Positions 1 to 64,000 of a DNA stretch of 64,000 nucleotides are shown here, in pieces. The stretch comes from Alphaproteobacteria bacterium (GTDB lineage: Bacteria > Pseudomonadota > Alphaproteobacteria > JASGCL01): positions 430,642-494,641 of the forward strand of contig OZ241918.1 in the NCBI GenBank assembly GCA_965203915.1. The letters are read 5' to 3'. How positions within the stretch are numbered: position 1 is the first letter of the stretch; each line of letters begins with the position of its first letter. The notes under the pieces are model-generated. The model worked only from the letters and a program-made list of their open reading frames with translations. It searched no databases and was not told the origin of the DNA. The position numbers and the translations under genes are program-made.

Positions 1-143
1 TGGTTGGGACCTGCGCGGTGCTGCGGCGCAGAATTATTATTGTCAAAAGGTTGTTGCATAGAAGTTCGAACCATACATTAATGTATATATTTTTTCAAGC
101 GATGTTGAAAAGATAGCCAACTTTGTCTCCGCTATTTTTTTAA

Positions 144-402
144 ATTATATTGACTTTTATGGCTAGTTAATCTATACAAAATTATATTGACTTTTATGGC
201 TAGTTAATCTATACAAAATTATATTGACTTTTATGGCTAGTTAATCTATACAAAATTATATTGACTTTTATGGCTAGTTAATCTATACAAAATTATATTG
301 ACTTTTATGGCTAGTTAATCTATACAAAATTATATTGACTTTTATGGCTAGTTAATCTATACAAAATTATATTGACTTTTATGGCTAGTTAATCTATACA
401 AA
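144..402. repeat. Seven head-to-tail, apparently 100% identical copies of a 37-bp unit (attatattgacttttatggctagttaatctatacaaa)
   Basis: Direct reading: unit starts at 144, 181, 218, 255, 292, 329 and 366, with no spacers. The array ends 72 bp upstream of the pstS ATG. Confidence 0.95.
372..400 (+). promoter_or_regulatory. Sigma70-like promoter inside each repeat unit: -35 TTGACT, 17-bp spacer, -10 TATACA (coordinates given for the pstS-proximal copy; six identical copies upstream)
   Basis: TTGACT at 372-377, spacer 378-394 (17 nt), TATACA at 395-400. Orientation reads into pstS (start 474). A Shine-Dalgarno AGGAAA sits 8 nt before the ATG. Confidence 0.45.
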
Positions 403-473
403 TAGGGTATTGAAATGGGAATTTCATCACATTTTTTACTAGAGAGAGAATAACAGGTTAGGAAAATTTCGTT

Positions 474-1463
474 ATGAATAAAAAAATAATTTTTACTACA
501 TTGGGCGCGTTGTTGTTGGCCACCCAGCCAATTAATTCTTTTGCGCGCGATTTTTTGCGGTTCGCGGGGTCGGGGACTGTCTTCCCCTACGTTAGTGCCA
601 CCAGCGAAAATTGGTCCAAAACCACCAACAACAAAGCACCCGTTATTGAGCAAATCGGCACGGGCGCGGGTTTTAAAAATTTTTGCATGGGCATGGGCGA
701 TAACAGCGCCGATGTAGCCATGGCATCGCGCACCATCAAACCCGAAGAAAAAGCCGCCTGCCAAAAAGCGGGGGTTACCGATATCATCGAATTAAAATTT
801 GGCAATGACGGCATCACCGTGGTGCAGGCAAAAAATGCCGCGCCGCTTGCCCTATGGCGTGCCGATCTTTTCCTAGCCATGTGGGGCGAAAACAATGGCA
901 ACAGCGAACGCAAAACATGGAAAGCGGTGGATAAAAACCGTTTCACCAGCGACAGGCCGCTTAAAATCTATGGGCCAGGTGCGGCCTCTGGCACTTACGA
1001 TGCTTTTATCGAATTGGCCTTAGAAAAAGGTGCGGGCGATGCAAACCCAAAATTCACCACCGAGCAGGTCAAAAAAATTGCCCGAGAAATTCGCCGCGAT
1101 GGCATTTACGTGGATAGCGGTGATAATTATAATGTTATTATCAACAAAATAAAATCTGACCCGACGGCTATCGGCGTGTTGGGGTATAGTTACCTCAATG
1201 CCAACCGCGACAGCGTGGTTGCGGTAAGCATCGACGGTATCATGCCCACTGCCGATACCATCCGCAGTAGGAAATACCCTTTATCGCGTCCTGTGTTTTT
1301 GTATGTGAAGGGCGATACTTTAAAAAAGAACGCCAATTTGAAAAGTTTTCTAAAATTCTTCATGGATGACAGCAACATTGGCGACAATGGTAAAATGGCC
1401 AGCATCGGGCTGGTATCGCTCAAGGCGGCGGAACGCGCGGCGGCCGTGGCGAAAATAAAATAG
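474..1463 (+). CDS. pstS: Phosphate ABC transporter substrate-binding protein PstS
   Basis: 329 aa with an N-terminal signal peptide. PBP fold motifs (GSGT..FPY, YGPGAASGTYDAF). First gene of a pstSCAB-phoU array. Confidence 0.9.
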   Translation: MNKKIIFTTLGALLLATQPINSFARDFLRFAGSGTVFPYVSATSENWSKTTNNKAPVIEQIGTGAGFKNFCMGMGDNSADVAMASRTIKPEEKAACQKAGVTDIIELKFGNDGITVVQAKNAAPLALWRADLFLAMWGENNGNSERKTWKAVDKNRFTSDRPLKIYGPGAASGTYDAFIELALEKGAGDANPKFTTEQVKKIAREIRRDGIYVDSGDNYNVIINKIKSDPTAIGVLGYSYLNANRDSVVAVSIDGIMPTADTIRSRKYPLSRPVFLYVKGDTLKKNANLKSFLKFFMDDSNIGDNGKMASIGLVSLKAAERAAAVAKIK

Positions 1464-1549
1464 CAAAAACAAAATAATTGTTATTCGTTATCATTCATAA
1501 CAATCCCCTGGCGGATGAAGTTATAATCGGCTAGTAGTCAAAAAAAAAT

Positions 1550-2740
1550 TTGATGATATTTATTTTATGTCTTTTTTTGTGGGGCATGGTCGGGCTTGGC
1601 TTTAATTATTTGGTGCGGCGCAAAATTTTCCTACGCCAACTGCTTGTCAACAAAATGGGCAAGCAAAAACTTACCCGTCCTATAGATTTTTTATTTTTGC
1701 TGTGGCTGGTGTTGTTGGTAACGGGCAGTTTGGTATTTTTTGTCACGGGGTATTTTTCTTTGTTGCCCATTCAGCAACTTATTTTGTCGCTTAGCGTGGT
1801 GTTGGTGGCGGGCGGCGGTTTTTATTTGCTGTTGAATTATAATTGGCAAGCCCATTTGTTGACCAGCCGCTTGATAGAGGGTTTGCTATTCATGGGCACC
1901 TTGGTCAGTTTATTTATTTCTTTGGCCATTTTGGCAACATTGTTGTGGCAATCGGTAAGGTTTTTTACCATCACCCCGCTGTTCGAATTTTTGTTTTCGA
2001 CCAATTGGAACCCCAGCACGGGCGAAAATTTTGGTGCCCTACCCATATTTTGGGGCAGCCTGGTTATTGCCTTGATAGCCATGATGGTGGCGACGCCGTT
2101 GGGTATTTTTACCGCCATATATTTGCATGACTATTGTAATAAAAAATTGGCGGCGTGGTTAAAACCCATGTTGGAATTGTTGGCTGGGGTGCCCACCGTG
2201 GTTTATGGTTTTTTTGCCATTTTGATAATTAGCCCGTTGATAAAACATTTTTTTGCTTTGTTTGGTTTGGCGGCTTCTTCTGAAAATGCCCTGTCGGCGG
2301 GGTTGGTGATGGGTATTGCCATCACACCTATCATCAGCTCCTTAAGCCAAGATGCCTTGAATGCCGTGCCCCATGAATTGAAGGAAGCCAGCCTTGGCCT
2401 GGGTGCCACCAAATCGGAAACCATGAGGCAGGTTATATTACCCTACGCCAGCGGCGGTATTTTTGCCGCGATATTGATTGCCATCAGCCGCGCCGTGGGG
2501 GAAACCATGATAGTCGTCATGGCGGCGGGGTTAACCGCAAACCTCACCATCAATCCTTTAGAAAGCCTGACCACTGCCACGGTGCAGATAGTTAGTTTGT
2601 TAACGGGCGACAGTTCGTTCGACAGCCCGCAAACCTTGTCAGCCTATAGTTTGGGCTTATTTTTGTTTATCATTACCTTGGTCATCAACAGCCTATCTAT
2701 CAAATTAAACAAACAACAAAAATTAAAAGGCAGGATATGA
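1550..2740 (+). CDS. pstC: Phosphate ABC transporter permease PstC (long alphaproteobacterial form; true start may be internal)
   Basis: 396 aa polytopic membrane protein. Core reads AISRAVGETMIVVMAAG. Position is between pstS and pstA. Confidence 0.85.
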   Translation: MMIFILCLFLWGMVGLGFNYLVRRKIFLRQLLVNKMGKQKLTRPIDFLFLLWLVLLVTGSLVFFVTGYFSLLPIQQLILSLSVVLVAGGGFYLLLNYNWQAHLLTSRLIEGLLFMGTLVSLFISLAILATLLWQSVRFFTITPLFEFLFSTNWNPSTGENFGALPIFWGSLVIALIAMMVATPLGIFTAIYLHDYCNKKLAAWLKPMLELLAGVPTVVYGFFAILIISPLIKHFFALFGLAASSENALSAGLVMGIAITPIISSLSQDALNAVPHELKEASLGLGATKSETMRQVILPYASGGIFAAILIAISRAVGETMIVVMAAGLTANLTINPLESLTTATVQIVSLLTGDSSFDSPQTLSAYSLGLFLFIITLVINSLSIKLNKQQKLKGRI

Positions 2741-4134
2741 AAAAACCAAACAAGCCAATCAAGCCCAGCCATCGCGCTGTTATCAAGCAAGGATTGGCGC
2801 GGCGTTACCGCGCCGAAAAACGTTTTCGCCTGTGGGGTTTGGCTGCGGTGGTGTTTGCTTTTTGTTTTTTGTCTTTTTTGTTGGTGAGTTTGACGGTGCG
2901 CGCCCTGCCCAGTTTTTATCAGGTGGAAATTACCTTGCCACTTCGATACGATGTTGCGGTGCTTGATAAGCAAAAGAAATTAGAGGGGGAGATGGTTATT
3001 TTGCAAGGCGACATGGCGGGGGTGCTAGCCCAGGGATTATACACGGCCTTGCAAGGGGGCAATGTAGGCGATGTCGCTAATAACCTAACCAACAACAGCG
3101 ACCAGCAACAAAAATCCAAAGGGGCGGCGCAAAACCTAACCACCACTGTGCCAGCGGCATGGCGCGATTCGTTGCTTTCATTGCTGTCGCCCGATGCTGT
3201 TTTTGAAACCAGTCGTTATTTATACCAACAACAAACCATGTTGAATAAGATGGAGGAGAGAAGTGTCCTTGCCTCCAGCTTGGTTGATAATTATATAAAA
3301 GGTCATGGTGCCAACAATCTAACCCTGGAGCAAAAAAATTGGCTGCAAATATTAGCCCATAAAAAATTGATTCATAAGAAGTTTAATTGGCGATTCTTTA
3401 CCAACGGCGATAGTCAACGCCCCGAATCGGCGGGTATTTTAAACGGCGTGTTGGGCTCGCTGTTGACGATTGCTATTTGTTTTGCGGTTTCTTTTCCCAT
3501 TGCCATTATGGCTGGCATTTATTTGGAAGAATTTTTTGACGCCAAACATGCGCGACCCTTTTGGCAAAGGTTTTTTAACGTGGTGGAGGTTAACATCAAT
3601 TCGCTGGCCGCGGTGCCTTCCATCATTTATGGCCTGTTGGGTTTGTCGGTGTTGGTTAATTTTTTTGGCGTGCCGCGTTCATCCTCTCTTGCGGGGGGGT
3701 TGACCCTGGGCTTGATGACCATGCCGCTATTAATTATCGTAACCCGCAGTGCGCTGCGCGCCGTGCCCAATAATATTAGGGAGGCCGCTTTGTCGCTTGG
3801 CATTAACCGTTGGCAATTGGTGTTGCATCACCTGTTGCCCCTGTCATTATCGGGTATTTTAACGGGAACGATATTGGGGTTATCGCGTGCCGTGGGCGAA
3901 ACCGCCCCCTTGATATTGATAGGCATGGTGGCATTTGTTATGTCGGCGGCGACCGATGTAACATCGCCCACCACAACATTGCCCGTCCAGGTTTTTTTGT
4001 GGGCCAACCATGCCGACACGGGGTTCATTTATAAAACGGCGGCTGCAATTATTGTTTTGCTTTTTTTGATTTTTCTGATTAACTTAACCGTGATTATTAT
4101 TCGCCAAAAATGGACAAAACAATCGAGGGTATAA
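2737..4134 (+). CDS. pstA: Phosphate ABC transporter permease PstA with a large N-terminal periplasmic extension
   Basis: 465 aa. C-terminal half is the permease core ([16 protein letters not shown]). Start overlaps the pstC stop by 4 bp (ATGA). Confidence 0.85.
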
Positions 4135-4135
4135 C

Positions 4136-4909
4136 ATGACCACAAAAAAATCTTCACCTATTTTCCAGTGTAATAACCTGTCGGTTTATTATGGTGACAA
4201 ACAGGCGTTAAAAAATATTACTTTATCCGTGGCTAAAAACAAAATCACGGCTTTGATTGGGCCGTCGGGTTGTGGCAAATCGACATTTTTAAAATCCCTC
4301 AACCGCATGAATGACCTGGTTGATAATTGCCATATGACGGGCCAGGTATTGTTGGATGGTCGCGACATTTACGCCAAGGATACCGACGTGGTGTTGTTGC
4401 GTTCACGGGTCGGGATGGTTTTTCAAAAACCAAATCCCTTTGCCAAAAGCATTTATGACAATGTTGCCTATGCCCCCAAAATACATGGGTTGGTAAAAAA
4501 CAAAACCGATACCGATGAAATAGTCGAAACCAGTTTAAAAAAAGCTGGGCTGTGGGATGAGGTAAAAGATGATTTAAAAAAATCGGGCACCGCCCTGTCG
4601 GGTGGGCAACAACAACGTTTGTGCATCGCCCGCACCATCGCCATCAACCCCGATGTTATCTTGATGGACGAACCATGTTCGGCGCTTGACCCCATTGCCA
4701 CGGCAAGGATAGAAGATTTGATGGCCGAATTGGCGAAAAAATATACCATTATTATTGTCACCCATTCGATGTCACAGGCGCGGCGGGTTTCCGACATAAC
4801 TTGTTTTTTTTATTTAGGTGATTTAATAGAAAGTGGTAGGACGGACGATATTTTCGACAACCCAAAAGATAAAAAAACATACAATTATATTACGGGAAGG
4901 TTTGGCTAA
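4136..4909 (+). CDS. pstB: Phosphate import ATP-binding protein PstB
   Basis: 257 aa. Walker [10 protein letters not shown], signature LSGGQQQRL, Walker B ILMDEP. Confidence 0.92.
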
Positions 4910-4911
4910 AG

Positions 4912-5595
4912 ATGAACAATGGCAATTTAATAAGAAGAGAAGAAGCGCGTGATTTTAAGCATTTGTTTCAGTTGCTGGAAAAAATGGACAAAATTGCAAC
5001 CAAAATGGTGAAGGACTTCCTTGACCAGTTGCAACACCCTGAGGGTGCGGCGTTAAAAAAAATCATGGCCGCCGACCGCGACCTGGATGAATTGGAAATT
5101 ATTGTCAATGAAGAGGTCATTGCCATTATCAGCCGTTGGCAACCCGTCGCCAACGATCTGCGCATGATGATGGCGGCGATAAAAATTGCCACGGCATTCG
5201 AACGCATCGGCGACTATATCCATAGCAATTCTAACAAGATTATTTTTTCGTTAGAAAATGGTTTGAATCCCAAATCCATCAATATTAAGGCTTTAGGCAA
5301 CCTGGGGGTGAGGATTGTTGCCTTGATGAGTTTGGTGTCGCAAGATATAAAAAATCATGCCAGTAACAATGCCGAAAAAATAATGGCGGAGGATTTTTTG
5401 ATAGATAAAATATACGGCGAATTATATAGGGAAAGTTTGCAGTCCGACGGCAAAACGCCCATCGCGGGGGTTATCAAAACAGTGATGATAGCAAAATACC
5501 TGGAACGGATAGGGGACCAGTTAAGAAATATCGCCGAGGCCTTGCTCTACGCGACCGAGGGTAAATTGCCCCTTCCTGAACGCGGGCAATTTTAA
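4912..5595 (+). CDS. phoU: Phosphate signalling complex protein PhoU
   Basis: 227 aa, two PhoU repeats. Immediately follows pstB. Confidence 0.85.
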   Translation: MNNGNLIRREEARDFKHLFQLLEKMDKIATKMVKDFLDQLQHPEGAALKKIMAADRDLDELEIIVNEEVIAIISRWQPVANDLRMMMAAIKIATAFERIGDYIHSNSNKIIFSLENGLNPKSINIKALGNLGVRIVALMSLVSQDIKNHASNNAEKIMAEDFLIDKIYGELYRESLQSDGKTPIAGVIKTVMIAKYLERIGDQLRNIAEALLYATEGKLPLPERGQF

Positions 5596-5607
5596 TTACT
5601 GCTGGCT

Positions 5608-6531
5608 TTATTTTATTTCTTTGCTTAAAAAATAAGCATAGGCATCTTTGATACCATCGACCAAAGATTTGGTGGGCTTAAATCCCAAATCATGAAAAAA
5701 TTGCGAATCCATTATTTTTTGTTTCATGCCAATTGGTTTGTCTAGCAAAAATTGCCATGTGCCTTGAAAACCCAGCACCTTGGCGGTGGCTTGGTAATAA
5801 TCTAAAATACTAATATCATGGTTAACCCCAACATTGGTCACGGCGGGTAATTTTTCAATATGCAACAAAGCGAACCAAATGGCGCCCGCCAAATCAAACG
5901 CTGACATTAATTCGCGCCGCGCCGTGCCGTCGCCCCATAATTCAACGCTCACTTTTTTTTCTTGGACGGCGTGATGAATTTTTCTAATAACCCCCGCAGG
6001 AAAATGGGAAGTTACGGCATCGAAGTTATCATAACGGCCAAACAAATTGGGCGGGATGAGGGTTTTATATTGCAAGCCAGTATTTTGTTCGGCAAAAAAT
6101 TGACATAATTTTAAGACAGACATTTTGGCCAAGCCATAACCTTCGTTGGTGGGCTCGAATGGCCCGCTCAACATCGATGCTTCCTTCAACGGGTTGGGCG
6201 CCATTTTGGGATAAATGCAAGAGCTTCCCAAATTGATTAATTTCTTTATTCCCAATTCTTTGGCGGCCAACACAACATTTTTTCCCATTTCAAAATTTTC
6301 GATTAAAAAATCGGCCTGCGCGCTAAGGTTGGCGACAATCCCGCCAACCTTTCCCGCGGTATGAATAACCGCATCGGGCGCGACATCCTTCATGGCTTGC
6401 TTAACGCTACGAAAATCGAGGAGGTCAACCTCCGCCCTTGCTGGCGCGGTGATGACATGGCTGCCCGCAAGCGGATGTTCGCGACTGTTGCGTCCCACCA
6501 TGCCGCGACCGCCCGTTAAAAAAATTTTCAT
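5608..6531 (-). CDS. fcl: GDP-L-fucose synthase (GDP-4-keto-6-deoxymannose 3,5-epimerase/4-reductase)
   Basis: 307 aa. N-terminus KIFLTGGRGMVG. Directly downstream of gmd on the same strand. Confidence 0.88.
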   Translation of the reverse strand: MKIFLTGGRGMVGRNSREHPLAGSHVITAPARAEVDLLDFRSVKQAMKDVAPDAVIHTAGKVGGIVANLSAQADFLIENFEMGKNVVLAAKELGIKKLINLGSSCIYPKMAPNPLKEASMLSGPFEPTNEGYGLAKMSVLKLCQFFAEQNTGLQYKTLIPPNLFGRYDNFDAVTSHFPAGVIRKIHHAVQEKKVSVELWGDGTARRELMSAFDLAGAIWFALLHIEKLPAVTNVGVNHDISILDYYQATAKVLGFQGTWQFLLDKPIGMKQKIMDSQFFHDLGFKPTKSLVDGIKDAYAYFLSKEIK

Positions 6532-6536
6532 GATAG

Positions 6537-7574
6537 TTATATTTTCTTTGCTTGCGCCAAATCAACTTCCGTCATTTCCTTGACCAATTGGGCAAAAGAA
6601 ATTTTGGGCTGCCAATTTAATTTGCTTTTTGCTTTGCTGGCATCGCCTAACAATGTTTCAACCTCGGTCGGGCGGAAATATCGTTGGTCCACTTTAACTA
6701 TTTCTTGGCCATTGCACAACCCAACTTCGTTTACGCCCTTGCCTTGCCAATCTATTTTCATACCCAACTCTTTGCCAACCAATTCGACAAATTCCCTTAC
6801 CGAATGTTGTTCGCCCGTGGCGATAACAAAATCTTCGGGCTTGGGTTGTTGCAACATCAACCACATGGCTTCGACGTAATCTTTGGCATGACCCCAATCG
6901 CGCAAGGCATCCAAATTACCAAGGTAGAGGGTTTTTTGTTTGCCCAATTTTATTCTGGCCAAGGCGCGGGTTATTTTACGGGTGACGAAGGTTTCGCCCC
7001 TGATGGGCGATTCGTGATTAAACAAAATACCATTGCAAGCAAAAATACCATAGGCTTCGCGATAATTAACGGTTATCCAATAGGCATATAATTTGGCCGC
7101 GGCATAGGGGCTGCGTGGATAAAATGGCGTGGTTTCACTTTGTGCTTCTTTATAAATGCCACCATAAAGTTCGGAGGTTGAGGCCTGATAATAACGCGTG
7201 GTTTTTTCTAAGCCCAAGGTGCGGATAGCCTCCAGCAAACGTAGCGCCCCCATGGCATCCGAATTGGCGGTGTATTCTGGTTCTTCGAACGATACGGCGA
7301 CGTGGCTTTGTGCCGCCAGGTTATAAACTTCATCGGGTCTAACCTTAGATAAAATATGAATAAGGCTTGATGAATCGGTCATGTCGCCATGGTGCAGGTG
7401 GAAATGGGTTTGCCCTTCATGCTCGTCATGAAATAAATGGTCAATGCGCGCGGTATTAAACAGTGAGGTGCGACGTTTGATGCCATGCACTTCATAACCT
7501 TTGTTTAATAAAAATTCTGCCAGGTAGGCACCGTCCTGTCCCGTAACCCCTGTTATAACTGCTTTTTTACCCAT
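6537..7574 (-). CDS. gmd: GDP-mannose 4,6-dehydratase
   Basis: 345 aa. [32 protein letters not shown] is the canonical Gmd N-terminus. Confidence 0.92.
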
Positions 7575-7711
7575 GGTAAGTCTTTAGCCAAATTACTTTT
7601 ATTTGACAACTTGTTATTTGGTAGAGGGCGGGCGGGGCAAGCGGGACGGCGTTGACGATGCCCTTAATTTATTGACAAGCAAGGCGCAATTTTATAAATA
7701 CCTTAGGGATT

Positions 7712-9280
7712 ATGGAAACTATTTATCCTGTTTTGTTGTGCGGCGGTGTTGGTAGCAGACTTTGGCCATTATCGCGCCAAGCCAAGCCAAAACAATTTTT
7801 GTCGCTGCTGGATAAAGAACAAAGCCTGTTTCAATCAACCATCGCACGGTTAAAAAATTTTTCTCACCAAGCCAATGTTTATAACGGTTTTGCCATCGGC
7901 GAAATGACCTGTATCGGGGCGGGCATGGTGGATGGCGTCATGGCGCACCAATTTTTTATCTATGAACAATTACAAGCCATGGGGACGACCGCCAATATAT
8001 TATTGGAACCCATGGCGCGCGATTCGGGACCCGCGATATTGGCGGCTTGCCTGCATCATCAGCAACAGGTTGATGATAAACATGGCGCCTTGTTGATATT
8101 GCCTTGCGACCATTATATTGAACATCCCCAAGAATTTTACCGATCCTTGGCGGTGGCGATGGAAAAATTAAACACCGAGAGAGATGCCATTGTTACATTT
8201 GGTATTATGCCCCATGCGGCGTCAAAAAATTATGGTTATATTTTACCCGATGCAAAACAGGCAGGAAAAAATCAGGGGGATAAAAAACAGGGGGATAAAA
8301 ACATAGACTGCCTGCCCGTTACAACATTCAAAGAAAAGCCAGATGAAAAAACCGCGCAACATTATATCGAACAGGGTTATTTGTGGAACAGTGGTATATT
8401 TTTATTTTATCCCGAAACCGTTATTGCCGCTTACCAACGGCTGCAACCCGATACTTACAAAGAAGTGCTGGCGGCGGTAACGGGCATGGTGCGCGACCCA
8501 TCGCCGCAATGGCCATTTTGGTGGTTGGTGGAGGAAGCCTATAAAAAAATCAAACCCTTGTCGTTTGATTATGCCATCATGGAAAAAAACAAAAAAAACT
8601 TTGTGGTGACCATGAACAAAAACAGCAATTGGGGCTGGTCGGACCTTGGTAGTTTTGATGAAATAAAACGCCTTCATCAACAGGATAAGGATGGCAATGC
8701 CATTCACCAAGTCGACGACAAAACCCCGCCCGTTGTTCTGCATCAATCAACCAACAATTTGGTGATGAACAGCGGCGGGCAAACCATTGCCCTGTTGGGG
8801 GTGGAGGATAAGGCGGTTATCGCCACCAAGGATGCCTTGTTGGTGGCCGATTGGCAATATCTGTCGGAAATGAAAGAATTGGTAAAAAAATTACAAGCAG
8901 GCAACGGCAACATCACCGCCCATCACAGCGCCGTCACCCGCCCATGGGGTTATTATGAATCGCTCAAGGTTGATGATGGTTATCAAGTAAAAAAATTGTT
9001 TTTAAAACCTGGCGCCAAAATCTCGCTCCAGAAGCATCGCCACCGTTCGGAACATTGGGTGGTGGTCAAGGGCAAGGCCAAGGTAACCCTGGGCGATAGC
9101 GCCGAAACCTTGCAAGAAAAAATTTTATTGGCCAACCAATCGATCTATTTGCCCGTTGGCATTATTCACCGTTTGGAAAATATCGGCGAAGGCGATTTGG
9201 AATTGATAGAGGTGCAGACAGGAAGTTATTTGGGTGAAGACGATATTGAACGTATCGAGGATATTTATCGCCGCAAATAA
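7712..9280 (+). CDS. manC: Bifunctional mannose-1-phosphate guanylyltransferase / mannose-6-phosphate isomerase (ManC/CpsB type) with a Lys/Gly/Asp-rich insertion
   Basis: 522 aa. N-terminal NTP-transferase (PVLLCGGVGSRLWPLS) and C-terminal cupin (HRHRSEHWVVVKG). Confidence 0.85.
   Translation: METIYPVLLCGGVGSRLWPLSRQAKPKQFLSLLDKEQSLFQSTIARLKNFSHQANVYNGFAIGEMTCIGAGMVDGVMAHQFFIYEQLQAMGTTANILLEPMARDSGPAILAACLHHQQQVDDKHGALLILPCDHYIEHPQEFYRSLAVAMEKLNTERDAIVTFGIMPHAASKNYGYILPDAKQAGKNQGDKKQGDKNIDCLPVTTFKEKPDEKTAQHYIEQGYLWNSGIFLFYPETVIAAYQRLQPDTYKEVLAAVTGMVRDPSPQWPFWWLVEEAYKKIKPLSFDYAIMEKNKKNFVVTMNKNSNWGWSDLGSFDEIKRLHQQDKDGNAIHQVDDKTPPVVLHQSTNNLVMNSGGQTIALLGVEDKAVIATKDALLVADWQYLSEMKELVKKLQAGNGNITAHHSAVTRPWGYYESLKVDDGYQVKKLFLKPGAKISLQKHRHRSEHWVVVKGKAKVTLGDSAETLQEKILLANQSIYLPVGIIHRLENIGEGDLELIEVQTGSYLGEDDIERIEDIYRRK
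8273..8302 (+). repeat. 15-bp perfect tandem duplication (cagggggataaaaaa x2) inside manC, encoding ..NQGDKKQGDKN..
   Basis: Read directly; the duplication is in frame. Confidence 0.85.
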
Positions 9281-9297
9281 TATTTGCAATTGTTGTA

Positions 9298-11073
9298 TTA
9301 ACGATACAATTTATCCAACGCTGTTTTATATTGCTTCAACACGTTTTGACGGCGCAATTTTAAAGTGGGCGACAGACATTCATTTTGAATGGTGAAATCT
9401 TCGCTGGCAATGATAAATTTTCTTATTTTTTCAAAATTGGCCAAATTTTTATTGGCGTGAGTCACGGCTTCCTGCACCTGTTCTTCGACGGTTAATTTGT
9501 TTTTGTGTTTGGGGTTCAACCCATCCTTATCAATCACCAACACCGCCGTCAGGTATGGTTTTTTTTCGCCATAAACCATGGCCTGTTTGATACAATTTTC
9601 TAATTGCAAAATATTTTCTACACGCTGCGGCGCAATATTTTCGCCGCCGCTGTTGACAATAATATCTTTTTTGCGGTCGGTGATGACAAGATGCCCGTTG
9701 TCTATTTTGCCAATATCACCAGTTTTTAAATAACCCTCGCTGTTAAAGGCTTCCTTGGTTGCCTTGGTGTCTTTCCAATATCCCTTCATCAGGGTCGGGC
9801 CCTTTAATAAAATTTCACCATCGGGGGCAATTTTTACTTCCAACCCTTTGATAGGCACCCCGACCGAATCCATCCTTTCGTCAAATGGTAAATTGACGGT
9901 GGCGGCGATAGAGGCCTCGGTCAGGCCATAGCCCTGCAACACGCGTAGCCCCAGGGAATTGATGAATGCCCCGACATCGGGGTTAAGCGGTGCGCCGCCC
10001 GAAATAAAAACTTTCAATCGGCCGCCAAATGATTTTTTTATTTTGCGCCGCACGATAAATGATAAGAAAAAATTATTACATTTTTCTTTGAAGGTTAACG
10101 GTTCATATTTCGCCTTTTTCATGCCCAGGGCAATGGTGTGGGTTAATAGTTTTTTTGCAAAGGGTTTTTGTTTTTCCATGCGGGTGATAATGCGGGTGCG
10201 TAACGCCTCATAAAGGCGTGGCACGGCGGTGATGATGGTCGGTTTTACCTCCACCATGTTTTGTGATAATTTTTCTAAACTTTCTGCAAAATATACCCGC
10301 GCCCCCAAATTGACGGCGATGGCGGTGACAACATTAAATTCGTAGCAATGGCTTAAGGGCAGGAAAGATAAAAACGATTCCTTGTTCATTTGAAATTTGG
10401 GGATACGTTCGAACAGCGGCATCAAGCCATCTATCACCGCCAATTGGGCGGCGTGGGTTAGCATGACCCCCTTCGGCAAACCTGACGTGCCCGAGGTGTA
10501 GAGAATAGCCGAAATTTTGTTGGGTAAGATAGCCGCGGCGCGTTCGCTTAATAATACCTTATCGCCATGCACGCCGCCACCGCTGTGGATTCGTTGGGTG
10601 CCGTGGGTAATTTGTGAAAAATAATAGAACTTGCTGCTGCTGGGTATATTTTGCGCAATATCGCCAGAAAAACCAATGATATGTTTTACCTTACGCTTCA
10701 TATATGGCACATCGGCTTGCTTAAAAAGTTGCTTGTTAGAAATAATGGCGACGCTTATTTCGGCGTCCTGCAAAATATGATTCATGTTGTCGGCGGCAAT
10801 GCCAGGCATCACGGGCACGGGTATACCGCCCATTGCCCAAATGGCATAGAGGCTGATAACCCATTCGGGCCTGTTTTCTGACAATATCATGATGCGGGGC
10901 TCGACCCCCAAATTCATCTGTTCCAAATATTGTGCTAAAAAATTGACGCGTTTGGCAATTTCCTGCCATGATAGGCCTTGCCAATAACTGCCGTTGGCTT
11001 TGTCAAACAGCCACGGGCTTTTTTGGTATTTGTTTGCTTGCTTTAAAAAAAGAGATAAAAGATTATTGACCAT
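9298..11073 (-). CDS. Long-chain fatty-acid--CoA ligase / AMP-dependent synthetase (FadD-like)
   Basis: 591 aa. AMP-binding motif YTSGTSGLPKGV. ..GYGLTE.. and ..TGDIG.. motifs. Confidence 0.8.
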   Translation of the reverse strand: MVNNLLSLFLKQANKYQKSPWLFDKANGSYWQGLSWQEIAKRVNFLAQYLEQMNLGVEPRIMILSENRPEWVISLYAIWAMGGIPVPVMPGIAADNMNHILQDAEISVAIISNKQLFKQADVPYMKRKVKHIIGFSGDIAQNIPSSSKFYYFSQITHGTQRIHSGGGVHGDKVLLSERAAAILPNKISAILYTSGTSGLPKGVMLTHAAQLAVIDGLMPLFERIPKFQMNKESFLSFLPLSHCYEFNVVTAIAVNLGARVYFAESLEKLSQNMVEVKPTIITAVPRLYEALRTRIITRMEKQKPFAKKLLTHTIALGMKKAKYEPLTFKEKCNNFFLSFIVRRKIKKSFGGRLKVFISGGAPLNPDVGAFINSLGLRVLQGYGLTEASIAATVNLPFDERMDSVGVPIKGLEVKIAPDGEILLKGPTLMKGYWKDTKATKEAFNSEGYLKTGDIGKIDNGHLVITDRKKDIIVNSGGENIAPQRVENILQLENCIKQAMVYGEKKPYLTAVLVIDKDGLNPKHKNKLTVEEQVQEAVTHANKNLANFEKIRKFIIASEDFTIQNECLSPTLKLRRQNVLKQYKTALDKLYR

Positions 11074-11104
11074 GTATCGTTTGCATTGTTGGCGGGGTTA
11101 TTTG

Positions 11105-20721: not shown

Positions 20722-22431
20722 ATGGATATGACAGCCCCTGTAACAATGCCCACCAACCGTCCGTTAAGAATTGCCGTCATTCCATTTCGTGCCATGCTGG
20801 CCGATATCGACGGCAATATGGAAAAAATGGTGGCTATTCTTACATCTGAATCGCAACAAAAAACCGACCTGGTTATTTTTCCTGAATTGTCGCTTAGTGG
20901 TTATTATGCGCGCGACCTATATTACCAAAAACCATTTCTTGATAAGCACGATGAAGCCTTAGAAAAAATTATCAAGGCCTCGGGCGATAAAAACATGCCA
21001 GCCTGCATCATGGGGGCGGTGATGCGCGAGGGAAGCAAAATCTATAACAGCGCGTTGTTCATCGACGGCGGAAAAATAATAGGCCGCCATGATAAATTCC
21101 ATTTACCGCAAAACGATATTTTTGATGAAGCCCGTTATTTTACCCCCGCCAACCAGCATGATAAAAACTTCGCCACCCCCATGACATGGCGTGGTGTGAA
21201 ATGGGGCGTGATGGTATGCGAAGAATTATGGCACGAAGAAATACCAACCCTGCTGAAAAAAAATGGGGCCGAGGTCATGGTGGTTATCAATGCTTCGCCC
21301 TTTGAAAAAAATAAAAGCGCGCAACGTCTGGAACTTGTCTTATCCAATGTTGAACAACATGAATTGCCGATTATTTACAACAACATGTTGGCGGGGCTGG
21401 ACGAGGTTGTTTTGGATGGTCATAATATCGTGGTTGATGGTTTTGGTGATGTGGTTGCCAACCAGTGGTTTAAACAAGAACCCATTTATGTGACATGGCA
21501 AGATAAAAAAATAAGCGCGGAAAAAAAATATCAAGCTGTTTATCAGGGCGTTGATAATGACGATACGCTGGCATGTTACGAAGCACAATATGCCGCGGCG
21601 ATTGATTTAGCGTTGCGCGATTATGTTGCGCACCATGGTTTTAAAAAAGTCATGGTAGGGGTATCGGGCGGCGTTGATTCGGCCTTGGCCTTGGCTATAG
21701 CGGTTTTTGCCCTGGGCAAAGAGAAGGTGATGGCTTATTTTTTGCCCACCGCCTATTCCAGCGCTGAGAGCAAGGAAGATGCCGAAGCCCTGTGCCAGCA
21801 ATTTGGTGTGCCGCTACAGACCATCGAGATTGAGGCACTCTATCGTTTATCTTTGGCGACGCTGCACATAGCCGAAAAAAATAATGGCAAGGTTTCTATC
21901 ACCGCTCAAAATTTGCAAGCCCGTATGCGCGGTATGATATTGATGGCGATGTCGAACGAACATGGCGCGTTGTTATTGACGACAGGCAATAAGTCAGAAT
22001 TGGCGGCGGGGTATTTTACGTTGTATGGTGATGCTTGTGGTGGGTTTAACCCGATGAAGGACCTGTATAAAAAAGATGTCTATCGATTGGCAAGGTGGTT
22101 TAACCAACATCGCGCCGAAAAAATTCCCAACCGTATTTTGGAAAAAGAACCAACCGCCGAATTATCGCCCGGGCAAAAGGATTCGGACAGCTTGCTACCC
22201 TACGCCCAATTGGATGGGTTGTTAGAAAATATCATTGAAAATTTTGGCAGGGGTTTTGAGCATGATGGTGATAAAGTTTCTGAAAAAAGAATGGACGCGC
22301 CGCAGAGCAAACAGGTAGAAAAATTATTACGCCAAACCGAATACAAACGGCGCCAGGCCGCCCCTGGCCCCAAACTTACCACGCGGGCTTTTGGCAATGG
22401 TTGGCGGTTGCCGCTTGCGGGCAAATATTAA
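20722..22431 (+). CDS. nadE: Glutamine-dependent NAD+ synthetase (C-N hydrolase domain + NadE domain)
   Basis: 569 aa. N-terminal nitrilase-like domain. PP-loop GVSGGVDSALALAIA. Confidence 0.9.
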   Translation: MDMTAPVTMPTNRPLRIAVIPFRAMLADIDGNMEKMVAILTSESQQKTDLVIFPELSLSGYYARDLYYQKPFLDKHDEALEKIIKASGDKNMPACIMGAVMREGSKIYNSALFIDGGKIIGRHDKFHLPQNDIFDEARYFTPANQHDKNFATPMTWRGVKWGVMVCEELWHEEIPTLLKKNGAEVMVVINASPFEKNKSAQRLELVLSNVEQHELPIIYNNMLAGLDEVVLDGHNIVVDGFGDVVANQWFKQEPIYVTWQDKKISAEKKYQAVYQGVDNDDTLACYEAQYAAAIDLALRDYVAHHGFKKVMVGVSGGVDSALALAIAVFALGKEKVMAYFLPTAYSSAESKEDAEALCQQFGVPLQTIEIEALYRLSLATLHIAEKNNGKVSITAQNLQARMRGMILMAMSNEHGALLLTTGNKSELAAGYFTLYGDACGGFNPMKDLYKKDVYRLARWFNQHRAEKIPNRILEKEPTAELSPGQKDSDSLLPYAQLDGLLENIIENFGRGFEHDGDKVSEKRMDAPQSKQVEKLLRQTEYKRRQAAPGPKLTTRAFGNGWRLPLAGKY

Positions 22432-22465
22432 CAATTAATGTTGCTGTCATTTCGGTGGGTTGTTT

Positions 22466-23938
22466 TTACAGTGGCCGATTCGCATCATCGGCATACCAAT
22501 GTTGCGTTTGTTCATAGGCCGTGGCGATTTTTAATATTTCGGCGTCGTGGAATGGGCGTCCGACCAATTGCACGCCCGTTGGCATGCGCCCCGCGGCAAT
22601 GCCCGCCAAATTGTTGCTGTTAATATTGGCAAAACCCGACGGCATGGCGACGACGGGGCAACGGCTTTGATTGTTGAACAGACTGCTGATAAAAAGTTTT
22701 TCCTCGTTCTGAAATTTTTTTCTGATAATGCGCAGGTCGGTAATATTAAGGTTGTTTTGTTGAAAGTCAGATTTAACCCCCACCCGCGTTGTCATGGGGG
22801 TTAAGATGGCATGGTATTGTGAAAACACGCCAGCCAATTTTTGCGCAATGATGGATGTCATGGCCTCCCCCCGAAAATATTCATGGGCGGTGGTGGCATG
22901 GTGGAATAATCCCCATTCATGAATATATTTGCTGATAAGTTTTACTTTCCTTTTGTCGCGCACCATGGCACCAATGCCCGCCCCCGACACATGGGCGGTA
23001 TGCACCAGGGCTAGGTAAGAAAAATCCTTGGGTAAGGGAACATCGATCTCGGTGACCGTGGCACCTAATGATTGGTAAACCTTGGCAACCTCCCTCATGT
23101 TATCGGCGACCTCTTTTTCAATCTTGTAATTTTTGCCCCAATCAATCACCATGGCAATGTTGATATTTTGTAACGAAATGACTTCGGGTATGGTGTAATC
23201 AACCTTTTCATTGACCGAGGCAGGATCGCGAAAATCAATCCCCGCCATGACATCCATCATCATCGCAATATCTTTGTTGGAACGCGCCATGGGGCCAATA
23301 TGACAATAATAATCCATGCCCCAAGGTCCCATTTGTGGCACGCGGCCATAGGGGGCCTTGAACCCAACCACCCCCGACCAGGCGGCGGGAATTCTTATCG
23401 ACCCGCCAATATCACTGCCCGTGGCCAGCGGCGCAATGCCCCAGGCCAATCCCGCGGCCGAACCGCCCGACGAACCGCCAGGCGAAAAATATTCGTGCCA
23501 TGGGTTGGTGGTAACCCCGCGCAGGTCGGAATAGGTAAAGCAAATGCTAGAAAATTCAGGGGTGGTTGTTTTGGCAACGGGTATAGCCCCAGCATCCAAC
23601 AAACGTTGGATATGAATGTCGGTATATTCGTCGCGATAATTTTTATAAAGTTTGGAGCCGAAATCTTGGCGGCTGCCCTTTAGCGCGGCCTCTGATTTTA
23701 TCAAAAGGGGGATGCCCTCGAGCGGGCGGGCTTGGTTTCTTAAATAATTTTCTTCGGCTATTTTTGCTTCAATCAGGGCGCGTTTATCAAAAATTTGGGT
23801 TAGACAATTGCTTTTCTTTTGTGCATATTCCGCACGCTGCAACGACATGCGAACAACATCAACGGGCGATAATTCTTTGTTTAAAAACATTTGGCGCAAG
23901 CGATAAGCTGGCAAATAAAGAACGTCATCGTCTTTCAT
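22466..23938 (-). CDS. Amidase-signature (AS) family amidase
   Basis: 490 aa with the GGSSGGSAAGLA motif. Monocistronic. A 336-bp AT-rich spacer lies upstream. Confidence 0.8.
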   Translation of the reverse strand: MKDDDVLYLPAYRLRQMFLNKELSPVDVVRMSLQRAEYAQKKSNCLTQIFDKRALIEAKIAEENYLRNQARPLEGIPLLIKSEAALKGSRQDFGSKLYKNYRDEYTDIHIQRLLDAGAIPVAKTTTPEFSSICFTYSDLRGVTTNPWHEYFSPGGSSGGSAAGLAWGIAPLATGSDIGGSIRIPAAWSGVVGFKAPYGRVPQMGPWGMDYYCHIGPMARSNKDIAMMMDVMAGIDFRDPASVNEKVDYTIPEVISLQNINIAMVIDWGKNYKIEKEVADNMREVAKVYQSLGATVTEIDVPLPKDFSYLALVHTAHVSGAGIGAMVRDKRKVKLISKYIHEWGLFHHATTAHEYFRGEAMTSIIAQKLAGVFSQYHAILTPMTTRVGVKSDFQQNNLNITDLRIIRKKFQNEEKLFISSLFNNQSRCPVVAMPSGFANINSNNLAGIAAGRMPTGVQLVGRPFHDAEILKIATAYEQTQHWYADDANRPL

Positions 23939-24274
23939 GGTCTGTATTGTAAGATATAATATATTATAAACAAGAGAGAAATGGCGAAGAATGAAATTTT
24001 TTTACTAATATTAAAATAAAAGATGTTATAATTTTTTTATCTACTTAAAAAAGAAAATATTGCTAGAAAATTTTTTTACAATAGTTTTAATAATAAAATA
24101 GTAGTTTTTATTATTAAAATAAGAAAAAAAATAAGCTGTTAAAATATAATTTAATCTTAAAAATAGAAAATACGATTCGCAAAAATTTTTTTGACGAGAA
24201 TTTTATAAAAAAAGTGAGATAATAGATATTATTATTTTTTTTATATATTTTAAAGTAATATTCTACAGGCTATT

Positions 24275-25693
24275 TTACAGGCGAAAATCGGTGATACGCC
24301 CCGTCATGGCCGACGCCGCGGCCAGGGCAGGCGACATCAAATGGGTGCGGCCACCGCGCCCTTGGCGTCCTTCAAAATTCCTATTGCTGGTTGACGCGCA
24401 ACGTTCGCCTGGGCTCAATTGGTCGGGGTTCATTCCCAAACACATCGAACAACCTGCATCGCGCCATTCAAAACCAGCCTGCAGAAAAATTTTATGCAGT
24501 CCCTCTTTTTCCGCCTGCTCCTTCACCAACCCCGAACCTGGCACAATCATCGCCAATTTTATATTGTCGGCGATTTTTTTACCTTGCGCCAAATATTTAT
24601 CCACGATATTGGCAACAACCCGCAGGTCCTCTATCCGACCATTGGTGCAACTGCCGATAAAAATTTTATCCAAGGTAATATCTTGGATCTTGGTGCCAGG
24701 GTTCAACCCCATGTAATCAAGGGCGCGCAGCATGCCATTTTTTTTATCAATGGTTTTTGCCGAATCGGGGTCGGGCACTTTGCCGTCAATGCTCACCACG
24801 TCTTCGGGGCTGGTGCCCCAACTTACCATCGGGGTTATGTCGCTGGCTTGTAATATAACATCCTTGTCATAATGGGCATTGTCATCGCTGTATAATGTTC
24901 GCCAATAGGCAACGGCTTTATCCCAATTTTCACCCTTGGGGGCGCGGGGGCGACCTTTGATATAGGCAAAAGTTTTTTCATCGGGGGCGATTAAACCCGC
25001 ACGCGCCCCGCCTTCGATACTCATGTTGCAAATGGTCATGCGCCCCTCCATCGACAGGTCGCGAATAACCTTGCCCGCATATTCGATAACATGGCCATTG
25101 CCACCCGCGGTGCCGATATGCCCAATGATATACAGAATAATATCCTTCGCCGTGACCCCAGGTAATGGCTCGCCATTGATAAGCACCCGCATATTTTTGG
25201 CGGGGCGTTGGATAAGGGTTTGCGTGGCGAGGACATGCTCAACCTCCGACGTGCCAATACCAAAGGCTAAGGCACCAAAAGCCCCATGGGTGGAGGTATG
25301 AGAATCCCCACAGACGATGGTCATGCCAGGTTGGGTAAGGCCTTGCTCGGGCCCGATAATATGAACAATGCCCTGGCGTTTATCTTGTAAATTAAAAAAC
25401 TCTATACCAAAGTCTTTGCAATTTTTTGCTAGGGTTTCTATCTGCAGGCGGCTTTCTTCATTGTCAATTTTTTCACGGTTTACGGTGGGAACATTATGGT
25501 CGGCAACCGCCAAGGTTTTTTCGGGGTGACGCACGGTGCGCTTCGCCAGGCGTAACCCCTCGAAAGCTTGGGGGCTTGTTACCTCATGCACCAAATGACG
25601 ATCGATGTATATGAGCGACACACCATTGCTATCCTGGTGGATGAGATGGTCATGCCAAATTTTATCAAACAAGGTTTGGGGCGTGGTAGACAT
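24275..25693 (-). CDS. leuC: 3-isopropylmalate dehydratase large subunit
   Basis: 472 aa, aconitase-family, with canonical LeuC N-terminus [11 protein letters not shown]. No leuD adjacent. Confidence 0.92.
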
Positions 25694-26042
25694 TTTTTTA
25701 TTCCTTAAATTTGATTTTTGGGGACAAATAAAATTTATATTCCTTTTATCGTTGTTTAAATAGCATAAATGATAAAAAAGACAACAGAAGAGGCTTATTA
25801 ATGGATCTTATAAATGACATAAAAATTTTAACCCTGCAATATTTTCTATTATAAATAATTCAACTTAAAAGTAAACAGGTATAAGTTGCATAAATATGTC
25901 TTATATGAAGAAAAAAGATGTAAATAACATGATATTTATAGAGTATTTCCCTTAATACTATTGACAAGAAAATTTAAACTATGTAAAATAGAATTATACT
26001 CTAATAATATAATATAAATAAGAAGAAAATTGCATATAATCA

Positions 26043-26408
26043 ATGAACTATAATATATATTACCTACTTAAAGACAATATTTCAGTATTATTATCTCTGG
26101 AATTCATGGTTTTTTGCTTGCTGATGTTCATTTTTTCAGCAAAAGTAGTGAATTTTTTCTTGCGCCTGGCAGAACAAGTCAGCAAACAAATTGTTCGCGA
26201 TGTCATTGGCGCAAACAAGATGTTGCCAAGTTTCAAACTGGCAAGGGTGATGATGGTTTCTCTTATTAAGACTAGCGTGAAGTTTAGCCATTATCGCACC
26301 CTTAATTATTTTAAAATAATAAGCGCGGCGATGAATCGCCACGACAGCAAGCGAAAAATGGATAAAAGCAAATTAGGACTGAGCGTGGGGCCAGTATTTA
26401 ATTCTTAA
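26043..26408 (+). CDS. Orphan AT-rich ORF (hypothetical, possibly non-coding)
   Basis: 121 aa ORF within a 730-bp AT-rich gap. No recognisable motif. Confidence 0.2.
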   Translation: MNYNIYYLLKDNISVLLSLEFMVFCLLMFIFSAKVVNFFLRLAEQVSKQIVRDVIGANKMLPSFKLARVMMVSLIKTSVKFSHYRTLNYFKIISAAMNRHDSKRKMDKSKLGLSVGPVFNS

Positions 26409-26507
26409 ACTTAACTTATTTTGATTAGCCATGGGATACAGGAGGACTTTTTTATGACAAATAAAAAACATATTAAAAAAACGAAGCCGCCTGTGGCGGT
26501 TATTGTC

Positions 26508-26640
26508 GCCAACAAAAAAGATGGGAGCGAGGCTGTCTTGCAAGGCAAATATTTTCTATGGCGCGCTATGCCTGACCTCAACGACAGGACGCAACAACCA
26601 ATGGTGCGTTATGCCCGTCGGCAACGGCGCGCCGTAAAAA
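26508..26640 (-). pseudogene. Degenerate ~110-130 bp paralogous copy of the 3' end of mlaF (gene remnant)
   Basis: By-eye alignment of 26521-26640 against 26751-26880 gives about 73% identity over the best 51 nt. The + frame translations share motifs (AVLQGKYFLWRAMP vs GVLRGKHFLWRALP), which is the antisense of the MlaF C-terminus. Confidence 0.5.
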
Positions 26641-26735
26641 CCATGGATAGCAACAACCAGGGACGGGGCTCTTCTTCAAGATGGGGCGTTATGCCTCAAC
26701 AAGAATATTTAGAAAAACTTAAGGTTTCTGTGATA

Positions 26736-27497
26736 TTACTTGCGGGCGTCGACAAAGGCACGAACGAGGGGGTGTTGCGAGGCAAACATTTCTTGTGGCG
26801 TGCCCTGCCAGGCGATAACACCCTGATGCAGCAATGCCACGCGGCTCGCGGTGTGGCGAACAGTGTCGAGGTCGTGGGTAATGGTAATGGCGGTCGCGTT
26901 ATAGGCACGGATATTCTCCAATACCAAATTGTCAATGACGCGGCACATCAATGGGTCCAGCCCCGCGGTGGGCTCGTCAACAAATAATAATTGGGGTTTC
27001 ATAAACAGGGCGCGGGCCAAGCCAACGCGTTTTTTCATACCGCCCGAAATCTCCGCGGGGAAGAGGTCAGCATTTTCAGCCCCCACCCCCACCCGTTGCA
27101 TCAGGTCGATGGCCTGGGAGCGAGCCTCAGTTTTATTTAATTGTTTGGTTTGATAGGCCTGGAAAGCAACATTTTGCCACAAGGGCAAGGAATCAAACAA
27201 AGCCGAATATTGAAACAACATGCCAATTTTTTGAAAAACATCGGCTAATTTGTTGCGCGACGCATGGGCGGGTTCGATACCAAACAGCGACACCTGCCCT
27301 TGGTAAGGAACATCCAGCAGGCCCAAAATAGATTTAAACAAAACCGATTTTCCCGAACCCGAGGCACCAATCACCGCCAATGATTCGCCGCGCGCCAAAT
27401 GGATGGAAAGGTTTTGTAAAACCTGTTTGTTGCCAAACTTCACCGATAGGTTTTTAACGGTGATAAGATTGTCGGGGTTGTTTACAATAGATGACAT
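26736..27497 (-). CDS. mlaF: ABC transporter ATP-binding protein MlaF (Mla/Ttg2 phospholipid ABC system); ORF extends to 27554
   Basis: Walker A GASGSGKS, signature ISGGMKKRV, Walker B LFVDEP. Confidence 0.88.
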   Translation of the reverse strand: MSSIVNNPDNLITVKNLSVKFGNKQVLQNLSIHLARGESLAVIGASGSGKSVLFKSILGLLDVPYQGQVSLFGIEPAHASRNKLADVFQKIGMLFQYSALFDSLPLWQNVAFQAYQTKQLNKTEARSQAIDLMQRVGVGAENADLFPAEISGGMKKRVGLARALFMKPQLLFVDEPTAGLDPLMCRVIDNLVLENIRAYNATAITITHDLDTVRHTASRVALLHQGVIAWQGTPQEMFASQHPLVRAFVDARK

Positions 27498-27516
27498 GTA
27501 TTTTTTGTAATATTTA

Positions 27517-28380
27517 TTATTGATACCACCAGATGGTAATAAGGAAATTGGCAATTAAAATGAGGATGGATGAGCTGACCACGGCGCGGGTGGTGGCTAT
27601 CCCCACTCCTTCGGCGCCGCCCGCACAATGATAACCATGGTAACAACCCATCAGGGCGACTATCAAGCCAAAGGCGAAGGCTTTGATTAAACCGCCAAAC
27701 ACCCCGTCAAAGGTAATGGCGGCCCAAGCATTGTTAAGAAAAACGTCGCTGGGCAATTGCAATTGTTGCACCGCCATGATGTAGCCACCAAAAATACCCA
27801 ACAGGTCGCCCACCAACACCAACAGCGGCAGCATAACCATGGCCGCCAGCAAGCGCGGAAAAACCAAATAAGAAAAAACATTGGTGTTGAGGGTATGCAG
27901 GGCATCGATCTGTTCGCTGACGCGCATCGTGCCAATTTCGGCGGATATGGCCGAACCTATCCGCCCCGCCACCATCAGTCCAACCAACACGGGCGATAAT
28001 TCCTTTATCATGGCGAACACCACCAAATTGGGAACGGCAACGGGGGCCAGGCTGGCGTTTAAACTGCCGATAGCCTGTATCGCCAGCACCATGCCGCTAA
28101 AAATAGTGGTGAGGCCAATAACGGGCAGGGAGTAAAAACCAATCTCGCTCATCTGCGCCAACCACAGGCGCGGGTAGTAAGGTGGAACAATGCCCGCCAT
28201 GACGCCGCGTATAAAAAACGACAATGTCGCGCCCGCCGAATCAATGACGGACAATAATGTATGCCCCGCCGTGCCGAACAAAGACAAAATCCCAAAGAAA
28301 TATTGTTGCAAGAACTTCATCGCGTCATTCATAGCACAGCGACCAGGCTTTGTCATTATGCTATCAAATGACCACGGCAA
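27517..28380 (-). CDS. mlaE: ABC transporter permease MlaE
   Basis: 287 aa polytopic protein. Immediately upstream of mlaF on the same strand. Confidence 0.85.
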   Translation of the reverse strand: MPWSFDSIMTKPGRCAMNDAMKFLQQYFFGILSLFGTAGHTLLSVIDSAGATLSFFIRGVMAGIVPPYYPRLWLAQMSEIGFYSLPVIGLTTIFSGMVLAIQAIGSLNASLAPVAVPNLVVFAMIKELSPVLVGLMVAGRIGSAISAEIGTMRVSEQIDALHTLNTNVFSYLVFPRLLAAMVMLPLLVLVGDLLGIFGGYIMAVQQLQLPSDVFLNNAWAAITFDGVFGGLIKAFAFGLIVALMGCYHGYHCAGGAEGVGIATTRAVVSSSILILIANFLITIWWYQ

Positions 28381-28385
28381 AAATA

Positions 28386-30395
28386 TTATTGCTTGGCAAT
28401 TTTATCAAGCATCGGCGCCAGGATGTGCCTGGCTTGCCATAGGCTGCCACTACGCGAAAGGTGATTATTATCGCGATACATGATCTCGTTTTGTTCGTTA
28501 TAAACATGGCAAACCCCATGGGGGCAGAAATAGGGCAGGCTGTAAATAATTTCCGCGCCGTGAATTTCTTTGATAATGTTGAGGTAATCGCTTTGTGCCG
28601 CCGCCATGTCGGACAATGTGACGTCGCAATTTAATGCGGGTTTAAATAATATGGGACGCCATAAACAATTGCGCGGTGCATGACGAAATTCGGGGTTGTC
28701 GGTCAAATAATGAACATGCTTGCCCAAAGAATTAAAAACATCGATGGTGTTTTGAAAAAATTGTTGATACAAATGGGGCGGTATGATCTCAAATGACGGT
28801 TTGGATTCCCAATAACCATAACCCTTGATATGGGTGCCGCGAAAGGCAAAGAAAACATCGGTGATATCTTTTTTATTTTTGAGGGCAGTGGTGATTTGTT
28901 GCAAATGGCGTCGACATCCTTCCCTATGTTTTGCGGTTTTGGCCATGGTTTCCATACCTAGCAGGGTTGGTTGGCACCAAGGGGAAAGCATAATGACATT
29001 GACGGGTTTGTTTTCTAAATAAGTTTTGATTCCGTAATAAGATTCCAAAGCATGGGAATCGCCCAGCAACAAAATTGTTTTGTTGGCCCCCTTGTCATCA
29101 ATCGCGCAAGCAATATCAAAACCATCGCCAAAATATTTTTTGCAATTTTTGATGTCGGTGGCATCGGTGTTAAAACCAACAAATTGCCGCTCGTCATAAA
29201 CGGTGGTTTTATCCTTTATCCGCCACGGCAAGCCATGATAATGATAAGTTGCCGCACCAAGCACCGCCACAACCACCATACCGCCCAGCAAGTAAAAACT
29301 TTTCCTTGTTTGGTTTTTGCCAAACCTGATGGGTTTTTCGATGAATCGATAGGTTAAAAACGCCAGGACAAATGATGCCGCCACAGCAGCGATGGTCATG
29401 GCAAGTGGCAATTCTTCCTGATTAATAATGCGTAAATAAATCAAAATAGGCCAATGCCACAAATAAAGCGGGTAGCTGATAAGGCCAATCGCCACCAGCA
29501 AGCGACTGCCCAATATATATTTGTTGAATAGCGATGTTGCGCCAGCCATCAAGATAAGCGCACTGCCCAGCACCACAGGCAAGGCGCCCCAGCCAGGGTA
29601 AATACCCGATTGAATTTTAAACAGCATGGCGTAGGCGATGATACCCACCCCGCTCAATGATAAAACATGACGTAGGAGGGATTGTATTTTTTTGTTAGCA
29701 ATATTGTTGAGGGGCGATGGCCAGCAAGCCAACAATGCCCCCGTCATTAATTCCCAAAATCGGCTAAAGGGGGAATAAAAATCGGCCGCAGTATTGTTAT
29801 GATAAACAGCAATGTTGTAAGCAAAAGACGCCAACCAAAGCAGCGACAAAATAACAGGCAAATTATATTTTTTCTTATAGGCAAGAAACATGACCAATGG
29901 CCATAGGATATAAAATTGTTCTTCGATTCCCAAACTCCATAAATGCAACAGGGGTTTCGTTTTTAAATCAAAATAATTCATGCTTTCTTGCCAAGAAAAA
30001 AGATTGCTCACAAATGCGGCGCCAGCAAAAACATGCCCGCCCAGGGCTTGGTATTCATCGGCCAACAGGGCAAAATACCCAAAGCCAAGCGCAACAAACA
30101 ACATAAGCAACAGGGCGGGGAAAATACGCCTAATGCGGCGGTGATAAAAATCGATGAAGCTGAAACTATTATTTTTTAAGCCCGATAAAATAATACCCGT
30201 GATAAGAAATCCAGAGATGACGAAGAAAATATCAACGCCGATAAAACCATTTCGTGAATAATAAGAATTGGGGAAGGCATGAAAAATGACAACCAACAAA
30301 ACCGCCACGGCGCGCAAGCCATCAATGTCACGGCGGTAAAAAGATTGTCCCTTCATGGAAGACATTGTGTAGCCATAGGCTACACAAGAAAGCAA
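28386..30395 (-). CDS. Acyltransferase-3 family membrane protein with C-terminal SGNH domain (OafA/YrhL-like O-acetyltransferase)
   Basis: 669 aa. N-terminal 10-11 TM region starting RRDIDGLRAVAVLLVVIFH. Soluble C-terminal domain. Confidence 0.8.
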   Translation of the reverse strand: MLSCVAYGYTMSSMKGQSFYRRDIDGLRAVAVLLVVIFHAFPNSYYSRNGFIGVDIFFVISGFLITGIILSGLKNNSFSFIDFYHRRIRRIFPALLLMLFVALGFGYFALLADEYQALGGHVFAGAAFVSNLFSWQESMNYFDLKTKPLLHLWSLGIEEQFYILWPLVMFLAYKKKYNLPVILSLLWLASFAYNIAVYHNNTAADFYSPFSRFWELMTGALLACWPSPLNNIANKKIQSLLRHVLSLSGVGIIAYAMLFKIQSGIYPGWGALPVVLGSALILMAGATSLFNKYILGSRLLVAIGLISYPLYLWHWPILIYLRIINQEELPLAMTIAAVAASFVLAFLTYRFIEKPIRFGKNQTRKSFYLLGGMVVVAVLGAATYHYHGLPWRIKDKTTVYDERQFVGFNTDATDIKNCKKYFGDGFDIACAIDDKGANKTILLLGDSHALESYYGIKTYLENKPVNVIMLSPWCQPTLLGMETMAKTAKHREGCRRHLQQITTALKNKKDITDVFFAFRGTHIKGYGYWESKPSFEIIPPHLYQQFFQNTIDVFNSLGKHVHYLTDNPEFRHAPRNCLWRPILFKPALNCDVTLSDMAAAQSDYLNIIKEIHGAEIIYSLPYFCPHGVCHVYNEQNEIMYRDNNHLSRSGSLWQARHILAPMLDKIAKQ

Positions 30396-30451
30396 TCAAA
30401 TAAAGAATCTTATCAAAAAATAAATAATATCGTCTAGATATTATTTATTTT

Positions 30452-30505
30452 ATCAACCGATGATAATCTTGGATCGATTTCACGGTGGTTGGGCGGGCGG
30501 TGGCG
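30452..30505. repeat. Left 54-bp direct repeat, a copy of the carB 3' terminus (53/54 identical to 31296-31349)
   Basis: Read directly: atcaaccgatgataatcttggatcgatttcacggtggttgggcgggcggtggcg. Confidence 0.95.
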
Positions 30506-31295
30506 TTTCTTAAATAATTATTTTTAATAATATTTGCTAGGTTTGTGAATAATATTGCCGTTGGCTAGGGTTATTGAATCAGGCAATAGATTTGCTTGTA
30601 TTCTGGCACTGGTTATTTCTTCCCAAAATTGGGATAGTTTTATCATGCCACTCATTTTTGTCATATTGGGTGGGGTTAAAAGAAATATGAATTTATTCAT
30701 TTCTTTTAATTTTTGGATGGCGGGTATGAAGTCAGTATCGTTGGTTATTATCATAGCGCAATCAAATTTATTTTCATAAGCATCGGCAACCATGTGAATA
30801 GACATTTTTACATCGGTCTCTTTTTCTTCATGCTTATTCCATTTGTGTTTGCATGAAGGGCATCTTGCGGCTTTTTTCTTAAAATGAGATATAGCGCAAT
30901 GAACGCCCGTTGCTTCTAAGGCCTTTATGAGGGCATTGTGCCTTTGGTAAACATCCGCGCCCAACCATGTTGCAAAAGCACTATAATAATTGACTGCTTC
31001 CAGGGTTTTGCCATCTTTGCAGAAGGATTCACATAATGATTTGATATTTATCCATTTCAATTTTTCATCATCACATTTTTTTATGCCATGATACAAATTA
31101 TAACCATCAACATATGCAAGCACTCTCATTGATTGTCCCTTTAAAAAAAGCAAGGGCGAGTGCGAAAAGATATTATCTAATCATACCCGCCCTGCACGCT
31201 CTGCTTACAAAGAAACAGAGATTAACATATAATAAACATAACAATTTGGTTGTAAATTGTCAATATAGCAATAACTACTATATTAGTTATCGCTA
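30506..31295. mobile_element. 790-bp low-GC cassette carrying the NYN gene, inserted at the carB stop codon and flanked by the 54-bp direct repeats
   Basis: Composition shift. Flanking direct repeats derive from the target gene terminus. Confidence 0.5.
30524..31153 (-). CDS. NYN-domain (LabA-like, PIN-fold) predicted nuclease; probable start MRVLAYVDGYN near 31129
   Basis: 209 aa. YVDGYNL N-terminal motif and ITNDTDF acidic motif typical of NYN/LabA. Has an embedded CPSCKHKW zinc-ribbon-like segment. Strongly AT-rich. Confidence 0.65.
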   Translation of the reverse strand: MLFLKGQSMRVLAYVDGYNLYHGIKKCDDEKLKWINIKSLCESFCKDGKTLEAVNYYSAFATWLGADVYQRHNALIKALEATGVHCAISHFKKKAARCPSCKHKWNKHEEKETDVKMSIHMVADAYENKFDCAMIITNDTDFIPAIQKLKEMNKFIFLLTPPNMTKMSGMIKLSQFWEEITSARIQANLLPDSITLANGNIIHKPSKYY

Positions 31296-34200
31296 ATCAA
31301 CCGATGATATTCTTGGATCGATTTCACGGTGGTTGGGCGGGCGGTGGCGGCGACGACTTGGGCCATGGCGCGGATGGTGGTGAAGTAAGGAATATGATTT
31401 TTCACCGCCAGGGCGCGGATGGTTTTGGCGTCGCCGCGGCTGGTGCGGCCCGCCATGGTGTTGAATATCATGGCTATTTCTTTTTTCATTAATAATGCCA
31501 ACACCGATGAAGTTTTTTCTTTTTGTTGGCTGATTTTATTCAACAGGGTGATGTTCGTCACGCCACCCGCGGTCAATGCCGCCGCCGTGCCCGCCGTGGC
31601 GCAAATGGTGAAACCCTGGGCCTGTAATTTTTTGGCAAGGGGCAGGATGGCGGGTTTATCTTCGTCCTTCACCGATATGAAAACATTGCCTTTGTCGGGA
31701 ATGCCCGCCCCCGCCGCCAATTGCGATTTGGCAAAGGACGCCGACAGGGTTCTGTCTATCCCCATCACTTCCCCCGTTGAACGCATTTCAGGGCCAAGGG
31801 CGACCTCCGCCCCCCTGATATTATTGCTATCAGAAAAATTGATAAAGCGGTCGAAGGGGAAAACCGCTTCCTTGACCGAAACAAATGGCAAGGCCTGCAT
31901 CTGCTTCACCGATAATGGTCGGGGTAGGTTTTGTAATTTTTCTCCCGCCATCACCCTCGCCCCCATTTCGGCCAGGGGATAACCCGTTGCCTTGGCAACG
32001 AATGGCGCGGTGCGGCTGGCGCGGGGATTCATTTCCAGGATAAAAATATTGGTGTAATCGCCAGCGTTATCTTTGGTGATGGCAAATTGAATATTCATCA
32101 AGCCCTTTACTTGTAATTCTTTGCCAAGCGCGATGGTTTGTTGTTCGATTTGTTGCAATGTTTTTTCCGACAGAGAAAAACTTGGCAAGGCGCAAGCCGA
32201 ATCGCCCGAATGGACGCCAGCCTCCTCTATATGTTCCATAATCCCCGCCACCAAAACTTCATCACCATCGGCGATGGCGTCGACATCAATTTCGATGGCG
32301 TCGCTTAGGTATTTGTCGATGAGCACGGGGTGTTGCTTAAAGCCATCGAGCGATGCCATCATGACCTCGTCAATAATTTTTTTAAAAGATTCTTCATCAT
32401 AGGCAATTTCCATCGCACGCCCACCCAACACAAATGATGGGCGCAACATAACGGGAAAGCCAATTTGTTTGGCAAATTTTAAGGCATCATCACGGTTGGT
32501 GGCGGTAAAATTGGCGGCCTGTTGCAATCCCAATTTATTCAGGGTTTTGTTATCCAGGGTTTTGCTGAAAAGTTTGCGGTCCTCGGCCAAATGAATCGCG
32601 TTCAAACTTGTTCCCAAAATCCTATATCCCGCATCCACAATATCCTGCGCCAATTTTAACGGGGTTTGCCCGCCATATTGCACTATCACGCCCAACACTT
32701 CGCCCCGCTCCGATTCCTTATCCAAAATATTCAACACATGTTCTGCGGTCAGGGGTTCGAAATATAATCGGTCGGCGGTGTCGTAATCGGTCGACACGGT
32801 TTCGGGGTTGCAATTAATCATGATTGTTTCGTAGCCGTGTTTTTTTAACGACAGGGCGGCATGGACGCAGGCATAATCAAATTCAATCCCCTGGCCAATG
32901 CGGTTGGGCCCGCCGCCCAAGATGACAATTTTTTTGCGGTTGGAAACATCGGCCTCGTCTTCGCCTGGTTCATACTTACCATCGACAAAATGCCCCTCGT
33001 AAGAAGAATAAAGATAAGGCGTGGGCGATGGGAATTCCCCCGCGCAGGAATCGATACGTTTGAAAACGGGGGCGATGCCAAGGGATTTGCGGCACTGACG
33101 AAGGCCTTTCTCTGTCACCCAATTCTTATCGCCAGAATAACCAGGCAACTTGTTAAAATCATACATTAACTTACTGATGGTGGCGTCGGTGTAACCGCCC
33201 TTTTTTAATGCCAAAAATTGTTCGATGGTTATCGGTGGTTTTGGACTTTTGCTGATATTTATCATCGATTCCCTTGGCTCCATACCGACAATTTCCTTTA
33301 TCTGTTGCAAAAACCATTTGTCGATATTGGTTAATTCATAAATGTTTTCTATCGATTCGCCAACGAGAAAGGCCGATGCAACATGATAGATACGGTCAGG
33401 CGTTGGCCGCGATAATAATTCTTGCCAATCCACGCCGTCCCGCCAATGAAATTGGCGTTCTTTGGGGGCATGGGGAATATCCCCAGGCACTATTTTTTCT
33501 TTGATATCGGTTAGTTGCCAACCGCTGGCCGATGGCGTCTCCAAACTGGCGATGGCCTTCATAAAACTTTCTTTAAAATTTCTGCCAATCGCCATCACTT
33601 CGCCGACCGACTTCATGGTGGTGGTCAATGTATCATCCGCGCCCTTAAATTTTTCAAATGCAAAACGCGGAATTTTTGTCACCACATAATCCAACGTTGG
33701 TTCAAAACTGGCGGGAATTTTTCCACCCGTGATGTCGTTGGGCAATTCATCCAATGTATAACCCACCGCCAACAACGCCGCCACCTTGGCAATGGGGAAT
33801 CCCGTTGCCTTCGACGCCAATGCCGACGACCGCGAAACCCGTGGATTCATTTCAATCACCACCATCTCGCCATTCTTCGGGTTGATGGCAAATTGCACAT
33901 TGGACCCGCCAGTCTCAACCCCAATTTCGCGCAACACCGCCAAACTGGCAAGGCGCATGGCTTGGTATTCTTTGTCGGTAAGGGTTAGGGCGGGGGCAAT
34001 GGTGATGGAATCGCCCGTATGCACCCCCATGGGGTCAAGGTTTTCTATCGAACAGATAATAATGGCGTTGTCGTTTTTATCGCGCACCACCTCCATCTCG
34101 AATTCCTTCCAACCCAACACCGACTGTTCCACCAACACCGAACCTTGACCATTGGTGGCAAGGTTGCTTTCTTGCAAGCCATAGGTAACCTTATCAAAAT

Positions 34201-34780
34201 ATTCTTGGGTGTGATGGGCAATGCCGCCGCCGCGCCCACCCAGGGTAAAACTGGGGCGAATGATGGCTGGCAAGCCAATTTTTTGTAATGCCTCCTTGGC
34301 ATCATCTTGATCCTTAACCAACATGGCGGCGGGGGTTTTTAACCCGATACGTTTCATGGCTTGGCGAAATTGTTCGCGGTCTTCGGCCATGTCAATCGCG
34401 GCGGGTCGCGCGCCAATTATTTCTATACCCAATTCTTCCAACACCCCATTTTTATGCAACGCCATGGCGGTGTTAAGGGCGGTTTGCCCGCCCATGGTGG
34501 GAAGCAGAACCATTTTTTCATCGGGGTGTAATTCTCTTTCGCGTTTTAAAATATCCGCAACAACCTCGGGCGTGATAGGTTCGATGTATGTCGCATCGGC
34601 CATGCTCGGGTCGGTCATGATGGTCGCGGGGTTGGAATTAACCAGGGCGATACGATACCCCTCCTGCTTCAATGCCTTGCAAGCCTGGGTGCCAGAATAA
34701 TCAAATTCGGTGGCCTGACCGATAACTATCGGTCCCGCGCCAATGATAAAAATGGCTGAGATGTCTTTTCTTCTGGGCAT
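31283..34780 (-). CDS. carB: Carbamoyl-phosphate synthase large subunit
   Basis: 1165 aa with duplicated ATP-grasp halves. N-terminus [18 protein letters not shown]. No carA adjacent. Confidence 0.95.
31296..31349. repeat. Right 54-bp direct repeat; this is the authentic 3' end of carB (encodes ..[21 protein letters not shown])
   Basis: Read directly. Its partner is at 30452-30505. Confidence 0.95.
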
Positions 34781-34926
34781 GCAAGTTTAATGAATAAGAT
34801 TGATTCTAGGTAAGCGTCAAGTGTTGCTTTTGTATAAAAATACACAAAATGAAAGATGTTTTTTGTTAAGGTCTATATATCAGCGCAATATTAAATAGCA
34901 AGCCATATGGGTTTACCCAACCACGC

Positions 34927-36591
34927 TTGACAAGCGATTGTTTTTGTTTTTTAACAGGCAAGCCAAACAATCCCAACAAGTTGACGATGAACAAAGAGAT
35001 TAATAAAAGTCGTAAAAAAATGCCCGAGGCTTTATCGCCCCGCGCGTTGCAAGCCATTTTCGCGCCGCGTTATCGGTTGTTGAATATGTTGGCGCAATTA
35101 CGGCGCGGGGAAAAATTATCGTCAGAGGATGCACTTTATTACAGCCGCCTGTTGCCTGGCATGCCGTCTGACGAAAAACATAAACGCTTGGCAAGGTTGG
35201 AAGAACGTTGGGCCCCCGACAAAATAAAACAAGATATGGAATTGGTGGCGGATCTCCTTTCGCCCGATAAGCGTGATTTTATTGAACGTTGCAAAAAAAA
35301 AGACGCGATGTTGGATTTATCGTTTTTAGATTTTGAACCTCATGATATTATTTTTGAACAATCGCTTGATTTCCACCTGCCCATTTCTTTTTTGCATAGC
35401 GAATTTGGCGAAGTTTATGTGCAATGGGCGCGGTTTCAAAAAAAAGTAAATTTCCGCGCCGCGGTTTTTCATAAAAAAATTAAATTTATCGATTCGACAT
35501 TTGATAATATCGCCAATTTTGAATTTAGCGTTTTTCATAAAAAAGCGGAATTTTCAGGCATTTATTTTCACGACCGCGCGGTGTTTAATTTTGCCATTTT
35601 TGAAAATTATGTCAGTTTTAAAGGCTCGTCCTTTCATGCCCTGTTAATCGATGAATCGCATTTTTCTATCTTGCCCAACTTTCGCTATACTTTGTTCGAC
35701 AAACAAATAAGGTTTCATTCGGTTTACATCCCCGCGCCACACGAAAGTGTTGCGCACGACGACCGCAAAGAAAAATTGGCAAACCTGTCGGCGGCTGATA
35801 AAAGACGGCGCGATAAAAGCTACGAAGATAAATATCGCACCTTAAAAGAAATGGCGGCGGTCACCAACGACCATGTTCATGAACATGAATTTTATGGTTA
35901 TGAATTGGAATCAAAATGGTTGTTCAAAGAATTTATCGGCCGATGGGTGGCGTGGGTTGGCGCGCCATGGTTGTTTTTATTTTTCTTGATGGTGGAAAAA
36001 AATTTTTGGCCCTTGGTTATCTTGCCGTTATTTTTTGCTACCTTTACCTATTTACCAATTTTTATTATGGCGGAAGAATGGTTGCGCAAACACCTGCGCC
36101 ATGATGGCAAGGATGAAACCAATGTTTCCTCAACGGCTTCGCGTCATATGTTACAAATATTTGGGCAGAGGTTTTCTCATATCGTCTACCTCTATTTGTT
36201 GCGTATTTATTGGTTGTTTTCTTATTATGGGCAAAGTTTGGCGCGGCCCTTCCTGGGTTTTATTTTGCTGCCCTTTATTTTTGCCTTAAGTTATTGGCGG
36301 CCCGAAAAAAATGTTTCTTTCGATGATGCTTTCCATTTCTCCATCCTCAACATGATACCTGGCAACAGCCTCTTCCGATTTAATCATTTGGAATATTTGA
36401 AAGAAAAAATTTTTGGCGCGGCGGCTTCAACCACCATGGGCCAGGCACCGCGTTTCGAATCCCTCACCGTTACCTACCCCAAAGAAATTACTTTTGTTTA
36501 TGATACGTTGCTCCATGCCCAAGAATTCCTATCCCTGCTGTTTATTTTCTTGGTCGGGCTTGCCTTACGCAACAAATTTCGTATTGTGTAA
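34927..36591 (+). CDS. Pentapeptide-repeat (Phe-type) domain fused to a C-terminal polytopic membrane domain; hypothetical (alternative start 34987)
   Basis: 554 aa. Residues ~170-270 show an F every fifth residue (VNFRAAVFHKKIKFIDSTFDNIANFEFSVFHKKAEFSGIYFHDRAVFNFAIF..). The C-terminal 200 aa are hydrophobic helices. Confidence 0.55.
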   Translation: MTSDCFCFLTGKPNNPNKLTMNKEINKSRKKMPEALSPRALQAIFAPRYRLLNMLAQLRRGEKLSSEDALYYSRLLPGMPSDEKHKRLARLEERWAPDKIKQDMELVADLLSPDKRDFIERCKKKDAMLDLSFLDFEPHDIIFEQSLDFHLPISFLHSEFGEVYVQWARFQKKVNFRAAVFHKKIKFIDSTFDNIANFEFSVFHKKAEFSGIYFHDRAVFNFAIFENYVSFKGSSFHALLIDESHFSILPNFRYTLFDKQIRFHSVYIPAPHESVAHDDRKEKLANLSAADKRRRDKSYEDKYRTLKEMAAVTNDHVHEHEFYGYELESKWLFKEFIGRWVAWVGAPWLFLFFLMVEKNFWPLVILPLFFATFTYLPIFIMAEEWLRKHLRHDGKDETNVSSTASRHMLQIFGQRFSHIVYLYLLRIYWLFSYYGQSLARPFLGFILLPFIFALSYWRPEKNVSFDDAFHFSILNMIPGNSLFRFNHLEYLKEKIFGAAASTTMGQAPRFESLTVTYPKEITFVYDTLLHAQEFLSLLFIFLVGLALRNKFRIV

Positions 36592-36606
36592 TTTTTGTAA
36601 ATATTC

Positions 36607-37485
36607 ATGATGACAAGTATTTTATGTTTGGGCTTTGGGTTTTGCGCCAACGGGCTGTGGCATGATGCCCGCGAATATCCAGGCGCGATACAATTTTCCA
36701 TGGCGGCCAGTTATCGCGATGAAGAAAAAAAACATCTGTTGCAGCAAAAAAAAATAACCCCTTATTTGTTTGGCGATTCTTCCCTGACGACCGCCCTGGC
36801 GGAAAACGATGTCTGGCTTATCTCCGCCGCGCCTGGTGCTGACGGCGACCCCATGTTGGCGCGTTATGGCGACAGGGTGGAAAAATTAGCGGGTGAAAAA
36901 AAAATTATTTATCTTTCGACCACGGGGGTTTATGGCAACCACGACGGCGCATGGGTGGATGAAACCAGCATTTTAAAAGCCCAATCCCAACGCGGGCAAC
37001 GCAGGATAGATGCCGAGCAAGCGTGGCAAGGGCACGGTGCAACGATATTGCGGTTGGGCGGGATCTATGGCCCGTTGCTTGATGGCATGGGGCAAAATAC
37101 CTTGCAATCCATCCTTGACGGCACGGCGCGGCGTATCGAAAAAAATGGTCAAGTGTTTGGCAGGATTCATGTCGCCGATATAGCCCGCGCGATTGATAAG
37201 TTGTTGCAAAAAAATATCAAGGGCGAGGTTTTTAATTTGGTCGATGACGAACCCGCCAACCCGCGCGCGGTGGTGGATTATGGTTTTGCTTTGCTGGGGC
37301 GCGACCTGCCGCCGCTAGAAAATTTTGAAGAGGCCAAGCATAGCATGTCGCCGATGGCGCAAAGTTTTTTTGCCGATAACAAACGGGTTAGAAATGATAA
37401 ATGCAAAAAAATACTGGGCTGGCAACCGCAATACCCTAGCTACCGCGAAGGACTAACCATGATAAAAAATCGCATGACAACATGA
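36607..37485 (+). CDS. NAD(P)-binding Rossmann-fold protein, atypical SDR/epimerase-like
   Basis: 292 aa. Motifs ILCLGFG, ..YLSTTGVYG... The stop overlaps the truA start. Confidence 0.5.
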   Translation: MMTSILCLGFGFCANGLWHDAREYPGAIQFSMAASYRDEEKKHLLQQKKITPYLFGDSSLTTALAENDVWLISAAPGADGDPMLARYGDRVEKLAGEKKIIYLSTTGVYGNHDGAWVDETSILKAQSQRGQRRIDAEQAWQGHGATILRLGGIYGPLLDGMGQNTLQSILDGTARRIEKNGQVFGRIHVADIARAIDKLLQKNIKGEVFNLVDDEPANPRAVVDYGFALLGRDLPPLENFEEAKHSMSPMAQSFFADNKRVRNDKCKKILGWQPQYPSYREGLTMIKNRMTT

Positions 37486-38228
37486 CCCGATTCAGAATGA
37501 CGATTGCTTACAACGGCGCGCCCTACGTCGGATGGCAAAGACAAAAAAATGGTTTGTCGGTGCAAGAAATCATCGAACAGGCTATAGCCAAGATAGAAGG
37601 CACGCCCGTGATCATTCACGCCGCGGGCCGCACCGACAGCGGGGTGCATGCCCTGGGCCAGGTTATTTCTTTTGACATGGCGCGTTCTATAACGCCCGAA
37701 AAATTATTATTGGCGGTTAATTATTATTTGAAACCGCACCCCATCGGCGTCAGCGCATGCAGGGTGGTGGGCCATGATTTCCATGCCCGCTTTACCGCCA
37801 CGGGGCGCGATTATTTGTATCGGGTTTTTAACCGTGCCGCCCCCCCAGTGTTGGTGCGCGATTTGGTATGGCATGTTATCAAACCGTTGGATGTTGCCGC
37901 GATGCAACAGGGGGCAAGGTTCTTCCTCGGCAAGCATGATTTCACCAGCTTTCGCGCCAGCGAGTGCCAGGCACCATCGCCGATTAAAACCATCGAGAAA
38001 GCCGACATTGTAGCACGCGGCGATGAGATAGAATTCTTTTTTTCGGCGCGTTCATTTTTGCATCATCAAGTTCGCAACATGGTGGGCACCCTGGTCGAAA
38101 TTGGCAAGGGGATGAGGCAACCCGAAGCGGTGAAAGAAATATTATTAGCAAAAGATAGAAAGGTGGCGGGCGTTACCGCCCCCGCGACAGGTTTATGTTT
38201 GATGAAAGTGCATTATGACGCCCGTTGA
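37482..38228 (+). CDS. truA: tRNA pseudouridine(38-40) synthase
   Basis: 248 aa. Catalytic motif GRTDSGVHALGQV. Confidence 0.9.
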   Translation: MTRFRMTIAYNGAPYVGWQRQKNGLSVQEIIEQAIAKIEGTPVIIHAAGRTDSGVHALGQVISFDMARSITPEKLLLAVNYYLKPHPIGVSACRVVGHDFHARFTATGRDYLYRVFNRAAPPVLVRDLVWHVIKPLDVAAMQQGARFFLGKHDFTSFRASECQAPSPIKTIEKADIVARGDEIEFFFSARSFLHHQVRNMVGTLVEIGKGMRQPEAVKEILLAKDRKVAGVTAPATGLCLMKVHYDAR

Positions 38229-39415
38229 TATTTGCCCTTCTTATTTTTTATGGCCAGGGCGAATAATTGCGCCAATTGTTCCTGTTTATCAATCAAAGAG
38301 AATTTTTCGATAACGGTTTGGCGGGCATGTTCGCCCATGATTATTTTTTGTTCGCGGGTCAAACGTAGCGCGTTTATGATAACCCCCGCCAAGGAAGTCG
38401 ACGAATCGGCGACGAATAAAAAACCATTGGTATCATGCTGGATCTGCTCCAACGCGGCACCATGGTTGGGGGCGATAACTATTTTTTTGCATGCCATAGC
38501 CTCCACCGTTGTGCGACCAAAACTTTCGGGGCGGCGACTGGCATTAACCACCATGGTCGACAATTCATAAAACGGTAACATATCATCTTGGTAAGGCAAA
38601 AAACCAACCGATGTTGATAAACCATGTTGATGAACCAGCCGTTGCAATTTTTTTATCACCCACGGGCGACCCACCGATTGTAATAACACCACCACATTAT
38701 CACATTGCGCGCGCATAGCCTTGTTACGCCATAATTCGATGAATGTTTTGACCAAGAACCATTGCCCTTTAAGGTATGAAACGCGACCAGGCATAAAAAT
38801 AACCCGAGGGTTTTGATAATGGGGAAAGATATTTTGCAGCTGTTGTTTGGCGTCAGCCAGCATAGCAGGGGCGATAGCCGCGGGGGAATTCTTCTTTTCA
38901 TCCACCCCGCCATAAATAACCACGATAGGATTCTTTGGTCTATAAATTTCTTTGATATGTTTTTGAACAAACCCGCTGACGGCATGAATAATATCGCCGT
39001 GCGTCATCACCGCGTTATATATTTTTTTTAAGAAAGAATGATAGCCGCTGTAAACCCCATGGAAACCCGTGACGAACGGCACGCCAAACCACCTTGCCAA
39101 TAAAAATCCATACCAGGCAGGAAGGCGACTGCCCGCATAAACCACATCTATTTTCTGCTTGCTGAATATTTTATACAACGACCAAAGAATGGCGGGCGGG
39201 AAATAACGCCGCCATGTTCTTTTAAAGGGAACGAAGACGTGCCTTGCGCCGATGGCTTTTAACAGCGGCACCATGGCACCGCCCGACGAAGCCACCAAAA
39301 CCCGTCCGCCCGCTTTGATGACGGCTTGGGCAGCATCTATTGTAAATCCTTCCACCCCGCCCGCATTCATTGCAGGAATTAAAAATAAAATTGTTTTATT
39401 TCTTAATAGGGCCAT
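38213..39415 (-). CDS. Glycosyltransferase family 4 (GT-B)
   Basis: About 400 aa. C-terminal E..G motifs (RPESFGRTTVEAMA). ORF extends to 39454. Confidence 0.75.
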   Translation of the reverse strand: MALLRNKTILFLIPAMNAGGVEGFTIDAAQAVIKAGGRVLVASSGGAMVPLLKAIGARHVFVPFKRTWRRYFPPAILWSLYKIFSKQKIDVVYAGSRLPAWYGFLLARWFGVPFVTGFHGVYSGYHSFLKKIYNAVMTHGDIIHAVSGFVQKHIKEIYRPKNPIVVIYGGVDEKKNSPAAIAPAMLADAKQQLQNIFPHYQNPRVIFMPGRVSYLKGQWFLVKTFIELWRNKAMRAQCDNVVVLLQSVGRPWVIKKLQRLVHQHGLSTSVGFLPYQDDMLPFYELSTMVVNASRRPESFGRTTVEAMACKKIVIAPNHGAALEQIQHDTNGFLFVADSSTSLAGVIINALRLTREQKIIMGEHARQTVIEKFSLIDKQEQLAQLFALAIKNKKGKYQRAS

Positions 39416-39899
39416 TATTATTTTGCGATGGGTTGTTTTGTCCCCCAACGGCATTGAGCACGAAAATAGCGCGCCCGATCATGTCTTCCAGCGATGGTTG
39501 GCTGGCGGTTCTTTCGAATGTCGCCCCCGCGGCCAGCGGTTCGGGCGCGTTGCCTTGCTCAATTTTTATTTCGGGCGCGCCCAATAATCCTGACGCACCA
39601 ACCACCAACAAACTATCTTTGGGTAATTTGATATTTTGTTTTATCTGAAGTTCTAATTCGGCGCGATAGGTTTGCGCATTAAGGGTTTTGCTTTTTACCT
39701 GGCCAATTTTTATGCCCGCCATTTTCACGGGGCTGCCCGCGTCAATCCCCGCCGCGCTATCCAACGAAGCCTTGACGATGTAATATTGATTACCAAAAAG
39801 GTCGGACTTATCGCGCCATAATTGCCAGCCAAAGGCCAGGGCCAAAATCAATAGGCCCGCACCCAAAATAATCTCTAACGAGCTGTGTTTTATTTTCAT
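39396..39899 (-). CDS. MCE-domain protein (MlaD-like)
   Basis: 167 aa. N-terminal TM then MCE domain (YYIVKASLDSAAGIDAGSPVKMAGIKIGQV). Confidence 0.7.
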   Translation of the reverse strand: MKIKHSSLEIILGAGLLILALAFGWQLWRDKSDLFGNQYYIVKASLDSAAGIDAGSPVKMAGIKIGQVKSKTLNAQTYRAELELQIKQNIKLPKDSLLVVGASGLLGAPEIKIEQGNAPEPLAAGATFERTASQPSLEDMIGRAIFVLNAVGGQNNPSQNNNGPIKK

Positions 39900-39908
39900 G
39901 TTGTATTT

Positions 39909-40400
39909 CTAAGGTGTGTTTTTATTTATATTTGTTTTGGCTTCAGCCCGTTGTAGCACCAACAAAAGTAATTTTTCAATGGCTACCGAACCTGATGTAT
40001 AGATAATTTCATTGCCATTGGCAAGGTTGGCGAAGCTGCCCCCTGGGGTGATGTTGATAACCTTCGGCTGGCTTAGGCCGTAAGAAACAATGGCGAAGGT
40101 GCTGTCATCGGCCAGGTTTAAATTGTTTTTCACCGCCATGGTTAATTGCGCCCTGTTTTTATCGGTTAGGTATTTTATGTCGCACACCGTGCCCACGGGG
40201 GTGCCCGCCAGCAATATGGGGGTGCCGCGTTTCACCCCCTCAACCGATGAAAAATTTCCCTTCAACAACATGCGCCCCGCCATGTCGCATTTGCCGACCC
40301 GGGCTAAACCAATATAACCCGCCAGCACCACCGCAACAATGACAGACAGCCCCAAGAATCTTAAACGAAACAATTGTAAAAATTGACGAGGGCTGAACAT
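39909..40400 (-). CDS. Second MCE-domain protein (paralogue)
   Basis: 163 aa. N-terminal TM plus MCE-like domain (GTPILLAGTPVGTVCDI). Confidence 0.6.
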   Translation of the reverse strand: MFSPRQFLQLFRLRFLGLSVIVAVVLAGYIGLARVGKCDMAGRMLLKGNFSSVEGVKRGTPILLAGTPVGTVCDIKYLTDKNRAQLTMAVKNNLNLADDSTFAIVSYGLSQPKVINITPGGSFANLANGNEIIYTSGSVAIEKLLLLVLQRAEAKTNINKNTP

Positions 40401-40405
40401 TATTT

Positions 40406-40774
40406 TTATTTATTATTTTGCGATGGTTTTTTGGTGGGCGACCAGGGTTGATAATCGCCCGTGGCGGGGGCGCGGGTGGGGCGGTATGCCATGCGACTGC
40501 CCGATAAATTGGGGCGATGCGGTTTTTGATAAAAGGCGCGAAAGCTTGTCTTAACATCGGCGGGCATGGGGAATTCATCCACCGTGTAATGCATCCAACC
40601 ATGATATTCGGGCGGGATAAGACTGGCGTCAGTTTGATTTTTATAAATAACAAAACGTTTGATACGCCCCCATGGGTCGGGGCGGCGGCGTTGATAATAA
40701 CGGTTGCCAAATTGGTCTTGGCCAACAAAGCGGCTGTCGAAAATACGGATAAGATGGGTAAGGGTATTGGCCAT
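40406..40774 (-). CDS. NADH:ubiquinone oxidoreductase subunit NDUFA12-family protein (bacterial homologue)
   Basis: 122 aa. RYYQRRRPDPWGRIKRFVIY and YHGWMHYT motifs typical of the NDUFA12 family. Confidence 0.7.
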   Translation of the reverse strand: MANTLTHLIRIFDSRFVGQDQFGNRYYQRRRPDPWGRIKRFVIYKNQTDASLIPPEYHGWMHYTVDEFPMPADVKTSFRAFYQKPHRPNLSGSRMAYRPTRAPATGDYQPWSPTKKPSQNNK

Positions 40775-40956
40775 TTTTTTTAAGGGAAAGTTAGTCTGGG
40801 GTTAGGAAAAAAAATCGTAGCGATGGGGTTTAAAAAATAATGGACTTGGTTAAGGCATATTTTTAAAAATATTGCGTTCTTATCCTTTATAGCGAAAAAA
40901 ACCGAGCTTGTCATTAGCTTTTGATAAATGTAATAATGTGTGATAGAGCGGGACGA

Positions 40957-42387
40957 ATGCATTTATCGGTTTTTGATTTGTTTAAAGTGGGGATTGGGCC
41001 TTCCAGTTCTCATACCGTGGGGCCCATGGTCGCCGCGAAACGTTTTGTTACCGACCTTAGCACGCAAAAAAAATTGTTTGACGTTGCTAGCGTCACGGTG
41101 AAATTATATGGGTCCTTGGCCCTGACGGGTTTGGGCCACGCGACTGACCGTGCCATTGTGCTGGGTTTAATGGGCGAACGCCCCGATGAAACCGACCCGA
41201 ATTTGGTCGAAGAAAAAATCAAAACCTTGAAAGAAAAAAAACATCTATTGTTGGATGGCGAGCACGATATAGAATTTGTCTATGAAAAAAATTTGGATTT
41301 TCGTTATGGCGAGTTTAAAGAAAAACATTCCAACACCATGGAATTCATTGCCACCGACAAACAGGGTCAGGAATTATTTCGTGATACCTATTATTCAGTT
41401 GGCGGCGGTTTTGTATTAAGCGATGAAGAATTTGAACGCGGCACCAGCAATGTGGCGGCGGCCGCCAATTTAACCGTGCCGAATATTTTTAATAATGGCG
41501 AGGAGTTATTAAACATCGCCAAAAAAAAGAACATGACCATCGCCGAGGTGTTGATGGAAAATGAATTAACCTGGCGCAAGAAAGAGGATATTGAAAAGGG
41601 CATAGATAAAATTTGGGCGGTGATGGAAGCCTGCATCCAGCGTGGTATAAGCCAAGAGGGGATATTGCCTGGCGGCCTTAATATTCGGCGCCGTGCCAAG
41701 CAGATAGCCGACAATTTGGATAGGTCGAATCAAGAAATAAAAATGAAATTAGGGGCTATCAATTTGGAAGATATTCCGATGAAGACGATGGATTGGGTTA
41801 ATGTTTTTGCTTTGGCAGTTAACGAGGAAAATGCAGCGGGTGGGCGCGTTGTCACCGCCCCCACCAATGGGGCGGCGGGGGTTATACCCGCGGTGATGGC
41901 CTATTATCATCGCTTTGTCCCAGGGGGGAAGGATGTAAAAAACCTTCGTATTTTTATGTTAACCGCGGCGGCGATAGGGATGCTGTATAAAAAAAATGCC
42001 TCCATTTCCGCGGCGGAGGTTGGATGCCAAGGCGAAGTTGGCGTGGCATGTTCGATGGCGGCGGCGGGTTTGACGGCGGCGATGGGCGGCACGATGGACC
42101 AAGTGGAAAATGCCGCCGAAATTGGCATGGAACATAATTTGGGGCTGACTTGCGACCCTATCAATGGTTTGGTTCAGGTGCCGTGCATCGAGCGCAACAC
42201 CATGGGGGCGGTGAAGGCCATCAATGCGTCGCGCCTGGCCCTGCATGGCGATGGCACGCATTTGGTGTCGTTGGATAAAGTCATTGAAACCATGATGGAG
42301 ACAGGCAAAGACATGTTGCATAAATACAAAGAAACATCCGAAGGCGGCTTAGCCACCAAGGTTTCGGTTGCCTTACCAGAATGTTAG
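40957..42387 (+). CDS. sdaA: L-serine dehydratase (Fe-S, single chain)
   Basis: N-terminus [27 protein letters not shown] extends upstream to 40921. Confidence 0.9.
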
Positions 42388-42430
42388 GGTTAGGAAAGTT
42401 TTTTAATGTTAGGGTTAGGAAAGTTTTTTA
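42381..42430. repeat. 25-bp perfect tandem duplication (atgttagggttaggaaagtttttta x2) spanning the sdaA stop codon
   Basis: Read directly. The second copy supplies the apparent ATG of the next ORF. Confidence 0.9.
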
Positions 42431-44277
42431 GAGAGAGACAAAGCCTGATGGCACAGCGACAAAAGACCAAGCCTAAAAATTGGTATGGCAAGTACACCGC
42501 CGCGATGATTTTTATTGTCATGGTGGTGGTAAGTTTTTCTTCTTTCTATAAAAATACTTTTCATATCGCACCACCCATTTTTTTTCAGCAATTTGGCAGT
42601 GATAATGAAGACAACCTTGTTTTGGGAAGGATATTGGCAGATAAATTCGACATACCCATGGCAACATTTGGCATGACATTGTTGATGTTGCCGCAGGTGC
42701 GGACGCCAAACTTGCAGACTACCGATAAATCACCACCAGCAAAAGATATTGTTCGCACCGATTCCCCAGGTAATTTTTGGGCGATGGATTCATGGCATGG
42801 TTTGGCATTTAATATTTTGCAAAATAATAATAAAATGGATGATATTGTTTTGCTTGGCAACAATATCAATTTTATTAATCAAGCGTTGGATATTGTTGCC
42901 ATAAGCGTTAATAAAATTAAGGTGGATGATAATCATTATTGGGTTTCAAGCAGTGATAATCGTTATGATTTTCACTATGGCTACGATTCGCTGCCCGCGG
43001 CTAAAAAATATATTACCAATTATAGCGGACGCAACCTATCAATTGGCCAATATAAAACCATGGTTTATTATATTGATAACAATGATCCTACTAAAACCGT
43101 TATTGTTACAAGCCTGCCCCGAGCAGCGATTGATAAAATTGATAAACATAGATTTTCGGTTATCATTTCTGGGCAACCCGTAACCGCGGTTGATATCAAA
43201 AAAAATATTCGTTTTGAACCCTACCAAAGCAGCGTCGGGTGGGAAGCCTATGCGGTATCTAGCCTGTATAAATATTTGGGTAATAATTTAAAACATGTGC
43301 AGAAGGTCGAAGCAATGTTATCGGCCATCACGCTGATAATATTAGTTTTTTTATATTACCGTGGTGCTATTTTTCCTAAGGGCTTTGCTGTCATGTTTTT
43401 TTTGACTTTGTTTCTATCGCCCATGTTTACGGCGATGGCGCATAATTTGTATTTCGCGCCTTTTTCATTTTTTCTGCCCGCGATTTTTGCTCTATGCTAT
43501 ATAACGGCTCAATCGGTCGGGGCGCAATGGTCATGGTTGTTATTAACCTACGTGGCATTTGTCATCAGGTTTGGTGGCATGCAATATGATTTTACGCCCA
43601 GTATTATTTTATTGGCGATGGCGCCCACCCTCTATCAATTTTTTGTTGCTAAAAACAAAATACAGCGGTGGCAAGCATGCCAGCAATTTTTTATGATATG
43701 GTTGATGGGGGTTATGGGATTTATCAGTATCATGTTGTGGCAGGCCAACCTAAGAGGTGATGGCAATGTATGGCAAGGTTTATTATTTATTTTTCAAGAC
43801 GAGATAGCGCGAAGGGTTTACCCAGTTGTGCATTTCAACAATGTTGCTGAATATGATATTTCGGCCAAGGCTTCTTATCTATCGGTGTTAAAGATTTACT
43901 TTTTTCATTGGTGGCAAGATATCATTGTTGGCATTCATGGCCGATGGTTTCCATGGTTATTTTGTTGGTCATTGCTAACGGTTGTCGTCAGTTATTTCTT
44001 AAAGCCCTTGCAATCCAGAAAAAATATTTATACGGGATTATTTTTTGCTTTTTTGTCTATTCCTCTCTCGTGGTATATTTTGGCCAAACCTCATGCTTAT
44101 ATCCATACTCATTATTGTTTTATTTTATGGTCGCTGGGTTTTGTGGCGGCCATGTTTACTATTATTATTGATGCTATAAGACATTACTTTAACCTGAATA
44201 TTTCTCTTTCATTTTCAATTGCCAAAAAAAAATATCATTTGCAATTCGCAATAAATAATCATAAGAATCCAAAATAG
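42406..44277 (+). CDS. Large polytopic membrane protein, hypothetical; candidate polyprenyl-phosphate-sugar-dependent (GT-C-like) glycosyltransferase. Probable start 42448
   Basis: 623 aa. N-terminal TM, a ~240-aa soluble domain, then 10 or more TM helices. Low GC. Heads a low-GC locus with UbiA/SDR/GMC genes. Confidence 0.45.
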   Translation: MLGLGKFFRERQSLMAQRQKTKPKNWYGKYTAAMIFIVMVVVSFSSFYKNTFHIAPPIFFQQFGSDNEDNLVLGRILADKFDIPMATFGMTLLMLPQVRTPNLQTTDKSPPAKDIVRTDSPGNFWAMDSWHGLAFNILQNNNKMDDIVLLGNNINFINQALDIVAISVNKIKVDDNHYWVSSSDNRYDFHYGYDSLPAAKKYITNYSGRNLSIGQYKTMVYYIDNNDPTKTVIVTSLPRAAIDKIDKHRFSVIISGQPVTAVDIKKNIRFEPYQSSVGWEAYAVSSLYKYLGNNLKHVQKVEAMLSAITLIILVFLYYRGAIFPKGFAVMFFLTLFLSPMFTAMAHNLYFAPFSFFLPAIFALCYITAQSVGAQWSWLLLTYVAFVIRFGGMQYDFTPSIILLAMAPTLYQFFVAKNKIQRWQACQQFFMIWLMGVMGFISIMLWQANLRGDGNVWQGLLFIFQDEIARRVYPVVHFNNVAEYDISAKASYLSVLKIYFFHWWQDIIVGIHGRWFPWLFCWSLLTVVVSYFLKPLQSRKNIYTGLFFAFLSIPLSWYILAKPHAYIHTHYCFILWSLGFVAAMFTIIIDAIRHYFNLNISLSFSIAKKKYHLQFAINNHKNPK

Positions 44278-44288
44278 CCACAGATTGA

Positions 44289-44894
44289 ATGACAAAGATA
44301 ATTTTTACTATATTTTTTTACGCGCTGGCTGCGCTTGCTGGTTTTGGATTTTATGTTTTGGGTATGAATCTGTTTTTCTCAGCCGGTAAGGATATTTTGT
44401 TCTATCGCGGGCTAGAAATTATTGTTGTTAGCATGGCTATGGTGTTGTTTTGCCTTTTGCTGATAGCGCGTATGAAATTTCAATTTATTAAGAACAAACA
44501 GCAGAGAAGGGCATCATTACAATTTGTACAGGAATTGAAGAGTCAGGTTGTTGCTATTGCTTTGATAAGCGGATTATTGAATCTATGGTTTCATTCCTTG
44601 ATACTTGTAAATTTGGACCGATCGATAAGCGTGTTTTTGTTGGGATACATGAATAACGTTAACAAACCTGTAAGCGAAATTGATTTGCAAACAGCATTTG
44701 ATAATTATTATGTCAAAAATTATAAGGCTATTGGTCGTCGCATCGATGAACAGCTAGCTAGCGGCATGATAACTATTGGCAATGATAATAAAATGACCTT
44801 AACCAATAAAGCTCAAAATTTTCTTATTCTTTCCACTTGGATAACCAATGTTTTTCATAGCGATAGTAGGTTTGTTAATCCTGTCCTTAAATAA
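44289..44894 (+). CDS. Small membrane protein, hypothetical
   Basis: 201 aa with 3-4 TM helices. AT-rich. Confidence 0.45.
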   Translation: MTKIIFTIFFYALAALAGFGFYVLGMNLFFSAGKDILFYRGLEIIVVSMAMVLFCLLLIARMKFQFIKNKQQRRASLQFVQELKSQVVAIALISGLLNLWFHSLILVNLDRSISVFLLGYMNNVNKPVSEIDLQTAFDNYYVKNYKAIGRRIDEQLASGMITIGNDNKMTLTNKAQNFLILSTWITNVFHSDSRFVNPVLK

Positions 44895-44923
44895 ATAAAT
44901 CTGTTAATAATAAAAAAAGGATA

Positions 44924-45976
44924 ATGGGGTATAAAAAGATGAGTAAAAATATACATTTGATAACTGGCGGCGCAGGCTTCGTTGGTATTAATATTGCCAA
45001 GCAATTAATAGCGGCCAAAGAAACGGTCATTATAACCGATGTTTGGCAACCCGATAACAAACCAAAGAATTTCGAATATCTTGATGTCACCGATCGGACG
45101 GCGGTTGATAAATTGTTAAAACATGTGACCCATGTTCACCACAATGCCGCCTTGGTGCCCTTAACGAAAGCAGGAAAAAGATTTCAGGAGGTTAATGTGG
45201 GTGGCACAAGAAATGTCATTGACATGGCATTAAAACATAAAATAAAAATGTTGTGTCATATGTCATCCTCGGCCATTTATGGCATTCCAGAAAATTGTCC
45301 CATTCCTGCCGATACCCCGTTGCAACCTGTAGAGATCTATGGCAGGTCGAAGGCCCTGGCCGATAAAATGGTGCAGCAAGCCATGAAGGATGGCATGCCA
45401 GCATGCTCCATCAGGCCCCGCACTATCATTGGTCAAGAGCGGCTTGGTATATTTGAAATATTATTTAATTGGATTAAAGACAACGCCAATATTTTTATTT
45501 TGGGTAAAGGCGATAATTTATTCCAATTCGTCCATATTGATGATATTGCCAGCGTCAGTGTCAAGGCAGCGTTATTAGAAAAATCGGGATTATTTAATGT
45601 TGGGGCAGAACCCTATGGCAGCTTGCGCCATGATCTAGAAAAATTTATCAAAACGGTGGGCTCCAAATCAAAAGTTATTTCCTTGCCAATTGGTCTGGCG
45701 CAGGCAGCTTTGACGATTGCTGACAAATTGCGCTTGTCGCCCCTGGCTCCTTTTCATTATGCATCTTATCATAAAGATTTTTATTATGAACCCATCCATA
45801 TTACCAAAGCATTGGGATGGAAACCAAAATATGGTAACGTAGAAATGATGGTGGAATCTTATCAATGGTATATCAAGAATTTTTCTTACGGTAATAAAAA
45901 AAATGCTTCGATCCATCGCAAGCCCGTTGCAAAAGGCATATTGGCTATTGCCAAACAGGTATCAAAAATTTTTTAG
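44924..45976 (+). CDS. NAD-dependent epimerase/dehydratase (extended SDR)
   Basis: 350 aa. Glycine-rich motif ITGGAGFVG. Catalytic YGRSK. Confidence 0.8.
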   Translation: MGYKKMSKNIHLITGGAGFVGINIAKQLIAAKETVIITDVWQPDNKPKNFEYLDVTDRTAVDKLLKHVTHVHHNAALVPLTKAGKRFQEVNVGGTRNVIDMALKHKIKMLCHMSSSAIYGIPENCPIPADTPLQPVEIYGRSKALADKMVQQAMKDGMPACSIRPRTIIGQERLGIFEILFNWIKDNANIFILGKGDNLFQFVHIDDIASVSVKAALLEKSGLFNVGAEPYGSLRHDLEKFIKTVGSKSKVISLPIGLAQAALTIADKLRLSPLAPFHYASYHKDFYYEPIHITKALGWKPKYGNVEMMVESYQWYIKNFSYGNKKNASIHRKPVAKGILAIAKQVSKIF

Positions 45977-45985
45977 ATTAAGAAA

Positions 45986-46255
45986 ATGATATTTGTAGAA
46001 ACCATGTTGCGGCAAGCCCTGCCCAAAGAATTTCAAGCCAGCATTCGCCCTCGGCAGATTAATTTTGTGAGGGCGGCATTAAAAAATGCGCCATTTCATG
46101 TCAGGTGGGCCATTGTTGTTTTAACCATGATGTATTTACCATTTGTGTATATCGGTGCCAATCGATGGATAAAAAAATATTTTCATTATTTTCAATTGTT
46201 GGATAGGGTTTATAGATCCCTGGCTTTTCTTATTATTTACGAAGATAAAAAATGA
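45986..46255 (+). CDS. Small hypothetical protein with one TM helix, translationally coupled to the GMC oxidoreductase
   Basis: 89 aa. 4-bp overlap (ATGA) with the downstream gene. Confidence 0.35.
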   Translation: MIFVETMLRQALPKEFQASIRPRQINFVRAALKNAPFHVRWAIVVLTMMYLPFVYIGANRWIKKYFHYFQLLDRVYRSLAFLIIYEDKK

Positions 46256-47736
46256 ATCATTTTATTAATATCGATAACAAGACCAAGGTTTATAAAACCG
46301 ATGTTCTCATCGTTGGCTCGGGGGCGGGCGGTGCAACCATCGCCGATATGTTAACCAAGCAAGGTTTTGAAATTTTGATGTTGGAGGAAGGCGATAGTTA
46401 TCCCATTAAAGAATTAAAAAAACCCGAAGAAGTTTTTACAAAAATATGGCGACATTCGGGTTTGACAGCAACCTTGGGCAAACCCAATATTGCTTATGCC
46501 GAAGGCAAGGCGTTCGGCGGCTCAACCGAAATCAATTCGGCCATTTTCCAACGGCCATACGAGTCGGTTGTGCAAGATTGGCAAGACCAATATAAATTGG
46601 ACGATACCTGGAACCTAAAAAACATGAACAAATATTGGGATGATACCTTTGCCCAAATGAATGTTAGTTATCATGAAAAATACTATGCCGATACGACAAC
46701 CCTGATAGATGGCGCCAAAAAGATGGGCTACAAGAGCGAATATTTATCGGTGGCCATGAATGCCAAAGAAAAAGACGATAGAATTTACGGTTGCCCGGTT
46801 GTGGGCAAGCAATCGATGTCGAAAACGTTGTTGCCCGCCGCCATGAAGCGGGGGATGAAGGTTATCACCAACTGCAAACTTGATAAAATTATTTTCAAAG
46901 GCAAGCAAGCTACCCATGCCCACTGCCAAGTAAAAAAAGGAAACAAAAATATTAGTATCAAGGTAGAATTCAAATATATATTTTGTTGCGCGGGGGCAAC
47001 CAACACGCCGTTGATATTAAAAAGATCGGGCGTCAAGACCATGGATTTTAATAATTTCCAACTGCACCCGACCATGAAGGTTTTTGCTTTGTTTGATAAA
47101 AAAATACAAGATCCGCATTCTATCGTCGCGGCAAGTTATATATCAGAATTTATGCCGAACATACGCATCGCGGGTTCGGTTGTTACCAAAGGTTTTGTTG
47201 GCATGGCCCTGGCCAATAATTATCATCATACCAAACCATTTTTGGACAATATGGAAAATGTAGGGTCATATTATGTTATGATAAAGCCGTTCTCCAAGGG
47301 GCATTTTCGTTTTCTGCCTTTTGCCAATCAATGGATGGATAGTCCGTTGATAGATTACAAATTGACCGATTGGGATTTTGAGCATTTTAAAAAAGGCCTT
47401 ACCTACTTAACAAACACAATGTTTGCCGCGGGGGCAAAAATTATCATGCCCGATATTGCCAATCACGGTGGTTGGCGGTCCATGACAGATTTTAAAAAAG
47501 ATATGTCGCGCACCGCGCAATATAATTTAATGTCGGTGCATTTAATGGCGTCCTGCCCGCCGAGCGGGGTAAAAAACCTTGGGGTGACAAATCCTGAAGG
47601 TCGGGTATGGGGCTATGACAATTTTTATATTGCTGATGCGTCACAAATACCCACGGCGCTTGGTTGCAACCCCCAGGCAACGGTGATGGCCATTGCCAAA
47701 AAATACGCAACCCAGTTTGTTGCCCATTATAAATAA
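46252..47736 (+). CDS. GMC-family FAD-dependent oxidoreductase
   Basis: 494 aa. N-terminal FAD motif VLIVGSGAGGATIA. GMC-like C-terminus. Confidence 0.75.
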   Translation: MNHFINIDNKTKVYKTDVLIVGSGAGGATIADMLTKQGFEILMLEEGDSYPIKELKKPEEVFTKIWRHSGLTATLGKPNIAYAEGKAFGGSTEINSAIFQRPYESVVQDWQDQYKLDDTWNLKNMNKYWDDTFAQMNVSYHEKYYADTTTLIDGAKKMGYKSEYLSVAMNAKEKDDRIYGCPVVGKQSMSKTLLPAAMKRGMKVITNCKLDKIIFKGKQATHAHCQVKKGNKNISIKVEFKYIFCCAGATNTPLILKRSGVKTMDFNNFQLHPTMKVFALFDKKIQDPHSIVAASYISEFMPNIRIAGSVVTKGFVGMALANNYHHTKPFLDNMENVGSYYVMIKPFSKGHFRFLPFANQWMDSPLIDYKLTDWDFEHFKKGLTYLTNTMFAAGAKIIMPDIANHGGWRSMTDFKKDMSRTAQYNLMSVHLMASCPPSGVKNLGVTNPEGRVWGYDNFYIADASQIPTALGCNPQATVMAIAKKYATQFVAHYK

Positions 47737-47737
47737 A

Positions 47738-48604
47738 TTAACCGTTTGCTAAGCAAAATAAAGTAGCCATAAGCAAAAACGCCAGCCAGCTTGCTTTGTC
47801 ACGCGCCACAAACAAGATAGGATCTTGCTTAATGTTGCCCCGCGCGGTTAAAAGCCACAGGCGCGATACCCAATATAAAATAACAAAACCACAAGGCCAC
47901 AGGTAGTAAGGCTTGCTGTAATATTGATAAACCAAATTAATTTTTTCGGTATAAAGCAAAAAGATTAAGGCCGATGTGTAGCCCGCGGCCACGCCAAAAA
48001 ATGATAACATGGTTTTATCGCTCGCCATGTAGGCACGACCATATTGTTTGTTGGAAATATTTAATTCGCTATAACGTTTAATAAGCGAAAGACTTAAAAA
48101 CAAGAACATCGAAAAAGATAACAGCCAAAATGAAATATCGGCCTGGACGGCAACCGTTCCCAGCAAAAGGCGTAAGGTATAAAAACAGGCGAGGGTTATA
48201 ACATCAACCATCATTATTTTTTTTAAGTAATAAGAATAAAGCAAGGTAAGCAATATATAAAAACATAGGGTGCTGACAAACATGTTTGTAAAATGATTGA
48301 TGTGGGTTAAAATAGCCGCCAAACCCAATAAAAAAAATATCATCAATACCCCATGTTGCCAGGGTACTTTACCCGAGGCAATGGCACGGTATTTTTTGGT
48401 AGCATGTTGTCTATCTTGCTTGATATCAATAATATCATTGCTGATATAAACCGCTGACGCAACCAAACAAAAAATAAAAAAACTTGTTAGGCTCAATATG
48501 ATATTATGAATATCATTATATTGATGAGATAAAAAAAGCGGCACCAATATTAAAGAATTTTTTAACCATTGGTGTGGTCGCAACATTTTAAGATACCATA
48601 TCAT
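47738..48604 (-). CDS. UbiA-family prenyltransferase resembling polyprenyl-phosphate 5-phosphoribosyltransferase (DPPR synthase type)
   Basis: Multi-TM. Asp-rich motif NDIIDIKQDRQHATKKYRAIASG. ORF extends to 48712. Confidence 0.65.
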   Translation of the reverse strand: MIWYLKMLRPHQWLKNSLILVPLFLSHQYNDIHNIILSLTSFFIFCLVASAVYISNDIIDIKQDRQHATKKYRAIASGKVPWQHGVLMIFFLLGLAAILTHINHFTNMFVSTLCFYILLTLLYSYYLKKIMMVDVITLACFYTLRLLLGTVAVQADISFWLLSFSMFLFLSLSLIKRYSELNISNKQYGRAYMASDKTMLSFFGVAAGYTSALIFLLYTEKINLVYQYYSKPYYLWPCGFVILYWVSRLWLLTARGNIKQDPILFVARDKASWLAFLLMATLFCLANG

Positions 48605-48787
48605 GCACTGTAAATAGTATATTTTTTTATTGTAAGCAATTTTTAATTTGCTTGGGGCTATGTTTTTTATGGTGGAGTTGGCTACTTGGCAACCACAAAC
48701 CCGATGATTCATTCATTCTTGACATGGTTGTTTGTTGCTAGTATCTATTTTTCTAATTAAAATAGGAACAACCATAGCATTATCGTA

Positions 48788-50557
48788 ATGACCAAACATA
48801 TCAATGGCGCGCAAATTTTACTGCAAGTTTTAAAAGAACAAGGCGTAGACACCGTTTTTGGTTATCCTGGCGGGGCGGTTTTGCCTATCTACGACGAATT
48901 GTTTCAGCAAAATCATATACGCCATATTTTGGTAAGGCAGGAAGGCGGCGCGGCCCACGCGGCAGAGGGTTATGCCCGTTCGACAGGAAAACCAGGCGTT
49001 CTCTTGGTAACATCGGGGCCAGGGGCGACCAATGTGATAACGGGGTTGACCGACGCCTTGATGGATTCTATCCCGATTATTTGTATCACGGGCCAGGTGC
49101 CAGCCCATTTAATTGGCTCCGATGCTTTTCAAGAATGCGACACCACGGGAATCACCCGCCCCTGCACCAAGCATAATTATTTGGTAAGAAAAGTTGAAGA
49201 TTTATCGCGCGTGCTGCACCAGGCATTTTATATCGCCACCGCGGGTCGCCCAGGGCCAGTGTTGATAGATATTCCCAAAGATGTACAATTTGCATCCACC
49301 GAATATAAAAGCTTTAAAGACAAGCCTCACCCCAGTTACCAACCACAAACCCAACCCGATGTGACCAAAATTAAAATCGCGGCCGATATGTTGTGGCGTG
49401 CAAAAAAACCAATTATTTATGGCGGCGGCGGGCTTATTAATTCGGGGGGGCATTCTTCGAACTTGTTAAGGGAAATAGTTGCCTTGCGGCAATTTCCTAT
49501 CACCCTAACCTTGATGGGGTTGGGGGCATTTCCTGCTAGCGATAAAAATTTTGTCGGCATGTTGGGGATGCACGGCACTTACGAAGCCAATTGGGCGATG
49601 CACGATTGCGATGTTATGTTATGCGTCGGGGCGCGGTTTGATGACCGCATAACGGGCAAGTTGGATGCTTTCTCACCCCACAGCAAAAAAATTCATATCG
49701 ATATTGACAGCAGCAGTTTTAACAAAACGGTGGAGGTTGACCTAAGCATCTTGGCCGATTGCGAGGCAGCCTTGCAAATGTTGCGCGATGAATTGTTAAT
49801 CCTGGCCAAGAAAGAAAAAGCCCCCGACCTGACACCATGGTGGCAAGAAATAAATAGCTGGCGCGCAAAAAAATGCCTGGCCTATAAAAACAGCGACGAT
49901 GTTATCAAACCGCAACATGCCCTGGAACGTTTGCAACAAAAAATAAAATCGCGCGATTATATTATTTCGACCGAGGTTGGCCAGCACCAAATGTGGGCCG
50001 CGCAATATATTGGTTTTGATAAACCCAATCGCTGGTTAACATCGGGCGGGCTTGGCACCATGGGTTATGGTTTGCCCGCGGCCATTGGTGCGCAATTGGG
50101 CAACCCTGACAAATTGGTGATAGATGTCGCGGGCGAAGGTTCCATTTTGATGAATATTCAGGAAATGGCGACCGCCAAACAATATCGTTTGCCCGTGAAG
50201 GTTTTTATTTTGAACAACGAATATTTGGGTATGGTGCGGCAGTGGCAAGAATTGTTGCATGGTGGTCGTTATTCCGAAAGTTATTCTGACTCCTTGCCCG
50301 ATTTTGTTAAATTGGCGGAAAGTTTTGGTTGGTTGGGGTTGCGTGTTGAACACCCCAAACAACTTGATGCGATGATAGACAAAATGTTGGCGCACCCTGG
50401 CCCCGTGATGGTGGATGTTTGTATTGACCCCATGGAAAATTGCTACCCCATGATACCGTCGGGCAAGCCCCATAATGAAATGTTGCTGGCGCCTGAGGGT
50501 AATCAACCTGGGCTCGGCGGTCAAATTATCGATAAAGCAGGAAAAACATTGGTTTAA
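48788..50557 (+). CDS. ilvB: Acetolactate synthase large subunit (biosynthetic type)
   Basis: 589 aa. ThDP enzyme with N-terminus [30 protein letters not shown]. Confidence 0.93.
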
Positions 50558-50581
50558 TGATTACATAACTGGATAAAAAAA

Positions 50582-51172
50582 ATGGCAAGCGCAAAAAAAA
50601 ATATTGAAAACGACACGCCGCCAGCCTCGGCCTATGAAATAAGCGACGAAAAAAGCAGGTCGCGATTTCACACCCTGGCCGTGGTGGTGGATAATGAACC
50701 AGGCGTGTTGGCGCGGGTGGTTGGTTTGTTTTCGGGGCGTGGGTATAATATTGAAAGCCTTACCGTATCGCCCGTTAGCCAGCATCATCATTTGTCGCGC
50801 ATTACATTGCTGACATCGGGTACCGAAAAAACAATTCGCCAGATAAAAGCGCAATTGGCGCGGTTGATACCCGTGCATGAGGTGCATGATTTGACCACCG
50901 ATGGTAATTTTTTATCTGCTGAAGTGGTGTTGATAAAATTATTGGTGAATGGATCGATTGAAAAAATAGCTTCCCAAGTAGAAAAAAAAGGCGCGCAGGT
51001 GATAAAAAAAACATCAAGCGGTATCATTATTCAATATTCGGGCACCCCGCATGACATAGAACAATTTGTCAAATGGGTGCATGACATGGGCAAGGTTGAA
51101 TTGGTCAGGTCGGGCGTCATCGCCATTTCTACCGACTTAACATCCGAACATTTTATCAACAACGACGATTAA
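50582..51172 (+). CDS. ilvH: Acetolactate synthase small (regulatory) subunit
   Basis: 196 aa. ACT domain HTLAVVVDNEPGVLARVVGLFSGRGYNIESL. Confidence 0.9.
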   Translation: MASAKKNIENDTPPASAYEISDEKSRSRFHTLAVVVDNEPGVLARVVGLFSGRGYNIESLTVSPVSQHHHLSRITLLTSGTEKTIRQIKAQLARLIPVHEVHDLTTDGNFLSAEVVLIKLLVNGSIEKIASQVEKKGAQVIKKTSSGIIIQYSGTPHDIEQFVKWVHDMGKVELVRSGVIAISTDLTSEHFINNDD

Positions 51173-51296
51173 GCCTGTTGCTTATTTTTTTGGTGAAGCT
51201 TGAGGTGGCGAAATAGCCTAGGCCAGATACGCGAGCAAAGCACCTCTTATGGTTTTCTTGCGCTTTGTGCGGGGCTTTGATAAGGGATAATCAGAT

Positions 51297-51373
51297 GTTC
51301 CCGTAGCTCAGCTGGATAGAGCGTAGGATTCCTAATCCTAAGGCCGTTGGTTCGAATCCAATCGGGAACGCCA
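51297..51373 (+). tRNA. tRNA-Arg (anticodon CCU)
   Basis: Cloverleaf folded by hand: acceptor gttcccg/cgggaac, D-stem gctc/gagc, anticodon stem tagga/tccta with loop ttCCTaa, T-arm gttgg-ttcgaat-ccaat, 3' CCA encoded. Confidence 0.85.
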
Positions 51374-51447
51374 ACATCATCAGTTTTATTTTTTCATCGA
51401 CCAATTTGCTTGGTAATTTTATTTGGCGATATTCAAAAGAATATCGC

Positions 51448-51479
51448 GGGCCGTTGGTTCGAATTCCATCGGGAACGCC
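51448..51479 (+). repeat. Direct repeat of the 3' 32 nt of tRNA-Arg (30/32 identical), 75 bp downstream of the gene; att-site-like
   Basis: ggccgttggttcgaattccatcgggaacgcca versus tRNA 51342-51373 ggccgttggttcgaatccaatcgggaacgcca. Confidence 0.85.
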
Positions 51480-51609
51480 AAATACAAATACTCAACACCA
51501 TAAAAAAAACCATGTGCCAAAAGATAACGCGCACAAATGCGGGTTATTATTTGACAACATGGTAATTTTCAACCACAGCCGAAAAAAAAATTATCGGCTG
51601 GTCCTTTTG

Positions 51610-51843
51610 TTAGCTACCTTGAATTGGCGTTTTTGGCGCATTGTCAGATTTGGGCTTTGCTGGTTGGCTTTGCCGTTTTAAATGCGCGCAATTAAAGGGG
51701 GGCATGTTTTTGTTGCTTGATTCAACGGTAACTTCAGTTAAGGTTGGATTGGCGTTGCATTTGTCCAATGCTTGTTCTTTTAAGGTTTTTGAGCAACCTG
51801 TGACTAACAAAGCCACCGATGCTAAGAGAAACAATTTTTTCAT
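51610..51843 (-). CDS. Small predicted lipoprotein
   Basis: 77 aa. Signal peptide with lipobox LVTGC. Confidence 0.5.
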   Translation of the reverse strand: MKKLFLLASVALLVTGCSKTLKEQALDKCNANPTLTEVTVESSNKNMPPFNCAHLKRQSQPAKPKSDNAPKTPIQGS

Positions 51844-52205
51844 AATATCCTCCGTATTGATATTATTCAGGTTATAAGATTTTTTGACAATAAATATGCC
51901 GCAAAAAAATCACCCAAAGGGTGAATGTCCCTCCACGAACCTGTCCCTATATTGCCTGTCCCTATCTCGTTATTTAACATTATCTTTGTCTTTATGTCAA
52001 GGCAAATGCTAATCGACGGTTGCAACATTTTCATTGCTTATACTTGATTATTATAATTATTATTTTATAAATGGTGCATTTTTTCTGTTGACAACCCTGG
52101 CTATTTTCTTTTTATTGCGCCCTTTATATTCTATCCCGCTATTCTTCTTGTAATTTTGGGGGAACTGCTTTATTTTTGCGCCTTAATATCGGGGGGAAGG
52201 GTTTT

Positions 52206-53039
52206 ATGAATTATTTTCAATCTATTATTTTGGGCCTGGTCGAGGGTATCACCGAATATCTACCCGTTAGTTCGACGGGGCATCTTATCCTTACCCAAAA
52301 ATTATTGGGCATCGAAGAAAATGCGGTGAACAATGCTTACATCATTGCTATCCAAGGGGGAGCCATTTTGGCGGTGTTGACATTATACCGCCACCGTTTT
52401 TGGCAATTATTAAGTGGTTTGTTGGCGCGCGACCGCCAAGGTTTTATATTGTTAAGAAATTTGTTGGTGGCTTTTTTACCCGCCGCGGTGTTGGGGGTGT
52501 TGTTTGATAAAAAAATTGAAACATATTTGTTTGGCATGTGGCCCGTGGTGGTGGCGTGGATTGCGGGTGGGGTGGTTATATTGTTGTTGCCCGCGCAATA
52601 TCGCATGAAAAAAGGCACGATAGAAAAATTAACTTGGCGGCAATCATTGTTGATAGGTTTCATACAATGTATGGCCATGTGGCCTGGGGTCAGCCGCAGC
52701 CTGGCCACCATGTTGGGCGGGGTGTTGGTTGGTTTGGGGTTGAGCGCGGCGATAGAATTTTCATTTTTGTTGGGGGTGATAACCCTTACCGCGGCGTCGG
52801 GTTTTAAATTGTTACAACATGGCCATGAATTATTGGCGCAAAATGATTGGGGCGTTTTGTTGGCGGGGTTCGTGATGTCATTCATAACCGCCTGGGCGGC
52901 GGTGAAATGGCTGGTTGGTTATTTGCAAAAACATGACCTAACTATTTTTGCATGGTGGCGCATATTGTTGGGGGCGGGCATAGCCGCCGCGATGGTATTG
53001 CACATTCTAGCCGCCGCGATGGTATTGCACCTTATGTAA
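52206..53039 (+). CDS. uppP: Undecaprenyl-diphosphatase
   Basis: N-terminus MNYFQSIILGLVEGITEYLPVSSTGHLIL. ORF extends to 52176. Confidence 0.9.
   Translation: MNYFQSIILGLVEGITEYLPVSSTGHLILTQKLLGIEENAVNNAYIIAIQGGAILAVLTLYRHRFWQLLSGLLARDRQGFILLRNLLVAFLPAAVLGVLFDKKIETYLFGMWPVVVAWIAGGVVILLLPAQYRMKKGTIEKLTWRQSLLIGFIQCMAMWPGVSRSLATMLGGVLVGLGLSAAIEFSFLLGVITLTAASGFKLLQHGHELLAQNDWGVLLAGFVMSFITAWAAVKWLVGYLQKHDLTIFAWWRILLGAGIAAAMVLHILAAAMVLHLM
52982..53035 (+). repeat. 27-bp in-frame tandem duplication at the uppP 3' end (encodes LAAAMVLHI/LAAAMVLHL)
   Basis: Read directly: tagccgccgcgatggtattgcac repeated with a 27-nt period. Confidence 0.85.
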
Positions 53040-53192
53040 TGGCGCGGGGATAATGGCTGGGTATGGCGTGCTGGCGGAGGTGGCCTTGCTTATTGCTTCG
53101 CTTGAAGTTTCAGGGATAATTCTCACTATCTACAAACAATTTCTTTGCTTTGTTTGCTCATTAAATAATTGTCCCTTGGTCAGTTAATTACC

Positions 53193-54284
53193 CTACTCCA
53201 ACGGCGGGGGCGGGCCGTCTTCTTCGCCTGGCATCATCGGTTCTTCCAACATGTTTTCAGAAATTTTTTCTGATTTTTCTTTTATCTGCGCTTCAATTTT
53301 TTTGCAGGCATCGGGATTGTTTTTCAAAAACGCCCGCACCGCTTCGCGCCCCTGGCCAATACGTTCTTCGCCATAAGAAAACCATGCGCCCGATTTTTCT
53401 ATAACCCCCGCGGCTAGGCCAAGGTCGATAACCTCCCCAACGCGCGAAATACCTTCGCCATATAAAATATCAAATTCAACAATGCGAAACGGCGGCGCAA
53501 CTTTGTTCTTCACCACCTTAACCTTGGTTTGGTTGCCAATCACCACATCGCCATGTTTCACCGCGCCAATGCGCCGAATATCCAACCGCACCGAAGCGTA
53601 AAATTTTAACGCGTTGCCGCCCGTGGTGGTTTCGGGGCTGCCGTAACCCATGGTGCCAATTTTCATACGAATTTGGTTGATAAAAATAATCATCGAATTG
53701 GATTTGTGTATTGTGCCCGTCAATTTGCGCAACGCCTGGCTCATCAATCGTGCTTGGGTGCCCACTTGCACATCGCCCATTTCGCCTTCCAATTCGGCGC
53801 GTGGCACCAACGCCGCCACCGAATCGATCACCAACACATCAACCGCCGACGACCGCACCAAGGTATCGGCAATTTCCAAAGCCTGCTCCCCCGTGTCGGG
53901 TTGCGATATCAACATTTCATCAATATTAACACCAAGTTTTTTGGCGTAGGATGGATCCAGCGCATGTTCGGCATCGATGAAGGCGACTTGGCCGCCTTGC
54001 TTTTGAGCCTCCGCCAATACATGCAATGCCAAAGTGGTTTTACCCGAACTTTCAGGGCCGTAAATTTCGATGACGCGACCTTTCGGTAAGCCGCCAACCC
54101 CCAAAGCAATATCCAAATTCAACGAACCCGTTGATATAACCGCAATATTTTCTTGTTGCTTGGCACCAAGCTTCATGATGCTACCCTTGCCAAAGTTGCG
54201 CTCAATCTGGCTGAGGGCCGCGCTTAAGGCTTTTGATTTTTCAGGTGATAAATTTCCAGCGCTGGTTTTGGTTTCTTTTGCCAT
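53193..54284 (-). CDS. recA: Recombinase A
   Basis: 363 aa. Walker [10 protein letters not shown]. ..IDSVAAL.. and ..[15 protein letters not shown].. motifs. Confidence 0.96.
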
Positions 54285-54344
54285 TTGAATTGCTCCTTTA
54301 TAAAAATACCATGAATGATTTACATCAACAAGGCAAATTGTTTT

Positions 54345-54875
54345 TTATTTTGTAAATTCTATAACCGCATCAATCTCGACCACTGCATTTAATGGCAAAG
54401 ATTCCACGCCAACCGCAAACCTTGCATGTTTGCCCGCCTCACCAAATATTTTTTCCATTAATTCTGACGCCCCGTTGATAACCTTGGGGTGTTCGGTAAA
54501 ATCTTCGCAACAGGCAACAAACCCGCCCAATTTGACAATTTGTTTAACCCGCGACAAATCGCCCAAGGCAGCCTTGGTTTGCGCCAAAATATTAATGGCG
54601 CATAATTTTGCCGCGGCAACGGCATCCTCAACCGTGGCATCCTCCCCCACGATACCCGTTTGCGCAATTTTGCCATCGACCATATTTAATTGCCCCGATA
54701 TAAAAAGCAAATTGCCCGTCATGACAAATGGCACGTAGGCCGCCACGGGTTTGGCGGGGGTGGGCAGGGTGATACCCAGTTCAGATAATTTTTGTTCGGG
54801 TGATGGTTGTCCAGTTGAAATCATGGTTTTTAATGTAAAGCGATTCAAAAAATAACGCAAGAAATTTTTGGCCAT
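54345..54875 (-). CDS. ridA: RidA/YjgF/L-PSP family protein (probable start near 54824)
   Basis: C-terminal ..ARFAVGVESLPLNAVVEIDAVIE.. typical of RidA. Confidence 0.75.
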   Translation of the reverse strand: MAKNFLRYFLNRFTLKTMISTGQPSPEQKLSELGITLPTPAKPVAAYVPFVMTGNLLFISGQLNMVDGKIAQTGIVGEDATVEDAVAAAKLCAINILAQTKAALGDLSRVKQIVKLGGFVACCEDFTEHPKVINGASELMEKIFGEAGKHARFAVGVESLPLNAVVEIDAVIEFTK

Positions 54876-54997
54876 CGGCCATAATAAAATTGCATAGCAA
54901 TAAAAAAAATATGCTGGAGCACAACGGCTGGTAATTTAAGAAAATTGTTGCTATAAAAATTATCATGACAAGGTTGCAGCCCCAAAATTATCTATCC

Positions 54998-55879
54998 ATG
55001 TTGCGTGGCTTCATGCCCGCCCTGGTTACGCCGTTTGATAACAATGGCGCGGTGGATGAAAAATGCTTTGCCAATTTTGTTGAATGGCAAATCGCCGCGG
55101 GCAGTCGCGCCCTGGTGCCCGTTGGCACCACGGGGGAAAGCCCCACCCTAAGCCATGATGAACATATTCGGGTGGTTGAATTATGCGTGCAACAAACCGC
55201 GGGGCGTATTCCCGTGATTGCTGGCGCGGGCAGCAATTCAACGCGCGAAGCCATTGAATTGGCAACAAGGGCTGAGGCGGTTGGCGCCGATGCCTTGCTT
55301 GTCGTGGCGCCCTACTACAACAAACCATCGCCCGCGGGCCAGGTTTTGCATTTTACCACCATTGCCCGCGCGGTCAAAATTCCCATCATCCTTTATAATA
55401 TTCCTGGTCGTTCAGTGATAGACATCATGCCCGAAACCATCAAACAAATTCATGACGCCGCGCCCAATGTCATCGGGGTCAAGGACGCCACCAACAATTT
55501 GCCGCGGGCGATGGAACAACGTTTGGCCTTGGGCAATGATTTTATTTTGCTGTCGGGGGAGGATGCCTCCTTCGCCGGATTTTTGGCAATGGGCGGGGTG
55601 GGTTGTATTTCGGTCATCGCCAATGTGGCACCAAAATTATGTGCTGAGATGTTTGATAGTTTTGAAACATCCGACATGCAAAATTTTGCTCGCCTGCGCG
55701 ATATGCTGTTCCCTTTAACCAAAGCATTGTTTTGTGAAAATTCCCCCGCCCCAACCAAATATGCTTTATCATTGTTGGGAAAATGCGGCACCAGCGTGCG
55801 TGCCCCGTTGGTGGAATGTTCCGCCGCGGGTAAAAAAATGGTCGAGGAAGCCATGCGCCACGCGGGCTTGAAGTGGTAG
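54998..55879 (+). CDS. dapA: 4-hydroxy-tetrahydrodipicolinate synthase
   Basis: MPALVTPFDNNGAVDE..GSRALVPVGTTGESPTL. ORF extends to 54965. Confidence 0.92.
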   Translation: MLRGFMPALVTPFDNNGAVDEKCFANFVEWQIAAGSRALVPVGTTGESPTLSHDEHIRVVELCVQQTAGRIPVIAGAGSNSTREAIELATRAEAVGADALLVVAPYYNKPSPAGQVLHFTTIARAVKIPIILYNIPGRSVIDIMPETIKQIHDAAPNVIGVKDATNNLPRAMEQRLALGNDFILLSGEDASFAGFLAMGGVGCISVIANVAPKLCAEMFDSFETSDMQNFARLRDMLFPLTKALFCENSPAPTKYALSLLGKCGTSVRAPLVECSAAGKKMVEEAMRHAGLKW

Positions 55880-55994
55880 GTTACGGTCGCGACCCCCAGC
55901 CACGACCGCAACCTGGGCTTGGAATGACATCCAGGCAAAAACATATTGCCCGCGCCGACGATGGAGTGATAAGGCATAATAGAGCAAAAAAATC

Positions 55995-56480
55995 ATGAGC
56001 AAAAAAGCAACCAAGCAACAACATTATATAAGCCATGGGCGAGTCGCCGAAAATCGGCGTGGCCGATTTGATTATGAAATTATTTCTGACCTTATCGCTG
56101 GTTTGGTGTTGAAGGGGTCGGAAGTCAAAGCCCTGCGCCTGGGGCGGTGCAATTTATCCGACAGTTATGCGGGGTTGAAAGATGGCGAAGTTTATTTGTT
56201 CAATGCCAGCATTGGTGATTTTGGCCAGGCGCGCCAAAAACATGAAGAAAAGGCGCATCGCAAATTGTTGCTTACCAAGCAAGAACAAAAACGATTGATA
56301 GGGGCGGTGAAGCGCGATGGTTTAACCCTTATACCACTGGAAATTTTTTTTAATGGCCGCGGCTTTGCCAAGGTAAAATTGGCCTTGGCCAAGGGCAAAA
56401 CCGAAATTGATAAACGCGAAACCATCAAAACCCGCGAATGGAAGAGGCAGCAAGGCCGCGCGGTCAGGCACAAGGTATAG
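55995..56480 (+). CDS. smpB: SsrA-binding protein
   Basis: 161 aa. ..GLVLKGSEVKALR..GEVYLFNASI.. motifs. Confidence 0.92.
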   Translation: MSKKATKQQHYISHGRVAENRRGRFDYEIISDLIAGLVLKGSEVKALRLGRCNLSDSYAGLKDGEVYLFNASIGDFGQARQKHEEKAHRKLLLTKQEQKRLIGAVKRDGLTLIPLEIFFNGRGFAKVKLALAKGKTEIDKRETIKTREWKRQQGRAVRHKV

Positions 56481-56621
56481 TAAAATTGCCGAAAGATTTT
56501 TCCAGGCGCGGGAAATGACATTTTAGCGCGCCACAGCGTTTCATGATTGACAAGGGTTAAGGGCGGCGCGTATCTTGATTCTTAAGGGACTTTGCTACCG
56601 AGAAAAATAAGCGAAGGAACC

Positions 56622-56915
56622 ATGAAAAAATCATTAATGTTGTGTGCCGTGCTTGCCATGATGACATTGCAAGGCTGCTCAACCCAATCTTTTAAAATCA
56701 GCGGCAATGATAGGGCATTTATAAAAGAAAAAAACATGTCGAATTTCTTTATTTACGGCGTTGCCCAAGATGTAGAAATTGATGCCGCGCGCATTTGTGG
56801 CGGGGCAAGCCGCGTTGCTAAGGTGGAATCAAGTTTGGGTGTCCTGAGTGGGATTTTGGGAATGATAACCTTTGGCATTTATGTTCCGCGTGATTACGCT
56901 GTCTATTGCAATTAA
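56622..56915 (+). CDS. Bor/Iss-family lipoprotein (lambda Bor-like)
   Basis: Lipobox LQGC. FFIYGVAQDVEIDAARICGG..V..G.LGMITFGIYVPRDYAVYC matches the Bor family consensus. SD GAAGGA before the ATG. Confidence 0.7.
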   Translation: MKKSLMLCAVLAMMTLQGCSTQSFKISGNDRAFIKEKNMSNFFIYGVAQDVEIDAARICGGASRVAKVESSLGVLSGILGMITFGIYVPRDYAVYCN

Positions 56916-56972
56916 TTCATTGCCAACATAATAAAAATATAATAAAGCAATGAGGGATTAAGGGACAATAAG

Positions 56973-57464
56973 ATGGTAAAAAAATTTATGGGCTTAGTGC
57001 TGGCAACCTTGTTGCTGGGCGGGTCATGTGCTTTGGCCCAGAACGCAACATCGCTTCAACCCGCCGATGAGAAGAAGACTCAAAAAACTTTACCCTATAG
57101 CAGCGACTCATTTTGGAAAGAGATGGCAACCGCCAAAATTTCGGTGGATGCCAAGGCGGAAACCTATCGTGCAAAATTTCCCGATGGCGTAAAGAAATTC
57201 CAAGCGCAAGATATCACCATCAGCGGCTTTATATTGCCGCTGGAATCGACCGAAAAATTTACTCATTTTTTATTAACCAAATGGACGCCAGTTTGCGCCT
57301 ATCATCCGCCAGGGGAACCAACCGAGTTTATGGAGGTCACCATAGACAAACCCATTGCGTGGAGTGAAAAAATGATAAAGGTTCAAGGAACCCTCAACAT
57401 GGTGGAAGAACAGTCCCAGGGTATGTTCTTTCAATTAAAAAACGCCAAGGTTCTGCAATATTAG
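56973..57464 (+). CDS. DUF3299-like periplasmic protein, partnered with an ABC exporter
   Basis: 163 aa with a signal peptide. Sits immediately upstream of ABC ATPase plus FtsX-like permease genes. Confidence 0.5.
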   Translation: MVKKFMGLVLATLLLGGSCALAQNATSLQPADEKKTQKTLPYSSDSFWKEMATAKISVDAKAETYRAKFPDGVKKFQAQDITISGFILPLESTEKFTHFLLTKWTPVCAYHPPGEPTEFMEVTIDKPIAWSEKMIKVQGTLNMVEEQSQGMFFQLKNAKVLQY

Positions 57465-57475
57465 AATATTAAAAA

Positions 57476-58150
57476 ATGCTGGCAATCAAAAACCTTTCGG
57501 TAGGCCACGGTAAAAAAACAGTGGCGACGGTCAAGGATTTTTCTTTGAACAGCGGGCAACATGGTTTGATATTGGGCCCTTCGGGTTCGGGTAAAAGCAC
57601 CTTACTCTACACCATGGCGGGGTTGCTACCCATCATGGCTACAGGCAAGCAACAAAGTGATACATCGTTATTCATCGACGGTGTCAACCTCGCCACCATG
57701 GCGCCAGCCATGATAGAATCGTTCCGTGGCAAGAAAATTGGCGTGATATATCAGTCCTTGTATTTAATGAGGTCGCTAACCGTGTTGGAAAATCTGCTGG
57801 TGGTGTTCTACGCGGCACAAATTAAAAATACCCATGCCAAGGTTGATAAGCAAGCCGCCAAAAAATTTGCGATGGAATTGTTGCAAGCGGTGGGGATAGA
57901 AAATTTGGCAGAGCAAAAACCCGACCAGTTAAGCCTTGGGCAACAACAACGCGTTGCCATTGCGCGGGCGGCGGTGCACCAACCGCGTATTATTTTTGGC
58001 GACGAACCTACCTCGGCTCTTGATGACGCATCCTGTCATGATGCTATGAAATTGTTGCTAAGGGTCGCCAGCGATGCCAAAGCCAGTTTGGTGGTGGCAA
58101 CGCACGACGCGCGGATAAAAAAATATTTTGATAAAACCATCAATTTGTAA
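57476..58150 (+). CDS. ABC transporter ATP-binding protein (MacB/LolD-like)
   Basis: Walker [10 protein letters not shown], signature [14 protein letters not shown], Walker [13 protein letters not shown]. Confidence 0.88.
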
Positions 58151-58172
58151 ATAATATTGTATAAGGCTTCTC

Positions 58173-59387
58173 ATGCTCTCCAGCTTTAAAATTATTTTTT
58201 CTTATATTCTTTACCGACCGTTTTATTACGCGTTGCAAGTTTTAACCTTCGCGACTGGCGTTGGGTTGATAGTTGGGTTGTTGTTAACCCAATCGCAATT
58301 GGGCAAACAATTTACCAACAACCTGGCGGGGATACAATTGGTTGTTGGCGCGAAAGGCAGTCCGATGCAGATTATTTTGTCATCGGTTTTTCAACTTGAT
58401 ATTCCCACGGGCAATATTTCATTACAGGAAGTTAATCAATTAACCAGCAAGCCCATGACGCGAGCTTTGATAAAACAATCCATACCTTTGGCATTTGGCG
58501 ATAATTACCAAACGGCAAGGATTGTTGGCACCACACCAGATTATGTGAACCTCTATCATGGGCAATTGGCAAGTGGTGCGATGTTTCAAAATAATTTGGA
58601 AGTTGTGGTGGGGGCCGATGTCGCCGCCAGGACGAAATTAAAATTGGGTGATGTTTTTGCTGGCAGTCACGGCATCGTGCCGACGGGCATCAATGACGAA
58701 GTTCATATCGCCACCCCCTATCAAGTTGTCGGTATTTTACGTAAAAATGACACGGTGTTGGATAGGCTGATATTGACCCCCATGTCATCGGTTTGGACAG
58801 TGCATGAACATGACGCGGCGAAGGAACATCGCGCCATCATGCCGCGAGAGATTACCGCCTTGCTTATTACCTATCAATCGCCGTTGGGGGCGGCGACGAT
58901 GCCGCGTATGGTTAACGATTACAAAACATTGCAGGCCGCCAACCCAGCATTCGAAATTGCACGGCTTATCAATTTCATGGGTTTTGGCACCAACGCTATC
59001 ATATCTTTGGGATATTTTTTGATGGTGCTGGCGGGGATAGGCATGATGTCATCGCTTATTCAGGCTTTGCGCGAACGGCAATATGATTGGGCATTGTTGC
59101 GCAGTTTGGGTATGGGCCGCGTAAAATTGGTTTCTTTAATCTTGGGTGAGGCATTGTTAATTGCCGCCCTGGGCGCGGTGGGCGGGTTGTTGCTTGGCCA
59201 TGTTTTTTATGGTGTGGTTTCTTATTTCTTATCGGCCAGCCGCTATATCAACCTTGATAATTTGGCCTTCCTGCCCCAAGAATTATGGGTGATGGGGTTT
59301 GCACTTTTGATTGGCTTGGTGGCGGCGATTTTCCCCGCCTATCGCCTTTATCGCGCCGATGTTATTAACTTATTGATAAAGAAATAA
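58173..59387 (+). CDS. ABC transporter permease, FtsX/MacB family
   Basis: 404 aa. N-terminal TM, large periplasmic domain, C-terminal 3 TM (FtsX topology). Confidence 0.8.
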   Translation: MLSSFKIIFSYILYRPFYYALQVLTFATGVGLIVGLLLTQSQLGKQFTNNLAGIQLVVGAKGSPMQIILSSVFQLDIPTGNISLQEVNQLTSKPMTRALIKQSIPLAFGDNYQTARIVGTTPDYVNLYHGQLASGAMFQNNLEVVVGADVAARTKLKLGDVFAGSHGIVPTGINDEVHIATPYQVVGILRKNDTVLDRLILTPMSSVWTVHEHDAAKEHRAIMPREITALLITYQSPLGAATMPRMVNDYKTLQAANPAFEIARLINFMGFGTNAIISLGYFLMVLAGIGMMSSLIQALRERQYDWALLRSLGMGRVKLVSLILGEALLIAALGAVGGLLLGHVFYGVVSYFLSASRYINLDNLAFLPQELWVMGFALLIGLVAAIFPAYRLYRADVINLLIKK

Positions 59388-59421
59388 AAATAATTTTTTT
59401 GGCGTGCAACCAAGATCGTTT

Positions 59422-60606
59422 TTAGCTAACGAATTTTTTTACCAAAGCCATGGCTTGCTCAATATCATCATCGGCGCAACTGTAGGAAAAACGAATGTAG
59501 CCTTCGCCATGAATGCCAAATGTGTCGCCTGGCGTGGTGGCCACTCCCGATTCCTCTAACAATTTGGTGTGCCAAGAACTGCTGTTGCCACCCTTGGCGG
59601 CGATTAATTTTTTTATATTGGCAAAGGCAAAAAAGGATCCGCGCGGCAAGCCCACCGAAAAATGGGGAATGTCATTAATAAGCTCGACCATGCGTTTTCG
59701 CCTTACGTCGAAATGTTGGCGCATTTTTTCGACCGATGATTGGTCACCATCCAACGCGGCAATACCCGCAAATTGGGTGGGGGCGTTAACACAAGAAAAA
59801 ATATTGACCCCAAAACGCGTGGCGCGATTGATAAGGCTTTCGGGCCAAACGCTAAACCCCAACCGCCAACCCGTCATGGCGTAAGTTTTTGACACCGCGT
59901 CCAACAATATCAATTGGTCATAGATTTCGGGGTATTGCAAAAAACTTACATGGTGAGCATCGTCATAAATCAAACGCGAATAAACCTCATCCGCCAACAA
60001 CATAACATGGGGGAAATTTTTTAACCCCGCCACCAATTTTTCAATTTCTTGTTTTGCCAACACGCCGCCCGTGGGGTTGGCGGGGTTGTTGACAATGATT
60101 AACCGCGTGCGTGCGTTGCAACGTTGTAAAATATCTTCGGCCGAAAAAGAAAAATTGTTTTCTTCCAGCAATGGAACATCAACCGCGGTTGAACCCACAT
60201 AATCTATCAGCGAACGATAAATAGGGTAGGAAGGGTCAGGATAAATAATTTCGGTGCCCGCGCCGCCAAACATGGTAATGGCCATGAATATCGCCATTTT
60301 TCCCCCTGGCACAACCAACACATTATCGGGTGATATGCTGGCTTGATATTGCCGATGGAAATAACGGGCGACCGATTCGCGCAACGGTATGATACCGCGT
60401 GGGTGGGTATAGCCATGGTGACCATCTCTGATAGCCTTTATCGCGGCTTCGGCAATATGGGGTGCGGTTTTGTAATCGGGTTGCCCAATACTCAGGTTAT
60501 AAATGGTGCGCCCTTTTTTCCTTAATTCTTCAACCCGCGCAGTAATGGAGAAAGCACTTTCGGTGCCCAGCCGTGCAATATTGGGATTGGGGATGGGCTC
60601 GCTCAT
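59422..60606 (-). CDS. Class I/II PLP-dependent aminotransferase (AspC-like)
   Basis: 394 aa, fold-type I aminotransferase layout (..NPANPTGGV.., ..SKTYAMTGWRLG..). Confidence 0.8.
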   Translation of the reverse strand: MSEPIPNPNIARLGTESAFSITARVEELRKKGRTIYNLSIGQPDYKTAPHIAEAAIKAIRDGHHGYTHPRGIIPLRESVARYFHRQYQASISPDNVLVVPGGKMAIFMAITMFGGAGTEIIYPDPSYPIYRSLIDYVGSTAVDVPLLEENNFSFSAEDILQRCNARTRLIIVNNPANPTGGVLAKQEIEKLVAGLKNFPHVMLLADEVYSRLIYDDAHHVSFLQYPEIYDQLILLDAVSKTYAMTGWRLGFSVWPESLINRATRFGVNIFSCVNAPTQFAGIAALDGDQSSVEKMRQHFDVRRKRMVELINDIPHFSVGLPRGSFFAFANIKKLIAAKGGNSSSWHTKLLEESGVATTPGDTFGIHGEGYIRFSYSCADDDIEQAMALVKKFVS

Positions 60607-60952
60607 TTTTTTTTACGTTAGAAAATTTTTTTATCTCTTTATTATATTTTTTATTATTTCGTATTTATCGAAGTATATTGCTTTAAAAAATTTGATAAAT
60701 CAACCTTTTTCTAAAAAAATATTTTTATCTTTATTTATCATTTACTTAAGAAATTACTTGTCCAACCAAATTCTTTGTTTACTAAAGGGATTATACTAAA
60801 ATGATTGGTAATATTTTCTAACAACTTTAGGTATGTATACATTTTTCATTGATATTTCTTCTATTTATAGAAAATACTTCTAAATATACCTATTTAATTG
60901 GTAAATATTATTATTTTATTCTAAAAAATGATTAAAAAGAAGATTTTTTTAC

Positions 60953-60982
60953 TTGCAATATAGAAATGGTTTATTGTATAAT
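60953..60982 (+). promoter_or_regulatory. Candidate sigma70 promoter (TTGCAA-18-TATAAT) in the 490-bp AT-rich region upstream of the OMP gene
   Basis: Read directly; one of several possible promoter matches in an AT-rich tract. Confidence 0.25.
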
Positions 60983-61099
60983 AATCAAAGATACTTTGGT
61001 ATTAAGTTGACAAGGTTGATAAAAATAATTTATTGGTCGGGGCAGGCATAATAAAAAAACAATGATAATCATTAACTAACAAAGCAAAGGTAGACAATC

Positions 61100-61882
61100 A
61101 TGAAAATAAAACCCATATTAAAAAACAGCGTAGCATTATTTGCTTTGATGGTTGGCTTAACGGCGGGCAATGTAGCCCTCGCGCAAGATAAAGAACAAAC
61201 ACAGTTGGTGATGGTCAAGGTCGTCCCCGCAGAAAGGGAAAAGGGCGGTGTTTATATACGCGCTCAAGCCCTAGCGTTGTTTAACGTGCCCTCCTCAGAA
61301 AAATTGGGTAAATTTGCTGGCCTCTCAACCTTATCATTAAGCAACGACATGACGGGCGATAGTTATAATCTAAACCGTAAAACTGGTTATGGTGGCGGGC
61401 TTAGGGTGGGTTATGATTTTGGAACATTCTTTGTCGGCGGGGGATTTGATTACATTCGTCAAGACTTCACCACCAACAATTCCTATCTAAGCACCGCGAC
61501 CGATCCGCAACGCGGCACCATCAACAATTACATGGCGGTGGCTGGTTTTGGCGCAAGGGTTGGCAATAATTTTGGTTTTACCTTCGGTGCTGATTATGCC
61601 ATGAATTTTATTAAGGTAAGCGGCCTGGCTGGTGAAGCGAACGATGCCAAATTGGGCAGGGGCGCAGATAGGTTTTTGCCTGATAGCGATAAAGACAGCG
61701 CGGTGGGGTTCCTGCAACATAATATCATTGGCACCTTGCAATTGGATTACACGACGGATAGTTCTATTTCGGTGGGGGCATTCGGCAAATATTATTATGC
61801 CTTCGCCACCAAGAAAGAGGGTTATAGCCTAAGCGCCAACCATAGTTTGGCTGCGGGTGCCTTCCTCGGGTTTACCTTTTAA
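61100..61882 (+). CDS. Outer-membrane beta-barrel protein (OmpA-like/OMP_b-brl family)
   Basis: 260 aa. Signal peptide ending ALA. Alternating amphipathic strands. C-terminal ..GFTF. Confidence 0.7.
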   Translation: MKIKPILKNSVALFALMVGLTAGNVALAQDKEQTQLVMVKVVPAEREKGGVYIRAQALALFNVPSSEKLGKFAGLSTLSLSNDMTGDSYNLNRKTGYGGGLRVGYDFGTFFVGGGFDYIRQDFTTNNSYLSTATDPQRGTINNYMAVAGFGARVGNNFGFTFGADYAMNFIKVSGLAGEANDAKLGRGADRFLPDSDKDSAVGFLQHNIIGTLQLDYTTDSSISVGAFGKYYYAFATKKEGYSLSANHSLAAGAFLGFTF

Positions 61883-61914
61883 GTAATTTACCTGATAAAA
61901 AAATGGCTGGTTTT

Positions 61915-61953
61915 GGCGGGTTAGCATAACCCGCCATCGCCAGTATTTTTTTC
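61915..61953 (+). terminator. Hairpin ggcgggtt-agcat-aacccgcc followed, after 10 nt, by UUUUUUUC
   Basis: Read directly, 32 nt downstream of the OMP stop. Confidence 0.4.
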
Positions 61954-61991
61954 TTGTATTTTATTTTATAGCGAGTCATAATCAGAAAATT

Positions 61992-64000: not shown

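Follow-up and report, generated by a model that had tools for sequence, protein, structure and literature searches.

What is the perfectly repeated DNA that separates a phosphate-transport operon from an efflux gene in this alphaproteobacterial genome, how did it arise, and does it matter for the genes on either side? The window, by which we mean the whole 64-kb stretch of DNA analysed here, begins inside the gene for an RND efflux periplasmic adaptor, and beyond the 5′ end of that gene lies a tandem array that faces the operon pstS-pstC-pstA-pstB-phoU (Table 1). Tandem Repeats Finder, applied to the 64-kb window, describes the array as 7.1 copies at a period of 37, matching at 100% with 0 indels and scoring 522. 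The runner-up repeat scores 102, and the array is a clear outlier among the repeats of the window. An exact pattern search for the 37-mer AAATTATATTGACTTTTATGGCTAGTTAATCTATACA gives seven matches, arranged head-to-tail and starting at positions 142, 179, 216, 253, 290, 327 and 364. The final full unit ends at 400, and the 37-bp periodicity extends 2 bases further, to 402 (7.05 copies). Among the seven copies there are 0 mismatches over 259 bp. The array block is 78% A+T, in surroundings of about 45% G+C, and it fills 261 of the 399 bp of divergent intergenic region between the RND adaptor gene and pstS. We are dealing with an intergenic tandem repeat, in that its units lie head-to-tail in non-coding DNA directly upstream of pstS. 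The microhomology flanking the unit, AA, is just 2 nt long. A preliminary description of this DNA had reported a perfect 7 × 37-bp tandem, each unit carrying TTGACT, a spacer of 17 and TATACA, with 72 bp between the last unit and the pstS start. Tandem Repeats Finder and the exact matches bear out the tandem, the two motifs and their spacing recur in every copy on the plus strand, and the distance is right to within 1 nt (unit end 400, ATG 474).

PstS lies above the Pfam PBP_like_2 cut-off, and its match to the PstS family falls below the NCBIfam cut-off. Translation from position 74 to 1 gives the N-terminus of P0133, a protein of the same 1.63-Mb contig that lies above the RND_mfp cut-off. 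The leader between array and pstS contains a ribosome-binding site, AGGAAA, at 460–465, and its block 446–473 is identical in the closest genome available, L001 (ENA ERZ26695388, which is CBDHFT010000006.1, a 412-kb contig). As for the wider affinities of the organism, the closest three relatives of its RadA, from sequences or 'Alphaproteobacteria bacterium' MAGs, are 99, 87 and 84% identical, after which identity drops to 59% or less.

Table 1. Coordinates of the array, the candidate promoter elements and the neighbouring genes in the window.
Feature	Position	Strand	Basis or remark
RND efflux periplasmic adaptor gene, 5′ end (window begins inside gene)	1..74	-	Translation, RND_mfp
Alternative candidate pstS promoter, TTGTCT (123–128)-17-TATATT (146–151)	123..151	+	Promoter scan, 9/12
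Tandem array, 7 full 37-bp units + 2 bases	142..402	+	Tandem Repeats Finder, exact pattern search, direct reading
Perfect TATAAT (reverse complement of ATTATA, unit positions 3–8), present in every unit, facing the RND adaptor gene	144..149	-	Direct reading
pstS-proximal unit, ortholog of the lone L001 copy (L001 9891–9927)	364..400	+	Gap-free alignment after collapsing the array
Candidate −35 TTGACT, last unit	372..377	+	Identical in L001 and L011
Candidate −10 TATACA, last unit	395..400	+	17 nt after TTGACT
Unique leader, array to pstS	403..473	+	Direct reading, comparison with L001
pstS, phosphate ABC transporter substrate-binding protein, first gene 3′ of array	474..1463	+	ORF, Pfam, NCBIfam, synteny
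pstC	1550..2740	+	NCBIfam equivalog above cut-off
pstA	2737..4134	+	NCBIfam equivalog above cut-off
pstB	4136..4909	+	NCBIfam equivalog above cut-off
phoU	4912..5595	+	NCBIfam equivalog above cut-off

Comparison with relatives accounts for the origin of the array. L001 has the same gene order as the window, and its flanking DNA is about 94% identical (background ~94–95%). Upstream of its pstS, L001 carries a single copy of the unit, against seven in the window. With only the last unit of the array retained, the window aligns to L001 with zero gaps from the adaptor gene into pstS; in other words, the window has the L001 architecture plus exactly 6 × 37 bp. The preliminary description had proposed to compare copy number across related strains, and it does indeed differ, 7 vs 1, between the two comparable genomes. 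The 3′ third of the unit reads AATCTATACA in all seven copies of the window; L001 and L011, a third strain (Logan SRR13639653), share GGTTTATTGA instead. As the version specific to the window is present in each of the seven copies, the amplification must have come after this segment had diverged. L011 has a leader of the L001 type, and its contig starts at unit position 7, inside the unit; were the array present in this strain, a k=31 graph would break at unit position 10. The k-mers that span unit-to-unit junctions are CTATACAAAATTATATTGAC for the window type and TTTATTGAAAATTATATTGAC for the L001 type. Cluster look-ups led to fragments in Logan, from the runs SRR13639653 and SRR13639655. Homologues of the RND adaptor led to loci L007–L010, where the upstream regions are unrelated or pstS does not adjoin.

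The age of the array can be bounded in the same way. In the flanking genes, dS between the window and L001 is 0.14–0.22, and the array copies show 0 differences in 259 bp, which implies that the last expansion or homogenisation is much younger than the split between the strains. By a rough reckoning that assumes a near-neutral intergenic rate, the age of this event would be below ~12% of that of the split. The earlier argument from perfect identity to recent expansion holds in this form, as expansion or homogenisation. A 23-mer core pattern with one free position has one match in the GTDB species-representative genomes, namely the L001 site upstream of pstS, and no match in the JGI metagenomes or IMG/VR. 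An exact 33-mer of the unit has no match in the GTDB species-representative genomes, and a 29-mer of the conserved pstS leader has none in the JGI metagenomes. A single ancestral copy, together with the absence of the motif from elsewhere searched, indicates a recent, lineage-specific local amplification. We conclude with high confidence that the array is a real, recent local amplification of native sequence.

Several familiar kinds of repeat were considered and set aside. The units abut, with no spacers between them, and the array is not a CRISPR, as the preliminary description had judged. That description had also denied a Pho-box arrangement, rightly so: the self-match of the unit at a shift of 11 is 12/37, which is background level, there is no 11-bp sub-periodicity, and matches to the E. 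coli and alphaproteobacterial Pho boxes within the unit are no better than those of shuffles (fractions 0.51–0.76). Its own alternative, an array of sites for a regulator, finds no support in the analysis. A palindromic operator was rejected, there being no inverted repeat of ≥8 nt within the unit, and no Pho box accompanies it. A phmmer search with an E. coli PhoB query detected no OmpR-family regulator among the ORFs of the window and of the flanks fetched, and no gene for one follows phoU or precedes pstS in three genomes. Nor is the unit a dispersed repeat of the REP or MITE type, a possibility that the preliminary description had proposed to check by searching the rest of the genome. The unit is pst-specific, with no further AAATTATATTGACTTTTATGGCTAGTTAATCTATACA site in the 64-kb window at ≤3 mismatches (shuffles: 0 matches in n = 100) and one site in the whole L001 genome. 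Plasmid or phage iterons were likewise dismissed, as blastn against 72,556 plasmids and 50,697 phages gave no match, and the neighbouring genes are chromosomal and syntenic in relatives. Regarding signs of a replication origin, cumulative GC skew climbs almost steadily over the window, without a change of sign. A structured RNA leader or riboswitch was discarded, with no Rfam match for the whole window at gathering thresholds or for positions 1–600 at E≤1, and a transcript crossing the array has no folding advantage over shuffled sequence (z = −0.02). Finally, the sequence GGGAATTTCAT (417–427) resembles at 9/11 positions an 11-mer found in a sister lineage (see below); we dropped this likeness, for which a chance match was estimated at ~25%.

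What, then, might the unit do? Its best promoter match is TTGACT-17-TATACA, on the pstS strand, with 9/12 positions. TTGACT occupies unit positions 9–14 in every copy (starting at 150, 187, 224, 261, 298, 335 and 372), and TATACA occupies unit positions 32–37, where L001 reads TATTGA. The −10 element matches at 4/6, its final T being absent, and in the last copy it ends 73 nt ahead of the pstS ATG. An E. coli-type promoter scanner did not call TTGACT-17-TATACA. When random 37-mers of the same composition are made tandem, 51–55% of them reach 9/12 on some strand, and 7–10% reach ≥5/6 plus ≥4/6 at a spacer of 17. Because 9/12 is common among random 37-mers, the motif match alone is no evidence for a promoter. 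The terms 'consensus-like' and 'near-ideal', used in the preliminary description, were overstated for a 9/12 match that about half of random 37-mers attain. TTGACT, and TAT 17 nt further on, are invariant in three strains (the window, L001 and L011). This conservation says little, since background identity is already ~94–95%, a level at which phylogenetic footprinting is uninformative.

The credibility of the unit as a candidate promoter comes from its context, namely its position, its orientation, the −10 style of the lineage and its likeness to the rpsF region of L001. A T at position −7 is absent from most alphaproteobacterial sigma-70 promoters (PMC8407463), so the missing T of TATACA is not disqualifying. 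By eye, the region upstream of rpsF in L001 contains TTGACA-17-TACCCA, which is similar in style, and upstream of a pstS paralogue in the sister lineage stands TTGACA-17-TAACAT, with its end 44 nt from the ATG. The unit spans from 8 nt upstream of TTGACT to the exact last base of TATACA; since these limits enclose −35 through −10, each copy constitutes a complete candidate core promoter. Transcription would be predicted to start at ~406–407 from the last copy, and at about positions 6–8 of the next unit from each of the other six.

Two further sets of motifs share the region. The alternative plus-strand candidate, TTGTCT-17-TATATT, has its −35 outside the array and its −10 in unit 1, from where the −10 recurs in every unit. 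In L001 it is conserved, reading TTGCCT-17-TATATT. On the minus strand, the perfect TATAAT is accompanied by poor −35 candidates only, ATTAAC at a spacer of 16 and TTAACT at a spacer of 15. The preliminary description held the array to be aimed at pstS. This is correct for TTGACT-17-TATACA, on the plus strand, but it is not the whole picture, in that the region is divergent and the minus-strand TATAAT faces the RND efflux operon.

We see about an even chance that the array is a promoter tandem repeat (an intergenic VNTR) in which the pstS core promoter has been multiplied, and that it thereby probably increases or adjusts transcription of pst. A 37-bp native segment would have gone from one copy to seven by replication slippage or unequal recombination. 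Each copy would then serve as an alphaproteobacterial-style sigma-70 core promoter facing pstS, and the start sites would form a 37-nt ladder, each just ahead of the −35 of the next unit. More entry sites for RNA polymerase would yield higher transcription of pstSCAB-phoU, dependent on copy number and saturating, and the locus would stay prone to gain and loss of units. We infer from these features that the motifs may work as a promoter, that copy number may affect expression, and that the array may be unstable or under selection. Whether the array changes pst expression is, on the present analysis, close to a toss-up. The spacing of the units is relevant here. According to a model that was fitted to tandem promoters of E. 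coli, two start sites no longer occlude each other once they lie ≥36 bp apart (PMC8830795), and the period of the array, 37 bp, is just over this limit of the E. coli model. A period of 37 bp would also correspond to 3.5 helical turns, which would put neighbouring complexes on opposite faces of the helix. At the same time, 37 bp is far under the full footprint of RNA polymerase, so adjacent copies must interfere.

Elements of this general kind are already known, both as natural promoter VNTRs and as engineered clusters of tandem promoters. In host-adapted bacteria, simple-sequence-repeat switches in promoters consist of homopolymer or tetranucleotide tracts that alter −35/−10 spacing; the units of such switches measure 1–9 bp and act via spacer length or upstream phasing. 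What the array would share with them is the concept of reversible, repeat-number-dependent tuning of transcription. Unlike them, it multiplies whole candidate promoters and leaves their internal spacing intact. Pho boxes, the PhoB/OmpR-type 11-bp direct repeats found at pst promoters, are also direct repeats upstream of pstS, whereas the unit here is 37 bp long and has neither 11-bp periodicity nor an above-chance match to the consensus.

In M. tuberculosis, promoter tandem repeats have been described at dop (57-bp unit), lpdA-glpD2 (VNTR3690) and cysG-efpA (PMC12817950), and further work on promoter repeats in that species is cited there (Akhtar 2009 and Tantivitayakul 2010, via PMC12817950). 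The dop, lpdA and cysG repeats vary between strains and within cultures, and four copies of the lpdA repeat versus one gave 12.5-fold expression (PMC12817950). Like these, the array has a tandem unit of tens of bp directly upstream of a gene, here with a candidate promoter sequence. Both cases involve copy number that varies among strains, a proposed dependence of promoter strength on copy number, and a need for long reads. The array differs in having seven perfect and shorter units, of 37 bp, close to a minimal core promoter in length, and in belonging to an uncultured alphaproteobacterium, in which its target would be a phosphate-uptake operon. The engineered MCPtacs, clusters of a 41-bp core-tac promoter that were built with up to 10 copies, show a stepwise rise to ~4.4-fold at 5 copies, followed by a plateau (PMC3293061). 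These too are identical units of ~40 bp placed head-to-tail (41 bp there, 37 bp here), core promoters there and candidate core promoters here. The MCPtacs were made synthetically from a consensus E. coli promoter and their output was measured, whereas the present array is natural and matches more weakly, at 9/12. A third comparison is the clbR-clbB VNTR of the E. coli colibactin island, where a tandem repeat of variable length likewise lies between divergent genes and its size affects the activity of the adjacent promoter (PMC10924459). The clbR-clbB unit, however, is 8 bp long, is not itself a promoter and acts with the ClbR regulator (PMC10924459), while the unit of the array measures 37 bp.

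If copy number does tune pst, the engineered tandem-promoter clusters would have in this array a natural parallel of unusual cleanness, with seven identical units that each measure no more than a minimal core promoter, and promoter-VNTR regulation would extend from loci of M. tuberculosis and of E. coli pathogenicity to nutrient uptake in an uncultured alphaproteobacterium with a small genome. Should it have no effect, we would be looking at a common minisatellite of recent origin.

Repeats at a pstS promoter are also found in the sister lineage. Two sequences from this lineage, with flanks that are 100% identical, differ by exactly 22 bp at a pstS promoter. The 22 bp are two extra 11-bp units, GGACTTTCCTT, that abut the −35, making ~2 vs 4 copies, and the GGACTTTCCTT array has Pho-box-like geometry. 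Taken together, the 37-bp array and this independent 11-bp difference indicate that repeat copy number has changed at pstS promoters at least two times in the clade. A broader proposal would be that this reduced-genome clade sets its capacity for phosphate uptake genetically, by expanding and contracting arrays at pstS promoters, instead of or besides PhoBR. We think this unlikely. Were it true, the whole clade would possess a contingency mechanism that acts on a nutrient transporter, a setting other than the usual one of pathogen surface antigens, and the array of the window would represent a natural cluster of seven core promoters at about the minimal non-occluding spacing. We consider the locus to be of moderate interest, given that the array is clean, its target is a phosphate transporter, and the sister lineage has a parallel repeat polymorphism.

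How does the promoter reading fare against other explanations of the same array? The array may be a passive minisatellite, expanded by slippage with no meaningful effect on pst or efflux and tolerated in the divergent intergenic region, perhaps through fixation by drift in an organism with a small genome and probably a small population. We regard this as possible, if rather doubtful. The promoter-likeness of the unit is at chance level, the unit lacks the symmetry typical of regulator sites, the leader RNA shows no unusual folding (z = −0.02), and the sister-lineage locus L004 contains several short intergenic repeats. The window also holds a second perfect tandem duplication, of 25 bp × 2 at 42380–42429, with no obvious function; such repeats evidently arise in this genome without one, which counts against the promoter reading. 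What passive expansion explains less well is that the unit contains a whole −35/spacer/−10, oriented to pstS and at a plausible distance. A random 37-bp unit taken from the 193-bp ancestral spacer would, by our estimate, enclose a given 29-bp element ~6% of the time. Moreover, seven AT-rich, promoter-like sites lying 70–330 nt upstream of the gene are unlikely to be transcriptionally silent, and an independent difference in repeat copy number occurs at the pstS promoter of the sister lineage.

It could also be that the real promoter is the candidate at 123–151, or another outside the units. In that case the array would mostly lengthen the leader, inserting 222 nt into it, and the outcome might be reduced or uncoupled expression of pst, or a wider separation of the divergent promoters of pstS and the efflux genes. 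The 123–151 candidate scores 9/12 in both the window and L001, with the canonical A2 and T6 of the −10, and its −35 is outside the array; each added unit would also contribute to the leader a mini-ORF, ATG GCT AGT TAA. Yet TATATT overlaps TTGACT and recurs in each unit with a −35 of 3/6, such that the units stay promoter-like, and there is no terminator or stable structure within the array. We judge this explanation to be decidedly unlikely. A very unlikely one, in our view, is that the units are sites for a regulator (PhoB-like or other) or for a nucleoid protein, with copy number setting the occupancy or silencing of pstS and/or the efflux genes. A block of 78% A+T could attract nucleoid-associated proteins, the clbR-clbB VNTR offers a precedent for an 8-bp repeat that affects the activity of the clbR promoter (PMC10924459), and the 11-bp array of the sister lineage has the geometry of Pho boxes. 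The 37-bp unit itself, by contrast, has no 11-bp sub-periodicity, Pho-box matches at shuffle level and no inverted repeat of ≥8 nt, and the search with the PhoB query found no OmpR-family protein in the window ORFs or fetched flanks. That the array, or its copy number, was produced or mis-estimated by the assembler is highly improbable. One assembly alone carries it, but the single 1.63-Mb contig implies an assembly from long reads, which have no difficulty in covering 261 bp, assemblers tend to collapse tandem repeats, not expand them, the unit boundaries are clean, and the flanks are collinear with the independent assembly L001. Short-read assemblies cannot show arrays of this kind.

Finally, the pst genes downstream of the array have a history of their own. 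Compared with L001, dS is 1.53 for pstS, 0.96 for pstC and 0.95 for pstA, against 0.14–0.22 in the flanking genes. The segment comprising pstS, pstC and the 5′ half of pstA is far more diverged than its flanks, with dN/dS of 0.12–0.17, which suggests that purifying selection acts on an allele that is old or was imported. The array, the 11-bp difference in the sister lineage and the divergent pstS-pstC-pstA alleles mark the pst locus as fast-evolving in this clade. Along the sequence, divergence from L001 rises from the 3′ third of the unit, is zero over positions 463–502, and reaches saturation ~300 nt into pstS.

Upstream of a pstS paralogue in a sister lineage (L005 80–125, L004 1599–1623), CTTGACA-17-TAACAT is immediately adjoined by tandem copies of an 11-bp unit, GGACTTTCCTT, which form an array of Pho-box-like geometry. 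The flanks of the two loci are 100% identical, and L005 is longer than L004 by exactly 22 bp, or two units. This is a second case, independent of the 37-bp array, in which repeat copy number at a pstS promoter is polymorphic. The pstS contig of a third strain (L011 1–104, Logan SRR13639653) starts at position 7 of the 37-bp unit (TATTGAC...). If this strain, too, carried a 37-bp array, the break expected in a k=31 de Bruijn contig would fall 3 nt from that start. This proximity could be coincidental, or could result from low coverage.

Comparison of the window with L001, the pst locus of the closest relative, reveals a divergent island (window ~560–3030 versus L001 10090–12640) in genomes that are elsewhere ~94–95% identical. 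The island comprises pstS, pstC and the 5′ half of pstA, and its left border is a gradual onset close to the array. Values of dS are 1.53 for pstS, 0.96 for pstC and 0.95 for pstA, and 0.14–0.22 for pstB, phoU, gmd and manC. Within the island, dN/dS is 0.12–0.17. These values suggest that the substrate-binding and permease genes represent an imported or anciently diverged allele, on which purifying selection acts. The start of pstS is nearly the same in the two genomes: window 446–528, which takes in the 5′ leader, the ribosome-binding site and the sequence encoding the signal peptide, is closely matched in L001 (40/40 positions at 463–502), and synonymous sites in the remainder of the gene are saturated. 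Either recombination has left a mosaic here, or the translation-initiation region is constrained at the nucleotide level. Between phoU and the GDP-fucose synthase gene, L001 carries an additional RrnaAD-family (rRNA adenine dimethylase-like) gene (15161–16171) that is missing from the window genome (corresponding site 5596–5607).

Several smaller features of the window are also evident, in and beside the array and farther away.

Additional promoter-like, coding, palindromic and repeat features of the window
Feature	Position	Strand	Remarks
Perfect 14-bp palindrome ATACATTAATGTAT	73–86		Overlaps annotated RND adaptor start codon (74, minus strand)
Second pstS-strand promoter candidate, TTGTCT-17-TATATT	123–151	+	9/12; canonical A2 and T6
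Perfect TATAAT	144–149 and equivalent place in every unit	−	Toward RND efflux operon
Mini-ORF ATG GCT AGT TAA	One per unit	+	
15-bp × 3.2 in-frame tandem repeat	8254–8301		Within mannose-1-phosphate guanylyltransferase-like ORF (7712–9280)
Perfect 25-bp × 2 tandem duplication AATGTTAGGGTTAGGAAAGTTTTTT	42380–42429		Junction of two + strand ORFs

The second promoter candidate is conserved in L001 (TTGCCT-17-TATATT); its −35 element lies outside the array and its −10 element overlaps TTGACT of unit 1. The minus-strand TATAAT lacks a good −35 element, with ATTAAC at spacer 16 and TTAACT at spacer 15. The palindrome is unchanged in L001 and may act as an operator of the efflux operon.

The 25-bp duplication includes GGTTAGGAAA, a ribosome-binding-site motif also present in the pstS leader (456–465), and indicates that the source genome contains further very recent tandem duplications. 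The 15-bp repeat encodes a repeated KQGDK-like insert.

Follow-up and report, generated by a model that had tools for sequence, protein, structure and literature searches.

A single-gene NYN nuclease cassette between copies of the carB 3' end: a candidate minimal integrative element

Introduction

How does an accessory gene of defence type come to lie beside an essential gene, leaving it unbroken and carrying no recombinase of its own? We encountered this question at the 3' end of carB in a 64-kb stretch of alphaproteobacterial DNA (hereafter the window), where a gene for a predicted nuclease sits between two copies of the carB terminus. A first-pass annotation of the sequence interpreted this arrangement as the mark left by integration into a gene end and offered three explanations for it: a minimal or decayed integrative element, a homing-type selfish nuclease, or a one-gene defence or toxin module. 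Here we analyze the repeats, the encoded protein and the leader that precedes it, and compare the locus with other members of the same protein family.

Results

The carB terminus is duplicated on both sides of the insert

The two direct repeats are 53/54 identical, as the annotation had reported, with a single A/T mismatch between them. The 54-mer finds only these two matches in the 64-kb window when up to three mismatches are allowed, and no such pair is expected from shuffled sequence (n = 100). We compared the locus (Table 1) with that of a relative from an independent assembly (L001, flanks ~93% identical), which has the same arrangement in the order carB-NYN-mlaE. In L001 the repeat measures 74 nt (73/74 identical) and spans the carB stop codon plus 10 further nt, which places the insertion point 10 nt beyond the stop; the proposed insertion at the gene terminus is thus upheld, but not its placement precisely at the stop. 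The same extension of the L001 repeat identifies the SDN* tail of carB in the window (asterisks denote stop codons) as the product of a later 11-bp deletion at the junction, between two ATTAG motifs, the ancestral tail being ..HRLIRK*, which both L001 copies contain. The right-hand repeat therefore is the carB 3' end, as first described, but the last codons that now follow it are not authentic. Similarly, the left-hand copy does encode an alternative ending in the carB frame (..TVKSIQDYHRLIK), but its final 'IK' arose from a later insertion adjoining that copy.

Within each genome both repeat copies have the same variant, which reads ATCCAAG in the window but ATTCAAG in L001, and this lineage-specific identity suggests that copy-to-copy exchange of the repeats is ongoing. 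Synonymous divergence between the window and L001 is 0.04 for the NYN gene and 0.066 for the last kilobase of carB, compared to 0.127 for mlaE/mlaF; the lower values fit, and hint at, co-transfer of the NYN gene and the carB 3' end with flanking DNA. No empty carB site was found, as the sole relative retrieved (L001) is also occupied. The C-terminal 299 residues of CarB, used as query, matched only fragments at 40-50% identity, none of them from a close relative, so that no empty carB site was obtainable, and exact look-ups of the NYN and MlaF proteins of the window gave no record.

Table 1. Features of the carB-NYN junction, in window coordinates.
Feature	Position	Strand	Basis or remark
carB, carbamoyl-phosphate synthase large subunit (target gene)	31283..34780	-	ORF; L001 orthologue matches the Pfam CPSase/MGS families
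Proximal direct repeat, attL-like; final 18 carB codons through ..HRLI	31296..31349	-	corresponds to L001 5770-5843 (74 nt)
carB SDN* tail, final three codons; junction product	31283-31295	-	comparison with L001
Sigma-70-like promoter, TTGACA-17-TGtTATGTT	31235..31263	-	predicted; 10/12 consensus match plus extended -10 TG
Leader hairpin 1, CTCTG..CAGAG	31199..31220	-	read from sequence
Leader hairpin 2, long GC-rich stem (31150-31195) and seven T (31143-31149)	31143..31195	-	terminator/attenuator-like
NYN-domain nuclease gene, 201 aa, ATG start, CxxC..H insert	30524..31129	-	PF01936; PADLOC PDLC04163; AF2 model
Trailer, 18 nt, NYN stop to distal repeat	30506..30523	-	cassette lacks its own terminator
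Distal direct repeat, attR-like; orphan carB 3'-end copy	30452..30505	-	corresponds to L001 6625-6698
Perfect 15-bp AT-rich hairpin and T run (inverted repeat I11)	30417..30451	-	directly after the distal repeat

The insert carries one gene, a predicted NYN nuclease of the HEC-09 family

Between the repeats lies a segment of 790 bp (30506-31295), with a GC content of 0.32-0.41 versus 0.50-0.55 in adjacent carB and 0.45 across the window. The NYN gene is its sole family-supported ORF, in agreement with the description of the insert as AT-rich, single-gene and free of an integrase, and a foreign origin of the insert is likewise supported. We saw neither an integrase pseudogene nor other debris within the 790 bp, and no inverted repeats at the cassette ends. 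Likewise, inspection of N-termini revealed no integrase-like ORF in the 64-kb window, a subset of whose ORFs was also scanned against Pfam.

Several lines of evidence agree with the initial assignment of the gene product to the LabA/NYN type. First, it matches the Pfam NYN family (PF01936; E 2.6e-17, 64.1 bits, cut-off 24.2) and, over its full length, the PADLOC model PDLC04163 for HEC-09 (E 1.4e-49, residues 2-200 against 3-202 of 203), which also matches the proteins of four sister cassettes (6e-48 to 2e-60). Second, in an alignment of 30 homologues the motifs quoted by the annotation (YVDGYNL, ITNDTDF and CPSCKHKW) fall on invariant or nearly invariant columns. D9, D107, D124, D132 and D134, the acidic residues on which the nuclease call depended, are invariant together with E102-E105, as are Y14 and H15 beside the catalytic Asp, and the CxxC..H insert is conserved. 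Third, an AF2 model (pLDDT 94.9, pTM 0.89) adopts a three-layer alpha/beta/alpha PIN-like fold whose top PDB match is the LabA-like NYN protein 2qip (E 7e-8, 16% identity), with the DGxN and DxD motifs aligned to VDVQN and SGDGDF of 2qip. Judged by sequence and model, the cassette gene, whose product is 98% identical to its L001 counterpart (P0001), encodes a predicted NYN-fold metal-dependent nuclease that belongs to HEC-09.

HEC-09 (Hma-embedded candidate 09) is a single-gene, NYN/MARF1-like candidate of PADLOC-DB; its authors describe it from within Hma defence loci and report that it did not protect against the phages they assayed (Payne et al., 10.1101/2024.01.29.577857), so that a defence or toxin role is unproven; the passages of that paper retrieved by term search make no mention of flanking gene-end repeats. 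We found >560 HEC-09 loci in GTDB species representatives of many phyla, as well as on 49 viral contigs and 131 plasmids, including 3.5-kb enterobacterial plasmids where HEC-09 is one of only four annotated genes. The family is thus patchy and carried on mobile DNA. Clustering of neighbours at ~150 loci disclosed no conserved partner gene; judged by eye, a neighbour with a tyrosine-integrase-like N-terminus is present at ~4 of these loci and an IS1595-like cluster at ~5. With the protein assigned to HEC-09, two of the initial explanations, the minimal integrative element and the one-gene defence or toxin module, both fit and are compatible with each other.

A structured leader precedes the NYN gene

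The 108-nt leader that follows the predicted promoter has a minimum-free-energy fold of -35.2 kcal/mol (z -4.96). In this fold the hairpin-1 stretch encloses hairpin 2 by pairing with the leader's 3' tail, and local hairpin 1 is an alternative to it; the leader copies at another family locus (L002) have a hairpin at the position equivalent to hairpin 1. The T run of hairpin 2 ends 13 nt upstream of the NYN start codon. At the other end of the cassette, the I11 hairpin probably terminates both NYN transcription and carB read-through. It is absent at the corresponding position of L001 and is part of the neighbouring later insertion, outside the cassette.

Across the family we detected a leader, R1, with two covarying hairpins at about 75-80% of HEC-09 loci, conserved across phyla with strong covariation and present in two tandem copies at some loci. 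The R1 covariance model was built from 37 family leaders. MAFFT and RNAalifold alone recovered only the first hairpin; the second was obtained only after a structure had been supplied by hand and the leaders re-aligned to the model, so that its pair counts lean towards that structure. Neither the window leader nor the family leader matched Rfam at gathering or permissive thresholds, and R1 did not match the window leader with filters off (3.4 bits). We therefore regard the window leader, with its two hairpins and T run, as analogous to R1 in layout and claim no homology.

Cassettes of the same build occur at other gene ends

We fetched ~210 family loci and looked for flanking repeats at 147 of them and at 43 viral loci. 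In at least four further lineages, repeats bracket a cassette built in the same way at the ends of other genes; here the leader measures 117-214 nt, the trailer 3-18 nt and the whole cassette 768-826 bp. These cassettes lie at the 3' end of cmk (L027, 37-nt repeat including the stop and 4 nt), the 3' end of a convergent gene (L146, 56 nt), the 5' end of uvrA (L129, 178 nt) and a low-complexity site (L160, ~205 nt). A looser case (L124) adjoins the 3' end of a ParB-methylase gene, where a 95-nt repeat brackets a 965-bp cassette whose leader is 237 nt and whose trailer is 116 nt long. A further two loci are flanked by tRNA sequence: 20 nt of a tRNA 3' end at L085, and 40 nt of tRNA-Cys at L024, where an extra ORF is present. 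Conserved cassette termini were not seen across these sisters. On the basis that cassettes of the same build are found at gene ends in unrelated bacteria, a minimal integrative element without its own recombinase is likely.

The cmk case also provided an empty site. In four Nitrobacter relatives (L163, L164, L165 and L220) the 37-mer is single, the NYN gene is missing, and cmk directly adjoins the sequence that is found beyond the distal repeat of L027. The repeats of two other sisters reveal how the gene ends differ: both L124 copies read in frame as C-terminal tails (..SPQYVDVIIRRWQGHTGQQAIRLGDGANFN.. and ..SPQYVDVIIRRWQAHTGQQAVRLNDGINFN..) and diverge largely at synonymous sites, and the L129 copies are 99% identical over a 133-nt block and then roughly 70% identical in the uvrA upstream region. 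By these comparisons, the L124 and L129 repeats are allelic, element-borne, att-like gene ends and not transposon target duplications. For the window and L027, taken on their own evidence, target duplication is possible, the copies being almost identical. Nonetheless, the suggestion that the duplicated carB end is att-like gains from the allelic copies in the sisters and from the empty cmk site.

High-identity flanking repeats are present at 7/145 family loci, compared to 1/300 shifted controls and 1/147 in a reversed-sequence null. When repeat quality is disregarded, family loci exceed shifted controls only weakly (7/145 versus 5/300), and a crude blastn screen of 900-nt windows gave no enrichment (4/79 versus 12/211 shifted controls). 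The control matches in the crude screen are mostly long, diverged paralogue repeats, and only the geometry-constrained, high-identity comparison separates family loci from controls. No flanking repeats were found at the 43 screenable viral-contig loci. With ~93% of family loci also free of them, the repeat-flanked state is a minority and possibly transient one.

Other classes of genetic element do not fit the locus

We compared the cassette with several known classes of element. A transposon or insertion sequence is not indicated, as there is no transposase, no inverted repeats, no conserved termini and no duplication of fixed length, and the cassette occurs once in the window. The homing-type nuclease put forward initially falls away: NYN is the sole Pfam match above cut-off and no homing-endonuclease family is represented, there is no intron or intein context, and homing creates no direct repeats, which are present here. 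An IS110-like guide is not supported, since complementarity between leader and target does not exceed that of shuffles in seven cassettes. A template/variable repeat pair of a diversity-generating retroelement (DGR) is disfavoured by the single A/T mismatch, and inspection revealed no RT-like ORF beside the locus. A type III toxin-antitoxin system does not accord with the single leader unit in the window and the NYN toxin fold, nor does an integron cassette seem to accord with hairpins that lie upstream of the ORF together with a promoter and a T run, attC and IntI not being evident.

Discussion

The anatomy of the cassette, its family membership, its recurrence at gene ends, the empty site of one sister and the allelic repeats of two others are observed directly. 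The explanation that we favour, at a probability of roughly 55%, is that a small integrative cassette, moved in trans or by homologous recombination, has entered at the carB end. The carB 3' end carried on the cassette would have recombined with its chromosomal counterpart, keeping carB intact and leaving one gene-end copy on each side, attL/attR-like and originally 74 nt long, of which 54 nt are recognisable now. As the cassette has no recombinase gene, the joining enzyme would be supplied in trans, either as the integrase of a helper element or as the host's homologous recombination, which would use homologies of 37-178 nt on a copy that is circular or flanked; we infer both the circular intermediate and the identity of the recombinase. 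The leader terminator upstream of the start codon would keep the NYN gene largely silent, and the gene would borrow a terminator located beyond the distal repeat. The protein is most likely a toxin-like or anti-phage RNase that could also aid persistence of the cassette, a role and a substrate that we again infer.

An alternative that we consider unlikely is that the locus is the remnant of a larger, integrase-carrying island or prophage that entered at the carB 3' end and lost everything except the NYN gene and the att repeats. That integrases insert elements at gene 3' ends, with the element supplying the replacement end, is well established from phage 21 and e14 in icd and from streptococcal ICEs. 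The tRNA-flanked loci L085 and L024 resemble ordinary decayed islets, a few family loci have the tyrosine-integrase-like neighbour seen by eye, and HEC-09 also travels on phages and plasmids. Against such decay speak the recurring boundaries: independent losses would hardly stop repeatedly 3-18 nt past the stop and 117-214 nt before the ATG, but the same boundaries are found in five lineages (the window with L001, L027, L146, L129 and L160) at unrelated targets and with proteins that are ~35% identical. Moreover, the 790 bp retain no integrase pseudogene or debris.

The recurring boundaries also bear on a second alternative, that no dedicated mobility is involved and the repeat is a by-product of homology-facilitated illegitimate recombination or staggered-break repair during DNA uptake. 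The carB-mlaE spacer is indeed an insertion hot spot, with a second insert in the window, not in L001, that encodes an AT3/SGNH acyltransferase and is bounded only by a 10-nt microhomology (TTGATAAAAT). In another Nitrobacter relative (L218), the cmk-rpsA spacer holds a different single gene with no gene-end repeat, and the lack of visible conserved cassette termini is likewise what such accidents would leave. However, a single accident explains neither the recurrence of cassette boundaries and long gene-end repeats in several phyla nor the allelic, synonymously diverged copies of the target ends, and we regard this alternative as improbable.

Could the cassette instead be autonomous, the NYN protein, with or without the structured leader, cutting and joining DNA to move it to gene ends? 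The cassette contains only promoter, leader and NYN gene, yet it recurs at unrelated targets as a separate unit bounded by repeats. The invariant Y14/H15 beside the catalytic Asp and the conserved CxxC..H insert would suit such an activity, and the cross-phylum covarying leader superficially recalls the layout of IS110, which consists of a non-coding RNA and a single ORF. If the NYN protein were a mobility enzyme, it would be the first recombinase or transposase of PIN-like fold, in the smallest autonomous integrative element known (0.8 kb). We consider this very unlikely, because terminal inverted repeats and conserved ends are lacking, repeat lengths range from 20 to ~205 nt, and the copies in two cases are allelic and not duplicated host sequence. 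In addition, the leader is no more complementary to its targets than shuffles are (seven cassettes) and has hairpin loops of only 4-5 nt, and there is no sign of recent multiplication, with one copy in the window and the sole pair from the same assembly (L056/L079) being divergent. PIN/NYN enzymes are hydrolytic nucleases, and none is known to act as a recombinase. Finally, the possibility that no insertion took place and that the repeats reflect chance or faulty assembly is negligible, given that no matches are expected by chance and that two independent assemblies carry the arrangement with differing small changes.

If the integrative cassette that we favour moves as a ~0.85-kb circle consisting of a gene-end copy, promoter and leader, and the NYN gene, the origin of 'embedded' genes in operons and defence systems becomes testable, as do the choice between a helper integrase and plain homologous recombination and the part of the nuclease in retention. 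The HEC-09 leader, absent from Rfam, is widespread and lies upstream of roughly three quarters of the genes; the published HEC-09 showed no phenotype perhaps because its own leader may switch the gene off.

How does the cassette relate to known systems? With HEC-09 as published it shares the full-length HMM match, the single gene, the NYN fold, the conserved aspartates and the nesting between genes of other systems, but the published loci lie inside Hma defence systems and this one lies between housekeeping carB and mlaE. The eukaryotic NYN RNases MARF1 and Regnase-1/ZC3H12A and the bacterial LabA-like 2qip resemble the cassette NYN in fold and acidic active-site pattern; by contrast, their sequences are distant, and HEC-09 has in addition a beta-hairpin insert with the CxxC..H motif and an extended C-terminus. 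Like the type III toxin-antitoxin loci ToxIN, CptIN and TenpIN, the cassette has a promoter, a short structured RNA and a terminator-like hairpin followed by a ribonuclease-type gene, and some family loci have tandem leader copies; unlike them, it encodes an NYN and not a ToxN/AbiQ-like fold, and the window has a single leader in place of a repeat array.

Integrative elements that bring a replacement end to the 3' terminus of a protein-coding or tRNA gene include, besides those in icd, streptococcal ICEs at fda and rpsI and their integrase-less derivatives, the CIMEs (cis-mobilisable elements) of Streptococcus thermophilus. The cassette shares with them an intact target, direct repeats of the gene end and, in sister loci, allelic copies. 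It differs in its size of ~0.8 kb, in having a single cargo gene and lacking genes for integrase, excisionase and transfer, and in occurring as the same minimal unit at unrelated targets with a helper recombinase that is hypothetical. Neisseria minimal mobile elements and integrase-less toxin-antitoxin or defence islets spread via homologous recombination in flanking core genes. The concept of such islet spread has also been stated in PMC13617665. The resemblance lies in a single module without mobility genes between conserved genes, together with the hint of co-transfer; the difference is that those modules are exchanged by double crossover and leave no direct repeats, whereas here the gene end is duplicated.

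A single predicted nuclease gene lies between two copies of the carB 3' end

The first-pass annotation had read a segment at the end of carB as an insertion bracketed by direct repeats, and this proved to be a real finding that is correct in outline. Our verdict is that the cassette (the segment between the repeats) is probably an att-type integrative element cut down to one regulated nuclease gene, which recurs at unrelated gene ends. All features of interest at this locus lie on the minus strand. The two 54-mers are direct repeats with 53/54 identity, and a search of the window that allowed up to three mismatches returned these two copies only, with none expected from 100 shuffles. The 790-bp insert between them has a GC content of 32-41%, compared to 50-55% in the adjoining part of carB and 45% in the window, and the NYN gene is its only ORF with family support, in keeping with the AT-rich, one-gene insert originally described. 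A longer, TTG-started version of the NYN ORF was rejected: it would start within the leader hairpin, and MRVLAY is the N-terminus of the orthologue P0001.

Features of the carB-NYN locus in the window
Feature	Position	Strand	Description
carB	34780..31283	minus	ORF of 1165 aa
Proximal 54-mer repeat (attached to carB)	31296-31349	minus	codes for the carB tail
Promoter-like site	31263-31235	minus	TTGACA-17-TGtTATGTT, consensus match
Short hairpin, putative	31220-31199	minus	read from sequence
Long GC-rich hairpin	31195-31150	minus	followed by seven T, 13 nt before the ATG
NYN gene	30524-31129	minus	ATG start, 201 aa
Distal 54-mer repeat (orphan copy)	30452-30505	minus	carB-frame reading ..TVKSIQDYHRLIK*
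AT3 acyltransferase + SGNH gene	28386-30451	minus	669 aa, between the NYN cassette and mlaE

The closest homologue of the NYN protein (P0001, 98%) comes from a 412-kb metagenome contig (L001), where the gene order is carB-NYN-mlaE-mlaF and the flanking DNA is ~93% identical to that of the window. The L001 repeat is 74 nt long (73/74 identical), extends past the carB stop codon by 10 bases and encodes ..HRLIRK* in both copies. Alignment with L001 revealed that an 11-bp deletion between a pair of ATTAG motifs in the carB-attached window copy produced the tail SDN*. Thus, the copy held to be the authentic carB end does encode the carB tail, but its present ending is a later product; similarly, the insertion site is at the end of carB, but not precisely at the stop codon, which the L001 repeat spans. 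The distal window copy was cut short by the later insertion of the acyltransferase gene (AT3/SGNH by Pfam), which is missing in L001. At its borders this insert has nothing but a 10-nt microhomology (TTGATAAAAT). The gene ends on a stop codon taken over from the ancestral ..AGCAATAA, and its upstream edge carries a perfect AT hairpin of 15 bp. With this second insert, the carB-mlaE spacer is an insertion hot spot. The concern that the 54-bp similarity might be an assembly artefact can be dismissed, because two independent assemblies contain the arrangement and have decayed differently. No empty carB site was obtained: a search with the carB C-terminus returned distant fragments only, and the window proteins are without record.

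At one site both window copies read ATCCAAG versus ATTCAAG in both L001 copies, and this single copy-shared variant would fit ongoing exchange between the repeat copies. Of the codons whose amino acid is identical in the window and L001, a fraction of 0.04 differs in NYN, 0.066 over the final 325 codons of carB, 0.08 at its N-terminus and 0.127 for mlaE/mlaF. The lower values in NYN and the carB end than in mlaE/mlaF give a weak hint that the cassette may have travelled with ~1 kb of carB via homologous recombination. Between the window and L001 orthologues, 19-46% of residues differ in the middle part of carB (window 32260-33580, codons ~400-840) versus 0.5-4% outside it, and L001 has ~27 additional residues in that part; with so divergent a middle in a near-identical gene, carB looks like a recombination mosaic.

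Elsewhere in the window, a single gene of 30% GC with a DUF3800 domain (16158-16943, minus strand; E 6e-10) looks foreign and isolated among housekeeping genes of 46-53% GC, and no flanking direct repeat of at least 12 nt was seen. A copy of the 3' end of a tRNA gene (51297-51370) lies 107 nt downstream of it (51449-51481; 33 nt, 94%) and resembles the leftover att site of an integrative element no longer present. The window also contains a tandem array with a 37-nt period (105-439; at least seven copies, several identical) just 5' of the first gene, and a perfect 25-nt tandem duplication (42380-42429) at the start of a 623-aa ORF of 38% GC that has no Pfam match.

Sister cassettes occur at unrelated gene ends

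Family loci were fetched from GTDB species representatives (80 loci) and from metagenomes (80 loci); more than 540 of 600 pattern matches in each collection were confirmed as family, across many phyla, and the 160 chromosomal loci studied come from a pool of more than 1,100 such matches. A first blastn screen of 900-nt flanks detected repeat pairs in few loci, no more commonly than at shifted control positions. A geometry-constrained screen, comparing the 400 nt before the ATG with the 400 nt after the stop codon at an ungapped score of at least 17, was positive for 9/147 loci, or 7/145 when the window relatives L001 and L002 are left aside. The reversed-sequence null gave 1/147, and shifted control positions gave 5/300, four of these being long diverged paralogue repeats. 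The repeat-positive loci have a strikingly common build, with a leader between repeat and ATG and a trailer between stop codon and repeat.

Build of repeat-flanked NYN cassettes (repeat lengths adjusted to the gapped alignment where gapping lengthens the repeat)
Locus	Repeat (nt)	Repeat source	Leader (nt)	Trailer (nt)	Cassette (bp)
Window	54	carB 3' end	163	18	790
L001	74	carB 3' end	157	18	781
L027 (Nitrobacter)	37	final 33 nt of cmk (by Pfam) with stop, plus 4 nt	184	14	816
L146	56	3' end of convergent gene	178	8	798
L129	178	first 133 nt of uvrA plus upstream region, divergent orientation	117	3	768
L160	~205	low-complexity target	214	3	826
L124 (looser case)	95	3' part of ParB-methyltransferase gene (Pfam)	237	116	965

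Two further loci have tRNA-derived repeats, L085 with 20 nt from a tRNA 3' end and L024 with 40 nt from tRNA-Cys. Sister proteins are ~32-39% identical to the window NYN protein, and all five cassette proteins checked against PADLOC (the window protein and four sisters) belong to the candidate family HEC-09. A comparison of the window and sister cassettes revealed neither a conserved sequence nor an inverted repeat at the cassette ends. In another family locus (L047), 1 kb downstream of NYN, a 68-nt direct repeat (5673-5740 and 6862-6929; 96%) encloses 1.1 kb of DNA with a pair of small ORFs without assigned function; repeat-flanked mini-cassettes are thus not limited to NYN cargo.

Repeats borne by the element and an empty site at cmk

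Both L124 copies are in-frame methyltransferase C-terminal tails (..SPQYVDVIIRRWQGHTGQQAIRLGDGANFN.. and ..SPQYVDVIIRRWQAHTGQQAVRLNDGINFN..) whose differences are largely synonymous; they are alleles of one gene end, shaped by selection in separate genomes. In L129, identity is 99% over a coding block of 133 nt and then drops abruptly to ~70% in the region upstream of uvrA. With these synonymous allelic tails and this identity drop, the L124 and L129 repeats bear the hallmark of an element that brings along a target end of its own and crosses over inside the stretch common to both, which is how integrative elements at tRNA genes and gene ends behave; the signature of a duplication from staggered cuts by a transposase is not matched by them. 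In the window and L027, the copies are too alike to separate duplication from an element-borne end.

In four Nitrobacter-type contigs (L163, L164, L165 and L220), cmk is 92-93% identical to that of L027 and runs straight into what lies beyond the L027 distal repeat; the 37-mer is present once and NYN is missing. These empty sites show the 853-bp unit in L027 (cassette plus one repeat) to be a discrete insertion. The cmk-rpsA spacer of a Nitrobacter relative (L218, 1835-2584) holds a different single gene, encoding an OMP beta-barrel, and no gene-end repeat accompanies it. All Nitrobacter cmk-rpsA spacers contain a GTCGAGGCCG.CCGAGCGGGCCGG stretch resembling the cmk 3' end (18/23; L164 ~3270-3300, L027 ~3440-3470), possibly a relic of older integration, or chance.

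A structured leader precedes the nuclease gene

The window leader (108 nt) folds at -35.2 kcal/mol (z -4.96). In the minimum-free-energy fold, the stretch assigned to the short hairpin pairs with the leader 3' tail and forms no local hairpin, so that the long hairpin alone is common to both readings. The locus of a 59% identical homologue (L002) has the same leader layout, with the promoter-plus-leader unit present three times (577-1630): before a 14-codon NYN 5' fragment, before the intact gene, and after the gene, ahead of an M23 peptidase. Its flanking direct repeats are formed by the leader itself; at L140 the promoter alone is duplicated.

The leader of the wider family differs from that of the window but is analogous, consisting of a -10 box, UCAUCCC, an 8-bp hairpin, a GC-rich hairpin and a U run, and ends 4-45 nt before the ATG. 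A covariance model (R1) built on 37 family leaders matched ~80/99 further loci and then ~75/100 more, nearly all on the same strand and directly upstream of the gene; the leader is present ahead of ~75-80% of HEC-09 genes, in many phyla and on viral contigs. The R1 covariation score was 0.435 versus 0.168 when shuffled (0/500 reach 0.435) and at most 0.196 with partners slid; the first helix is cleaner, with 89% of cells paired and both-side changes in 7/8 pairs. Examples among L003-L216 are L049 (327-383) and L010 (3925-3981); tandem pairs occur in L085, L086, L041, L051 and L077, and L079 has a second copy 2 kb off. The window leader scored 3.4 bits against R1, which is no match, and neither leader matched Rfam. 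We infer that the leader is an attenuator, which would keep the NYN nuclease off.

The NYN protein is a predicted nuclease of the HEC-09 family

The protein matches Pfam NYN (PF01936) at 64 bits (cut-off 24). In an alignment of 30 homologues (30-98% identity), D9, G10, N12, Y14, H15, E102-E105, D107, D124, D132 and D134 are invariant, and C91, C94 and H101 almost so. The AlphaFold model is confident (pLDDT 94.9) and has one strong PDB match, the LabA-like NYN protein 2qip (E 7e-8), whose sequence aligns at both the DGxN and the DxD motif. PADLOC-DB places the protein, over its full length, in HEC-09 (E 1.4e-49). Because of these matches, the invariant acidic residues and the model, the nuclease call made at first pass stands as a prediction. 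HEC-09 was originally defined as a gene embedded within Hma defence loci; the source paper likens it to MARF1, notes three conserved aspartates and reports that it did not protect against the phages used (10.1101/2024.01.29.577857). A defence role of NYN is a label, not a result.

How the cassette may be joined to its targets

Nothing within the cassette (one NYN gene, a promoter-like site and the leader) is assignable to joining, and no recurrent partner gene emerged among 417 clustered neighbour ORFs; clusters judged by eye to have an integrase-like N-terminus or to be IS1595-like are found at ~4 and ~5 of ~150 loci, respectively. Consistent with the earlier remark that the cargo comes without an integrase, no integrase-like ORF was evident in the window ORF set (N-termini inspected, Pfam on a subset). 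Complementarity between leader and target was not above shuffles. The family is found on 49 viral contigs, with flanking repeats at none of the 43 viral loci that could be screened, and on 131 plasmids, including 3.5-kb ColE1-type plasmids on which the family gene is one of four annotated genes.

Since there is no joining gene in the cassette and no recurrent partner, and given the hint of co-travel with carB, we favour, at a probability of roughly 0.55, a minimal integrative cassette whose joining is done in trans, either by the integrase of a helper or by the recombination machinery of the host. On the host route, a crossover would occur across the 37-178-nt homology; on the helper route, the integrase would be supplied in trans. 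That the cassette is instead a larger island in decay is unlikely, as the minimal geometry recurs across loci. Accidental capture of the gene is more doubtful still, and an autonomous element driven by NYN itself is the least credible reading.

With promoter, short structured RNA, terminator and RNase gene, the cassette is laid out like type III toxin-antitoxin loci, but the defining features of those loci are absent from it.

Follow-up and report, generated by a model that had tools for sequence, protein, structure and literature searches.

The analysed window is a 64 kb stretch of DNA from an uncultured alphaproteobacterium (GCA_965203915.1 OZ241918.1:430642-494641). Reading of the open reading frames showed six neighbouring ORFs at 42.4-48.7 kb, between sdaA and ilvB, and all six were recovered as described in the initial annotation. 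The left edge carries a perfect tandem duplication (2 x 25 bp, 42380-42430; unit AATGTTAGGGTTAGGAAAGTTTTTT) which spans the stop codon of sdaA. The first gene (42448-44277, plus strand) encodes a polytopic membrane protein of 609 aa with a GT-C fold, a candidate transferase. Its ORF is open from 42406 (623 aa), and translation probably starts at M15 (42448), as called in a 94%-identical relative; the in-frame upstream ATG at 42406 was created by the 25-bp duplication itself. On the same strand follow the genes for a 201-aa protein with three TM helices and a C-terminal winged helix (44289-44894), an extended SDR of 350 aa with the motifs GGAGFVG and YGRSK (44924-45976), an 89-aa single-TM protein (45986-46255), the stop of which overlaps the start of the next gene by 4 nt, and a GMC-family FAD oxidoreductase of 494 aa with the motif GSGAGG (46252-47736). 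The last gene lies on the minus strand (47738-48604) and encodes a UbiA-superfamily protein of the PPPRS/DPPRS type with 288 aa. The translated ORF, which is open to 48712 (47738-48712, 324 aa), carries NDIIDIKQDRQHATKKYRAIASG, and the start is probably M37, which yields the 288 aa and matches the gene calls in relatives. The UbiA and GMC genes are convergent, with 1 nt between their stop codons. The Pfam search of the six proteins assigned three of them to families: Epimerase for the extended SDR (PF01370 at 1.7e-36), GMC_oxred_N (PF00732, 2.1e-34) together with GMC_oxred_C (PF05199, 8.5e-16) for the flavoprotein, and UbiA.

The NCBIfam profile search of the UbiA protein gave 330.6 bits with NF006088 and 137, 134 and 101 bits with three decaprenyl-phosphate phosphoribosyltransferase models, whereas the generic UbiA, MenA/UbiA, CyoE and MqnP models reached 19-41 bits; no score reaches the curated equivalog cut-offs of the NCBIfam models, which are 351 (for the match at 330.6 bits) and 207-474. 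The sole match in the PDB sequence search was Rv3806c (E 5.7e-25). In this alignment NDIIDIKQD corresponds to NDVRDVEAD of Rv3806c, which keeps NDxxDxxxD in cytoplasmic loop II, and IKRYSEL corresponds to GKRYAEL, which keeps KRYxEL in the second conserved loop; the roles of the loop residues were taken from PMC11127046. The protein covers just positions 195-479 of the 482-position fused model, and the HAD phosphatase domain is absent. By these sequence criteria the protein belongs to the polyprenyl-phosphate 5-phosphoribosyltransferase branch and not to the quinone or heme enzymes, as the initial annotation had supposed, and PRPP-dependent activity is predicted for it.

The 609-aa protein consists of TM1, a periplasmic loop with D52-N53-E54-D55, a soluble insert of ~190 aa and a C-terminal helical membrane domain starting at about residue 265. 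Searches against Pfam, NCBIfam and PDB sequences all gave no match. The GT-C-like fold expected for this protein was borne out by structural matching, which brought up AftA, AftB and AftD among others: TM1, an extracytoplasmic loop with juxtamembrane helices and a multi-TM core. Against this, Foldseek searches of the PDB returned no match at E <= 0.001 (TM-scores 0.2-0.36), though the best 11 sub-threshold matches were again GT-C enzymes. In the 90-sequence family alignment the acidic residues of the first extracytoplasmic loop are conserved, with D52 present in 58/87 sequences and the position of D55 occupied by E in 74/87. The neighbours kept by this family in 80 metagenome loci are ArnC/PgfS/Dol-P-hexose-transferase-like GT2 proteins and ArnF/SMR-like small proteins; the family is found elsewhere beside GT2 synthases and has a UbiA neighbour in just one locus of the 80, which counts against the pathway proposed below. 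In the distant relative L002, a paralogue of the GT-C gene lies directly downstream of the UbiA PPPRS gene, at a 15-nt gap. The family gene neighbourhoods point to the 609-aa protein as a candidate polyprenyl-phosphate-sugar-dependent transferase. The 201-aa protein recurs as a partner of large polytopic membrane proteins, and an accessory subunit is its likeliest reading.

The SDR has a GalE-like fold of the extended type, and no NCBIfam equivalog was reached in the search with this protein. In most of 80 loci its orthologues (220-380 bits) are neighbours of the GMC gene; they are found at most ~10 kb from it and adjoin it in many loci, in many phyla. The 89-aa protein has one TM helix (residues 39-57). 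Its homologue is a conserved ORF overlapping or abutting the GMC start in 33 of the 80 loci, and this upstream ORF gives a weak match to Gluconate_2-dh3. Moreover, in other phyla the homologues are fused to an MprF-type lipid-flippase-like domain (PF03706) in five of the six upstream ORFs tested. The GMC flavoprotein would have the 89-aa protein as its small subunit or as a tether to the membrane. The flavoprotein itself has no signal peptide and belongs to a subfamily of at least 1347 proteins; G22, G24 and G26 of the GxGxxG motif as well as H430 and N473, which we take to be the catalytic pair, are invariant across 34 subfamily members.

The SDR, the 89-aa protein and the flavoprotein form a conserved module present in many phyla. 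Of the 47 module loci flanked by 5 kb or more, 14 have a PPPRS-type UbiA gene within 10 kb. The loci with both the module and PPPRS include those of Rhizobium, Mesorhizobium, Ensifer, Palleronia, Ectobacillus and Planktothrix, and PPPRS is also found at shorter-flanked module loci of Rhodoblastus, Acidobacteriota and Bacteriovoracaceae. At the rhizobial loci the module is joined by genes for a 12-TM protein and a second SDR as well as by an SMR-like gene, and AftD-like GT-C genes are present at seven actinobacterial module loci. By analogy, a DprE1/DprE2-like oxidation and reduction of lipid-linked ribose by the module is plausible: the flavoprotein could take the part of DprE1 and oxidise polyprenyl-phospho-ribofuranose at a ring hydroxyl, and the SDR could serve as reductase or epimerase of the lipid-linked pentose. 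The replacement of DprE1 by a GMC enzyme had been proposed from domain logic; the linkage of the three genes to PPPRS-type UbiA in several phyla speaks for it, and the substitution itself is still something we infer.

Most likely, the six genes serve to assemble a furanose of five carbons on a lipid carrier in the membrane and to pass it on to a molecule at the cell surface. We consider it fairly probable that the cluster serves periplasmic glycosylation through a lipid-linked pentofuranose donor, as a variant of the three-component systems. Homology and motifs suggest that the UbiA-type enzyme would act at the cytoplasmic face, using PRPP to load polyprenyl phosphate, probably undecaprenyl phosphate, with 5-phosphoribose. 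The 5'-phosphate would then be removed by an enzyme encoded outside the cluster; a tblastn search with the HAD domain of a fused relative found no HAD/PRP phosphatase in the 64 kb (best E 1.1). The 89-aa subunit would hold the flavoprotein at the membrane, where it may oxidise the lipid-linked ribofuranose at a ring hydroxyl, either C2' or C3', and the extended SDR may reduce the keto intermediate with inverted configuration, giving lipid-linked arabinofuranose or xylofuranose; both steps are modelled on DprE1/DprE2 and on the gene linkage. A flippase from outside the six genes would move the donor to the periplasm, as no MATE, SMR or GtrA flippase was found among the six proteins with Pfam and NCBIfam. 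There the GT-C protein and its three-TM winged-helix partner would transfer the pentose to an envelope acceptor. Such sugar-converting enzymes and such a transferase family have not previously been described for a lipid-linked pentofuranose pathway.

In the mycobacterial decaprenyl-phospho-arabinose pathway, the DPPRS Rv3806c is followed by the phosphatase Rv3807c, the DprE1/DprE2 pair and the Emb/Aft GT-C enzymes. The cluster shares with it the type of the first enzyme, as the match to Rv3806c shows, and the logic of an FAD oxidase with an NAD(P)H reductase preceding a GT-C transferase. However, DprE1 is of the VAO type and DprE2 a classical short SDR, while the flavoprotein of the cluster is of the GMC type and its reductase an extended SDR, so that the GMC/SDR pair may work like DprE1/DprE2 and yet stand outside that family. 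In addition, the cluster has no PAP2 phosphatase, and its host is Gram-negative. Another parallel is the three-component system of Citrobacter youngae O1/O2, which comprises ORF15 (PPPRS-PRP), ORF14 (MATE flippase), ORF12 (GT136 GT-C) and the SDR epimerase ORF13 (Kelly et al. 2024, PMC11127046). Common to both are a UbiA-type phosphoribosyltransferase with NDxxDxxxD, a GT-C transferase with acidic residues after TM1 encoded together with PPPRS (also in L002 and in the 94%-identical relative L001) and an auxiliary SDR. In contrast to that system, with its PRP/HAD phosphatase and dedicated flippase, the UbiA protein here has no fused HAD domain, and the six genes include neither a MATE nor another flippase gene. 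The GT-C protein probably represents a separate, uncharacterised family, as it lacks matches in Pfam, NCBIfam and PDB sequences. The GMC flavoprotein with its small TM subunit and the three-TM winged-helix protein are additional to the three-component systems, and GMC enzymes are not mentioned in PMC11127046.

Two further comparisons concern the donor and the flavoprotein. In the ArnC/ArnE-F/ArnT and GtrA/GtrB/Gtr(type) systems the donor is made by a GT2 nucleotide-sugar synthase, whereas the cluster has a UbiA-type enzyme predicted to depend on PRPP. The GMC dehydrogenases of the gluconate 2-dehydrogenase type likewise have a small subunit from an overlapping upstream gene. Unlike in that type, no twin-arginine motif of the RRxF type is recognisable in the sequence of the 89-aa protein, which is a single-TM tether, a cytochrome c subunit is absent, and the module is linked to glycan-donor genes.

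An alternative that retains the UbiA and GT-C assignments, and which we regard as unlikely though worth weighing, is that plain ribofuranose is added, or xylofuranose formed by the SDR alone as a GalE-type epimerase, with the GMC/89-aa pair serving another purpose, for example further oxidation of the sugar or oxidation of the acceptor or lipid. A single SDR suffices for the conversion of Ribf to Xylf, ORF13 of Citrobacter youngae O2 being such an epimerase (PMC11127046). The cluster SDR is moreover extended and GalE-like, unlike the classical SDR DprE2, and two SDRs adjoin the GMC gene at the rhizobial loci. Against this stand the combination of FAD oxidase and NAD(P)H reductase, which fits DprE1/DprE2, and the recurrence of the SDR, the small subunit and the flavoprotein as a set across phyla, which points to a single functional unit.

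It is less probable still that the module is independent of UbiA and GT-C and that its position is a historical accident, in which case it could act on another membrane substrate, for instance a glycolipid, a polyol or a lipid of the hopanoid or sterol kind. In 33 of the 47 well-flanked loci there is no PPPRS within 10 kb, and therefore the module may act on other substrates; furthermore, the SDR has similarity to 3-beta-HSD and to sterol dehydrogenases, including sterol-4-carboxylate dehydrogenase, and the C-terminus of the flavoprotein resembles cholesterol oxidase. However, the linkage to PPPRS is repeated in unrelated phyla, and the module also occurs with SMR-like proteins, AftD-like GT-C enzymes and other large polytopic proteins. 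In both lineages it stays by UbiA and the GT-C gene despite rearrangement.

The initial annotation had also described the cluster as a low-GC acquired island with the repeat at its left edge. The composition was confirmed: the GC content is 0.385 at 42388-48787 and 0.458 in the rest of the window, this being the lowest-GC 6.4-kb stretch in the 64 kb (mean 0.450, sd 0.019), and GC3 is 0.36-0.48 in the cluster compared with 0.50-0.54 in sdaA, ilvB and ilvN. The repeat is likewise real (TRF score 102, matches 100%, none expected by chance), with no further copies of the unit elsewhere in the window, but it is single-copy in L001 and therefore marks no island boundary; it is a strain-specific slip. 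The recent acquisition did not hold. The cluster occupies the same locus in both available relatives, L001 and L002, and in L002, with the same genes around sdaA and ilvB, it also has low GC. The cluster proteins are 35-69% identical to those of L002 (GMC 63%, large protein 35%), compared with 85% for sdaA; at the nucleotide level the cluster matches L001 with 92-97% identity and its flanks do so with 88-96%, so that the cluster has diverged no more than its surroundings. The SDR, the flavoprotein and the 89-aa protein show the same degree of conservation as the adjacent housekeeping genes. A recent genomic island with the 25-bp repeat as insertion scar, for which the GC minimum and the repeat at the left edge would speak, is very improbable given the shared locus and low GC in the distant relative, the identities to L001, the lack of an integrase and of flanking repeats (the two copies adjoin each other) and the absence of mobility-family matches among the six proteins in Pfam and NCBIfam. 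The cluster has long been part of the lineage, passed on vertically with its deviant composition.

Least credible of all, and already largely refuted, is a role of the UbiA protein as a prenyltransferase of the aromatic, quinone or heme type, with a prenylated small molecule or lipid as the product of the cluster: membership of the UbiA superfamily (PF01040) and scores under the curated cut-offs of the PPPRS models are compatible with it, but the generic, quinone and heme models score far lower than the PPPRS-type ones (19-41 against 101-331 bits), the PDB search returned no UbiA structure besides Rv3806c and the partner protein has a GT-C fold.

All six open reading frames between sdaA and ilvB were found where the initial annotation had placed them, and the motifs quoted for them were confirmed. 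Of the six proteins, the Pfam scan placed one with the extended SDRs (PF01370), one with the GMC oxidoreductases (PF00732 and PF05199) and one with the UbiA prenyltransferases (PF01040); the 623-, 201- and 89-aa proteins matched no family. Two perfect 25-bp copies in tandem (42380-42430) span the sdaA stop codon. As judged from a 94%-identical homologue, the most likely start of the large protein is position 42448 (609 aa), and the in-frame ATG upstream of this site was created by the 25-bp duplication. The start of UbiA is most likely at 48604 (288 aa). The GMC and UbiA genes are convergent and their stop codons lie 1 nt apart (47736-47738), so there is no space for a terminator between them. 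The scan for promoters and terminators gave results near the shuffle expectation and was uninformative.

The assignment of the UbiA protein to the polyprenyl-/decaprenyl-phosphate phosphoribosyltransferase (PPPRS/DPPRS) branch, proposed on the basis of its Asp motif, is supported by the NCBIfam models, the PDB relatives and the aligned motifs. The protein scored 330.6 bits against NF006088, and 137, 134 and 101 bits against three decaprenyl-phosphate phosphoribosyltransferase models. Against prenyltransferase models of the generic, quinone, heme and menaquinone types it reached only 19-41 bits. None of these scores attains the curated equivalog cut-off. As the match to NF006088 is limited to positions 195-479 of the 482-position model, the protein lacks the N-terminal HAD part. 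Its only sequence relatives in the PDB are two entries of the mycobacterial DPPRS Rv3806c (E 5.7e-25), and the alignment pairs up the NDxxDxxxD motif as well as the KRYxEL loop. In the Citrobacter enzyme, the NDxxDxxxD residues are required for activity, and replacement of R and E in the second loop with alanine leaves the enzyme active (Kelly et al. 2024, PMC11127046). Neither a phosphoribose phosphatase (HAD/PRP domain) across the 64-kb window nor a flippase among the six cluster proteins (Pfam, NCBIfam) was found.

The GMC subfamily comprises at least 1347 proteins (E <= 1e-20), and the residues G22, G24, G26, H430 and N473 are invariant in an alignment of 34 members. Its gene context was analysed in 80 genome loci spread over many phyla. 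Most of these loci have an orthologue of the window SDR (220-380 bits) no more than approximately 10 kb from the GMC gene, and in many the two genes are adjacent. A small ORF abutting or overlapping the GMC start, to which the 89-aa protein is homologous, is conserved in 33 of the 80. This ORF gives weak matches to Gluconate_2-dh3, and five of the six upstream ORFs tested combine it in one protein with a strongly matching MprF-type flippase-like TM domain (PF03706, 115-154 bits); such fusions are located at L063 8415-9977, L025 7727-9523, L054 8311-9981 and L030 8470-9978, in Obscuribacterales, Cyanobacteria and Polyangiaceae.

A PPPRS-type UbiA gene occurs at a distance of up to 10 kb in 14 of the 47 loci whose flanks measure 5 kb or more on each side, including Rhizobium, Mesorhizobium, Ensifer, Palleronia, Ectobacillus and Planktothrix, and also in several loci with shorter flanks, among them Rhodoblastus, Acidobacteriota and Bacteriovoracaceae. 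In the rhizobial loci, a HAD-UbiA fusion and the SDR are accompanied by an SMR-like protein, by the small subunit with the GMC, by another SDR and by a 12-TM protein about 660 aa long. Seven actinobacterial loci carry an AftD-like GT-C protein, and 14 carry a 10-TM protein of about 700 aa. Proteins of the DUF218 type (YdcF/SanA/ElyC) recur within some clusters with both PPPRS and GMC (L006 3534-4085, L057 12460-13038, also L005 and L081). Two apparent families of neighbours (475 and 393 aa), both devoid of TM helices, were rejected as probable antisense shadow ORFs of high-GC loci; one representative, in L054, overlaps the SDR gene on the opposite strand.

No signal peptide or TM segment was detected in the GMC and SDR proteins, and the substrate of the module is probably lipid-linked and handled at the cytoplasmic face. 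The initial annotation had put the GMC protein in the role of DprE1. The linkage pattern would fit a DprE1/DprE2-like oxidation-reduction of polyprenyl-phospho-ribose, an agreement at the level of gene association only. The window GMC and SDR fall outside the DprE1/DprE2 families of Pfam and NCBIfam, and the literature search found no paper connecting GMC enzymes with DprE1, UbiA or pentofuranose pathways.

The word-indexed search with the large protein returned only two relatives. The exhaustive profile search recovered 877 cluster representatives (183 at E <= 1e-30) matching its C-terminal membrane domain, which defines a GT-C family of approximately 880 clusters without a Pfam match in the members tested. 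The scan of ten members assigned no Pfam family to this domain, and the family profile matched no PDB sequence. In hhalign comparisons, the family was unrelated to the 658-aa rhizobial protein and to a 602-aa protein of the distant relative L002, and on these alignments the three represent different families. An acidic pair directly after TM1 is conserved (D52 and D55 in the window protein, D-S-E in the family); the catalytic residues of GT-C enzymes sit at the same place, including D31/E34 of the GT136 enzyme ORF12 (PMC11127046). The window protein (42448-44277) deviates at the near-invariant family residues W326M, W336F, W341F, H432Q, N557C and Y562S, and its periplasmic insert, of about 190 aa, is longer than in the family; these changes may be linked to an altered donor or acceptor.

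The context of the GT-C family was analysed in 80 metagenome loci (L083-L162), many of them from the human gut. Four clusters of conserved neighbours are the commonest, with 45-58 loci each: two of GT2 enzymes akin to ArnC, PgfS and dolichyl-phosphate hexose transferases, one of DAO-type FAD oxidoreductases, and one of xylose-isomerase-like TIM-barrel proteins whose representative is fused to an epimerase-like part. Small ArnF/SMR/EamA-like membrane proteins are found in fewer loci (13 and 8 of 80). No named system was matched to this conserved cassette, and its GT2 and ArnF-like members match the classic pattern of lipid-sugar synthase, flippase and GT-C enzyme. Given this context and the presence of a nearby UbiA in only one of the 80 loci, the window lineage appears to have recruited the GT-C family to a UbiA-made donor.

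The 201-aa protein, with three TM helices and a winged helix, has 26 homologues. In the three other lineages analysed, from Methylobacterium and metagenomes (L163 5942-8681, L164 3205-5801, L166 701-5164), the homologue is adjoined by a polytopic protein of 650-690 aa without a Pfam match, which overlaps or abuts it in two of them and shows weak similarity to the rhizobial 12-TM protein (E about 1e-8). The pair looks like an undescribed two-gene unit, with the 201-aa protein representing a new family of membrane-anchored winged-helix partners.

Lipid-linked pentofuranose donors were for long held to be peculiar to mycobacteria; their wide occurrence in Gram-negative surface glycans was demonstrated in 2024. 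In its overall mechanism, the cluster probably resembles both the three-component pentofuranose systems (Kelly et al. 2024) and the mycobacterial DPA pathway; the PPPRS enzyme type and the GT-C fold are common to all of them. Unlike these systems, the cluster has a redox module consisting of a GMC, a small subunit and an extended SDR, a GT-C protein from a different, uncharacterised family and an additional winged-helix membrane partner, and no phosphatase and flippase genes are visible.

More tentatively, the SDR, the single-TM small subunit and the GMC might constitute a phylum-spanning, non-orthologous replacement of DprE1/DprE2 that feeds several uncharacterised GT-C families, one of them with the membrane-anchored winged-helix partner. 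It would be an unrecognised second route by which polyprenyl-phospho-ribofuranose is epimerised to the arabino-, xylo- or even lyxofuranose form, ranging over Proteobacteria, Cyanobacteria, Bacillota and Acidobacteriota and probably Actinomycetota and Myxococcota. The DprE1/DprE2 step is a major tuberculosis drug target. If the module does convert lipid-linked ribose, it would represent a second, evolutionarily independent solution to this step and a bioinformatic marker predicting pentofuranose-bearing glycans in many phyla, including nodulating rhizobia, where the idea is directly testable in cultured strains.

The low GC content reported for the cluster was confirmed: the region 42388-48787 has a GC of 0.385 versus 0.458 elsewhere and is the lowest 6.4-kb stretch of the window (mean 0.450, sd 0.019), with GC3 also reduced. 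The initial annotation had read this as a recently acquired island, a question that was addressed with two relatives. The close one (L001/L003, an Alphaproteobacteria MAG, 94% nucleotide identity) preserves the set of genes as well as their order, with identities to the window of 92-97% for cluster genes and 88-96% for flanking genes. The distant one (L002/L004, also an Alphaproteobacteria MAG) has the same genes, rearranged, around sdaA and beside ilvB, with a GC of 0.30-0.39 versus 0.40-0.47 in the flanks. Because both relatives carry the cluster at this locus, with low GC kept in L002 and with divergence comparable to that of the flanks in L001, the cluster is old here, its low GC is a lasting property, and recent acquisition is rejected.

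Identities between L002 and the window are 85% for sdaA, 69% for SDR, 63% for GMC, 53% for the 89-aa protein and 55-72% for neighbouring housekeeping genes, whereas divergence is far greater for UbiA (37%) and for the GT-C and 201-aa proteins (35% each). The donor-synthase and transferase genes are fast-evolving or exchanged, as is common among surface-glycan genes. L002 (393-3024 and 5973-8430) also has a second GT-C-family copy directly 3' of UbiA, whose split into overlapping 186- and 430-aa ORFs points to frameshift, pseudogene or assembly error; a third GT-C-like gene, for the unrelated 602-aa protein with a DEGWY motif after TM1, follows just after the 201-aa-type gene.

The 25-bp repeat, taken earlier for the left edge of the island, is single-copy in L001; an attachment site or target-site duplication is likewise discarded, as the copies are adjacent and there is no third one, and the duplication is simply a recent slip. 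Between ilvN and tRNA-Arg(CCT) (51297-51373), L001 has an additional segment of about 1.17 kb (18726-19899, versus window 51173-51295) with a low-GC (0.34) Acyl_transf_3 gene that is missing from the window, a strain-variable acyltransferase beside a tRNA gene and near the glycan cluster.
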